Source: Trichosphaerium sp. ATCC 40318
Lineage: Eukaryota > Protista > Tubulinea
Reading direction: 5' to 3'
Assembly: GCA_038496445.1 (NCBI GenBank)
Contig: JALMLS010000489.1
Location: 62,001 to 126,000, forward strand
Length of the DNA: 64,000 nucleotides
The position numbers and the translations under genes were made by a program. Below, piece after piece: positions 1-64,000 of the stretch. The first letter of the stretch is position 1. Each line of letters starts with the position of its first letter. A model generated the notes under the pieces. It ran no database searches and was not told the DNA's origin. It worked only from the letters and a program-made list of their open reading frames with translations.

Positions 1-983
1 ATATCAGATGACGACATTTATGTCTGGGATGTGACAGATCCACTTAATATGGTCCAAGTCCTACATTTCCAAGGTACAGTTTAGCACGTGATAAGATAGT
101 GCTTTTCTGTCATCCAGCATAGCGGAAATGAATTTCTGCTTTTTAATCGTTTTCATCAGGTCGTCAAGGCGCTGCACATAACATCTGGGTTGATGACAGT
201 TGCCGTGTCATGTATGTGACACACGAGCGTATAAACGAGCCGATCACTGTATGGAAAATGTTTGATACACCAGAAGGCGAAATTGATTGGAACACACAAC
301 CAAAATGTACACATACATGATATTCAACTACTAAGCATACTAATACTGCTAAGATCTTGGATCACTTACATCAAACCAGTTCCAAGGCACACTTCCTCAT
401 AATGTGCTTGTCAAAGATGATATTCTTTGGGCAGCTTTTTACAGTGAAGGTACCTCATATCACATGTTAAGATCAACTTTTTGTAAAACGAGAAAATAGG
501 TGTGATTGCTTGGAATATCACAACACCTGATAAACCAACACTTCTTGCTCACTATCAAACATCTAAAATTGAAAGTAAGGCCAGGTAGCATTTTCTTTCG
601 TCTGATCTTTTGTGCTTTAGGCGGACTCGCTGGAGTTTGGGGAGTGTATCCTTTCGCAAAGTCTGGCTATGTGTATGCATCGGACATGCAAGAAGGTACA
701 GGAGATTAATCACGTTATATCGCGTATCACGTGATTTTTCTTTATTGATGTGTTGTAGGTCTTTTTGTGATGGAGTTGGTTGATTCTGAACCTATTGAAG
801 AAGTCAAAGAAGAAAACTACAAGAGTACGTATTTTTATTAATCACGACATTATTCTTCTTTGTACTTATACTATCTTAACAGCGCTCTCTATTGTTCTTG
901 GAGTGGTTGGCTTATTACTTCTCTTTGCGTTAATACTTGCAATCATTATGTACTGGAAAAAGACGCCATACAAACGCGTTTAG
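1..983 (+). CDS. 3' part of a choice-of-anchor B / LVIVD-type beta-propeller protein with a C-terminal TM anchor (multi-exon, 5' end outside window)
   Basis: Spliced reading gives AHNIWVDD, HNVLVKDDILWAAFYSEG, WGVYPFAKSGYVYASDMQEG-LFVMEL, then hydrophobic LSIVLGVVGLLLLFALILAIIMY and WKKTPYKRV-stop. Confidence 0.75.
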
Positions 984-1322
984 ACAATAAACTTCATTTA
1001 GTTCACATTCAGTTTTTGGTTACAACCAAAAATAACCTTTTTGACAAAAATTGCTGATGGTAATCTCGCTACTATCTATTTTACACAAGCCAAATTAACA
1101 ATTAAATTCACCTTTTTTCGTTTTTGAAAGTGACTTTCTTGTTGAGGAACATGGCCTTTTTGGTTAACTATTTGCTTTGAATTTATTTGGCACACGCAGT
1201 TGAAACGCTGTCTTTGTTTGAAAGGATAATAAATAGGAGTTTTGTGTTAGAAGACTGAGGTGAAACGAGATATTTCGAATTCACAAAAGGTGCCATGATA
1301 CAAATTCAGGTTCATACAAGAG

Positions 1323-4300
1323 ATGAAGCTCTTTGTATTGTTTTTAATAACTGCCTCTTTGCTCTACGCTGAAGATGTGTTTCTGAAGGGTGTTGACGTT
1401 CCTGAGTTCGTCATGGAGGATGTGGATACGATTAAACGAAAGCTAGACGCTTATGATGCGTCATTGGATACTTCTTGTATAACAGATGGCTTGTACAAAG
1501 AAATGTACGTTTAATTCTGTACTGTAGCTCTCTCTAACTTCTCAAGGGCATTAATGGCATACAAAACGGCGTCGGAAGTGATGGAAGTTGAAGTTTGTGG
1601 CTCCGATGTCAATGGTATTTCAAACACCGCAGACAGTGTCGACGGCTGTGAAGTACGTTATTGTTACTATATGATTGTGTTTTAATGGCCCATAATGAAG
1701 GTTATGTACAAACCCCATCCACAAGACGAATGTGTTATTGTGCGTATGCCTGCTAGTATTGATGATATGAAAACTCTATGCTCCATGCCTGTGGTAGAAA
1801 AAATACAGCCAAGATCAGTAAGCCAAAAACTTTACACATAAAAATAACTTTTTTTTGCTTGGCATAAAAAATAGTCACGTGATTTTTTCAAAGTACCCAA
1901 ATACGTAGTAGATTGTTCGAAAATCTCGCTTCTATTTCAGGTTATGGTTTGTGTACCATATCATTCACAGCGAGCGAGGGAGGTTTAAATAAAGATGATT
2001 AACTTTTTTAACAGCTTTCAATTGCTATGCGGGATACTGTTTCAGAGGGTGATGCGGCTCACAGAGCAAATCTTGCAAGGGTTTTGGGAGAAGGATCAAC
2101 AGGGAAAGGTGTTAAGATAGGCATTCTTTCAACTTGTATTGATCTTGATGTACGTATCTCAGTGCGCTACGTTCAGTATATTATATTTATTCCTGATTTT
2201 AGGTGTTGGACAACCTTACTTCCTCAGGAGACTTAAATTCCATCACAATCATTACAGATCCACTCACAAATCAAACACAAAATCAACGATTTGGCTGTCG
2301 TAGTGAAGGATCAGCAATGGCTGAAGTTATTTTTGATTTGGCTCCCGATGCAGAGTGTACAAAACATATTGATATTGTTGTTTTTTCTAAATGCTCTTTA
2401 GTGTTCTTTGCTACTGCTGATGGTATTAGGTTCCAATTTGCAAGGAATATCGAACTACTTCGTTTTGAATACGGCTGTGATATCATTGTTGATGATATAT
2501 TTAGATTTGACCAAGCACCTTTCCAAGTGCGTCACGTGATAAATCACTTTTTTTTTGGACTGAAGTTTCCTTGAAAGTATTTTTTACTCATACTGTATAG
2601 GATGATAATATTGCACAATCAATCGACAAGGTCTCTGAAGATGGTGCTTTGTACTTTTCATCAGCAGGAAATATGCGCAGTACGACTTATGACCTAATCA
2701 TTACCTAACTACCTGTGAAAAAAATAGCTCACACATACGCTGTCGATTTCAACGCTGGATTTTTACGACCAGGGGTAGCCTTTCATAGATTTTTATTATT
2801 AGGTCCTCCAGGAAGAAGCACACTTCAACTTACTAATCCTTCAAGTACTGCTAACTTGCTTATTTTCCTTTATTGGTCAGATTCTTTTGTAAGGATTACT
2901 TACGTGCTAGTTTTTTTGACAGATTCATTTTTAGCAAACACCCATTGAGAGATATCGGCTTATAGTGCTCGACAATAATGGAGCTCTTATCCCTCAACTT
3001 TCTGATAGTCAGCCATCTAGAGAAGGTGTACCGAGCCCTTACTCGATTGTAAGACTTCCACCTGGTATTACAGTCAATTTTGGTATTTTCAATTTCGAAT
3101 ACAATGAAACTACATCTCAAAGAAGAATACGGTTGCTTATTCCAGGTATTGACATTCCTGCTCGTCCATCAAATACGTTTGGTCATTCTGCTGCCAAGGC
3201 TTCTTTCTCAGTGGCTGCAGCATTTGCAGGGTCTGGTGACCCAATACAACCTTTCAATGGCTCCACTATTACAGGTACAAACATTAATTTCACTTTTATT
3301 TTTGTTGGTCACGTACGCTCACTTTGTTCTAGAGCAATCCTCTTCACAAGGACCAGTACATATTTTCTTTGATAAAGATGGTAATATTCTGGAAGAAGGC
3401 GTTTACACTGCTGCTCAAGGTGGAGAAGTGAGGATGAAGCCAGACTTCACAGCAGCTGATGGTGTTTCTACATCAACACCTGGCTTCAATCCATTCCGTG
3501 GAACATCTGCATCAGCCTCTCATCTTGCCGCAATTGCTGGACTTGTCCTAGAAAAGTCAAGAATAAACGAAAGAGTACGTCATGTCAAATTGCCAACAGC
3601 AAAACATGTGCTAATATTATTGTATTTAGTCATACATGAACACTGTCTTCAAACTCGCTTCAATTGATATCCATACACCTGGTTTTGATACTCTTTCTGG
3701 ATATGGTGTAGTTGATGCTCTTACATCTGTTCAAATTGCTCATGGTGCTCGTCCTCATCGTGTATTTCCTCGATATCCTCAAAGCCATACTCTCGGATTC
3801 AAGAATCATCCAAACTATGATTGTCCTCATCATCTGTCGGATGTTGATGTATTCTCAAAAGATTGTACCATGGACGATGCTGCATCTCTTGTACAAGAAG
3901 CAGATGATGATTTGGCACTGTATGCGTCAAAGTTCAGCTACAACTATCACAAGTATCCGTTGTCAATCATCTTTGATATTCCAATTGAAGGTTCCTACTT
4001 GTTGAGTGGTGGTCATACGATACAACATATTTATAACCACACAATCGTTGTCAGTATTAGGTACGATATTAACATTGTCATGACAAATAACCACAATATT
4101 AGATACAAAGTGGAGGCTGAGTTCCATGTATCAAAACGAATTAAGTTTGCAGCGCTCGTTCCAGAACACAGTTATCATAATAAACACAAGAAAGTATGTC
4201 AACTTTCTTGATTCAAGTTGCTTGCTCACATTTCTATAATTAGATCGATCTTGGATACATTGATACAGAGCCAGGATACAGTGAAACATATGCAGAAGGT

Positions 4301-4432
4301 CAAGTGTTTTCATCTCAGACAATTGGATCTGTTCTAAATCGTGATCATGTGCATCTCGAAGTGAGTGTACATGAAGGATTACACAAACAACTCACGATTG
4401 ACTCATTGTCCATTCACGTGATATTTCCTTAA
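1323..4432 (+). CDS. Secreted subtilase-family (S8/S53-like, Asp-Glu-Ser type) protein, paralog 1; catalytic Asp replaced by Thr
   Basis: Signal peptide MKLFVLFLITASLLYA; motifs TVSEGDAAHRA, GVKIGILST, SEGSAMAEVIFDLAP, DIIVDDI, YFSSAGN, KPDFTAADGVST, GTSASASH, GYGVVDA; multiple GT-AG introns; TAA at 4430-4432. Confidence 0.85.
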
Positions 4433-4959
4433 AAATGCTGGTGTTCCTGCTTTACTCAATAAAAACTGTTCTAAGATGTAGTACGATGACATTTACTAGA
4501 CGGTGTTTATGCTCTCAATTGCTGACGCGCACTTTAGTGACGTATTTTACCAAAGCAAGGAATACTAAGTGACTAAATGCTTTTTAACATGGTGTCACTG
4601 ACAAACCTATAAACTGTTGCTCATACTACGTATGGAGACTTGTAAAGCAGTGAGTAGCCAAACAGTAATACAGGTAATTTTTAAGTGAAGAACTTTCTAA
4701 TTAGAAAATGCTTTGGTGATTTTCGTGTTTTTGAAGTAAATTTATTTGCCAAGTAAGTAGGTTTAATAAACCCCTTTTACTGTAACTGGTAGGTGTACTT
4801 GCGGGAGGTTTGGAGTTATCATTTTGCTTAGTCTATTTTTGTATGCATTGGATAGGTTAGAAGTACCAGAGATTTGATATCACTTACTAAAACTTGCGGA
4901 AAAAATATATCACGTGATATAACGTACTTTTGTTATTTCTGTTACTTCTAGTCGAAATA

Positions 4960-5160
4960 ATATCCTCCATTTGCACTTGTACTATCTTAATAGCGCTCTC
5001 TATTGTTCTTGGAGTGATTGGGATAATACTTTTACTTCTATTTGCGTTAGTACTGCAATAATTATGTACTGGAAAAAGAAACCATACAAACATGTTTAGA
5101 CAATAAACTACATTTAGGTAGTTCACATTCAGTTTTGTTTTACAAACCAAAATAACCTGT
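4960..5160 (+). pseudogene. Orphan duplicate of the last (TM) exon of the gene ending at 983
   Basis: ALSIVLGVIGIILLLLFALVLQ*...WKKEPYKHV* (disrupted frame) and the following 3' sequence align with 868-1055. Confidence 0.8.
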
Positions 5161-5361
5161 TCCTGAAAATTGGTGGGTCGACTATTACCTATTTAATTAC
5201 GCAAAGGTAAAACAACTTTATTTGGGGGACTACGAACACGGTTGAAACACTGTCTTTGTTTGAAAGGACAAATAAAGAGCATTTTGTAGTAAACTGAGGT
5301 GAAACGAGATACATAGAATTCACAAAAGATACCATGATACAAATTTAGGTTCATACAAGCG

Positions 5362-8300
5362 ATGAAGCTCTTTATATTGTTTTTAATAACTGCCTCTTCA
5401 TATCTCTACGCTCAAGATGTGTTGGAGGGTGACTTTCCTGAGTTCTTCATAGAGAATGTGGATACGATTAAACAAGAGCTAGATGCTTATGCTTCATCAT
5501 TTGATACTTCTTGTATTTCACTTGGCTTGTACAAAGAAATGTACGTCATTCGTTCCGTGGCTTTATCTAACATCTCCGAAGGGCGACAATGACGTACGAA
5601 AAGGCGTCGGAAGTGATGGAAGTTGAAGTTTGTGGCTCTGATATCAATGGTATTTCAAACGCCGCAGACAGTGTAGACGGTTGTGAAGTACGCTACAAGC
5701 AACATACGATTGTGTTTTAGTGACCCATAATGAAGGTTATGTACAAACACCATCCACAAGACGACTGTGTTGTTGTGCGTATGCCCGCTAATATGGACGA
5801 TATGAATATGCTCTGCTCCATGCCTATGGTACAATTAATACAGCCAAGATCGGTACGCCAAAAAACTAAAAACAATCAATCTATTTTCAGGTTTTCGTGT
5901 TAAACCCGTGAAAAATTTGGAATTTATTGTTTACAGCTTTCAACTGCTATGCGGGATACTGTTTCAGAGGGTGATGCGGCTCACAGAGCAAATCTTGCAA
6001 GGGTTTTTGGAGAAGGATCAACAGGGAAAGGTGTTAAGATAGGTATTCTTTCAACATGTGTTGATCCTGAAGTATGTATCTCAGTGTAGTTGCGCTACGT
6101 TCAATGTATTGTATTTATTTTTGGCTTTAGGTTTTAGACAACCTTACTTCCTCTGGGGACTTAAACTCCATCACAATCATTACAGATCCAGATACAAATC
6201 AAACACAAAATGTTTCCCCCTGTCGTCGTAGTACGGGATCAGCAATAGCTGAAGTTATTTTTGATTTGGCTCCCGATGTAGAGTGTACAACCCTATTCAT
6301 TGATGATGTTGTTTTTAAGTGTACTTTTTAGTGTTCTTCGCTACTGCTGCTATTTCTATATTCCAATTTTCAAGAAATATCGAACTACTTCGTTTCGAAC
6401 ACGGCTGTGATATCATTCTTGATCATATTTTATACTTTGCGGAAGCACCTTTCCAAGTGCGTCGTGTGTCACGTGATAACTCATATTGTTAATTTTACTC
6501 CAGTTTTTATAATTTTTCCTCGACAGCATTGTTACTCATATTGTATAGGATGATATAGTTGCACAAGCAGTTGATAAGGTCTCTGAAGATGGTGCCTTGT
6601 ACTTTGCTTCAGCAGGAGATCTTCGCAGTACGACTTATTAGCCTAACCATTCCCTAAACTAAGTGTTTCAAAACAATAGCAAGAGGATACGCTGTTGATT
6701 TCAACGCTAGTATGGTATCACCGGGGGTAGCCCTTCATAGCTTTACAATATTCAATCAATCAGGAGAGAGCATGTTTCAAATTACTTCTTCTTTCAATAC
6801 TGCTACCCTGCCCGTTTTTCTGTATTGGTCGGATTCTTACGTACGGGTTACCTAGTTTTTTTTTCTTTTTTTTTTTTGTGGACAGAAAACACAATATTAT
6901 CAACTACAAACAAAGTATCTCTAGCATCTTCGTAGCGCACAAGATTTTCAAAATTGTTTTTGTAGAAAGCGCGAATGACATTCGGCCAGTAGCTCACATA
7001 TTTCTATAGCAAGAAATTATCGAGACATATGAGATTGTAGCGTTTAATGTTACAACTGGAAATGTTATCCCAGAACTTTCTAGCACTGAGGGAACAAGAG
7101 GAGATGCAGTACTCCCTATTGCATTCATATCATTGCCACCAGGTGTTACTATCAATTTCGGTATTTTCAACTTCAATTACACCGAACCGTCATCTCGAAG
7201 AAGAATAAGGTTGCTTATTCCAAGAGGTTTTACTATTCCTGCTCAACCTTCAAGCACATATGGACACTTTGCTGCTAAATCTTCTTTCTCGGTGGCTGCA
7301 GCAGCAGTGTTTGATGACCCAATACAACCTTTTAATGGTTCGACAATCACTGGTACAGTTTCTATGAACTTATTGTTGTTCTTGCTAGGGTTAACTCATT
7401 GTTTTAGAATCCGTCTCTGCACAAGGACCAGTACATATTTTCTTTGATAAGGATGGTAATATTCTGGAAGAAGGCGTTTACACTGCTACTCAAGGTGGAG
7501 AAGTGAGAATGAAACCAGAATTCACAGCTGCTGATGGTGTTTCTACATCAACACCAGGCTTCAATCCATTCCGTGGAACAGCTGTATCAGCCTCTCATCT
7601 TGCTGCAATTGCTGGAATTGTCCTCGAACAGTCAGGAATAAACGAAAGAGTACGTCATGTCAAATTGCCAACATCAAACGTGCTAATATTATTGTATTTA
7701 GTCATACATGAAAACTGTCTTCAAACTCGCTTCAATTGATATCCATACACCTGGTTTTGATACTCTTTCTGGATATGGTGTAGTCGACGCTCTTACATCT
7801 GTTCAAATTGCTCATGGTGCTCGTCCTCATCGTGTATTTCCTCGATATCCTCAAAGCCATACTCTCGGATTCAAGAATCATCCAAACTATGATTGTCCTC
7901 ATCATCTGTTGGATGTTGATGTATTCTCAAAAGATTGTACCATGGACGATGCTGCATCTCTTGTACAAGAAGCAGATGATGATTTGGCACTGTATGCGTC
8001 AAAGTTCAGCTACAACTATCACAAGTATCCGTTGTCAATCATCTTTGATATTCCAATTGAAGGTTCCTACTTGTTGAGTGGTGGTCATACGATACAACAT
8101 ATTTATAACCACACAATCGTTGTCAGTATTAGGTACGAAATTTAATATTGACGTTGTCAACAAATAACCACAATATTAGATACAAAGTGGAGGCTGAGTT
8201 CCACATATCAAAACGAATCAAGTTTGCAGCACTCGTTCCAGAACATAGTTATCATAAACACAAGAAAGTACGTCACTTTCTTGATTCAAGTTGCTTGCTC

Positions 8301-8505
8301 ACATTTCTATAATTAGATCGATCTTGGATACATTGATACAGAGCCAGGATACAGTGAAACATATGCAGAAGGTCAAGTGTTTTCATCTCAGACAATTGGA
8401 TCTGTTCTAAATCGTGATCATGTGCATCTCGAAGTGAGTGTACATGAAGGATTACACAAACAACTCACGATTGACTCATTGTCCATTCGCGCGATATGTC
8501 CTTAA
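5362..8505 (+). CDS. Secreted subtilase-family paralog 2, predicted catalytically dead
   Basis: Same exon structure as paralog 1; GILSTC (D>T), STGSAI (E>T), SAGD (N>D), GTAVSASH (S>A); stop 8503-8505. Confidence 0.85.
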
Positions 8506-9741
8506 AAATGCTGTTGGTTCCTGCTTTTTCAATAAACCCGTTCTCTACCTTACACTATTCGTGTTGTATTATCTAGTAAACACGCCACACAGAGTAGGTG
8601 GTGACAAATATGTAGAACTAACGTCAATGATCGTGCTATTTCGTAGATTTGACGTGTTTTAAGTAAAAGTTGTTTTTATTTTCGAATTAAATTTTAATAA
8701 CATGCTTATTCCTTTGAATATTTTGCACCAAATCCATAAGTTAGAATATTTATTGTTAACATACCAACCTGTCATCTTCAAGTTCATAGGAGCATTCATC
8801 TGGTGTTGTGCTAGCAGTTTGAGTTCAGCTTGGTTTCGAAATTTTCAAATAATTCAAATTGAACATCTGTTGTGAACATTTCCGAGGTAGTAAAGAAACG
8901 GTACATGACGCTTCTTTTTCTACTGTATAGACTGTTAAGAATACGCTACGGATAGCTTGAAGAGTTTCACGAGGGTAGCGACGTACGTTTCGTAAACCAT
9001 GTTCATTGAGTTTAGAAAAGGAAAAAACCGAGCTCACTCGAATTAAAGATGAGAGATAGTATTTTAAATGAAGAGCTTTTATTTACGTTCATGCTAAAGA
9101 AACAGAACACAAATAGCTCTGAAGCCATTATGACAGTAGTAAGTAGATCCACAGGCTATGTCATAGCCTAAAAACCACTGTGTAGGTAGAACAACTGTTT
9201 ACAAAATGAGTCTTCTTGAGAAGAAAGTTGATGGTATGAACTGCAGATTAACTGAATTAGCAGAAGCTGTTGAGCCTATCCTTAAGAAGAAAAATAATGA
9301 AAAAAGAGACTACGTTGGGAAAATCAGTTGCTATAAATGCGGAAAGAAACAAAAAACAATGATCTACTTTCGAGACGATTCAGAGAAAAATAGACAAGAT
9401 AAATTTAGGTGTGAAGGTCATTGAGCTGTTTGTCTTGAGCACTCCGACTACTTTCAATCGCGTCAAGATATTAAAATGGTTGGCACATTTAGTGTATGAA
9501 CTGTACACTTGTTACCGTGTTAAATACACATTCGTACGAAAGAAAAATGAGCTGAGCAATATGAGATTGAAACATAAAGTTATCACTCTCCACAACCTTG
9601 CCGATCAACTAATAAAGCCTTTCGAATAAAATTTACAACTATACATTTGCTACAAAATTACTATACAACTTACTCTGGTCTAAACTTCGAAGGTAACAAT
9701 TGGTCAGGGTAAGACCTACAAATGACATTAATGGTTGAACA

Positions 9742-11307
9742 TCAGGTTTTTTTTTTGTACCAATCAAACGTAAAGTCGTGCTTCTTCGTCATCCACATTA
9801 CTTGTCGTCCTACCTGACAATTCAATACTTCTCCTTCAGTAACATCACGTGATGGTATTGGTACAGCTCTTCTCTTAGGCGGACTTCCATATTCTTTAAC
9901 TTGATCATAGATTGTACGAAACGAAGACAACGTTCCTTGATACTTCCCCGAAATTACTCCGAATCTAAAAAATCCGTCAGAAACAAACACGTGCAAGTTA
10001 TCGTACTTGATTGCTGGCCAAAAGAAAGGTATCTTGGGTACTTGCTTAATATCGCTTTTGATACATTCCCAAACACGTGACGGAGGAAGACCTTTCAAAG
10101 CATCGATAATGTCATCAAATGTTTTTGCATCATATTTCTTTGACATTATCAAAGCGATTAAACGCTCTTTGACGACCATCACAAGTTCGTTATGATCAGG
10201 TCTCAATATCTTCAATAAGAACCTAAGATACGCGAACCAATGACCACTACTCAAAAGAACATTAAACATCTTATCAGCGGTGAACAAATCAGGAACTGTC
10301 TCCGCCATTTCGTTTAAATCTTCGATAGTGACATGAGTCCAAAGCCTCATCATTGATTCACATCCAAGAGAAACCGATCCACGATTAATACCAGCAAGCT
10401 CTATAAACTTTCTAAGGTATTCTTTGGCTACCTGAAAACCGGCATACTCGTTAATATCCAATAAAGTATTAAACGCATCTGCGTTCAATTTTATACAAGG
10501 ATTAGAACTTTGAAGTCTATCGTTACGCAATCCAGTATAAATCACATGAACAACAATTACATAATCTGTACTACCCCAAGTACTATATCGAATAGGCCAA
10601 GCGAGAGGAATAGGTGTACGCCCATAAACACCGTTATACTCTACCAAAAAATGTCAAGAAAGCGCTTAGCATTTATGTAAAGAAAGAAAACACTTCGTAC
10701 TGCCATTGAAAGCATTTTGAATTGCCGGAGATTCAAATTGCCATGTGAACCCGTGTTGAAGTATTAAGTCGTTATCGATACACAGTGTCTCCATCTGTAT
10801 GATACGAGCTAGCTTCTCTATATACGATGTACTAATGTCAAGGTAATCACAACATTTCAACGCTTGCATCATCTAAAATACAATCAATAAAAATTAATCA
10901 CGTGCACTGTAACAATCAAAAAAAAGAAGAAGTGTTACAAATGTTCTCCGGTACATCCGGGTAAAAATCTCGATCGGAGAAGCACGTGATTACGTGAAAA
11001 ATTTGTTTAAAATTGTGCCATTAACGTTGTACGTTAACTACGCGAAACGTACATCTTGTAAGCAAGTCTGCTTTGAGTAATCATCTTTAGAACATAAATC
11101 ATCATATAATTCTTCTAAAGTATCTCTATAATGCAGTAATAACCATGCGAAACCCTGTTCATGCTTTAAAACAATCAAGAAGTCATCCTCTGATCTATCA
11201 CTTTCTATATCATCCAATTGAGCTGTAAGTACGCTACTCATCTCTACAAAGTCACGAGGGACAGAAAAAAGCGTTTTCTTTGCTCTCCCAACGCGAGCCT
11301 GTAACAT
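9742..11307 (-). CDS. Protein with an N-terminal SKP1/BTB-POZ-like domain and an unknown C-terminal region (about 3 coding exons; start approximate)
   Basis: LFSVPRDFVEMSSVLTAQLDD and MMQALKCCDYLDI resemble the SKP1/POZ pattern (F.V......S..L..ML.D ... L.AANYLDI); ORFs 11038-11352, 10666-10872 and 9742-10647 are separated by intron-like gaps. Confidence 0.55.
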
Positions 11308-11513
11308 TGTTGTAATTCTATGCGAAGAGTTTTTTACGTCAATCCTTAACAAGCAAATAAGTCAATCACGTGATTCAAAACCACAAAAAAAGATTCATAC
11401 TTGTCAACCGTACACCTACAGTCCTTCCACAACACGAATAAAACAACGATTTTCTCATCTTTGTGGTCAAGTTAATTCTGATGCAAATCTGATTTTTCTC
11501 GACCACCTCGCCA

Positions 11514-12533
11514 ATGAGTTTATCAAACGAAATTAGTGCGTGTAGTATCCTAAAGCTACCTTTGGAGCTTCAACACACCTTTTTAAGGCTAGATAGTCAT
11601 GTATACTTCATATGGCCTTTACTATGTTATCAAACCGCAGCAACAACACGATTTAACAATGACTTGAATAAACACGGTAAATTCCGCCAATTCGCTCGTA
11701 GGAACAAAAGAACCATCAAGGGGTACGTTGAATACAAGAATGGCGTACGCCACGGCGAATTCAAGTCATACTACGCAAATGGAAACCTTCACAAGCATCG
11801 CTTCTATGAAGATGGTAAAAAAAATGGTGAATTACTTAGCTTCTACGAGAAAGGCGGTAGACAGTCTAAAGGACACTTCGTTAATAATGTACCACATGGG
11901 AGCTTCACGCGTTGGGCAAAGAATGGTTCAATAAATGAAGAAATGACTTACATTGATGGACAACTTGATGGAGAATACAAAAAGTGGACTATGGAGTGTC
12001 TTTTCGAAGGAAGATTCCTTGAACACCATTTAAACTACCAACATGGTTTACTACATGGAGAACAAAAGAAGTATACAGGAAAGGATGAGTTAGAATCACT
12101 AATGTTCTATGAACAAGGTGTGAAACATGGAAAGTGCTTTACGTACCAATACTCAACTATAACAGAGTATAACTATGTTAATGGTAAGATAGAAGGAAGG
12201 TTAAAGAGGTACCTAAGACATAACAACAAGGTGATTGCTTTTGTTGATTTCAAGGATGGTAAGAAACATGGTTTATTTAAATCGTTCAATAATCAAACTG
12301 GCAGAGTAAATGGGCGTTGTATGTTTGTTGATGATAAGCTTCATGGTGAGTATAAGGTTTTTCATGATAATTACCAGGTATTGATGTTATGTGTTTATGA
12401 ATGCGGTGAGTTGATTAAAAGGACTTGCTGGCAGAATGATGGTACTGAGGTTGCTTTTGAACATGTCAAAGAGTGCATGCCAATTAGAAGTTTCCAACAA
12501 TGTGTGAAGAAGGTCACATCTAATTTAGCCTAA
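11514..12533 (+). CDS. Intronless MORN-variant (MORN_2/YwqK-like) repeat protein with a possible N-terminal F-box-like motif
   Basis: About 10 repeats such as Y.NG..HG....Y..NG; N-terminus ILKLPLELQHTFL resembles an F-box start (L..LP.E). Confidence 0.8.
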   Translation: MSLSNEISACSILKLPLELQHTFLRLDSHVYFIWPLLCYQTAATTRFNNDLNKHGKFRQFARRNKRTIKGYVEYKNGVRHGEFKSYYANGNLHKHRFYEDGKKNGELLSFYEKGGRQSKGHFVNNVPHGSFTRWAKNGSINEEMTYIDGQLDGEYKKWTMECLFEGRFLEHHLNYQHGLLHGEQKKYTGKDELESLMFYEQGVKHGKCFTYQYSTITEYNYVNGKIEGRLKRYLRHNNKVIAFVDFKDGKKHGLFKSFNNQTGRVNGRCMFVDDKLHGEYKVFHDNYQVLMLCVYECGELIKRTCWQNDGTEVAFEHVKECMPIRSFQQCVKKVTSNLA

Positions 12534-13161
12534 AGCATATTAATGGACTGATCCTACAAACACAGACATAAAATGTAGTATAGATTAAATAAAGTACATT
12601 TCAATTTTAATAAACAAGCTGTTATTTTAATAAAAGGTATATACCCTCCCCTGCCTGAGCAAAAGGTCTAGTTACTACTTTAATTCTCAAAATTACAATT
12701 GTAATAATACTACTGGTATTTCGTAGGTAAACAAATTCCTTTGTTGAAAAACTAGACCTTGGCAAAAATCTATTGTTTGACGTACAGATTTTAGCAAAAT
12801 TGGTCCATATTCGTACTCTACTCTCCTTAGAGCAAGAAAAACGTTTTGCATTGGAATGTGAGTAATATAAAGAATAATTTTAAAGGCTGCTAGTAGGATG
12901 TTGACTCACGTCAAATTTTGTTGCAACAATATTCTTTGTTTTTACCTTATAATATGTAGAAACAGACTTGCTTATGAAACATCGTTATATGATAACAAAA
13001 TGTAATACACCACACTCCATTCAAAAATACGGCTTATGGCATTATAATAGTTTTGTGGACACTACTTTGTCTAGAAAATTTATTTTATTGTACAAAACAA
13101 AACGAAGAAAACAAGTTGCTTGTTCTCTTCAGTTTGATATTGGCTCAGCATCATTACTGCT

Positions 13162-16100
13162 CTATTTGAAGTAACAGAACAGGTGAGTGCCCCTTCAAGC
13201 AAGTAATCTGTCCAGAATTACCAAAAGGTAGCGTAAAAACACCAGCAACACCTAATCTCAATTCTTCTTCATCCTCGACAGTAAACGAAACACCTCCTTC
13301 GGTGACAGAAAAAGTCTAAAGAAAAAAAATCCATTAAAACAAAGACAACAACATGACACACTCATTAATTATTTTATAGTACTAAAAACGTCTTTTTATG
13401 GATAGATAGTGAATCTAACACAACCGAAAAAGATTTATGAAAGTTTTGTTTGTTTTGGTAAACGAAGATGTCGTTCGGTTTTTGAGAAAAAAATGAGAAG
13501 GAAAAAAACGAGAGATTCGACCAACGTACGTATGTAGTGTCTTCTGATTCTGGTAGATCCATAACGGCACCTGCAGCCATCTTTATAACTGTAAGCTGGG
13601 AGTCGTTTGGATATACTTCTGAGACTTGAACTTTTTTATTTATTGTTCCGTCTTCATTTATATAAGGCTTCCAATCAAATGTCTGTTTAGAAGCGCCAAT
13701 AACTTTCGAAGAAACAAAAATTAGCAAAAAGAAAAATATGAACCATTTGCTGCCAATTGTCGTTACGTACGTCTTTTAACCCTTGTGTTTTTACCTTCAC
13801 CTGGTATGTAAATCTCTGTACCAGTATACGAACTATCAGTCTCATCCTAAAGCAATAATTAGTCAAACACCAGAAAGGTTCCAAGAAAGGCCAACATAAC
13901 ACCATATGGTGTTGCCCTTTGATCAAAAGATGTATTAGACATACCTCTACAACACCTCGTTTTCGTCTTTTTGCTCTAGGTTTTGTCTTTTTCTTCTCTT
14001 GATCAGGGATGAATACTTTAGAAGGTGCAGGAAAGATGGAAGACTTTCTTCTCCGGTAAACAACTTTTTGTCCTTTCCACCATTGAAGAGGAGGAACACG
14101 CCTTCTTCCTGATCTCCTTACAGTTCCATCACCCTCATCCTTAGCTTCAAACTCTTCTATAGGTATACTATGACCAGCAACACTAAAACATAAACAAATC
14201 AGATCACTGAAGGGAGAGAAAAAACAGGAGGAGAAATCTCAATAAAAAGACCTTTTTTCAAAAACAAGACTTATTTCATACCCATCAAATTCTGCCTCTC
14301 CAACAGCTGTATTGGAAATACCACCAACAATTTCTTCTTCAGATTCCGATTCAGAATCAGACTCCTGACGCTTACGTTTCCTATAATTTTCAAGTCAGAC
14401 TACCATACAAAAAGATAAAAAAACTTGCGACAAACTAACCTAGTGTTTGACTTTTTAGCAGTTGGTTTCTTTGTGCTTGTTTTTCTAGCTTTAGACTTTT
14501 TTGCTTTACCCCTCGTTTGTTTCTTTGGAGGTGAAGATACAGCAGAAGAAGTAGCTAAAGATGACATTGAATACTTGCTTATCCTTGCTGACCTTCGTCT
14601 AGTTTCTACAGGAGAAGCAACAGGAGAAGGGGCAGGGGAAACAGCGGACATATGCTCAGAAGAGTCATACCCAACAGAAACATTGTTATCGTCATCAAAA
14701 GGAACCTCTTCAACAACAGACTCTTGCTCAACATCACTAGGCTCGCTAGCCTCGCTTTCACTCTATTGTGTTGTTTAGAAAGACCCAACCCGATTCAGGG
14801 ATATGAAATATACGTACTTCTTGAGGAACTGTTCTTCTGGAGCTTTTACGCTTTCTTCTATTTCTTACGAGTTCTACTTCGTCCTAGCGCAAAAAGTAAG
14901 CCAAAACAAACTTCGAGAAAGTGTTAGTGAGTTATTTACATACCTCTGAGTACAATGATGCGCTTTCAGCATCTGGCATAGCCTTTTTTTGAGAAGTGTT
15001 AGTAAGAGTATATTTGGCAAGAGTTCCAAAAAGCTCACCTCATCAAGATCATCCAACTCATCAAATAGACCATCACCTTGACTTCCCTCATCACTTAAAT
15101 TCAATGGTAGTGGTCCATCAGATCGTCTTCTACGAGAACGCCTGTAGTAAAAGTATATCAGCACGCGCACAAAGCACAAAAGCGACAAACAATGAAATGT
15201 AATGAAAAAAAAAATCATTAACTTCTAACGTACTTGCTGCTTTCCGATACTACACCAGATTGTGGAGAGTCCTGGATTATACCAGCACTCTCTGGTGTGT
15301 TATATACTGATAGAGGCGATGGTACTGATAACATAGACATCTTACGTCTAGTATTTTTTGGAGTCTTAGGGCTATCTGAAACAACCGTAGAACGAGTCAC
15401 ACGCCTTGACCGGGTTGTTGGTGGCGTCTTATGACCTTTCGGTGTCTTTTTAGGCGTCTTCTTAGGTGTCTTTTTTGGTGTCTTCTTCGGCGTCTTTACA
15501 GTTTTTTTCGTGACCGCTTGTTTCTTTGCTGATGCCTTTGGTGTACGTCTTATTTGGATCACTTTTCTACCTTTCTTTGAAGTAGACTGTGCAGGAGTCT
15601 TAGGCTTCGCAGCCTTCTTTGCTGATCTCTTTGGTGTACGTAAAGCAGATCGTCTATTTTTCGATGCTGCTTTTGTTGTTTGTTTCTTTGCTGATGATCG
15701 TGTACGAGAACCTACAAAAGAGTCCTCTTCTGGTGAAGAATACACCTCTTCTTCTTCTTCAGACTCTTCAACTTCTTGTTCTTCCACAGCAACGTCTTCT
15801 TCGACTTCTTCTTCACCAGAGCTTTCTACACTTTCTTCTTCGCTCTCTTCGCTCTCTTCGCTTCCGCTCTCTTCTCCTGAATCAACTGACGAGTCTTCCT
15901 CAGATCCTTCTTCAGATTCTGAACCTGATTCCTCTTCATGCTCTTCTGGGCGTTTTGGTGTCACTGTAAGGGCGTAAGAACGTGTTGTGTAATTTCTGAC
16001 GTTTTAAATCAAAAAAGTGGCGGTTAGAAATTTTTGCGGCTTATGCGTACTTGAAATTTTGGTTGGGCGTGGTACGTAATCTATGGTACTCAGTTAGACG

Positions 16101-16177
16101 CGTTAAGCAGGGTTTGATGTAATTTTCTCACCTGACGCCACCATTACTTTTTTAATAAAGTCCTCTGGGTCATCCAT
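13162..16177 (-). CDS. CENPC: Centromere protein C (CENP-C/Mif2); first exons approximate
   Basis: CENP-C motif VRRSGRRRVPPLQWWKGQKVVY at about 14055-14120; C-terminal cupin-like region (QLTVIKMAAGAVMDLP...FSVTEGGVSFTV...GVFTLPFGNSGQI); acidic/basic disordered N-terminus; TAG at 13162-13164. Confidence 0.9.
15450..15500 (-). repeat. Tandem 12-bp coding repeat encoding (KTPK)x5 in CENP-C
   Basis: Translation KTPKKTPKKTPKKTPKKTPK. Confidence 0.85.
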
Positions 16178-16199
16178 GCCACTAGCGAGTTTTTTGGGA

Positions 16200-16545
16200 G
16201 GATTGTAAAAATAATCTACTCTGGCACCCGTTCGGCTACAAAAGTATTAGCAATGTAGAAATTTACGCGTATAGATGCGAAATGACACTCTAAAACATAG
16301 TTTTAAAAGAGAAGCCGTTAAATTGGCTTGGTACTCTAAATCATGCAACCATGATAGCGCAATTTACGAATCGAATACGTACGGTCCACGGTTTGGGTCA
16401 CCAGCATATTTGCCAGTGTATATACGTGACGGGCTTGTCATTAGTATTGAACCTATTTTACGTTATGCACGGTTTTGTTAATCGAAGGCGGGAAATATTA
16501 GTTTTGTGGTCAAATTTCATTCAAAGTCAAAAACGGCCAAACGAC
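16200..16545. promoter_or_regulatory. Bidirectional promoter between CENP-C and APC13 with E2F-like and MCB-like sites
   Basis: GGCGGGAAA (=TTTCCCGCC) at 16487-16495; ACGCGT at 16265-16270; AACGG/CCGTT near 16228 and 16532. Confidence 0.5.
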
Positions 16546-16914
16546 ATGTCTCTGGTACGCACGACGCGTTTTTAGCCAAAGGGTGAATACCTTGTTAATT
16601 ACTAAGCAGGACAGCATTTTTACACATAGATACAACCGACCAGATGTCTACATTGATATAATAGATGATAAATGGCTTAGAGCGCAGCTTCCTGATGAAA
16701 GTACGCAGTTTAACTGTTAAACACCTTATTTACCACCAAACAGTTATAAACTGCGCCGGTAAGGAAAACAGTGACGACGAAGAAGACTTTGGTACGCCTT
16801 CAGCCTTTTAGAGTGCCAAGACCACGGTTTATCGTATAACGCTTCGTCGTAGGCTTTCTAGAACAAGAGCAATGGAATGAAACCGGCTTATCTGATCCAG
16901 AGCGTACATCATAA
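16546..16914 (+). CDS. ANAPC13: Anaphase-promoting complex subunit 13 (4 short exons; absent from ORF track)
   Basis: Spliced MSL|QDSIFTHRYNRPDVYIDIIDDKWLRAQLPDE|IINCAGKENSDDEEDF|EQEQWNETGLSD matches the Apc13 pattern D(I/L)IDD.W....LP.(D/E)...W.(D/E).GL. Confidence 0.8.
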
Positions 16915-17090
16915 CTTTGACGCTACCACGTGTAAATAGTCACCGAGCCACGTCAACACAACACTTACGCACGTAGCGCACGTAAGCCATTTAGGTTTGG
17001 CAAAGCTTAGAATGTAATTATAAACAATTTTGACTTAATTTGATCAAAAGTGCTAAAAAAAAAATTGTACCCTATTGTAAACCACTTATA

Positions 17091-18188
17091 ATGTCTGAGC
17101 CAAGTGCGGATACATCAAAGGCGGCAAAAGGAGGCGAAACCAAGCAAGAAAACAAGAGCAAAGGCCAAGTAGTGCCAAGTGGCGATAAACATCCACTAAA
17201 ATACCAGTACACCTTTCACTTCCTCCGACGACAAACTGGTGGCGCTCGGTTTCAAGATAATTATGAACAGAGTGTAAAAGAAATTGGCTCGTTTGGTACT
17301 GTAAGTAGTATTACTAGCGCAGTGGCATTTTCACTGTAAACGGTCTATACTTTTGCTTTGTATTCCACTTAGGACGCGTATTGCAGCGCCGCTTCAGTTT
17401 TTGTGCTTATTTTCGCGTAGGTAGAGGATTTCTGGGCGTATTACAATCATATAATTCGTCCAAACGATTTACCATACGCTTGCGACTACCAACTGTTCAA
17501 GAAGGGAATAAAACCTTTGTGGGAGGTACGCAATTACAGTTTACCACTATTTTACGTCATATACACTATCGCAACGCTTGTGTACACTCAAAATAGCGTA
17601 GAGAATCGCCAAAGAGTTCTTTTAAGCTTAAAATTAGTTTAAAACTCATTTTTTTTTTCTAAACGATCATGTATCTGACACCTTATAGGACGACGCAAAT
17701 AGAAACGGTGGTAAGTACATCATCCGTGCACCTAAAAAAAAGAAGATGGCAAGCAAGTGGTGGGAAGACTTAATTTTAGCGTTTATTGGCGAACAGTTTG
17801 ATGTTGGTGATGAAATTTGTGGTTTGGTGAGTTAAAAAAAACCCAAGGGATCTATCATTTACTCGTTGGGTTTATTGAACAAAATCACTCCGCATAGTTA
17901 AAACCGATTTTTTTCTTACTTTTTTTTTTTCGTTTTCTTTTTATTTTTCCTCTTCCTCGTCTTTATACTTAATAATAGTTATTTATCCATGTTTAATAGG
18001 TTGTTTCTGTACGTTACAATGAGGATATTTTTTCGATATGGAATAGAAATGCTCGTAATGAGGAAATGAAGAGAAAAATCCAAGATGTTGTTAAAAGTAT
18101 CTTTGGTCTTCCTGAGACTACAGGATTAGAATACAAGGCTCATCCTTCAGCTCATGCAAATCAAAAGGATACTAGTCACGGTGTGTAA
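17091..18188 (+). CDS. EIF4E2: Cap-binding eIF4E family member, class II (4EHP-like)
   Basis: HPLKYQYTF, NYEQ, VEDFWAYY, LFKKGIKPLWEDDANRNGGK, WWEDLILAFIGEQF, ICGLVVSVR, SIWNRN, EYKAH; 3 introns. Confidence 0.85.
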
Positions 18189-18442
18189 TTGTATTTTCCT
18201 TAATGCGATAAGAGGGAATGCGCAAAACCTATGAGCCGTATCTTTGGGCAATCATAATGTAAAACTTGTGTAAAAAGGAAAAAAAAATAAAATTGAATCA
18301 ATTCAAAACCAACACTGAGGAGTTTGAACAATTCGTACTCTGTGTATGTGAATCAAATGTCATGATATCATGATGCAACATCATTTGATATTACGAGTTG
18401 TGATTGACTGTATCAGAAGCTATTTATTTAGTCAGTTTTTTT

Positions 18443-19867
18443 TTACATTGTTGAACATCTGCGCTCTGGTTCTTCTTCTACTGAGTTCTCAGGTTCTGGG
18501 TGATATGTTTTTTTAATCCATTTAGCCCATTTGATTGGTATTATCTCCTTGACATCTTTTGGAACTTCGGTTGTAATCCTACAAACAAAAATCAGGTCAT
18601 TGATGTTTTACACCTTTTTTGTCATACCTGAACTGGAATGGACCATTCAAGAATGTTTCTCTATCTTCTCTCCATGTGAATAAACCTGTACCAGCTCCAA
18701 TATGGAAAGGATTCAATTCTATTACCATTACACGGAGAGTTTCAGGGTTTACGAAAAAGTCAATGACATAAGAAGGATGAGGTAGTTTATCTTTTATATC
18801 ATCGAAGAATGTCAATACAGCCTTTTCGACTTTATCTTTAATATCAACCAAAAGCTGAGAACGAGCAAAACAAAAATACTGTGTCATAGCATTGAGTTTT
18901 TTATCATTAACGAAAGCTCTAAATTCCTAAAAAAGTGTCAACCAAAATGTTAAAATGTCAAATAAAATGATTAGTAACAAACCATTTCTGGGTACTCTAT
19001 CATAACATCAAGCCATTCTCTAAATATTAAACTCCCCTCGAATAAATCCTTACCAAAGTTAAGAACCCTACTGAGATCTTCTCTGACACGTGTGCTTCGT
19101 AATAAGAGCTAGAACAAAGAAAAATCAATATGACAAAGAAGTAAACAAAAAACATACATCCATCACTTCAGATGCCTTTGTTACTTTAAGAGCTTTGTTC
19201 GTTGCTTTAACAAAAGCCCATACTTCCTCGTTATCATTGTATTTATCCTTAGGTATCTTTTTAAACTCTGTATCAATCAATTGTTGTGTTTGAACATTTG
19301 CAGCGTCATATACAGGCACATCTTTAGGAGATCTTGTGTTTAGTTTCTAAAGAGACATTTAACATTTATAAGTCTTTGTTGAAGATCTTACAAAAAAAGC
19401 GCCGTTGGGGAACTTGAGCAATTCTTTCGCCACTTTTTCTTCTAGAGTGTCTAGTATAGCCTGACGGTTGTCAATTTTGTCGTTACGATCTATAATGGCG
19501 TCGGCCTATGTGTTGTGGTTAGAGAATGTAGTTTTCTGAACCGTGTATAACTCACTTCTTCATAGGTGAGCTCTAGGAAGTTTGTTTTGAATGTGTGTTC
19601 CGACAAATTATCGTACCATGATGAAATACCTTCTTTCATTAGTACTACGCATCTGTATACTCGTACCGTATGATTTGGTGTAGTAGAAGCGTCTATACAA
19701 TTCTACATCCTCAGGGTCCAATCCAAGCTTTAAAACATCTTCGTCTATGCAATATAAGTGAAAAGAAAACGCGTTGGGTCGTGTCACGTACCAGTTAGTA
19801 ATAGGGAGCTTTTAAATTCAGTACGTTCTTTCTCTGAGGGTTTTAGTTCCGGTTGCGTTTCAGCCAT
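18443..19867 (-). CDS. Cdc123/D123-like (R2K) ATP-grasp protein with C-terminal CaaX
   Basis: LNTRSPKD, EFRAFV...AMTQYF, YVIDF, VIELNPF...GTGLFTW..D motifs; ends RRCSTM-stop. Confidence 0.8.
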
Positions 19868-20064
19868 GGTGATGTTGTGTTTTATTGGTTCTATTTTTGT
19901 TTACCTTCGCTGAACGCGACTTAAGTAGAGTTAATACTGATAAACTACTTTGTGCAGGATAGTGCTACATCCATAATGATAGGTGGCTATATCAGATAGA
20001 GTCACGTGACTGATGAGATGCGTTTTTTTTTGTGTATTTTGCAAACTTATTGTAATGTCGAAAC

Positions 20065-23000
20065 ATGCGAAAAGCACTGAGTTATCACAAGAAACCTTTC
20101 AAAGCGCCCAAGAGCGTAAAAAAGCGTTTTGTAAGGCGTCAAAGGCGTAGAACACAACATCGTGAGTTTTTTGACATTGTATTGGCAAAAGAATTGCGTG
20201 TGTATACTCTGGATGATTGGTATACCATTACTGGCGCCAAAATACGAAAGTACTTTGGTGAAGGATGTCTGCACAATTTTGGGCAATCATTACATCGTGC
20301 ACTGCGTTTTTTGTACCCTGGGAGCGCCTGGGAACAATGGAGATTCGCGTACGTTTAACTGCAACAATAATTTTAGATTAGTTATCCTTGCGTGCTACTA
20401 CTACGCCTAAAACCACAAAACAGATAATATACACTTTCATTTTGATTTTCTGACCGCAAGCCACTAGCAACGCGCCAGCATTGACTTGGAAGGTAAAATC
20501 CAACCGCAGAAACAAATTAAACGTGATTGCCGCAGCTCTAAACGTCAAAATTTTGGATGATTGGTATCGCTGCAAAACGCGAGATATTTACGATTTAGGT
20601 GGCACTATGGCTATCAATGGATCGTACGATCGTACTCCAAACAAGTGTATTGACTCATTAATCATAGTAAGAAGAAGACTAGTTCGCTCTATGGAGCTCT
20701 CAAAGACATTTTTCCAAACCATGAGTGGATAGCAGAAAAATTTAGGTTTGACTTTGTTTCAATTTTTGTCGCTTACTTTAGATTGGTAGCGGCTTCTCAA
20801 AGATGAATACTAACGTAAGAGAACAGCGTGTACTATTTGATAGTATTGGAGAACGTCTTGAATTCAAGATATTGGATGATTGGTATAAAGTTTCCTTGGA
20901 GCAAATTATTAATCATAGCGGCTCTTCTGCGCTAATAAAGTACGTTATACTGACTTCAACTTGTCACTCATGAAACCAAGGTATGGTGGATCTATCATAC
21001 GTTGTATGCAGAGTGTGTACCCACGTTTTCAATGGGATAACTCAAAGTTTGTGTGCGTTGGAGTTATAATAGAGTGACACTTATTTTTTTCTTAAAGTGT
21101 AGCTACTTCTGTGAACTGGAACAATACGGCAGCTCATCGTGTGAGATTAAATCATATAGCTAAGTCACTGGGTGTAAAAGTGCTAGATGATTGGTACATT
21201 ACAACATTATCAGATCTGAGTGAAGAAACAGGTGGCCTTGCTTTAGCAAGTTGGTACTTATCCCTTTCTTGTTTTGTCACTTTCTTTCTGCAATGTCGCT
21301 GATCCTGAGTTTCTTTTTAGTTATGGCAATAGTTTATGTGATATGTTGAATGAGATTTATAACGAGCGATTATGGGAGCCATGGCAATTCCAGTACTTAT
21401 TTTAAGTTCTTGTTGTATTTTGTTAAAGCCCAACCAAGCTAATCTGTTGTTCTAAAAAACAGGCGTGTACCGCAGTCATATGCTCCATCTCATAGTAATG
21501 AACGTCAGCAACGGGCACTGAATACATTTGCATCTGTTAATCGTATAATGACTCTTGACGATTGGTATAATATAAAGCAAAGAGATGTATCTAATTTAAA
21601 ACAAGGCGTACATTTTCAGAAGTAAGTCATTTTTTTTTGATGCTGTGTATCAATATTACCTTACCTTATGATACTTATTAGATATGATTTCTCACTGTCA
21701 AAAATGTTTTCCACAGTGTATCCAGACTTTGAATGGGACCGCTTCAGCTTTGTGTAAGTGTCTTCTTCTTTTTTTTTTTGTTGTTGAAAGTTTATGATTT
21801 GTTTAGGAATACTTTAGCTGGCTACTGGAGTTCGACAATGGATAAGCTTGGTAAAAAGTTTAATATTAAGATTCTTGATGATTGGTATTCTATATCTCAA
21901 GATAAGCTTGTTAGAAACGCTATGGGAGCAGCAGTGTTAAATGAGTATGTCAGAAAAATACTTTATTCAAAAAAAACACTTTTATCTCATGTACTTTAAT
22001 AATAACTTCCAAATAGATTTACAACAATCAGCAAAGCGTTGATAGAGATGTATCCAAAGTATACGTGGAAGTCATGGAAATTTAGGTATGGAATTAACAA
22101 AGAGAGAACAAAAAATTTAAAGGATTTAATTTGTATCGTTGTAGTTCAACTCACCATGGTTACTGGACTGATAAAGACAACCAGATATCTTTTGTAAATA
22201 CTCTAGAGAAGAAGCTTAGTATCACACATCCGGATAACTGGTAACTACAAGAGCACTGAACTTTCAAACACGCTTATGTTTTTTTCTCAAAAGGTGGCGT
22301 GTTTCAAAAAATCAACTTTGGGCACTGGGCGGAGGCTCCTTACTAGGTTCTATTCCAAAGGTTCGTCGTTATCGCCTAGCTATTTATAATGATATTTTTT
22401 TTACCAGATACTGGGCGAGAGGTACCCTGGATGGTCTGCACCACAGGCGTTTCCTACATTTCAAAAATGCACACAAAAGTGAGGGTTATTTTTTTTGTTG
22501 TTAACTTCACGTTTTTGCTTATATTTCTTTTAGTGCGCTTGTAAGGAGTGTTAAAGAGATATTCCCCGATTCTATCGTAATTGAGGAACATTTAATATCG
22601 TCGAGGTTCTTGACAGGTGTCAGTCTATCTGTAGATATCTTTGTACCGCATTACAACCTTGCTTTGGAGTATCAAGGTAACCTATTAGTTTTTTTCTTGT
22701 TTGGTGAAGATGTTGTCGCTAACCAAAACTCCTTTGCTATTAGGGGAACATCACTACGTAGATAATATAGGGAATTCTTTACCAACTCATGTTTATGAGG
22801 CTTTGGATAGTGAGAAGCAGGAGTTGTGCCACCAACTTGGTAAGCTCAAGCGTTAACTTTTTTTCATCGAGATTTATTGTTTGCAGGTATTACGCTTGTT
22901 TGTGTACCTTATTGGTGGCAAGGTGACACCAATTCTATAGCTTTATCCATACAGGAGACTTCCCCAACTATTGGGGAGAAAATGGCTGTTACACCAACAA

Positions 23001-23126
23001 TTTCGTCGTTTCTATCTAAACCTATTGGTATACGAACTTCTTTTTCTCTTTTGCTTGTTTGATTTGTGGTTCTTATAACTTCTTGTAGTACCAACTCTTG
23101 CAGTTATGTCGCCGAGAAGCATTTAA
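20065..23126 (+). CDS. LDDWY-repeat protein (about 7 repeats) with a C-terminal PD-(D/E)XK/DUF559/RAP-like nuclease-fold domain
   Basis: Repeat pattern W...L.(V/I)K.LDDWY......GG.....Y..S....L...YP...W...F; C-terminus VDIFVPHYNLALEYQGEHHY...EKQELCHQLGITLVCVPYWW. Confidence 0.8.
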
Positions 23127-23402
23127 AACTATAGTGAGCTCAAACAATTCACAAATCTCTGTCTCCTATGGAGTGTTCACAGGTAAGTGACCTTCCTATC
23201 TGAAAAAGCATATTTTGGTATCTTTATTTATCCACGTGCTAATTGGGTCTAAAAATAGTTGGCATAATTTTTCAGTGTTTGGTTGGCGGAACTAATAATG
23301 TGTATATGTATCACATCAAAGTCGCTTACATATACTTCCAGAAGCCTGCGGAGTGATTTTCAATACTAAAAATGATTTGTTGATTTGTCAGCACGTTAAA
23401 GT

Positions 23403-23460
23403 GCACTACATTCACTACACGCTCACTACATTCACTACATTCACTATATTCACGTGATCA
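23403..23460 (+). promoter_or_regulatory. CACTACATT tandem repeat ending in CACGTG upstream of secreted gene copy 1; related blocks near 27130 and 33275
   Basis: About 5 imperfect 9-mers at the same relative position before each paralog. Confidence 0.5.
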
Positions 23461-24058
23461 AAACCGTTAAACTTTACAAACGCGATGCGCTAAAATATTC
23501 GGAGATTTAAACAACGGTATCGTCTTTAAAGTCAAAAGAGAGTGAGTCTATAATGTTACAAGTGAGATGTAGTACTCCGGTGAGTAGATGAAGCCAATAA
23601 TTTAATTCCTGAACGTAAAACCTGCAGTTTCTAATGTTTGTTGAAGTAGGGTTCATTCAGCGCCTCTTTTTGTTGAGATAAATACCCACATACAACCATC
23701 CGAGATTATGTGTGATATCCGCGAAGAAGTAGTGCAGGTTTGTGCTACAAAGATGTGGCCCAGGAATACAAGCTTTTACAAATGATTTGTTTGACTTGAA
23801 GGGTTGTACGGGATGCTTACAAGCTTGTGAATATTCTAGAAAACTACAACAAACACTTTTTTGTCTTCGGGCCCAAACACAAAACACAAACGTGTTAACG
23901 TAGAGAGCAGTTTGTTTCTCTTCGAGGCCACAAAGCATTGCCCGCAAACAACTATTTCCCCGAACTCACACAATGATTCACATCAACCTGCATGTGTCAA
24001 AATCAATCATAAAACAAAACAAACCAAATAACAACAACAGCAACAACACAAGTTAAAT

Positions 24059-25960
24059 ATGAATAGCTGTACAATCTTAATTGTACTATGCACACGTACG
24101 TAGTATCGCAACGATTTCTATGCCTATTTTGCGCTGTTTTTTTGTTTGTGGTGCCGTGGAATTAACATTTATCTTTATAGTCTTTGTAATGGCATTTGCT
24201 GGGGATGCACCTGAACCTGAGATTTGTGAGACGTGCACGAACTGCGATATTGGGTCCTGCTATTATGCAGGAGAGGCTTGCTACCAAATGTATATGGATG
24301 GTCAGTGTTGGATGATAGGAGTCGAGCATGTCGATAGAAACAGTACGTGTTGTGGTTTTTGTGGTTTTTTTTCCCCATTGTGTTTTTAGTATATCTGTGT
24401 TGCTCACATTTATGCTAGTCGATATGGAAACCGATTTAACATATCCTTGTCTTATTTTCGACGCGGATGTTGAATTTTACGGCCGCATTACCGGAACGAA
24501 TGGGAATGACTGTCTCATCACCATGTATGGAGTTGGGCTTCATTCACAAGTAGATCTAAAAGGTGGAAATGACTTTGTCGGTATGTTTCCTTACAGTTAC
24601 CACGAAGGAGACATGGTAATGGGTATGTTACGGTTATTTTTATTTGTTTTTGAACACAAAGGATAACCTTTTAATACAGGAGGTGGTGATGATTGTCACA
24701 TTGGTGCAGGTCATCACACGCATGACATAAACGCAGGATCTGGAAATGATAATATTTTTTCTTTTATGCGTTATCCAGAGTAAGTATTTTTGTTGTTCGT
24801 CATAAACCAAGTTGTTAATATTTAACCTCTTTTTAGGTATGAAGAATTCCGTATGGGAAGTGGCGATGATTGTTTACTATTTAATGTTTATCCTGGACTC
24901 TTTGGACCCCCAGGTAAGAAGAAGAGAGATGGAAGTATGACATTAAGTGACTTGGATGCTAGTACGTTGTCTTTTTTGTTGAATGTGCTTTAATAGAGCA
25001 GTTATCCGTTTATTCTTCACGTACTCAGACACTTTTTGTAGTTAATCAAGACGATTCACCAATGGATAATTATTTCAGGATGCTGGTTCAACAAGGAGAC
25101 GAAATGCAGCCAGGCAGTAAACGAGCACAGGAATTTGAAATTAAATATAATTTAACAAAATATGCTAAGAAACGTTCCACTGAGGGCAAGGAACCTTATT
25201 ATCCTATTGGTGACGTTTTTCTTAATGCCGGAAATGATTGTGTATTATATGCGCAAATGGGCGTTGGAGGGCAAACAAGAGGTATGTTCGCACATTCTTA
25301 ATATTTTCTTATTTTGAATTTACACAAGCAAAAAAAACCCTTTTGAGGGCTGACCCTCATCAGTATCCTTTTTCAATATTCGCTCCAAATTTAAATAGAT
25401 CCTGTTTAATCTATCATGTGACACTTGATTTAAAGAAATGTTTAGCGGGACCTGGAGATGATTGTGTTTTGGGATTTCAATTTGGTTTGGGTGATGACAT
25501 CATTGCTGGGTCAGGTGATGATGTTGTAGATATTATGTACTGGGGTAGTATTGACAACGATAATTTACGTTTCCTTGGTGGCTCAGGAGATGATTATATT
25601 TCTGTACGTCTAGGTGACAGTCCGTCGCCTAGTCGTCGCCACGAGATTAATGGAGGACGTGATACAGATTTTTGCTGTAGCAGATTTTTCCCACCACCAG
25701 CAACCTCAACGCCAGACCCAACATCAACACCAGACCCAACATCAACGCCAGACCCAACCTCAACACCAGACCCAACATCAACACCAGACCCAACATCAAC
25801 ACCAGACCCAACCTCAACGCCAGACCCAACCTCAACACCAGACCCAACACAGTCAACCCGAAAACGTAAGAGACAAGAAGGATATGGTGGACCTCCAATG
25901 GCTGTTGATATCATAAGAGCATGTGAAGAGCGTTGTACTATGCCTTTATCGCCTCCTTGA
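24059..25960 (+). CDS. Secreted Cys-rich GxGDD (RTX/hemolysin-type beta-roll-like) proprotein, copy 1
   Basis: Signal peptide MNSCTILIVLCT|LFVMAFAG; repeated GGGDDC, GSGND, GSGDDC, AGNDC, GPGDDC, GSGDD, GGRDTD; KKKR, KR and RKRKR sites; about 6 introns. Confidence 0.75.
25703..25846 (+). repeat. 18-bp coding minisatellite (TSTPDP)x8
   Basis: Units ac(a/c)tcaac(a/g)ccagaccca. Confidence 0.95.
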
Positions 25961-26419
25961 TATTGCTTTTGGGTTTTTCTTTGACTTGCTTTACAGACTT
26001 GTTTCAAGTCAAGACAAAGAAAAAAATCAAATACCTAACAGCATAAACAAAATATGTAAATAAAACGTTTTACATTACAACAGAGCTGTCTGGATTCAAG
26101 TACTTTATTCATTTGTTTTTTTTCTGTACACATCTTGCTCTGTATCTGAACTGTTCGTATTTTTGATTACTAAATCAGATAATGTGCAATACATAAAGAC
26201 TTTGTAGGTTACATTGCTCACCTATCATGAATTGCCCTTTACCAGCATGTAACCATTCGCTACAAGTACTGATGATTTCTTTATTATTGGAGCTCAATGT
26301 ATTTGAAATTCTGTTGGACAAATTGAATAATAAAACTCACAATGAAGTTCAACCCAGTAACATGGAAAAATATTGAATTAAAAAGCATCAAAACAATTTT
26401 GAATGAAATACCATAAGGT

Positions 26420-26980
26420 TTACCTTTAATACTGTTTAGACATGTTCGTCCCCAGAACTACAATTATGTATACATTGGTGGAGTCAACTTGGCACTATAC
26501 CCAGGTTTGTCAAAATTAAAACCTATATTTACAACAAAGATGCATACGGGACGTAAAAGGGAAAATCTCATAAAAGTGAAAATCTGCAAATGAGAAGAGT
26601 TTTTTTTTTCACATTTTTCTTGCAGTTATTTTATGACAACAAACCTTGCGTGTAGACTTTGTGGAATATAATGTCGACAACAGGACATTTTTTGCATAAG
26701 AGCATAAAATTTTGAGTTTTCTAGGCGCCTAAAATCACTTAAACCCTTTTGTTGCGCTGAGAATTGGTACGATTGGCTGTTTTTCTGGACTTGCCAACCA
26801 AATCGCTTATGAAAATTCATAATTTTATGCTCTTGTACAAACTTTTCTTTTTGGCTAGCATTGGCTTCGCACCTATCTGTGGGCGTAAGGTATTCATTAC
26901 AAAAGTTCTTAGCCCCAAAATTAAAATGTCCCAGTTTCAAATGAAAATCGACATATTCGACCTAATCTTAGAGTAAGTAC
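26420..26980 (+). mobile_element. Internally deleted copy of the piggyBac element at about 30100-32740 (boundaries approximate)
   Basis: 26420-26770 matches 30100-30392 and 26770-26904 matches 32594-32739; junction ggtaCGAttggctg. Confidence 0.75.
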
Positions 26981-27701
26981 TAATACTTTGTACGAGTTAT
27001 TGAAAGCAAAATACACTGCTTCACCTGCATCAAGAAGCGTTTATTATGGTGCGATTTACATTACCAGTTAATAAACGCTACCATACTTTATTACCCTCGC
27101 TAGTACCACAACTATGCGCCACCTCACACTTTCACTACATTCACTATATTCATGTGATCAAAACCGCTAAAATATTCGGAGATTTAAACAACGGTATCGT
27201 CTTTAAAGTCAAAAGAGAGTGAGTCTATAATGTTACAAGTGAGATGTAGTACTCCGGTGAGTAGGTGAAGCCAATAATTTAATTCCTGAACGTAAAACCT
27301 GCAGTTTCTAATGTTTGTTGAAGTAGGGTTCATTCAGCGCCTCTTTTTGTTGAGATAAATACCCACATACAACCATCCGAGATTATGTGTGATATCCGCT
27401 AAAAAGTAGTACAAGTTTGTGCTACAAAGATTCTGGCCCGGGAATACAGCTTTTACAGGATGCTTACAAGCTTATGAATATTTTAGAAAACTACAACAAA
27501 CACTTATTTGTCTTCGGCCCAAACACAAAACACAAACGTGTTAACGTAGAGAGCAATTTGTTTCTCTTCAGAGGCCACAAAAGATCGCAAATAACTAGTT
27601 CCCGCTCACACTGATTCACATCAACAGCGCGTGTCAATCAAAGTCAAAATTAATCATAAAACAAACCAAATAACAACAACAGCAACAACAACAAGTTAAA
27701 T

Positions 27702-29644
27702 ATGAATAGCTGTACAATATTAATTGTACTATGCGCACGTACGTATTATCGCAACGATTTCTATGTCTATTTTCCGCTGTTCTTTTGTTTGTGGTACCGC
27801 GGAATTAACATTTATCTTTATAGTCTTTGTAATGGCATTTGCTGGGGAAAGACCTCCTGAATCTATTTGTGAGTCATGCACAAACTGCAATATCGAGCCC
27901 TGCTTTTATAAGGGTTACTATTGCTATCAAAGGTATATGGCTGGCGAGTGTTGGATGATAGGGTCCGACCATGTAGATAGAAACAGTACGTGTTGTTTTC
28001 TTTATGTTTATATTTTTTTTGTTGTTTTTTGCCCACATCAACACTCTTCATGTTCCTCAACTTCATGTTCCTCAAGTTTTTGAAGTAATTTATTTGTTGT
28101 TGCTTACACATTTATGCTAGTCGATATGGAAACCGATTTAACATATCCTTGTCTTATTATCACTCCCGGTGTTCAATTTTACAGCAGCATTACCGGAACA
28201 AAGGAGGATGACTGTCTCATCACCCTTGGGTATGGCGCTACTATTCATTCACAAGTGGATCTAAAAGGAGGAGATGACTTTGTCGGTATGTTTCCTCATA
28301 GTTACCACGAAGGAGACATGGTAATGGGTAAGTACTGCTTTTGTTTTACTTTTTTTTTTTGAACACAGGATAACCTTTTGATACAGGAAGTGGCGATGAT
28401 TGTCACATTGGTGTTGGGCATCACACACCTGATATAAATACAGGATCTGGAAATGATGTTATTTTTTCTTTTATGCGTTATGCAGAGTAAGTATTTGTTG
28501 TTCGTCATAAACCAAGTAATTGGTTGTGCTAATATTTACCTTTAAGGTATGAAGATTTCCGTATGGGAAGTGGCGATGATTGTTTACTATTTAATATTAG
28601 TCCCGAACTCTTTGCAGCCCCAAGTAAGAAGAAGAGAGATGGAAGTATGACATTAAGTGACTTGGGCACTAGTACGTTATTTGGTTTTTTTTTTGTTTGT
28701 TAGCGCATTTAATCAACGCGATTATTTATTTTCTTCACGTACTTAAGACATTTCATAGTTGTTCAAGATAATTCACCAATGGATAGTTATTTCAGAATGC
28801 TGGTTCAAGAAGGACAACATTATCAACCAGGCAGTAAACGAGCACAGGAACTTGCAACTAAATATAATTTTACAATACCTGAGAAACGTTCCACTGAGGG
28901 CCCTAAGGGACCTGTTTATCCTATTGGTGAAGTTCTTCTTCAAGCCGGAAATGACTGTGCAGTGTATACAGAGATGGGCATTTCAGGGCAAACAAAAGGT
29001 ATGTTTCGCACATACGTTTATTTTGATAGTATTTTAATAATAATTCTTAATTTTTTCTTATTGAACTATTTATTGTTTTTACAACATGAAAACACTGTTG
29101 TCTGACACTCAGAATCGTTTTTGATTTTCGCTCGAAAAAATTAAACCCTGTTCACTCTATTTATGTGATATTAAAGAAATGTCTAGGGGGAGCTGGAGAT
29201 GATTGTATTTTGGCACAATACTTTGATTTGGGTGATGACATCATTGCTGGGTCAGGTGATGATGTTATAGATATTATGTTCTGGAGTAGTATTGACAACG
29301 ATAATTTACGTTTCCTTGGTGGCTCAGGAGATGATTATATCTCTGTTCGTCTAGGTGACGAACCATCACCTAATCGTCGCCACGAGATTAACGGAGGACG
29401 TGATACAGATTTTTGCTGTAGCAGATATTTCGAACTGCCAACATCAACGCCAGACCCAACCTCAACACCAGACCCAACCTCAACACCAGACCCAACATCA
29501 ACGCCAGACCCAACCTCAACACCAGACCCAACACAGTCAACCCGAAAACGTAAGAGACAAGAAGGATATGGTGGACCTCCAATGGCTGTTGATATCATAA
29601 GAGCATGTGAAGAGTGTTGTACTATGCCTTTGTCGCCTCCTTGA
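27702..29644 (+). CDS. Secreted GxGDD beta-roll-like proprotein, copy 2
   Basis: Same exon structure and motifs as copy 1. Confidence 0.75.
29441..29530 (+). repeat. 18-bp coding minisatellite (TSTPDP)x5
   Basis: Same unit as 25703-25846. Confidence 0.95.
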
Positions 29645-30099
29645 TTCTATTGTTTTTTGGGTTTTTCTTTGACTTGCTTTACAGACTTGTTTCAAGTCAA
29701 GACAAAGAAAAAAAGCAAATGCCTAACAGCATAAACAAAATATGTAAATAAAACGTTTTACATTACAACAAAGCTGCCTGGATTCAAGTACTTCATTCAT
29801 TTTTTTTTTCTGTACACATCTTGCTCTGTATCTGAACTGTTTGTATTTTTGATTACTAAATCAGATAATGTGCAATACATACGGACTTTGTAGTGGTCAC
29901 TTTGCTCACCTTCAATTGCCCTTTACCAGCATGTAAGTATTCGCTACAAGTACTGATGATTTCTTTGTTTTTGGGGATCAAGGTATTTGAAATTCTGTTG
30001 GACAATCTCTATCAGAAACTGAATAAAACTCAGTGAAGTTCAACCCAGTAACATGGTAAAAATAGTGAAACAATTTTGAATGAAATACACACAAAGGTT

Positions 30100-32740
30100 T
30101 ACCTTTAATACTGTTCATTACGTATACATTGATGGAGTCAACTTGGCACTATAACCAAGTTTGTCAAAATTAAAACCTATATTTACAACAAAGATGCAGA
30201 CGGGACGTAAAAGTGAAAATCTGCAAATGAGAAGAGTTTTTTTTTTCTCATTTTTAAGCAGTTATTTTATGACAACAAACCTATCATGTCGACAAAAGGA
30301 CATTTTTTGGACAAGAGCATAAAATTTTGAGTTTTCTAGGCGCCTGCAATCACTTGTGCTGCAACCCTTTTGTTGTGCTAAGAATTGGTACGAATGCTTC
30401 CCAGTGTTGTCAAAATTAGGCTTCCCACAAGTAATATGGCAGTATCTCTTTCTACACCGAACAACGGAAATATCCGTTTTTTTAAAGATACAACTGTAAA
30501 AAATAAAAATTGTGACTTACCAGCGCTGAGTTGAACTCCATTGATGCAGCAGTAGTATGTAACACTAGCAAAGACGTTTGTAGAGCATACATTCAGAATT
30601 TGAGCTTCCGTTTAAAGAAAATTTTTTTGACGGACCTTAACCAAAAAGTCCACAAATCATCAAATGGAGCATGGAAACAGCACCTCCAGTAACACTACGG
30701 GCCCCTCCTTTGCTAGTTCAAGTGATGAAGAAGAAACAGAGAAAATTCCAATACAGTTTGAAAACACAAATCAAGTACTTATATAACGCTTTTTACGCAC
30801 AAAAACGTAACTGAAGGAGTTTTAGGAGATTTCAGAAGAAAAAAAGTTCAAATACAAAAAACCAGGTCGGAAAGAGCGTAGCCATGTGTTGATTGATAAA
30901 GCATCCGGATTGAAGCCTTTGGATATGTTTTTGAGTTTTGTCAGTGAGTGGTATTGGAAAAAAATTGTTGTAGCCACCAATAATTATGCAAAAAAAAAGG
31001 TACACGCAACTTTGGAGTTTCACTAACACTAGTAGAAAGGAGTACAACTAGACTTGACACTGAAAGAACTAATGAGGTGGTTGGCAGCATCTATAATACT
31101 TGGTGCACATAGGATGGGTCCTAGAAAAGCATGGCAAACAAACACTTGTTACGATATGCCAAAATTAAGACAGATCATGATTCGAAACCGCTATGAAGAT
31201 ATTGCACATTGCTTACATTTACCTACCACTGGAACTAGTGACGCTGATCCATACCAAAAGATTAGAACTCTTGTTGATACATTTAGACATCAATGCATCA
31301 ACAACTATCTACCACATGAAAAACTGGCATTAGACGAAGCCACTCCAGGATATGCAGGGAGAACAAAGCTGATTAAAAGAACCAAACATAAAAAGGTATC
31401 TTCCGGCTTTGACATTAAATGCGTGGTAGACTCTGAATCCAAGTACCTTGTTAATTTTTTGTTAAACAAAGAACCACATGTGTCTATTCAAGGGTTGACT
31501 CCAACAGCAAACAAAGCATATCACCTTATTTCACAGCTTAAACAACACAGTCATGAAATTTTTATGGATAATCTGTATATGCGTCCTAGTTTAGCAGTAG
31601 CTGCCTATCAAATTGGACAATATTGCACAGGTACATGGAGGAAAAATTATGGTGTACCAAAAGAGATTTATCGTACCAAAGAAAAAGGCAAAGAAGCCAA
31701 AGCAAAAGCAAGAGAAGTTATTCTATACAGTGCTGAACCATTAGATAATGTAACATTCATGGTTGGTCTTGGTCTTTATGACAAGCGCCCATTTTATTTT
31801 TTAACAACAGCATCATACGAGTTTGAAGAAGTTATTGGAGGCACACGACAAAAACTTAAACTTGATTGTATCCATGCTTACAACAACTACATGAATGGAG
31901 TAGATGTTTTTGATCAATACATGCAAGTAAGTGTTTACAGGCCAAGTGTTAAATGGTGGAAGCGCTTGTATGCTTGGATAATTGATGCTGCCATCATCAA
32001 TTCATTCATTTTATACAAAAGTTGCCGTCGGAATACTACCAAGTTGTCTGATTTTAAAACAACACTAGTTGATGAATTACTACAAAGGTACACATCTTTA
32101 CTAGTTGATCAATTAATCAGTGTAGATTTGCGGAGTCTGATACTGATGAAGACAGCACACCAATAGTCAGTTTGAAAAAAAAAAAATATAAAACTACTAC
32201 AAGTTTACCTGATTCTCGTCTAACTGCACAACGCCACTTTCCTTCCAAAAACACTTGTAGATTGTGCATTGTGTGTAAATTAACCAAAGAAAAGGCTAAA
32301 GAAACACAATATTATTGTAAAAGCTGTAATGTGCCTCTGTGTGCTGCTCCATGTTTTATGTTGTTTCATACAAAAAAACATTGCAAATAAAAAATTTTTC
32401 CTATCATGACTATGTGCACAACTGAATTGTAGGTCAGCACTGCCTAACAGCATGTGTTTATACATCAGGGTACCTTTCATCCATTTTTTTGCAATTGGTG
32501 TTGTTAAATTTCAATTTTCAAAAAAACGGATATATCCGTTTTTTACTCAGGGCAAGAAAGAGATAGTACCCCTCCGCTTTTTTGTTATGAGTGCGATTGG
32601 CTGTTTTTCTGGATTTGACAACCAAATCGCTCCTATGAAAATCTCTTCCTTGCATAATTTTATGCTCTTGTACAAACTTTTCTTTTTGGCTAGCATTGGC
32701 TTCGCACCTATCTGTGGGCGTAAGGTATTCATTACAAAAC
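30100..32740 (+). mobile_element. piggyBac-superfamily element (ends not resolved; right end appears truncated)
   Basis: Contains the transposase; flanks are shared with the deleted copy at 26420-26980; no clean TTAA/TIR pair found. Confidence 0.7.
30664..32390 (+). CDS. piggyBac transposase, 4 exons (30664-30774, 30826-30999, 31036-32087, 32126-32390), 533 aa
   Basis: PLDMF...IVVATNNYA, RNRYEDIAHCLH, ALDEA, FMDNLY, YNNYMNGVDVFDQ, KWWKR and a C-terminal CIVC...C..C.VPLC..PCF..FH domain; three GT-AG introns restore one frame. Confidence 0.9.
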
Positions 32741-33914
32741 CGCTAAACTTCTGATAAATTAAATAATTTTTTGAAGTTCATAAAGGTTTTGAACCACTAA
32801 ACTACAGCCTCATAAAATATCTCCCGTTCACGTTCAGCAGAGAAGCAGTGGGTGATATAAAATAGCGTAAACAATTAGAAAGCCTTGGAGATTTATGAAC
32901 TCTACAAAAGTAGGTTACGCTGCTCGTTGTACTACCTACCTGTAATGATATAAATTAATACGAATTTTTTCATTTCTGTCCTTGATATATCTTCGGGTAA
33001 CTACATTGTATCACAATCATGGAAGGGCTGCTAAGCTCACATTCATATTGTCGGAGTTAGCAACAAGTTACAGAAGTGTTTGGTATGTACGATGGACCGA
33101 CAGAACTGAGAAGAAATGACATATCTGTAATTTTGTGAGTTAATTACAAAAACTTCAGCCGAAGTTTTCTTCTGACGAAACAGCATTTTTTACTCTCCTA
33201 TTTCTCACACTTGCTTGCGACGAGAATATGTAGATGAACGATAAAGTTTTCTAAAAATACTGTCTCTCATCACGTTCGCTACATTCGCTACACTATACAA
33301 TATGCTCACGTGATTAAAACGTGGTTAAACGGTACAAAACGAAAATCTAACTTAAAAGGCACGAAAAAGCGAGTTTGATGTTTTAGGTTAGGTATGGGTT
33401 CCGTGCGTATATATACGCAACCAATAGAGTGATAATTCAATTCATGAACGAAACCTGTAGTTTCTAATTTGTTCAAGGGTTTCTTTTAGCGCCTACTTCT
33501 AGTTTCAGATCAAAAGATCCTGTTAACGCGCAAGAAAAAACATCCGAGATTATGCGTGATATCCCGTGATGAAGTAGTGCAATTTCTGCTGAAAATATGC
33601 GACGTAGGAAAGCGAAGTATCTCTAAAGTGTATGAGTTTCTTGTCGGGGTTGTTCGGGTTGTTCACAATTACAAGGTTGTGAATAATAAAGAAAACTACA
33701 ACACAGTATTTGGACCGCCCAACAAACACACAAACGTGTGCTAAAAAACACAGCAGTTTTTTTCCTCTTCACAGACCACCAAAGATTGCCCGCAAACAAC
33801 TATTTCCCCGAAATCACACAACGGTTCACATCAATAGCGTCAATCGTGGTCAAATCAAATTTCATAAAACAAAACAAACCAAATAACAACAACAGCAACA
33901 ACAACAAGTTAAAT

Positions 33915-35804
33915 ATGAATAGCTGTACAATATTAATTGTACTATGTACACGTACGTTTTATACCATATTGCTTCTAGATTTTCCTGTTGTGTACCGGAG
34001 AAATAATATTTGTATTTATAGTTTTTGTAATGGCATTTGCTGGGCTAATGCCTCCTCCTCCTCCGCGTGGACCACCTACACCTGAGATTTGTGAGACATG
34101 CATGAACTGCAATATCGGGACCTGCTATAATACCGGAATGGCTTGCCATGAAAAGGTAATGAACTACGAGTGTTGGAGGATAGGAAAAGACCATGTAGAT
34201 AGAAACAGTGCGTGTTGTTTTCTTTATGTTTATATTTTTTTTGTTGTTTTTTGCCCACATCAACACTCTTCATGTTCCTCAACTTCATGTTCCTCAAGTT
34301 TTTGAAGTAATTTATTTGTTGTTGCTTACACATGTATGCTAGTCGATTTGGCTGATTTTTCAGAGCCTTGTCTTTTTCTAGAACCCGGTGTTCAATTTTT
34401 CGGCCGCATTACTGGAACGAAGTACGATGACTGTCTCATCCTTGGGTATGGAGCTGAGCTTCATTCGCAAGTAGATCTAAAACAAGGAAATGACTTTGTC
34501 GGTATGTTTCCTGGTAGTTTGCACACAGGAGACATGGTAATGGGTAAGTACTGCTTTTGTTTTGCTTTTTTTTTTCGAACACAGGATAACCTTTTAATAC
34601 AGGAAGTGGTGATGATTGTCACATTGGTGTTGGGCATCGCACACCTGATACAAATGCAGGATCTGGAAATGATGTTATTTTTTCTTTTATGCGTAAAACA
34701 GAGTAAGTATTTTTGTTGTTCGTCATAAACCAAGTTGTGTTAATATTTAACCTCTTTTTTAGTAGTGAAGAATTCCGTATGGGAAGTGGCGATGATTGTT
34801 TACTATTTAATGTTCCTCCCGAACAATCTGCAGCCCCAAGTAAGAAGAAGAGAGATGGAAGTATGACATTAAGTGACTTGGGCACTAGTACGTTATTTGG
34901 TTTTTTTTTTGTTTGTGCTTTTCATAGAGCAGTTTAACAACGCGTTTTCTTTATTCTTCACGTACTCAGACACCTTTTGCAGTTAATCAAGACGATTCCC
35001 CAGCGGACAATTATTTCAGGATGCTGGTTCAAGAAGGACAAGATATGCAGTCAGGCAGTAAACGAGCACAGGAACTTGCAATTAAATATAATTTAACAAA
35101 ACATGCTGAGAAACGTTCCACTGAGGGCGTCGTCGAAAAGGGCGGCAAGGACAAGCTCCCTACTTCTCCTATTGGTGACGTTTTTCTTAATGCCGGAAAT
35201 GATTGTGTATTATATTCGCGAATGGGCGTTGGAGGACAAACAAGAGGTATGTTCGCACATTCTTAATATTGTCTTATTTTGAATTTACACAAGCAAAAAA
35301 AAAACACTTCCCTTTTGTTAATCTTTTCTTACGAAAATGTTTACTCCAAATTTAAATAGAGTCTGTTTACTCAATCATGTGACACTTGATTTAAAAAAAT
35401 GTTTAGCGGCAGCTGGAGATGATTGTGTTATGGGATTTAGATTTGGTTTGGGTGATGACATCATTGCTGGGTCAGGTGATGATGTTGTAGATATTATGTT
35501 CTGGAATAGTATTGACAACGATAATATACGTTTCCTTGGTGGCTTAGGAGATGATTCTGTTTCTGTTCGTCTAGGTGACGAACCATCACCTAGTCGTCGC
35601 CACGAGATTAACGGAGGAAGTGGTACAGATTTTTGCTGTAGCAGATTTTTCCCACCACCAAAGCCAACTGGAACACCAGACCCAACACAGCCAACCCGAA
35701 AACGTAAGAGACAAGAAGGATATGGTGGTCCTCCAATGGCTGTTGATATCATAAGAGCATGTGAAGAGCAGTGTACTATGCCTTTGCCTACATCTGGTCC
35801 TTGA
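33915..35804 (+). CDS. Secreted GxGDD beta-roll-like proprotein, copy 3 (Pro-rich N-terminus, single TPDP unit)
   Basis: Same exon structure; MPPPPPRGPPTPE after the signal peptide. Confidence 0.75.
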
Positions 35805-36049
35805 TTCTATTGTTTTTTGGTTTTCTCTTACTGAAACAAAAAAAACCCAGCAAACTAACAGATAAACAAAATATGCAAATAAACGTTAATTTTACATTAC
35901 ATCTTAATTCAAATACTCATTTCAATCTTGTTTTTTTTTCTTACTTACTGCACATGGTATCTCTGATTTTAATTAATAATAAAACGTACCAGCATTTAGA
36001 TACGGAGCAAGGTGAACATTAAAAAAATGATAAATGATATAATACCACT

Positions 36050-36125
36050 CCGTAATTTTCGTGGCAGCGGCCAAAATCTCATATAAAATCCTATGATAAT
36101 TGGTTATCTGCCACGAAATTCACGG
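36050..36125. repeat. Short inverted repeat / hairpin (possible mini-MITE)
   Basis: ccgtaattttcgtggcag ... ctgccacgaaattcacgg. Confidence 0.6.
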
Positions 36126-36462
36126 CCCTCCCTACTAAACACACTGCAACATACTTAAAACGCTGAGTTATGCTTATTTACTACGTTGCACAAATTTAAT
36201 CATCGTGTATGTAGGCTTTTTTTATCAACAAAGGAATCAACAGAGAAGAAGCACAAGACACCCAAAAAAGCAACCAATTGTTAACATTATTTTCATCTAC
36301 TACTACTAGTAATTCCATGGTAAACGCGGTGTAGTTGTTTGTGATGATTTATAAGAACTCAATGGCCGATACAAACTTATAGTGGTCACATTACCTCGGA
36401 TGTTAAGAATTGCTCTTTAACAGTAGTAGAAGTTAGTCGATTTTTCAGCGAATATTTCTTCT

Positions 36463-37946
36463 TTATTTTTGGGGTGGGAACGGATCGAATTGAGGCTGTA
36501 TTTGAATTTCTTTAGGACAAGCTCTATCAGGAAACTAAACAACAAAATCAGAATGAAGTTCAACCCAGTTACATGAAAAAATTTTGACTTAAATAACAAG
36601 GTTACCTTGAACAACATGAGAACTGTGTCTGCAATATCCTCCGGTTTTAACATTTTAGACCTATCTCCAGTATCCAGTGGATCTACCATTGATGTATTTG
36701 TCCATCCAGGACATACACGACATACTTTAATACCATGAGGGCGAAGAGTCTGCCAAAGGCACTCTACAAAAAAATTACACAAAACACCAAACAAAAAAAA
36801 AGTAATCAGGCTTCTCTACTCCCATGAGCAAACAATTTCGCCACACGCAAGTTATTCAACATTTCAAAAAATTAGCAATGACAGAGTTGAATTATACCTG
36901 CAAATGAATCTATTCCATGTTTACTTGCGCAGTCTAAATGATAAGTTATTTCAAGGTTTTTTCAGAAAAAAAAAGAAGAGTTTGATTGATTGAAAACCGT
37001 ACAAGGAGCAAGCCATCCAAAATCTGATTTCGCTGATATTGACGTAATAAAAATAATAAATTTGACACCAAGAGTCATTTGAATAATAGGTGCAGCAAGT
37101 TTAGATAAATGCATTGGACCTAAACAAAGCAATCAAAAAAAAAAAAAAGAGACTAAAAAAATAAAAAGTAGTTATTGTCAAACACAAGTAAGTTTTGAGT
37201 AGTATGCGCTTAACCAGATATAGAATATATCTGCTACTTTATAATGACAAGTTCACAGAAGCAAACATGATGGAGAGGGCAAAATATGTACAGATGAAGA
37301 TTAAATGTTTCATAAAAATGACGTCTGTGGTCATACATACCTACTAGGTTTACATTTACTGTTTCAACCCATGCTGAAAAGGGTTGTTGCACAACAGCAG
37401 CCCTACCAGCTTGATAACAGTTAGCACCAAAGAAATTAAGAACGCTCATTTAAGCGTTTGTAAGCCGTTTTCTGGTTTTATGGCCTCTTCCACGCTGTTG
37501 TATAACGTACCGTTGTTAACTAGGATATTTAGAGTTCCATAGGAGGTCAAACAAGTCTGAATACAGTTTTCAACGTCTGCCTCTTTTTGTATGTCTGTGA
37601 TACAGTATTTAGCTTCCACATTATGTTTTTCACACTCAATGCATGTTTCTTTGAGTCCCTTGGAAGCATTTAGTGCCAATACAACTATCGATCCGGTACT
37701 TGTTCGCCACGTGCTGCAACAAGTATTTTACAGCCCTCTCTAGCAAGTGCGATGGCAATTGCGCGTCCAATACCTTTAATACGTTAAATTGTGTATTTAT
37801 GATGATGTAAAACGTGTAAATACCTCCACTACCGCCTGTAATTAGCGCGACGTTTCCTTCAAGCGAGCGTTTCGTTTTCGAAGGCTAAAAATACGGTTAC
37901 AAACTGCTAACGATCTCAAACGAAGAAATATGGTTACCTCAGACAT
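36463..37946 (-). CDS. Short-chain dehydrogenase/reductase
   Basis: VALITGGSG|GIGRAIA, ILVNN, VNVNLVG, CASKHGI (YxxxK region split by an intron), VCPGWTNTSM, PEDIADTV. Confidence 0.9.
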
Positions 37947-38005
37947 ATTTAGTGAACTGAACAGCAAGAAATGGAAATAGTAACTTAATCAAACAGTCTA
38001 CAACG

Positions 38006-38908
38006 ATGTTAGCTCAAAAGGCTCTCTATCGCTCTACACAACGTATTAGTGCGCGCTCGTATGGCGCTGTCTCAACTGTCAAGAAAAAATTAACAGGAGA
38101 CGATGGTATGCTGTTTTGTTGTTATGAATGCTTACAATGAGTAGTGAGAAGGCTTCACAAGCGATTTAGAATGGCTGTACTTCCGGTTGTAATATTTGAT
38201 GGTAAACGGCTAAACTACGCTTCTTTATCAATAACACAGTCAAGGGAAGTGTGAATTATGCGATTTTAGCGTCCAATACATTATTAAACGGTAAACTCAC
38301 TCCATTTTTCAACAAACCTTATTTAACGTTAGAGATCCGCTTGCAAAATTTACTTTCGTTCAATGGCAGTCTGATTTAGGCCAAGAACTTGTTAAAAAAC
38401 TTGGCATTGTTGAAGACGATAAAGCCCACATTGTTGGTGACTCTGTTGTTCTTATAGATGACTCTGGTGAGTATTTTGAGAAGAGTGATGCTGCAATAAA
38501 GTACGTCTTTGATGTTAACATCACGTGGTCTATCCACTAAGCGTTTTATTTTTAGAATAGGACAAAAGTTAGAATCACCTGTACCGGATATTGCTTATGT
38601 TCTGAGTTTTTTTCCCAAGTTCCTACGTGACTTGGTGTATATACATATTGCTAGTAACAGATATAGGTATGTATTTTAGTGATTTTTTCAATGTTGTGAC
38701 ATTTTGTGATAAGATACTTCGGTGTAAAAGAAGAATGCATGATTCCAACAAATGATGTAAAAAAACGATTTTTAGGAAAACCACCAAAAATCAAATCTTC
38801 ACGGAATCAAGGAGGCCTTGGTACATGTTTCAAATGCATACATGAATTGTGTTAATAGTTTTTTTAGATGGAGAAGCTAAAAAGTTTCAGTCAGAGTCAG
38901 TTCAATAG
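38006..38908 (+). CDS. DCC1-like (DUF393) thiol-disulfide oxidoreductase with a mitochondrial-type presequence
   Basis: VIFD|GKCELC, KSDAAI, PKFLRDLVYIHIASNRY|RYFG...C..P; R/S-rich N-terminus. Confidence 0.85.
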
Positions 38909-39205
38909 CTGTTTTCAAAGTGTAAAAAAGGAGTGAAAAAAAAAAAGTTGACAGGAAGATAATAAACGTGCCAATTGACCAACTACTCTGTATTCTTTAT
39001 TGCGCTCATATCTTACTGAAGCGGATGTATAATAGAGTCTTAGTTGAACTAAATGGCGCATTGACATTAGTCAATACGTTGAGAAAAGCGTTTGGCACTC
39101 AAAATCTTCTCAAAATGTTTTGTGTAACCCAATTTTATTGTACCGCGCGGCATTATTGAACGATAAATACACCAAGAGTTTCTAGGAGTGGAATAGTCAA
39201 TCGTA

Positions 39206-41900
39206 ATGTCATTGAATGCGTCTTTACAGGCAGAGAAGCGAGAACGAGGTTCGTAGCGCGCCAGTAGTGTAATACGTGTAATTATGTACAGAAAAACTCG
39301 AACAATGGGTAAAAGACACTATTGTACCTCAAATGAAACGTATGAGCGCGCGTATTACTTCATTGGAACAACAATTGACTGCAGAACAATCTAAACGGGC
39401 GAAACTCATGACATGGATAAAAACTAATATAGGGTGCGCCAACACCAAGCGATTCTATTATAATGACGTATAAACTAAATGACACTGTAGACCCAATCTG
39501 GAACACATTGACGTAAAAATCAAAGCCCATGCGCTTCAAGCAAGCGCTTCGCAGCGTTCTTCGTCCTCAGTAATCGATATCAACGACGACGAACTTGACA
39601 TGCTCCTGAGTCCATCAGCTAAACAAGCAACACCTGAGAGTGCTCCAAATCAGCAACGTAAACAACCAGCAAAGCAACCAAGACAACAAAAACAAACAAA
39701 ACCTCAATCACAGCCAAGGAACTCAAAACAACCCAAAGGAGGCGTAGCTGTTATGCCTATTGCTACTAGGCCGAAAGTAGTTGTTGATAAGAAGCCTGTA
39801 GAGAAGAAGAAGACTGTAGAGAAGCCGCCAAGAAAGTCAAAGAAGCGTTCTAAGCGTAGTAAACGATCTAAACGTGCGTTTGAAGCACGTGATGATGTTG
39901 TTTTACTTTTTTACTTTTAATATTATTGCTGTAAAGTCACTAACAAAGTTGTAAGGATCCAACACTATTAATTATGATAACCCTGATGAATTGATTCTTG
40001 GTTCGGATGAAGATGTATGTGATGATTATTGTTGGAAGCAAGTTATCTTTGCTGACATTGTCACTTTAGTGGTCATCTGATGAAGAGGGAAGTAAAAAAT
40101 GGACTGAAGAAGTACCAAGTGATCAATTACAAAGAGCACTGTGCGTTTCTTTTGTATAGAATCTCAAGATACTTATTTAGTGTGATTAGTGTTACTAAAA
40201 GGTCATTTCCAAACGTTGCACCTCTTAGAGACCTTGAAATTGAGTGCTTCGGTACAAAAGATATCACAACAATGGGTTTACCAGGTAATGTAGATAATTT
40301 TTTTTGTTTAGTTGTTGTTGGATTAACATTACTACAGCACATGATGCATCGCTTAAAAGTTCTATTGGACGTGCTAATTATTTTCTACAAATGAAGCGTC
40401 AAGGAAGTGAGGTGTATGGTAGTCCAGGTGTCTTTAATAAGGTAACATCATTGCTGTGCTTTTTTTTCTATTTTTTATTTTTGTTCTTTTGTTCTTCCTG
40501 TGTTTCGTATTAGTGTAAAAGCGGTTGCTTATGATTTTTTTATTAAAAGGCTAAACAATTTATGGCTAAAGGAGGTCACGTTATATTTGTACCTTTACTA
40601 GAAGTAGACTTGAATAAGGACAATTTTATTTTTTCTATAAAACCAAATGACTTGATAAGTCCTGTTTGTCCAGATGGTTTATATAGATCTCAAGTCCTTC
40701 ACCTAGTTCTAATGTGCGTATATATATAATAATCAAGCACATATATTATTTCACAGCTAATTAAAACAATACAGAGCTATCAAACGTGCTATTGGAACAA
40801 AAGACGTAAGTCAAGTTTAGTCATCTGATAACGTTACAAAAATTAACTTTTTCTTAGGGTGTTCGTCTTCCTCATGGATCTAGAGCTGGGTAAATAAATC
40901 CTCATTATACCCTATGCTAATCCATTTTTATTAGATATGATCCATTCGTACTGACAGATAATATGGCAGAGAAGATGGAGCGTTATATTCATGCAAGCAC
41001 AGAGACTGTAACTTCTCAAACTTTCCAAGGATTTTTTGCACAAACATTTGGTCTCTCAATTTCACACAGGTAACTCTATTGGTCTTTTTGCGCCGCTTGA
41101 ACGGCCATATGCGTTATTTTTAATGTAAGGGGCTATGGTGTAGTGGTTAGCATTACGGTTTCCAAGTCCGTAGACCCGCGTTCGATTCGCGGTAGCCCCT
41201 GAAACTCTTTTTGGATTTTTTTTTTTGGATTTAATGTTGTGACCTTTATTGTAACACTGTGTTTCCAAACTCAATGGTTTTTTTAGACAAGGTCAAGATC
41301 AAGTACGTCCAGGGAAGGAGGTTTTGAGGAATCTACTTTTTTGTATGTCAGAGAGGTGTAATTTTAAAGTTTTTTTTTTGTTTTAGGTTCCTCCCGGTAC
41401 AAATCTGACATTTGATAAACGTCTATCTCAAACTGCACAAGTAAGTTATAATACAATATTATATAGTCTTGTTAACATTGTTTTCTTCTAGATGGACCTC
41501 AAGAAAAGGCGTGAATACATGAGAGAGTACTTTAACCTATACTACTGGCAACATAAAAAAACATCTAAAAAAAGTACTTCAAACAACCAACAACTTCCAC
41601 CCACACTTTCTACAACTAACAACTTGTTTTTAAAAATAGGAAGAATTATATACATTGCCTTTGGAAGTAGTCTTAATGTCGTACTTGATAGATTAATGGA
41701 AGTTAACGGACCCGAAGTTTTAAAAAGCACATACGTTTTAGCTTTACCTTACGGTATGTCATGAATATTACACCCTAAACAATTCTTCATGTCGCTAATC
41801 TCTTCCTCTAGGACTCAAATCTTATACTAACCCTTCAATTTCTGCACTCAAGACAGAGTATAAACGATATGCAAGGTTGTTTAAGCCAATTGTAGGATAA
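39206..41900 (+). CDS. Unknown multi-exon protein: coiled-coil N-terminus, basic disordered linker, globular C-terminus weakly resembling the uracil-DNA glycosylase fold
   Basis: Consistent GT-AG spliced frame; GLSISH...VPPG, IIYIAFGS, YVLALPYG. Confidence 0.55.
41129..41200 (+). tRNA. tRNA gene inside an intron; anticodon CCA (Trp) by geometry, identity atypical
   Basis: Acceptor GGGGCTA/TAGCCCC, A box TGGTGTAGTGG, B box GTTCGATTC, T stem CCGCG/CGCGG, anticodon arm ACGGT-TTCCAAG-TCCGT, downstream T-run terminator. Confidence 0.85.
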
Positions 41901-42144
41901 TAAAAAAGGGACTATCCAAAAAGTCTTTATTCTTTTTTCTGCCTCTCGGGTGGGCCTTTTGGTCGTTATGTTAACAATGTTCAGTAAAACAAAAAAATGT
42001 CGTTAGAAATACCCACTCAGATCTTTGTAGAGTATCATTTTGACAACGTGCATCCAAAGAATGTTTGTTGCTTGTTGGGTATTCACTGAATAATAAGAGA
42101 ACTTAAAAACAACCCGAAGCTGTTTTATTTCATTTATTTCCAAC

Positions 42145-42953
42145 ATGCTTAGCGATCACATCATATATGCTCGTATGCACGTAGGTAAATCAGAACGAAA
42201 AATTGTTACCAAGATAAAAAAAGGAACAAAAGTGCATTTGCATTATTCTTCGACTCATTTATTTGTTCTGATGCAGCTACTAACAAAGTATGTATATCTT
42301 TTTCCTCTTCTAAATAAGGAGCCCGTTTTAGTGCCTACCATCTAGCTATAACTGGACTTGGTGAAAAGTTCTGTCACTTGTCTTGGTTGTGCTAAAAATC
42401 AGAACGCTTGCTTTTATCTCGAACTAGTTGCATCAGAGTCTTTTTTTGAATCGTGTTAAAGTTTTACTAGGTCCTATACAGCATGGGATCGAACGATTTC
42501 CGTGGATCAAGCTTTACACCAGCAGTGTTTGCACAGAAGTCTGTATACGTTTGGAAAAGAAAAACTGGACAGGAGGTTTCATTCTTGTTTCTTTCCAGAA
42601 AAGATGCCGTGAAATTTAGTGTATTTATGTGCAAGGCAACAACTGGTTCGTTTGGATTCACCACCTTCATGTATTGTCTTTGAACGTCTTATTATTTTTT
42701 AGAAGCAGACTGGATTAAGAGACTATCAGTAATAGAAAAAAAGTTTCAAAAAGAGAATAAAAAAGCAAAACGATGGAGAAAAATAGCAAAAAACGGTGTT
42801 CCAGAGTGTGTCGTGTGCTTTGATTCTCCTTGTCAAATGGTGCTTGTTCCATGTGGACATATTTGTTTATGTTCTGAGTGTTCAAAGGATATAGACAAAT
42901 GTCCAATGTGTAGAACTCGAATTGCAGTAAAACAAAAATTTTACTTTGTGTGA
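42145..42953 (+). CDS. RING-HC E3 ubiquitin ligase (5' exons uncertain)
   Basis: Last exon ECVVCFDSPCQMVLVPCGHICLCSECSKDIDKCPMCRTRI. Confidence 0.75.
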
Positions 42954-43154
42954 CTATAACAAAGCTTTTTCGGTATCTCATCTCGTTTTTTCGACAAATG
43001 TGCGTTCTAAATCCTTGTCTATAGTGTACTAATAATAAAAAACTGTAAATAAACGTCACAACGTAGATACAAGGGTGGGTTTATTTTGTTTGGTTTTTTT
43101 TTTCAATAAATAGATTTTTGGTTATAAATAGTTTTTTCTTGTTCTTTTTTTGTT

Positions 43155-44200
43155 TCAGACGCAAGTAAGCACAAGTCCTCCTGATGTTTCAACATTAATA
43201 AATCGCATACTTCCTGTGACTATTGAACCCAAGCTATCACGAAGAAAGTACTTTGAATAGTCAAAAAGTCCGAAAGAGTCACGCCTTGAGATATGTTGAA
43301 GAATGCTCTCGACGCATGCAGTTTCAGAAACATTAAATCGCTCACACTTGCCTTGGCAGTGAACAACTATTGTTTTTGACATAGAAGGAGCGCTCTTGAT
43401 TATAGATTGTATAGAAGGTAATCGGACATCTCTCTTTGATTTCTTGATTTGTTGTAGGCAAGCTGAAGTGTTTTCCACGTGGTTAAATTTTCGCTTCTTC
43501 GGAATGTGCGGCATTGTTTTCTTGAGTTCTACCAAAGCATTTGCTGCTTCTGTAGATCGACGTCCACAAAGCATAGGTCTATGTGCGAATATTCCACCAC
43601 TTTTTTTACTTCTTCTCTGTAAAGGTACTACCGTAATGCGAGATGACTTGATAGGTTTTAAGCGTAGGTTACACCCTTTGAATTGAGTTCCTATTTGTCC
43701 CTGACCAGCGCCTGTGTTTCTTTTAGGTATAAGGCTGACAACGCCTTGTGTGAAATGTTCAGCTAGTTCTTTCGCTATCGTTTTAGGCAAATGAAGGACT
43801 ACGCCAGGACAGCTTGTTTCCAAGTCGATATTTTTCGATAGTAGTGAACTTGTATTTACCACGTGTTGTAATTGTGACGCTTGTATAGATACTTCATTAT
43901 TAGCTTTGTTTAGGGTTTTTTCAAGCTCTTTTCGCTGTATTTGTCTTCTTTCGGTTCTATTCTTAGGTTTTCTCGATTTAATCTAAACGATAAGCATAAG
44001 TACAAAATACTAAAGCGTAAACAAGAACAAAAAAAAAAAAAGAAAAAAAGAACAAGATTTGATCAAAAAGTTGTTTGTAAAAAGTGAATTCTTTCACCGT
44101 GTAGCAGCGCAGTATTTTTTTTTCTGGATCGAAAAAAAGGGAAGGTAGTATAATTTAGCGTAATTAACCATTTCACCGCATTAGGCTAAACGTTGTTGTT
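43155..44200 (-). CDS. Hypothetical basic protein, possible C-terminal ubiquitin-like fold (start uncertain)
   Basis: Long exon open from about 43983 to 43155; NLS-like PKKRK; LPSIQSII motif. Confidence 0.5.
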
Positions 44201-45239
44201 GTCATTTGACGCAAACAGGTTTTTTTCTCTACTTTTTTATAAAAAAAAGGCGCACCTTTAAACTGTAGTGTACACTGCTTGTAGTGTTACGGTCTGTACA
44301 TGCCTGATCATAGAAAGCATCCAGTTTACTCGTTTTTTGGTTGTTTGGTACTGTATAGTGTTTGTAGTAAGCTGGTCCCTAGAGATCGCGTTATTAAAGC
44401 GGAACAATAATCTTTTTTTTTTTTTGTAGTTTTGACTTGATATGAAAAGATATCATGTGTTTTAAAGGACCGTATTGATTACCTTTACAAAATACTGTTG
44501 TGGTGGTGACGGACCCCACATTATCTTTGATGTATTATTCTTCATTGTACAGTATGAGCTATTAATAAATCTCTGTGCGTTTGTATCGCAGTTGTTTTGG
44601 AGTTGTTGCGCCACTTGTGTCATTGTAGTTTGTTTTAATCTAGAACAACAATCACGTGATAAGAACACAATCATAAAATGACAAAAGGCTCTAGATTGAT
44701 ACCAAACAACTATGTATAGCGTAGTAAAGCGTTCTATGCTTAAAGAAAAAGATGGATTTTTTCGAGATGATATCACCACGCAGTACTATCAAACTCCAAG
44801 TTTTTTTCGGTACCTCCGATTGAGATTATTGACAATTAATTGTGTAAAGAACGTCTGATTTGTACTATTACGCTTTTGATTGTCTTCACTTATGGTAGTG
44901 ATGTGACAAGCCAACAACAAATTGCTTTCATTGAAGAAAACCTGGTGTTTGTGCACAATGAAGTGTACTTGACTTATATGTCCGCCTGGGGTACTTCCGA
45001 GTTTGTGTCGAACACAAAATATCTGACAACTGAGAGACAGAGATGTGACATTTTGACTTTGATTATATTTTGTTTATCTACTCTACAAGCCTCAAGACGC
45101 TAAGAAGGAAATTCATAGTTGTAACGAGATATGGAATAAAAAATATAATTATAAGAAGTGTCAAGAACTGTCATAAAAGTGAACGAAGTCTGACTTATGA
45201 GATTTTGAATTTATTTACGGATTAAGACGGAATTTATAA

Positions 45240-45973
45240 ATATCTACCGAAAAGACTGCAAAGACGTCAAAAACACGCAAATTAAGCGTAAAAAGTTCAA
45301 AGTGTAGTGTTGCCAACCCTTTCACATTATCCTGGTTAGTTTTTACCCCGAAATTGTTTTATTTATTCAAAATAGGCCACAGACCCTTAACCAGGATATT
45401 GTAGAGGAAATCAAGGCGGCACTTCAAAGGTAAAGAAGTTCTGTTCGTTTAACTTCAGCTAAATCATCTCTAGTGCACTCCAACAGTACTCTGGCCTCAA
45501 AGAAAAGAAAAACAGTGGGTTATTGGTCGGTATAAACGAGGTTATCCGTTCACTCGAAAAAAAGACAGTTCGTGCTGTTATTCTCACTGCTTATACATCA
45601 AAGTCGCGTATAGGCATGTCTGTGCACATTTTTCGTCAAGTTTGTAAAAAATCTCTGAGATTTTTTTGATTGCTTCCTAATTAACGGGCTAGGCTTTCCG
45701 ATTGAACAAATACTACTCATGTGTGGTGTACTCCAAGTAAAGGTTGTGTTAATACAAGAGGCAGAAATGCAGAAAATAGCCAAAAGTATATTGAGCATAG
45801 ATAGGGCTAGCGCTCTTGCTATCAAGAAAGATACACCTATAGGTCAACATAAACAATTATGTGATCTCCTTGACAGCAATGGACGCGTATTGAATCATTT
45901 TAAACGCGTTGATGGCTTCAAATCTCTTGCACAGTCAAAAGTGCGCCTCGTTAATGTAATACGCTCTCATTAA
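45240..45973 (+). CDS. L7Ae-family RNA-binding protein (Rpp38-like); start codon unclear
   Basis: NPFTLSW|PQ, LLVGINEVIRSLEK..VRAVIL, ILLMC..., ASALAIKK. Confidence 0.65.
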
Positions 45974-46141
45974 ATGTACTTGATGCAAGATATTTTTTTG
46001 TATCTTTGAGTAGTACACAAAAATCTCGACAAGTCCGGCAGTTTGGTCATAACTGTTCATAGCGGCTTTACTATTGTTGACTATACCATAATATCTCGTG
46101 TAATTTTTTTTGTACTTCCGTTTATGATAGCGTGAGTATAC

Positions 46142-48026
46142 TATATGGCTATTCTAGTACATCTGACATCCAAAGGTGAGATTTTGTACAAGTAATTGTA
46201 ATTAACGGTATTTCTACCAAATACCTAGCTAATTGTTTTAAATAAGTACCCAGAGCGTATGTAAACAAAAAAAGCGTGTCAGCTCGACAAGTAAACACGT
46301 ATGTCAAAGAAATAGCGCCGCAATACTTCTGGAACGATGTAGAGAATCAAATTAACAAGTACAACGCTATAGCAAGTCAGTTAAGGGTAAAATCTCTCGA
46401 CGACTGGTATCGCGTTACAAAAGTTGATGTAAGGAAATGCGGTGGCCGTGGTGTGCTAAACAGGTACTTAATTGGTTTATTACATGAAGTTATTTTGTTT
46501 TCTGACAAAAACAAAAGGTACAACGACTCAGTTTCGCAGACACTCGCTGCCTTGTTCCCAAACTACGACTGGAAAGTATGGAAGTTTACGTGCGTAAACT
46601 CATGTTTTTTGAAATCGTTTATGCTTTTTAATGTCACGTGACAGTCATGTGATATTTTTCGCTTTTCGGTGTTGTATTTCTTATGGTTTTCTTATGGTTT
46701 GTATAGTGGCGCACCTACAAGGTATTGGACAGATGAAGACAAACAGAGAAAACAATTAGATTATATTGCATCCGAGTTGAACATTAAAGTTCTCAGCGAC
46801 TGGACGGAGTACACGACCAGAGATGTAATGTACGCACAAAAACCTTAGAAAACGTTAACAATAACATTGTTTAAAGGTTGAATGGAGGAGCAGGCATCAG
46901 AAATAGGTAAGAGCGAGGATTAAACAACAGTGAAAGAACTTTTTTTATTCTTACTTTTTGTTTTAGACATCGGGGCTCTCTTGTCTTGACGCTAACAGAA
47001 TTATACCCTCATCATGATTGGAAATTCAGGTACCACTTTTTCTTTATTTTCTTGATTATCTTTCTTACAGAGCACCAAGGGTATTCATCTCAAAGAAGCC
47101 TTCTGGGTATTGGTTGAATAAAACGAACTTGCTTGGGTTTTTTGAAGATGTGGCAAAAAGCCATGACATTAAAAAACCTGAACTGTGGTATCGTATTTCT
47201 GTATCTCAGCTGATTGATAGTGGAGGTACTGGTATAGGAACTTACTTTCCACAAATATTAAGCGTACTACATCCAAACTTCCCATGGTCTTGGAAGCGCT
47301 TTGGCAAAAACTTGAAAAAATCAACTCAAAGGTACTCACAGTTCTTCAATTTTTTCTTTCTCTAATGATCCTGTTTAGATGGGTAATTGATACAGTTGCC
47401 GAGATATTTCCAGGATCTCAGATCCTTGAAGAACATTGTATTGGATCCAGCCATTCGTCAGGACTACCTCATGTTGTCGATGCTTATGTTCCCGAGTATA
47501 ATCTTGTTATTGAGTATCAAGGTTAGCTTTAATTTGTTTTGTTCTAACTAACGGTAAAAAAGGTGAACATCATTATACTGACGTATTTCCTCATGCAGCG
47601 CCATCAGCAAAATTTGATTTTACTGACGGAGAGAAAGCACAATTCTGTAGAGTAGCAGGTATTAAAACAGACCGAAAAAAACCTCTAGAATAACTTGATT
47701 TTTTTTGCCACAACAACGCGCCATAGTGAGCTCTCACGTGATCTTACTTGTAATTTTTCAATTCTCTTATCAATGATATAACTAATTTCTGACTCTTAGG
47801 CTTATATCTGGTACCTATTCCGTATTGGGTATCTACTTCTGAAGGTATAATAGCCGCTATTAAAGAATGTGCTCCAAATGTTACAATTCCTCATAGTAGG
47901 GATCATAGCAGTTATAAGGGAGATTTTATACCTCAAGTGATTACTAATGGATCCCTTATGAACACTAATCGTAATGGTACTTCCATAACACCTAGTAATT
48001 CTCATGTCAAAGTACTTGCTTCGTGA
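46142..48026 (+). CDS. Second LDDWY-repeat protein (about 3 repeats) with a nuclease-like C-terminal domain (start approximate)
   Basis: LDDWY, LSDWT and PELWY repeats; VDAYVPEYNLVIEYQGEHHY...EKAQFCRVAGLYLVPIPYW. Confidence 0.8.
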
Positions 48027-48674
48027 TAAGAAATTAAGAATGAGAAGAAAACAAGAAAGTGATTCTTCGGCTTGGAAAGTCTGTCCATTGAAAAGAGGCT
48101 CTTAGCGGCGATAAAGTGGTGGATTTGGGCACCAAAGGGTATATGGAGGGCAAACATCAGGTCACGCAGTATTCTTACAGTTAGCTCGCTGTAGCAAGAC
48201 TCACCTTGAAAACAGACTGTGAGTTCATACAACTAACGAAGCCAATTTATTACCAACATTGACTGGTAAAGTACTGACGAATAGATTAATACGTTATTCT
48301 ATAGATTACGATCAAAAATACGGTGGCACACAAACAGGACTTGCGCATGCAAATAAGTCTATGTAAGAAAATAAACAGAACTTATTAAAATATGAGCACT
48401 TCTGCGATTACTTTGTGGAAGATAAATCACGTGTGATGAATCTGAACATTGTAGACTTTACATTTCTTGGTTGTTACATAAAAACATACCTACAAAAGCG
48501 TTGCAATTGGTATTATTGGTGCGTATCATACAATGTCTCTTCGTGACTCCAGAGTATGTTCCAAAATCACAGCAGACCAATAATCACAATCAGGCAATTT
48601 TATCTTTTGGCACATAAAAGTCACAACAGTTCAACTCATGCTTTCAAAGACAACAGTAACAGCATACATACAAC

Positions 48675-50539
48675 ATGATGAAAGCACTTAAATACGATAA
48701 AAGCGGCGATATAAGCAACTTGTCAATCGGACAAGTACCCAAACCATCAATACAGGCAAAAGACGACGTACTCATAAAGGTATACGCGTCAGCAATAAAT
48801 CCAGTCGATTACAAGAGGTCTGAAGGACATCTCCCAATAAAAGAAGAGGGATACCCGATAGTGCCTGGGTACACTAGCGGCAGCAAGTAGCTCGCTGTAA
48901 ACACATTTTAAAAGATGCCTCAGTGGCAAAACAGCTTGTGAAGTTACCGCAAATTTTTCCGCTTATCTTCTGTAGGTACGACGTTGCTGGTGTTGTTGAG
49001 CAAGTAGGCGAGGATGTCAAACGTTTCAAGGTTGGAGACGCTGTCTATGGTGACGTTCAATCAAACGGTTTAACACCAAAACGTAAGTACTTTATTTCTC
49101 CGCCTTTTTGCGTATAAAGTAGCTTTGGAGTTGTATAGCTTCTTAGTATGCGTATCCGTATCATTCAAGTTGAAGCTTTTTTGCACGAAATTGCGAGTTT
49201 TTGTCAGATCTAGACAATCCAAACGGTTTTGACACTTTTTGACATAACTAACAAACCACCCTCAAAAATGTGATCATACCATTGGTGAGTTTGTCGGAGA
49301 AATTGTTGCGGAGCGTTTTATTTGTTAAACGCACGTGATTTTTGGTCCAATACTTTTTATTTACATATTTGTGGTGGCGCTTTCCATCGCTACATCGCTA
49401 CCTATTGAGTAGTTTTCTGTAATTTTAGCCTTCTCATCTTTGTCAATACCCCGAGTACTAGTGGCGTTGGAAGTGCTAGCAGTTTACATGCGTATGTAGG
49501 TAAAATATTGTGAGTATCTTGAGTGCGTATTGATATAACGTGCAAGTTTTTTTGATAGTTGATGATACGGACAAGAATATAAATATCTGACTCCTGCAAC
49601 AAAATTCTTACTTATTTAATTTCTTTTAGAATATGGAGCTATTGCAGAATATGTCGTACGTATTTGCCAGCAGGAATAAGAAGCGCTCAACTCACGTGGT
49701 GATGTTTTTTGTTCACCACACTTTTAGGTCTGCAAAGCATGCTTGCTTGCTAAGAAACCTTCTAAACTTAGCTTCACAGAAGCAGCGGGAGTTCCAGTCG
49801 CTGCTGAAACAGCATATTATGCGTTCAAACTGGGTGAACTCAAGTAAAATAATAAGCATTTGAAAACCTTGTTTACTTACTTTGTGTTTTAGGCAAGGAG
49901 GTAAAGTTCTCATCACTGCTGGTGCGGGTGGTGTTGGTACTTTTGCAATACAAATAGCAAAGAAAATCTTTAAATCAGGAACTATTTACACCACTGGAAG
50001 CTCACCAAAGCTCGAAAAACTGACCGCGTTTGGAGCAGATGAACTAATAAACTACAAAAAGGTTAAGTTTGAAGAGACACTTTCTGATTTGGATCTTGTC
50101 TTTGACCTCACTGGAGAAGCACCAAAAGCTACTAAAGTAGTACGTGAAATATTTAATTATTGAATGTCAAGAATTTGAACAAAGACTTAACGAGTTTAAG
50201 GTTAAAAAAGATGGTAAAACAAGAGTAATAACAGCATCATTCTTTGAACAGATTGAAGGCGTAAAATTCTTTAGTTTGGCTTCTGATGGAAGCATACTTG
50301 ACGCTCTTAATCCTTATTTTGAAATCGGAGATATTGTGGTGGTACAGCAATATAACTAAGATGAGTGATGAGTCAGCAATACTAACTAGTTTTTAGAAAA
50401 TTGAAAAAGAGTTTTCGTTCGATGACAGCATTGCTGCTTGGAAACATGCAATGGAAAGTCGTCCTTTTGGAAAGGTACAATATTAAATTTACTAGTTGTA
50501 TTGATAAACAACCAATAGGTTGTCATTAAACACTTATAA
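48675..50539 (+). CDS. Zn-independent MDR oxidoreductase (NADPH:quinone / alkenal reductase type)
   Basis: MKAL..., SAINPVDYK, PG|YDVAGVV, GAIAEYV, VLITAGAGGVGTFAIQIAK, GKVVI. Confidence 0.9.
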
Positions 50540-50782
50540 AGGGGTACTCAGAACGAAATTGTTTTTGCTAAATAAAAAAAACAGTGCATAATTCCTGCAA
50601 TCTTATTAGTTCCATTGTGCCTTGGAACTGGTTCGATTTGACGAAGGCATTTGTAGCCTGTCAATGATTACATACATTGGTTGTGTCAATGTACGAAAAA
50701 GGTTGCTTAGTGACGAGTAAACTTAAACAGCGTTTGTAAAACAGAACGGTTTTTATTGAATAAAGCAGGAACACCAGTATTT

Positions 50783-53700
50783 TTAAGGACAAATCACGTG
50801 AATGGACAATGAATCAATCGTGAGTTGTTTGTGTAATCCTTCATGTATACTCACTTCGAGATGCACATGATCACGATTTAGAACAGATCCAATTGTCTGA
50901 GATGAAAACACTTGACCTTCTGCATATGTTTCACTGTATCCTGGCTCTGTATCAATGTATCCAAGATCGATCTAATTAAATGTAAACAAACAATGTAGTT
51001 ATCAAGAAACTGACGTACTTTCTTGTGTCTATGATAACTGTGTTCTGGAACGAGTGCTGCAAACTTGATTCGTTTTGATACATGGAATTCAGCCTCCACT
51101 TTGTATCTAATATTGTGGTTAGTCATGTGTTTTATTAAATGGCGGTACCTAATGCTGACAACGACCGTGTGGTTATAAATATGTTGTATCGTGTGACCAC
51201 CACTCAACAAGTAGGAACCTTCAATTGGAATATCAAAGATGATTGACAACGGATACTTGTGATAGTTGTAGCTGAACTTTGACGCATAAAGTGCCAAATC
51301 ATCATCTGCTTCTTGTACAAAAGATGCAGCATCATCCATGGTACAATCTGTTGAGAATACATCAACATCCGACAGATGATGAGGACAATCGTAGTTTGGA
51401 TGATTCTTGAATCCGAGAGTATGGCTTTGAGGATATCGAGGAAATACACGATGAGGGCGAGCACCATGAGCAATTTGAACAGATGTAAGAGCATCAACAA
51501 CACCATATCCAGACAGAATATCAGAACCAGGTGTATGGATGTCAATTGAAGCGAGTTTGAAGACAGTGTTCATGTATGACTAAATACGTTAATATCAGCA
51601 CGTGTTTTACTGGTGGCAATTTGACATGACGTACTCTTTCGTTTATTCTTGACTTTTCGAGGATAAGTCCAGCAATTGCAGCAAGGTGAGGAGCAGCTGC
51701 AGAGGTTCCAAAGAATGGATTGAAGCCTGGTGTTGATGTAGAAACACCATCAGCAGCTGTGAAGTCTGGTTTCATTCTCACTTCTCCACCTTGAGCAGCA
51801 GTGTAAACGCCTTCTTCCAGAATATTACCATCCTTATCAAAGAAAATATTCACTGGTCCCAGAGAAGAGAAGGATTCTAGAACAATGAGTTAACACCAGC
51901 AAGAATAACAATAAGTAAAAAGAAACAGTACCAGTGATTGTCGAAGTATTGAACGGTTGTATTGGGTCACCAGTCCCTGCAAATGCTGCGGCCACTGAGA
52001 ATGAAGACCGAGCAGCAGAATGTCCAAACGTATTTGATGGTCGAACAGGAATTCTAGCACGTGGAGCCAACATTCGTATTCTTCTTTGAGATATAGTTTC
52101 ATTGTACTCAAAGTTGAGAAAACCGAATCTGATTGCAATTCCTGGTGGCAGTGATATAAATGCAAGTGGGATTGGTTCACCACCTCTGGTAGACTGAGAA
52201 CTGGAAAGTTCGGGAATGAACTCGCCAGTAGTATCGTTAAACACTATGATGAAATATTGTTCCGTAGGCATTTGCTACAATTAAAAAATGAGCCAAAGAA
52301 ATAAGAATGAAATCAATGAGTGATACATTTACTCTGTACTTCGTTATATTAAGATAAATTGGTTATGAAGTACAAGTAAATGTAACCAATTGCCTGAATT
52401 TTCTACGGTAGATAAACTTTTGACAGAAAAATACTTATGAAGGCATTTGCAAGTACATATGTAAAAAAAAAAAAAAAAAAGAAAAAACTTACATAAGAAT
52501 CCGACCAATACAGAAAAACATTCAAGTTACTAGTACTATCAGGACTAGTAGAAACTCGAACCAATTCAGTTCCTCCAAATATTTCAAAAAAATGAAATGC
52601 AGGCCCTGATGACGTTGTAGTGTTGAAATCAACAGCGTACGTGTTGGCTAAATTAATGTGAATAGTTAAGTAATGATTTAGAGGTTAAGTTTGTACTTCG
52701 AAAATTTCCGCCTGCTGAAAAAAACAAAGCACCATCTTCAGTGACTTTATCAGCTGATTGTGCAACAATATCATCCTATTCAGCATGAGTAAAAATGTGC
52801 ATTCGACCAAAAAAAAACAACATTATTTCAGTCATATTTTTAGACTCACTTGGAAAGGTGCTTCTGAAAAGTATATAACATCATCAACAATAATATCACA
52901 GCCATATTCGAAACGAAGTAATTCGATATTCCTTGAAAATTGGAACAGAGAAATAAAAGCAGAAGCGAAGAACACTAAAAAAGAGCATGAGAAAAACGAC
53001 ATTTCAGCGAACATGAAAGTTTTTGTACACTCTGCATCGGGAGCCAAATCAAAAATAATTTCAGCCATTGCTGATCCTTCACTACTACACGGGAAAATAT
53101 TCTGTGTTTGATTTGTGAGTGGATCTGTAATGATTGTGATGGAATTTAAGTCGCCCGAGGAAGTAAGGTTGTCTAAAACCTAAAATAAAGAATAAATACG
53201 TCACATAAAACGCCGAACATTGTACAACTACGCCAAGATACGTACATCGAGAATAACACAATCTGAAAGAATACCTATCTTAACACCTTTCCCCGTTGAT
53301 CCTTCTCCAAAAACTCTTGCAAGATTTGCTCTGTGAGCCGCATCACCCTCCGAAACAGTATCCCGCAAAGTAGTTCTATGCTACTCGAAAGTTAAAAGTA
53401 TTCAGCTAACGCGAGATAGCAGGAAAACATTAGTGTACTTTTTTAGCTAATTTCTCTGAATATTTTCTCGAATAACACGTGGTGGGTAATAAGAGTAATT
53501 CTTGATTTGAAAAGAAGTTTGCCACGTGTAGTGCAAACCCACGTGATTACGAAAATATTTATGCTGTTGCGTACCGATCTTGGCTGTATGCTATCTACCA
53601 TGGACATAGAGCAGAGCGTATTCATGTCGTCCATGCTAGCGGGCATACGAACAACAACACAGTCGTCTTGTGGATGGTGTTTGTACATAACCTTCAATAT

Positions 53701-54067
53701 GAGTTAAAACACAATCGCATGTTACCAATAAGCGTACTTCACAGCCATCTACACTATCTGCGGCGTTTGAAATACCATTGATATCGGAGCCACAAACTTC
53801 AACTTCCATTGCTTCCGACGCCTGTTTGTGCGTCATTGATGCCCTTGAGACGTTAGATAGAGCTAAGGGAAGGAACTAAACGTACATTTCTTTGTACAAG
53901 CCAAGTGAAATACAAGAAGTATCAAATGATGAAGCATAAGCATCTAGCTTTTGTTTAATCGTATCCACATTCTCCATGAAGAACTCTGGAGCGTCAGCGC
54001 CCTCAAACACATCTTGAGCAAAGAGAAAAGAAGAGGCAGCGATCAAAAACAATATACAGAGCTTCAT
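50783..54067 (-). CDS. Secreted subtilase-family paralog 3 with intact catalytic residues
   Basis: GVKIGILSDC, SEGSAMAE, FFSAGGN, FFGTSAAAPH; same introns as paralogs 1 and 2. Confidence 0.88.
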
Positions 54068-54800
54068 TGCTTGTATGAGCCTAAAGCAACTTTATATATC
54101 TGATTTTGTGAATTCTCTGTTCTCGTTTCATCACGGTGCGCTGATAACACAAAAAACCTTATTAATTAATCATTAATTCGTCGTGTAATGCTCTGATGAA
54201 GGCAGAAATTAACTACGTGCAGGTCATGTGAAGTAAATTGATCGTCAGGTCTAAATGTTGTTACGGTAGTTCAAAGGAACTAAAATACGCTTCAACCAGT
54301 TGATCATGATAAATACTACAAGTCAATCAATAAAATAAATCAGACTTACAATCTGCGTGAACCTTCTTGTTCCGATGTGCACAAATAACACAAAGTAAAA
54401 TGATTTGATGCCTACCAGGTAGGCTTGCGCCTTAAAAAACAGTCACAAAAAAAAAAGTTAACCGTGAACTTGAAGGAGATTACGATCAAAGGCCAATTGG
54501 AGGAGCGATGCTCTTATGTCAATGGTAAGGTTGTAGAGCACAAGAGGTGGCGTAATAATGCTCAAGTATAACAAGACGTGTTCGCTTCTAATTAAGTTGA
54601 TATTAAAGTGCCTGCTTTTTAAAGTTTAGAATTCTTACCACTGGTATACACTTGTACCTTATTGAATAATATTTGATCGAACAAAAACAAATTATTGTAC
54701 AGTTGTATTTATTTATGAATAAAATTGAAACATTCGCTATTGTACTTACTACGTTACAAAACTCTTTTTAAAGAGATAACTGATAGCAATTGTAGCGATG

Positions 54801-57800
54801 CTACTTCTTTTTACATAGACCAGATACCTTTTCTTTGAGATATATCATAACAGGCAATACGGCTAATCCATGTAACATTGATAAAACAAACATGCTAAAG
54901 AAGAATTTGAAGAACATAACAAGAATATTATGATCTGCTGTAGCAAGGGCAATAATCCCGATGAAACTAGTAAAAGATCCTGACAAAACGGATACTCCCA
55001 TTTTACCGAGAGCTATAGATATTCTTGACTTTACAGTCAAACGCTATTTAGAAGGAGTAAGTAAAATAAAAAGTTACAAGTCGCTTTCAGCAAAAGGCTT
55101 GTACCTTGTCTTGTCCTACGTATGAGTGACAAACATGAGCACAGCTGTCTACAGCTAAACCCATACTTATCAGTAATAGTATAAGACTGACTTGATTAAC
55201 ACGAATTTCCCAAAACCACATGACTGAAAAAATATCAACTTCAATCAATATGATATTAAAAAGCACTAAGAGTGCCAAGGAGAAGTCACCCAAGAAGCAA
55301 TATACTACAATCAAGACACACACTAAAATAATAAATTAGTGTACTCAGGTGTGTGCTGACATAAACAAAAAAAAAGCAAGCACAAACAGGCCAAGCGAAA
55401 TTGATAATAAAAAAGTAGGAAAAACCCCTGAATGATATAATTACGCACGTGATACAATACCAAGCTGCATAGCATTGGATACAAGCAAGTTAACGTATTG
55501 ACTCCAGTCAAGGTATAAAAATGTATAAGGGAAAGCTTTCAACGCTCCATACTGTGAACATTTGTCTTGCATCCACTAGAAAGACCAAACAGTCAGAAAA
55601 AAAAAAACCAAATTGTATATTACGCACCACCATCGCAGCAGCTCTTTGAATATCAGTTGTTTCTCCAGTAAAATAGTGCGTAGCATGGAACCTTGCTATT
55701 TTGATTCTACCGTACTTCAAGTTTATATCAGCTGCATACTTAGCAACATTTCCTGGTTGGAAATACCAAGCATAAAACAAAGTATAGAAATCACTCTCTA
55801 AAAAGAATAATAAGAAAAAACCCAAACTACATCAAAAAACATCTGAAAAAATAAGTTACCCTCAGAATCTTGTAAGCCAGCTTGTTGACCGAATAATGTT
55901 AATTCTCTTTGAATTGCTGTGAGAATATCACTACCATTTGATATTGAAGCGCTTTCAATAATTTCTTCTGCTGTTGCATTCTGTAATGGACCATCTCTTG
56001 CTGTTTTATTCCAAAGTCTAAACTCTTCCCACCTATAGATTCAAAAAGTGAGTACAAAGAGTTAAAAAGTTCAAGTCCGTGCCATGATACAGGCATTGGT
56101 TTTTCAACATTAGGAGAATCTCTTATATCTCTTATCAAGTTATCAAGGTTCGTCTGAACTACAGGATCCGCAAAATCATCCGGAGAAACATATACAGCAA
56201 AGTTGTAACTGTACTCCTATCGGTTTTTGCCATTAGTACTAATCACTCTTTTGGTTCAACGTACTTGGAAGAATTCTTGTTGAAGATCAAAGAAATGAAG
56301 TAAATAGGAATCATCAGGTAATACTTCATGTGTTGACAACCCAGCACGAACTTGTGTTGCTCCGTAACCTCCAGCGGTAACAATACCAACAGCTATAAGC
56401 AACTATCATAAGGTTATTCAAAAGAGTATTTATAAAATATAAAATCACGTGACGTACAACAATAACTATTGATACAGGATGTAAGAGTGTAGGTCCATAA
56501 ATACGTTCAAAAAAGGCTGGCATTAAGTTATCATTCGATACTATGCCCTTGATATATTGCCAGCAAGTCTTGTTCTTTTTGTCTGAATCATTTATACTAA
56601 AAGTGTCCATGTGTGATGGCATTGGAAACGGTGATTGTGACTCAGTATCAACAAGTAACGTCTTATCACTGGAGCAATCTGAAGAAGGTACTCTCTTAAC
56701 ATATCCTTTTTTACCTTTCTTTGTAGTAAAACAACAAAGCAAGCAATCTAGTCTACCAGCAGACCTTCTTCTTTCATCAATAGCAAGTAAAGCAACAAAG
56801 AAAGTAACCTAACAAATAGAAAACGTCAGAAAGAAAACATCAAACTAAAACGCTCAGCGTTGCGCTTCAAAGTAATGCAATTGTAATTTACCTGTAAACA
56901 GAAATCGAAGGTGATGCTCAAAATAGCGAACATGCACAAAGAGCTTATAGCAGGTAATGGTCCATAATAACCAACTGTGAACGCTGCAATATCAGTGAAC
57001 GATGTCATAGCAACAGAACCGCCAACTAAAGATTAAAAAATTAGAAAGAAAAAACCAGAATCAAAAAACTTTGCACTAGTTGCAACCGAAAAGTTTTTCA
57101 TCCTCAAAAATTTAAGAAAATACCTGGTCACCCTAAAAAAGAACGCTTTAATTCTTACCTTCTTGCATTGCTTCTTTCATACGGCTTGGTATTGGCTTTG
57201 CCTTAGATGTTCTTTCAAAAGCCTGTACTATAATAAAACAATCATCTACACCGATACCCAGTATGAGAAAAGGTAGACCAACTACAGTAGTGTTGAATGG
57301 AACACCAAACATAAAGCCAGCTGCAAAACTGTTGACAAAAAGTTAGCAAGGGAGAAAAAACGTTCGAAAGAACAAAACATATTGAACGTGCCCCATTATC
57401 ATTGCAAGTATGATATGAAATATACCACCAACAGCAAGCATTGCTCTTGATGTTCTTGGATCAAAACCGCCAAGAGATACCATGACGTATATCAACATAG
57501 CAGAGAAACTTACTAAGAAAAGAAAAGATTAAAAAAAAATGGAGGAATATTAAAGATGCACCACAACAGTGGCCAAAAAGAAGTTGACAGCATACTTATG
57601 AACAAAGCAGAATCTTCTTTTGTGGCACGATCTATTTCAAGTCCAAGAGATAACTGATAAAACAGTAATAAGTACTTGTTAAAAAATGATTTCTAGAAAA
57701 CAACGTACATTTGACATGTATGCAAGATGTACATGTTTTGTTGAACCTTCCTCAGCAGCGACAATATCCAAAAATTTCGCTTCAAACTCTATGGCTTGAT

Positions 57801-59082
57801 TATAGTGATTTCCGTCAAGTGCCCATATAGATAAGTGCGCAGCAACTGTTATACCACGTTAGAAATACTTTTTTTTCATTTTGTAACAAGAAAAAAAAAC
57901 GTACCATTAACAACAGTGGTATTATCACTACCGTACTCAACTCCACCGAGTAGACTAGAAAGAGGCGCTACTAAATTACCTAATGTATCATCCAAATGCA
58001 AATTTAGCGTTGCATAGAGGTCCTATAAGGTGTAAACACTCTACGGGCCTTTTTTTCGAAAGCAAAAAAGATATTTTCAAAAATACAAGAAACAGGCCTT
58101 ATAATTTAACCGTACGTCATCAAGCTCAACCTTTGTCATATTATAATCCCAAGCTCTTAATACAGAGGCAGCTAAGCAACCCAAAAACGGAACAGGTCGT
58201 GCACAAATATCATCATAAGACGAATTTGATGCGACCTGTATAGAAGACACTCTAGTCATAATACCATGCATTTCCCTTAATATTTCCTTTGTTATAGCAT
58301 TATTTCTAAGCAAACAGATATCAGAGAAATACTCAAAACATGAAGTAGAATATAGAGTCGATGTTTTCAAAAACGGAAGGTCGGGTTTTGGGTACAACCC
58401 AAAGGGTTTTTGAAACAAAAAAAAATTTTGACAAGATCTAACGGGTTATACCCTTTTTTAGGCGTCATCGCCATGATTGATGTTCTAACGTGTAATCCAA
58501 AGTCATTTGACACTATACTTGCTGCTACTTTAGCTCTTGAGTCTAAACAAGCATTAGATATCATTCTTCTGAACAATTTTTTGCCAAAAAGAGAAGAGCA
58601 CGACAATAGGGAAATGGAAGTTGTTTTTTGTTTTCTTGTACTTTTAGGGACCCATTCGTTTTGAGAGCTCTGATGGAAACGTAAAAAACCACAACTCAAG
58701 GAAATCCCGAACGTCAATGCAATAAACACTACAAACCATGGATATAAACCGCACTAAAATAATGATTTAGTTACCGCCATTCAAAACGACCAAAAAGGGT
58801 GAAACTGTACAAATTGGCCTATCTGCCCAAAAACGGTGCGTAGTGAGTCTTCTACGAATAAATGCAAGCGATGTGGCATTAGATAAACCCCTTTTCTGAT
58901 TACATCGTTCCTTGGGCCCAATTTAGTTCCGTAGTTGTCAAACACGTTATTAATATGTACCAGCTGCTTTGTTGTATAAAACCAACGCAACCATCAGCTT
59001 CGTCGCTACTATCTTCTTCAAATGATGCGTATGACAAACTATCGTTTGTTGACCGTTTAGTGGTCGCAGTTGCGATGCTCAT
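54801..59082 (-). CDS. Patched/NPC1-family (RND) membrane protein with a sterol-sensing domain
   Basis: PFLILGIGVDDCFII, SVAMTSFTDIAAF..G...LPAISSLC, TFFVALLAIDERRR, GLAVDSCAH, HGLAVLPV; many introns. Confidence 0.88.
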
Positions 59083-59752
59083 GCCACTTTTCTTGTGCTA
59101 GTATCCGAATTATGATAATGACAATACCCTAGACTTCTCTGGACTTTTCGGTGAATAGGATGTTCAGAACCCTTAGAGTGAGTGCTTAGTGGCCGTAATC
59201 TTACTGGTGCAGCAGATTAATGAACTAACGATGAAGTGAGTTCAGTGCAATCGGACGCCAAAAATGGTCATGAAGGTTTCATAGCGTATCGTCATTGCTC
59301 CTTCTTCTTTCCATCAGACCTATTAAAATTCCATTATACGCACGATGTTTTACTGGCATTGATAACAAGCTTGAGTTCTTAAAAGTTATCGTTTTTGCAA
59401 TATGGATTTTCCGGCTTTAATGGAGTGTTATTGCTATCAAACATATTAGTTCCACAACGCCTATTGCTAAATAACAAAACCATCAAATGACCTTTCCAAG
59501 TTTATTGTTGTACAAGCAAGCCCTTGTAATTTTGGTGAGGAGCAAGTTCAGCAGCTTATCCAAAAATATCCATTATCCCCGAGTGTTGAAACCAAACTAC
59601 AGTGATACTAGTTTGTAAACAAAGCCAAAGGTGGTTTTCGGATAAATGTAGTATTCATTTTACCCGATTCTAAAAACCCGAAACAGGACCGCCACGTGAC
59701 TTTTTTATATTTTGTTTTTAAGCTGTCTCATCACTCCATTTTCTTTCTTTTG

Positions 59753-62700
59753 ATGTCTACAATACCTCTATACTTTCTTTATATTTGTCTGTGCATATAT
59801 ACAATAAGAGCACTAGGTACCATTGTGAAATAAAAACGTATCTGACATTTCTGTTACGAAAAGTAGTGACGTCTCCAAACCATCAATGTGGAAATGACTT
59901 GAGCTGTTATTTAGCGCTTAATGAGACTGATATCCAAATTACGTGTATGAAATACGTATTTTTAAACAATGTAACACTCATTTCGGACAAGAAGTTAGCA
60001 ACACGTGCGTGTACAAACAAGATTGAGTCTTGGGGTTTTTTTTGGAACACAGACCAACGTTTACCCAACTCATTTTTTAATTTTTATTTATAGACATAGT
60101 GAACGACTTTTTACCTTCTGTATCTCTTCCACACGTGATGTGTAATGGAGAACGTATTTTTATCAACGGCCAAAAACACTCTTTGACGATAGACGGCTTA
60201 AAATTTGGGTGTCCTAGCGATGTTCCAAACGGATAGATTGCAAAATTCGTATTTGAACCAAATTTTCTTGGTTTATTCGAATATATTCTTCTCGCTTTTT
60301 TTGTGGTGAGATAAAACGGCACAAATTACATCCTTATTCCTGTCCTGAACCCATTTTTTTACATCCGAACATGTCTGAGACTTTTTTTAATAGAGCAAGT
60401 GAATAGATAAAACTACAAAATTGTGTTAAAATTTGTTTTACCTCAAGCGATGGCTATTTCTATGCGTGGAAAGTACTAAAAAGTGGTTTTGAGACAGCAA
60501 AAAAATAGATCACGTGGCGGGCTCAAGATTGGCTCGAATTGTCAAAAAAACGTCACCACTGGCACAATTTCACGCAACAAAAGTGTCGGTTAGGCTTACC
60601 GTGACTTAGTTTTACCGCTAAAATGTAGATATCTTAAACTCACTCAATATATGGCTTTCAACCACTCTATGTATAGAAATATGCATTTTAAAACATATGA
60701 GAGTAGTTTGGATGAACAAAAAGCACTTGGTGATTAAAAAAAAAGCCAACAACTTTCAGTTTCACAGTCGCTCTTCTCTGAAAACCGAATCCGAATATAG
60801 TCGACTATTTCCAACTTTTTACGTTCTGGCGATAGATTCGGTATTCTATTCGTTTGGAACATCGCTAGGGTGTCCACTGTCAATAGAGGATGTACCTGTT
60901 TTCAAACTGGAGTGCGTATCTTTTTTTGTGTTTTTTTTTCCCATATTTGACCTTTATTCTAATGTGCTCTTGAAGGTCAAGTATGTTTTATTTACTTTCA
61001 ACTGACGCGCCATTGCTTAAACTAGTGAATTCTAAGTACGTCACACATGTAGTCCTGTTTCTAACAACAATAATAAGTTTTGTGATGTCACAAACTCATC
61101 AAGTTGATAACAATATTTCCATTGGAGTACCAGAAGGAGCGTTGCTTTCCATGACAAACGGATCAATGAGCATTGACAATTGCACTTTTTCTGGTAATAC
61201 AATTCGCATCAAAGAAAATACAAGCTGTATTTTTAGAGGTTTGGTAAACACACAAGGAACAGATGTCTACGTACTTTGTGTTGTATTTCGCAATTTGCTA
61301 ACACTTTATTTTTCGTAGCTATCTATTAACGGCTCATTTTTTACGAAGAACTCCTTCCTAAGCCCACTTCACGCATGTACGGCACATGTTACTGGTATTG
61401 ACGTTAAGGAAAATTGAAAACAAACTTGTTGTTTAGGTCTAGCGCCTTATGGTGGCATTATTCACTCAAACGAAATTAATTATATGTTAATTTACAATAG
61501 CGCTTTCATTGAAAACAATATGGTGGACATACAAGGTATAAAAAGTGTTAAGTTTCATAAACTTGTATGCTAATCTCGAAAAACCAAGCATGTATCATTG
61601 TATCTCTAGCGGACGACACTATCATTCAGTCATCTGTATTCAAGAGCAATATATGTGCAGGGTAAGTTATTTGTTTTAAATGGACAATATTTAATTAATT
61701 CTATTTAAATAGGTCTGTCATCACAATTGGTAATGTATCTTATTTTTTATTGTTGTTAACAGTCTGCAGGTATGGATAATAATCAAAACACAGCTTTCGA
61801 ACTTCAGTATGTTGCTTATTGTCAGTTCATAGCCTAAAGGTTATTTATATGTTGTTAGGAATATCTACATTAAGGGTAACCATGCTATACAATTGTGAAG
61901 AGACAAAAGCAGATTCTCGTTCCTGATTTCTGCTTACCAATGCATAACGTAACATGTAGAAAATGAAGAAAGCAGACAATCAATAAGTTGCACACCATTA
62001 AGTTCGGGGAGTGTTTCAAACCTGTTCATAGGTGGTAAGCAAAACTTTTTGGTCATCCAAGAATACTACTAAAAAACTTCATGTTTCGCAGATTTTCACC
62101 CGTATTCTGAAGGATGTCAAGTAAATGAAACAAATCGTTGCACTACAGATTGTTGTGATGGCACGTATTAGTACAAAACACGCACAATAATAGTAAAACA
62201 CGTGATAGTATCATTCGAATTTGAGAATTATTTTTACAGTCACCCATGCAACACAACAATATCGACTAGAGTACCACCTCCACAGTTTGACGGTAAGTAA
62301 CTAAGGTCCACGCGTACTAATACGCTAAAAAAGGTTGTATATGGCCACCCGAGCATGATGTGTATCCCTCAGCTAGTCCACCAACCAATGCAGCACCGAC
62401 TGTCGCAGCGAACGCAAGTGCATGTGTTGTTTGTAACAATGCGTTGTGCGAAATACAAGAAAATTGTAACGTTGGCGGTTTAGCCAAAGTAGATGAGAAC
62501 AATCATCTTACCATTGAGAATGGTGTTGTGATTGAAGGAGATTTCATCAACAACGGCAATGTCACCTTTGCGTTGAATGATAGCACCAAGAATGTTGTTA
62601 TTGGAAGAGACTTTGTGAATACTGGCATAATCACTTTTACACCAAGTGTCAATTCAGGACGGTTTACGGTTGGCGGAGACTTTATCAACAATGGAACTGT

Positions 62701-63177
62701 TAAAATTGTGCTGAAGCACAGTGATAATATACAAATAAAAGGTACCGTTAACTAGTTTATAAAGACCTACTCTTATCACGTGACAATAGTTTTGAGATGT
62801 ACTTATCTTGGTGAGTACATAGTTGATGTTTCTACAATACAACTGCATCGAAAATGCATTTCTATCATTGAAAGCACGTGTGTACATGGAACAGTATCCA
62901 TAGCGGGAATGACAGGATGTACATCTGCATCTCAAGAACATGATGGAAGAAAGTACGAGGCAATTTTCATATTCATGTTGTACTATTTTTCGTTTAGATT
63001 GCAAGTATTTGTTGTCAATACTTGCACAGGTGGTGGTACAAACGCTTTTCTGATTGTCGGAATCATTTTTGCAGTTGCAGTATTTGTACGTACGATAGTC
63101 TTATTTGATCTTCTAACATGTTTCGTTTTTTCAAGTTCTCTGTCATTGCTATCTTCATTTTAAAGTGTAAACGATGA
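59753..63177 (+). CDS. Type I membrane protein (signal peptide, beta-helix-like repeats, Cys-rich segment, C-terminal TM); one exon interrupted by a MITE
   Basis: MSTIPLYFLYICLCIYTIRAL signal; NCTFSGN, SAFIENN, SVFKSN and GDFINNG repeats; TM FLIVGIIFAVAVF|FSVIAIFIL-KCKR-stop. Confidence 0.6.
60215..60867. mobile_element. Non-autonomous hAT-type MITE, 653 bp
   Basis: TIR TAGCGATGTTCCAAACG(G/A)ATAGA at both ends; perfect 8-bp TSD GGGTGTCC at 60207-60214 and 60868-60875. Confidence 0.92.
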
Positions 63178-64000
63178 TAAGTTCGTGTTCACGTCAGAAA
63201 AGACAAGATCGCCAATGACAATCTCAGATGTCACCACGCCAAAGTCAATGGTATCGTCAGTAACGCCAGGCATAGGCGATGTCTTCATCAGATTAATAAA
63301 AAACAGTCCATTCTTTTACCCTTAGATTTACTTCCTTGATGTAGTTAGCTAAGATCTTTACCCTCAATATTTATTTTCATTTATTTGTACAATTTGAAGT
63401 CATGTCGTGTTGGATTTCTCGTATCGTTGTTCTTTATTTTTTATACTTTCTTTTCTTTATACGTAAAGTACCACCACGTTGATGCATTATTTTGTCTAGT
63501 GTCCCAATGTCATTGCTTAGAAAGTAACTCCAGAAACCAAGGCGAAAAGCAGCATCGACATTTACGTTATGCTTAGCGCTTTAGTAGACAGTTAAAACAG
63601 AAAAACACCGCTAGGACAAAACTAAAAAAGTTACCTAGTCGAAATATATGGTATATCTCTTTGCATTGCAAGCTTCAAAGCATCAACTTCTCGGTAATTA
63701 CGCTCATCTTTTTTACACCTACAATCACGTGTGTTAAACAAAATTGTATCAACTGTACACAAGGACACTACTGATGTTGACATACCCGACAAGAACTTGA
63801 ATCTACGGAGTTAATTAATACTAACAGCTGGAATTTTAAAAAAAAGTATTAGTAGAACGTACCTTAGAACCTATAGTATCAATAATTGGCAATGTATCTT
63901 TCGTCAAAGTTTCTATTGTTTTCTCTTCTTGTAGCGAAAAGCAGCACATGTATACCTTAAAATAAGTCCCACGTTAGTTCACTATTTAATATTGTTACGC
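63160..64000 (-). CDS. 3' part of an unknown multi-exon gene running off the window
   Basis: Last exon ILANYIKEVNLRVKEWTVFINLMKTSPMPGVTDD...SSFTL-stop; further exon-like segments upstream. Confidence 0.45.

Follow-up and report, generated by a model that had tools for sequence, protein, structure and literature searches.

The catalytic core of subtilisin is made up of a base, a Thr-Ser nucleophile and an Ala-Gly-Asn oxyanion motif (PMC11593635). In enzymes of the S53 family, a Glu at the position of the subtilisin His acts as general base, the acid Asp sits at position +4 on the helix that bears the Glu, and the oxyanion hole has an Asp (PMC2635056; PMC11593635). The clostridial Csp subtilases comprise an active protease, CspB, along with CspC and CspA, pseudoproteases that have lost triad residues but are retained, with a role in binding or signalling (PMC3567191, PMC6636752, PMC7200643, PMC12880746). 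Here, we compare with these systems an amoeba gene family in which Glu takes the place of the catalytic His.

Gene models and family size

The window, that is, the whole 64,000-nt stretch of amoeba DNA analyzed, contains three intact genes of this family with uninterrupted coding sequences (Table 1), each carrying 12 introns of 41-218 nt that all have GT..AG ends and lie at positions identical among the three copies. The preliminary description of this DNA proposed a three-member family. However, a genome search uncovered a fourth intact copy of 776 codons on the same contig, ~35 kb beyond the window end, which has all of the D/E/N/S residues and diverges from the window copies by dS > 1; it is the older copy. 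Its 12 intron positions are also the same, the intron-bearing structure noted earlier being common to all four copies. The stretch containing copy 3 is duplicated on contig C471, with a dS of 0.008 between the two coding sequences, and we interpret this duplicate as a second allele of copy 3 rather than an additional locus. The family thus consists of four loci in the amoeba genome, three of them inside the window.

The encoded proteins have five parts: a signal peptide and a propeptide-like region are followed by the catalytic domain with its jellyroll insert, and the C-terminal domain is an orphan rich in His. All three window copies start with Met-Lys-Leu followed by a hydrophobic stretch, which looks like a signal peptide. 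In all three, the jellyroll insert evolves faster than any other part (branch lengths of 0.6-0.7 per codon, omega 0.69), and within the family constraint is strongest on the C-terminal domain (omega about 0.1). The His content of the latter is 8.4-9.5%, versus 1.4-1.9% elsewhere, with 10 His common to all four copies. Pfam and sequence searches found no relatives of this domain, which within the amoeba genome occurs only in these genes. An upstream element precedes each window copy and also the distant copy 4; it has no further matches in the 64-kb window, where 0 are expected by chance. Finally, the 3' ~900 bp, introns included, diverge by 0.5-5% among the three window copies, versus 10-40% further 5', a divergence indicating that exons 1-9 were not recently converted.

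Table 1. Coordinates of the three window copies and their features. Motif codons derive from exon models; the codons of the copy 3 Asn and of the latter Asp in each Asp-Asp pair were assigned manually from exon coordinates.
Feature	Position	Strand	Remarks
Copy 1	1323-4432	+	13 exons, 783 codons; exon model and bacterial-clade profile match to its exons
Copy 1, upstream element GTGAAACGAGA ... GAATTCACAA	1260-1286	+	about 40-65 nt before ATG
Copy 1, Thr of LST	2132-2134	+	semi-conserved Asp position
Copy 1, jellyroll-insert equivalent	2728-3274	+	same region as in copy 2
Copy 1, His-rich C-terminal domain equivalent	3735-4432	+	same region as in copy 2
Copy 2	5362-8505	+	13 exons, 782 codons; intact ORF, GT..AG introns
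Copy 2, upstream element	5299-5325	+	before copy 2 gene
Copy 2, Thr of LST	6054-6056	+	semi-conserved Asp position
Copy 2, Glu>Thr	6233-6235	+	all three bases of codon altered
Copy 2, Asp-Asp>Asp-His	6421-6426	+	altered codon 6424-6426
Copy 2, oxyanion Asn>Asp	6618-6620	+	
Copy 2, jellyroll (beta-sandwich) insert	6680-7352	+	exons 8-9; between oxyanion Asn and Ser
Copy 2, exon 10 (Ser-motif exon)	7408-7649	+	~10 lineage-specific amino-acid replacements, counted by alignment inspection
Copy 2, nucleophile Ser>Ala	7581-7583	+	
Copy 2, His-rich C-terminal domain	7807-8505	+	exons 11-13; about 200 residues
Copy 3	54067-50783	-	13 exons, 780 codons; all family-invariant active-site residues present
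Copy 3, upstream element	54132-54106	-	before copy 3 gene
Copy 3, Asp of LSD (D175)	53263-53261	-	
Copy 3, Glu of EG (E214)	53080-53078	-	
Copy 3, Asp-Asp (D261-D262)	52885-52880	-	
Copy 3, Asn of GN (N296)	52706-52704	-	
Copy 3, jellyroll-insert equivalent	52647-51932	-	same region as in copy 2
Copy 3, Ser of GTSAAAPH (S523)	51703-51701	-	
Copy 3, His-rich C-terminal domain equivalent	51474-50783	-	same region as in copy 2
Stretch duplicated on contig C471	47183-54242		99.5% identity, blastn, 7065 aligned columns

A bacterial clade with Glu at the base position

The relatives of these proteins form a very large clade of bacterial and metagenomic sequences that carry an S8 annotation. Glu-Gly replaces the His-Gly of the base in all 112 clade sequences compared. 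This bears out the earlier proposal that Glu occupies the His position in a prokaryotic group. Conservation in the clade is nearly complete at the Glu and Gly (112/112 each), the Asp-Asp pair (131/131 and 130/131), the Asn (133/135) and the Ser (258/258); the Thr-Ser and Ala-Gly-Asn motifs are also found in amoeba copies 1, 3 and 4. The LSD position is Asp in 95 of 111 members, and Asn in 14 (13%) that keep every other invariant residue. A profile built from 25 bacterial members matched every copy in exons 4, 5-6, 7, 10 and 11, with E values from 1e-42 to 1e-4, and by this likeness the amoeba proteins belong to the bacterial Glu-type clade. Clade-conserved columns are nonetheless altered in the amoeba copies, at 18-28 of 85 overall and at about 18-21 even in the intact ones. 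Within the jellyroll insert, Trp-x-Asp is kept and Asp-Tyr-Asp persists only in copy 4. None of the amoeba copies retains the Gln and Glu of the Gln...Gly...Pro-x-Glu motif of the insert, or the Arg (245/245 in relatives) of the Asp-Gly-Pro-Arg that precedes the Ser region. Relatives bear the database name 'S8 family serine peptidase', the named matches being bacterial MAG proteins, and a literature search on the clade found no characterized member and no paper.

The fold was judged solely on an AlphaFold model of the bacterial relative P0171 (pLDDT 91.3). This model shows the subtilisin alpha/beta fold (Z 28-35 against S8 structures), with the Glu at a helix N-terminus, the Ser just before a helix and the Asn after a strand; the jellyroll insert is visible as strands at residues 307-415. 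In copy 3, a Pfam PF00082 match was confined to the ORF of exon 10 (23.2 bits, cut-off 21.8), and bacterial relatives scored 35-48 bits over the C-terminal half only (profile positions 133-288).

Active-site residues of the four copies

Exon models recovered the motif differences among copies 1, 2 and 3 exactly as first described. Copy 3 has the complete clade-invariant set (Glu-Gly, Asp-Asp, Ala-Gly-Asn, GTSAAAPH) and the LSD Asp. Copy 1 reads LST, retains E215, D262-D263, N297 and S525, and lacks only the Pro of the invariant set, its nucleophile motif ending in ASH instead of APH. Copy 4 has Thr for this Pro and keeps the other clade-invariant residues. Copy 2 also reads LST and lacks the Glu, one Asp, the Asn, the Ser and the Pro: the dipeptide at the base is Thr-Gly, the oxyanion Asn is Asp, and the nucleophile Ser is Ala, with Ala>Val beside it and Pro>Ser. 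Its substitution in the Asp-Asp pair (IVDD>ILDH), at a family-invariant site, is a further change to be added to those listed earlier.

From the invariant residues that they retain, copies 3 and 4 are probably active peptidases. Copy 1 may be active as well, since the LSD position is Asn in 14 otherwise intact bacterial members. For the same reason, the "stepwise" course of catalytic loss put forward in the preliminary description is weakened, as it depends on the LSD Asp being catalytic. The sequence of copy 2, with the base, the nucleophile, the Asn of the oxyanion hole and one of the paired Asp residues all gone, rules out peptide-bond hydrolysis by this mechanism, and copy 2 cannot be a serine peptidase.

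Selection on copy 2

Maximum-likelihood branch estimates put the omega of copy 2 at 0.61 for the complete gene (omega=1 rejected at P=0.039), with exons 1-9 at 0.55 (P=0.025) and the N-terminal half of the core at 0.37. These values agree with lineage substitution counts and were obtained on a tree that is blurred by gene conversion (informative sites 40/37/28 over three topologies). The dN/dS of copy 2 is thus below the neutral value of 1. It did not differ from that of copy 3 (P=0.15-0.50; P=0.50 outside exon 10), and all three young copies have a raised omega of about 0.5, versus a background of 0.16-0.18. Copy 2 has zero stops in its 782 codons, GT..AG ends on all 12 introns and a retained upstream element. 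Exonic indels are in frame in 11/11 cases, versus 15/45 in introns, and all those specific to copy 2 are in frame.

Exon 10 behaves differently. Its omega reaches the upper bound in copy 2, with essentially no synonymous change, versus 0.10 in copy 1 and 0.16 in copy 3 (heterogeneity P=0.0014), and exons 10-13 of copy 2 accumulated 14 nonsynonymous and 4 synonymous changes. Outside exon 10, no part of copy 2 looks relaxed. Copy 2 combines lost catalytic residues with signs of continuing purifying selection, the hallmark of a pseudoprotease, and the below-neutral omega, in-frame indels, good splice sites and kept upstream motif moderately support reading it as a retained one. Of the original proposal, loss without gene decay stands, and the evidence for selection is modest (P 0.025-0.04).

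Origin of the family

Searching 1.84 bn representatives returned 1662 matches, 647 of them below 1e-10 and none below 1e-30, in a library of relatives without taxon labels whose weaker matches may include a eukaryote. The closest relatives share about 50% identity over about 130 residues, and no protein closer than E 1e-21 was found in the libraries searched. All four nearest relatives whose contigs were read are uninterrupted ORFs among only bacterial-type neighbor gene families. A tree with bacterial homologs groups the amoeba copies in a single clade (support 1.0), whose long stem carries the midpoint root. Entry of the family from bacteria is plausible, and the horizontal transfer suggested before stands to this extent, the nearest relatives being bacterial; the long unplaced branch indicates neither donor nor direction.

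Proposed explanation and alternatives

We lean, with some reserve, towards an amoeba Glu-type family of bacterial derivation in which copy 2 would be a retained pseudoprotease. The proteins would derive from the large bacterial clade of subtilisin-fold proteins with Glu-Gly as catalytic base, a Thr-Ser nucleophile and an Ala-Gly-Asn oxyanion as in subtilisin, and an invariant Asp-Asp on a strand packing against the base. Transfer from bacteria most likely preceded both the gain of the 12 shared introns and the split of copy 4. In copy 2, purifying selection would still act on the C-terminal domain and on the core that forms the fold, with the Ser-motif exon alone relaxed. The protein is most likely non-cutting and probably works as a binding protein, with the substrate cleft, the rapidly evolving jellyroll or the C-terminal domain as the binding part. 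Such retention of a dead copy would be a real but fairly familiar type of gene-family evolution.

That copy 2 is instead a young unprocessed pseudogene, useless but still without a stop or frameshift, and similar to copy 1 at its 3' end through gene conversion, would fit the four to five missing invariant active-site residues, the ~10 replacements and upper-bound omega of exon 10, a whole-gene omega marginally below 1, and the homogenization of the 3' part together with its introns. We regard it as unlikely in view of the omega values of the core N-half and exons 1-9, regions too diverged to have been recently converted, the in-frame indels, the 12 intact splice-site pairs and upstream element, and a reading frame free of stops despite ~127 lineage-specific substitutions. 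An old vertical eukaryotic gene lost in most lineages, or a transfer from eukaryote to bacteria, seems quite improbable. In its favor, twelve intron positions are common to copies at dS > 1, the tree gives a long stem and no bacterial sister, and clade-conserved positions are altered even in intact copies, but hundreds of bacterial cluster representatives face one amoeba clade, no relative comes closer than those described above, and the relatives are uninterrupted ORFs in bacterial-type surroundings.

Were the whole Glu-type clade non-proteolytic, with the subtilisin scaffold serving for binding or for a different hydrolase or ligase reaction, the "catalytic loss" of copy 2 would be the loss of another activity, or would mean nothing. 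The literature search that found no characterized member, the absent His, the Pfam S8 match confined to the C-terminal half of the domain and the variable presumed acid Asp all point this way. We nevertheless hold it to be very improbable, as the invariant residues are exactly the base, Thr-Ser and Ala-Gly-Asn of the subtilisin core (PMC11593635), S53 enzymes show that Glu can be the base on this fold (PMC2635056), and the proteins have a propeptide-like region such as zymogens possess.

Comparison with known subtilisin-like systems

Set against S8 and S53, the Glu-type clade fits neither canonical family. The best structural matches to the P0171 model are canonical S8 enzymes (Vpr, Tk-SP, pro-subtilisin E and thermitase; Z 31-35), with which the clade shares the GTSxAxPH nucleophile motif, the Asn oxyanion, the order of elements and the propeptide. 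The fold, Thr-Ser and oxyanion Asn of S8 are thus present and PF00082 scores exceed the gathering cut-off, whereas the Asp-His-Ser triad is not found: Glu-Gly stands for His-Gly in the 112 clade sequences and in copies 1, 3 and 4, and HMMER places an invariant Ser opposite subtilisin Asp32, the clade Asp lying one residue later with 86% conservation. Canonical S8 membership was rejected on the missing catalytic His. Sedolisins of family S53 (kumamolisin, sedolisin, TPP1) share the clan SB fold (Z 22.3-27.3 against the P0171 model) and the Glu base. However, four positions after the Glu, where S53 has Asp, 113/122 relatives have Met, as do copies 1, 3 and 4. At the oxyanion position, 133/135 relatives and the same three copies have Asn, and Asp occurs only in the dead copy 2. 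S53 membership was rejected on these two residues; no S53 chain occurred among the best 60 of 142 PDB sequence matches.

The longest structural alignments to the P0171 model, 373-428 residues (Z 25.7-30.9), were obtained with CspB, CspA and CspC (PDB 4i0w, 6mw4, 9pr8, 9pr9), at only 11-16% sequence identity. The clostridial proteins are canonical Asp-His-Ser S8 subtilases of Firmicutes spores, whereas the amoeba ones are Glu-type, predicted to be secreted and fitted with another C-terminal domain. The two groups share the subtilisin fold, a prodomain that is retained and a catalytic domain interrupted by a jellyroll, and both form a paralog set in which triad-losing members are retained beside a catalytic one. 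By analogy with CspC and CspA, which are partners or regulators of CspB, copy 2 might have a partner or receptor role, perhaps assisting or regulating its active paralogs.

Gene structure and genomic context of the subtilase family

Gene models were built by aligning the three named stretches and then placing frame-keeping GT..AG introns. The three resulting genes share 12 introns of 41-218 nt at identical positions, with mostly GTAYG-type donors, in DNA of eukaryotic character with a GC content of about 37%. Every motif difference that the preliminary description had claimed among the three paralogs is present in these exon models. When exon 10, which carries the Ser motif, was used for a six-frame search of the organism's own assembly (G000; 642 contigs totalling 70.3 Mb), matches were uncovered at five places. 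One of them is an intact paralog of 776 codons (copy 4), located some 35 kb beyond the end of the window on its contig, which keeps the D, E, N and S residues and shares its 12 intron positions with copies 1-3, so that the family described as three-membered has a fourth member. Copy 4 stands well apart from copies 1-3 (pairwise dS 1.1-1.4). The fifth place, on contig C471, is collinear with window positions 47183-54242 at 99.5% and is probably the other allele of copy 3, present in the assembly as an unmerged haplotype. The matching part of this 22-kb contig is its positions 1-7056, and divergence begins just upstream of copy 3.

Neither a profile of the bacterial relatives nor the C-terminal domain, each searched in G000, revealed loci besides those of the family, to whose genes the domain is confined. 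The ordinary Pfam S8 model marked at least a dozen further loci in the assembly (e.g., C24:328949-329341, C4:827579-827950 and C28:167486-168418), which are unrelated to this family; a search for a contiguous ORF, meant for comparing base regions profile to profile, showed that these canonical S8 genes are intron-split too. A seemingly related locus from the exon 10 alignment search of genome contigs was a 16-residue chance match in a glycyl-tRNA synthetase beta subunit gene.

Coordinates of the subtilase genes and their features (window positions unless marked; L006, stretch beyond the window carrying copy 4)
Feature	Copy	Position	Strand	Remarks
Gene	1	1323-4432	+	783 codons, 13 exons, uninterrupted
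Gene	2	5362-8505	+	782 codons, 13 exons, uninterrupted
Gene	3	54067-50783	-	780 codons, 13 exons, uninterrupted
Upstream element	1	1260-1286	+	27 nt
Upstream element	2	5299-5325	+	27 nt
Upstream element	3	54132-54106	-	27 nt
Upstream element	4	L006 about 3728-3752
Jellyroll exons	1	2728-3274
Jellyroll exons	2	6680-7352
Jellyroll exons	3	52647-51932
3' 900 bp, introns included	1	3333-4432
3' 900 bp, introns included	2	7408-8505
3' 900 bp, introns included	3	51876-50783
Orphan C-terminal domain	1	3735-4432		about 200 residues, three exons
Orphan C-terminal domain	2	7807-8505		about 200 residues, three exons
Orphan C-terminal domain	3	51474-50783		about 200 residues, three exons

A putative Glu-type catalytic arrangement in bacterial relatives

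Single exons or open frames served as search queries, and the use of spliced proteins was limited to comparisons among the copies and between them and their relatives. Pfam recognized S8 in the window copies solely within the exon 10 ORF, PDB sequence searches with single exons returned weak subtilisin matches at the Ser motif or nothing, and NCBIfam assigned the amoeba sequences to no family and gave the bacterial relatives only a sub-threshold mycosin match. A word search with a copy 4 open frame retrieved 179 mostly metagenomic proteins, all with PF00082, the named ones being bacterial MAG entries annotated as 'S8 family serine peptidase'. HMMER searching of 1.84 bn representatives gave 1662 matches (647 below 1e-10, 0 below 1e-30), with alignments that covered the Ser region only and never the C-terminal domain.

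These bacterial and metagenomic subtilisin-fold proteins, here the Glu-type clade, presumably fall among those that CDD groups as 'S53-like'. They carry Glu-Gly at the base position in 112 of 112 cases, Thr-Ser in 258 of 258 and Ala-Gly-Asn in 133 of 135. A core strand, which in subtilisin packs against acid and base, ends in an Asp-Asp pair (131/131 and 130/131). The Ser preceding the 'ILSD' Asp is invariant and is the HMMER-aligned partner of subtilisin Asp32; a near-invariant His lies 22 residues before this Ser. A high-confidence AlphaFold model of one member, P0171 (616 residues, pLDDT 91.3), shows the subtilisin layout: the Glu lies at a helix N-terminus, the Ser immediately precedes a helix and the Asn follows a strand. 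Structure searches with this model matched S8 chains with Z scores of 28-35 and sedolisins with Z scores of 22-27, and the longest alignments were to CspB, CspA and CspC. The shared E-G/H-G motif, the modelled place of the Glu and the order of the elements would make it the equivalent of the catalytic His.

Active-site state of the four copies

Intactness was scored over 85 columns conserved at >=93% in the relatives, from which copy 4 departs at 18, copy 3 at 21, copy 1 at 24 and copy 2 at 28. Departures common to the amoeba clade fall mostly within the jellyroll inserted in the catalytic domain, and near-invariant active-site columns are altered in copy 2 only. There, Glu is replaced by Thr, Asp by His (IVDD to ILDH, a change missing from the preliminary description), Asn by Asp, Ser by Ala and a neighboring Ala by Val. 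Since copy 2 lacks the base and the oxyanion residue as well, the possibility that it uses an alternative nucleophile was rejected. At the Glu codon (6233-6235), GAA became ACG, with all three bases altered and a one-codon insertion adjoining, a pattern that may reflect one multi-nucleotide event, not three independent hits.

In copy 1 the semi-conserved Asp is replaced by Thr, the nucleophile motif has Ser in place of Pro, and a few columns conserved at 95% differ; the first two changes are shared with copy 2. The protein tree built with bacterial homologs pairs copies 1 and 2, with copy 3 next and copy 4 outside, which fits a first step common to copies 1 and 2. At the nucleotide level, site patterns favoring the three topologies number 40, 37 and 28, and conversion has therefore blurred the history of the copies. 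The 'stepwise' catalytic loss proposed earlier finds no support, since the ILSD Asp is present in just 95 of 111 relatives and is Asn in 14 that keep everything else.

Upstream element and accessory domains

All four paralogs carry, 40-65 nt before the ATG, an element composed of GTGAAACGAGA, 5-6 nt and GAATTCACAA, of which no further occurrence was found in the window. Its maintenance even though copy 4 stands at dS > 1 from the others makes it a candidate for a promoter or 5'UTR element specific to this family. In each of the three window copies, the jellyroll insert evolves fastest (omega 0.69, a value that cannot be told apart from 1). Its exons are 30-40% diverged among these copies, whereas the 3' 900 bp are homogenized, introns included (0.5-5%), which indicates a mosaic history with gene conversion sparing the insert. 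The C-terminal domain is the slowest part of the proteins (omega about 0.1) and is rich in His (8.4-9.5%), 10 of these residues being common to all four copies; no relative of it was found in any library searched (Pfam, NCBIfam, the 1.84 bn representatives and ESM Atlas).

Probable retention of copy 2

Purpose-written codon models (four-taxon, GY94-type, with branch omegas) returned for exons 1-9 values of 0.53, 0.55 and 0.43 for copies 1, 2 and 3, over a background of 0.18. The per-paralog dN/dS comparison suggested earlier rejected omega = 1 for copy 2 both in exons 1-9 (P = 0.025) and over the whole gene (omega 0.61, P = 0.039), at P values that are modest, with omega raised in all three young copies and with the 3' 900 bp homogenized. 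Copies 2 and 3 did not differ in exons 1-9 (P = 0.50), the N-terminal half of the copy 2 core, where three of the lost residues lie, yielded 0.37, and parsimony counts agreed with the codon models. The 11 indel events that separate the exons of the window copies all have lengths divisible by three, compared with 15 of 45 in introns, and every splice site is intact. By alignment inspection, about 10 of the 14 copy 2-specific replacements in exons 10-13 lie in exon 10, where the fitted omega reached the upper bound and heterogeneity among copies was evident (P = 0.0014); relaxation in copy 2 is limited to this exon. The agreement of omega, in-frame indels, splice sites and upstream element argues, with moderate strength, that copy 2 has been kept, and the pseudoprotease role proposed in the preliminary description is supported to the same degree.

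Discussion

Contamination with bacterial DNA was rejected in view of the 12 spliceosomal introns and the linkage of the four copies. The gene structure is firmly eukaryotic, with introns older than the split of copy 4. The relatives appear to be bacterial, the libraries searched contained nothing closer (the 1.84-bn library carries no taxon labels), and the contigs of the four top HMMER matches have neighboring gene families that are all bacterial-type. Transfer from bacteria would be the simplest reading of these sequences. The horizontal transfer suggested earlier stays plausible and unproven; the tree leaves the amoeba clade unplaced on a long stem.

Dead protease paralogs are well known, as are amoeba genes of bacterial origin, and the pseudoprotease alone is therefore a modest result. 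The clade is the more useful point: hundreds of clusters with Glu for His and an oxyanion Asn, and without the sedolisin helix Asp. What sets this whole clade apart is its Glu-type catalytic arrangement; the literature searched gave no relevant name or description, and no solved structure was found for the clade. The amoeba copies form a natural series on one scaffold, that is, intact (copies 3 and 4), lacking only the semi-conserved Asp (copy 1) and with everything lost (copy 2), which renders the identity of the acid residue, a possible acid activity of the Glu type and the role of the dead copy directly testable by expression and assay.

A bolder reading, which we consider unlikely, would make the clade a third arrangement of the subtilisin superfamily and a living S8-S53 intermediate, with a Glu base as in sedolisins, an acid supplied by its own strand or by the Asp-Asp 'CHO' strand, and the Asn oxyanion hole of subtilases. 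The amoeba would have turned its acquired copy into a set of enzyme and pseudoenzyme, in which the His-rich orphan domain and the fast jellyroll would confer pH- or metal-dependent target recognition.

A survey of 53 subtilisin-like structures recognized only two catalytic arrangements (PMC11593635, 2024), and the Glu-type clade fits neither. It shares the Glu base with sedolisins (S53) but is devoid of their helix acid (Met at +4), and it has the oxyanion Asn in common with subtilases. With the catalytic core defined as in PMC11593635 and S53 as in PMC2635056, this combination falls outside both S8 and S53. P0171 has in common with CspB, CspA and CspC both a prodomain and a jellyroll insert, and the Csp set, with one active and two dead subtilases, is the closest analogy for the amoeba family.
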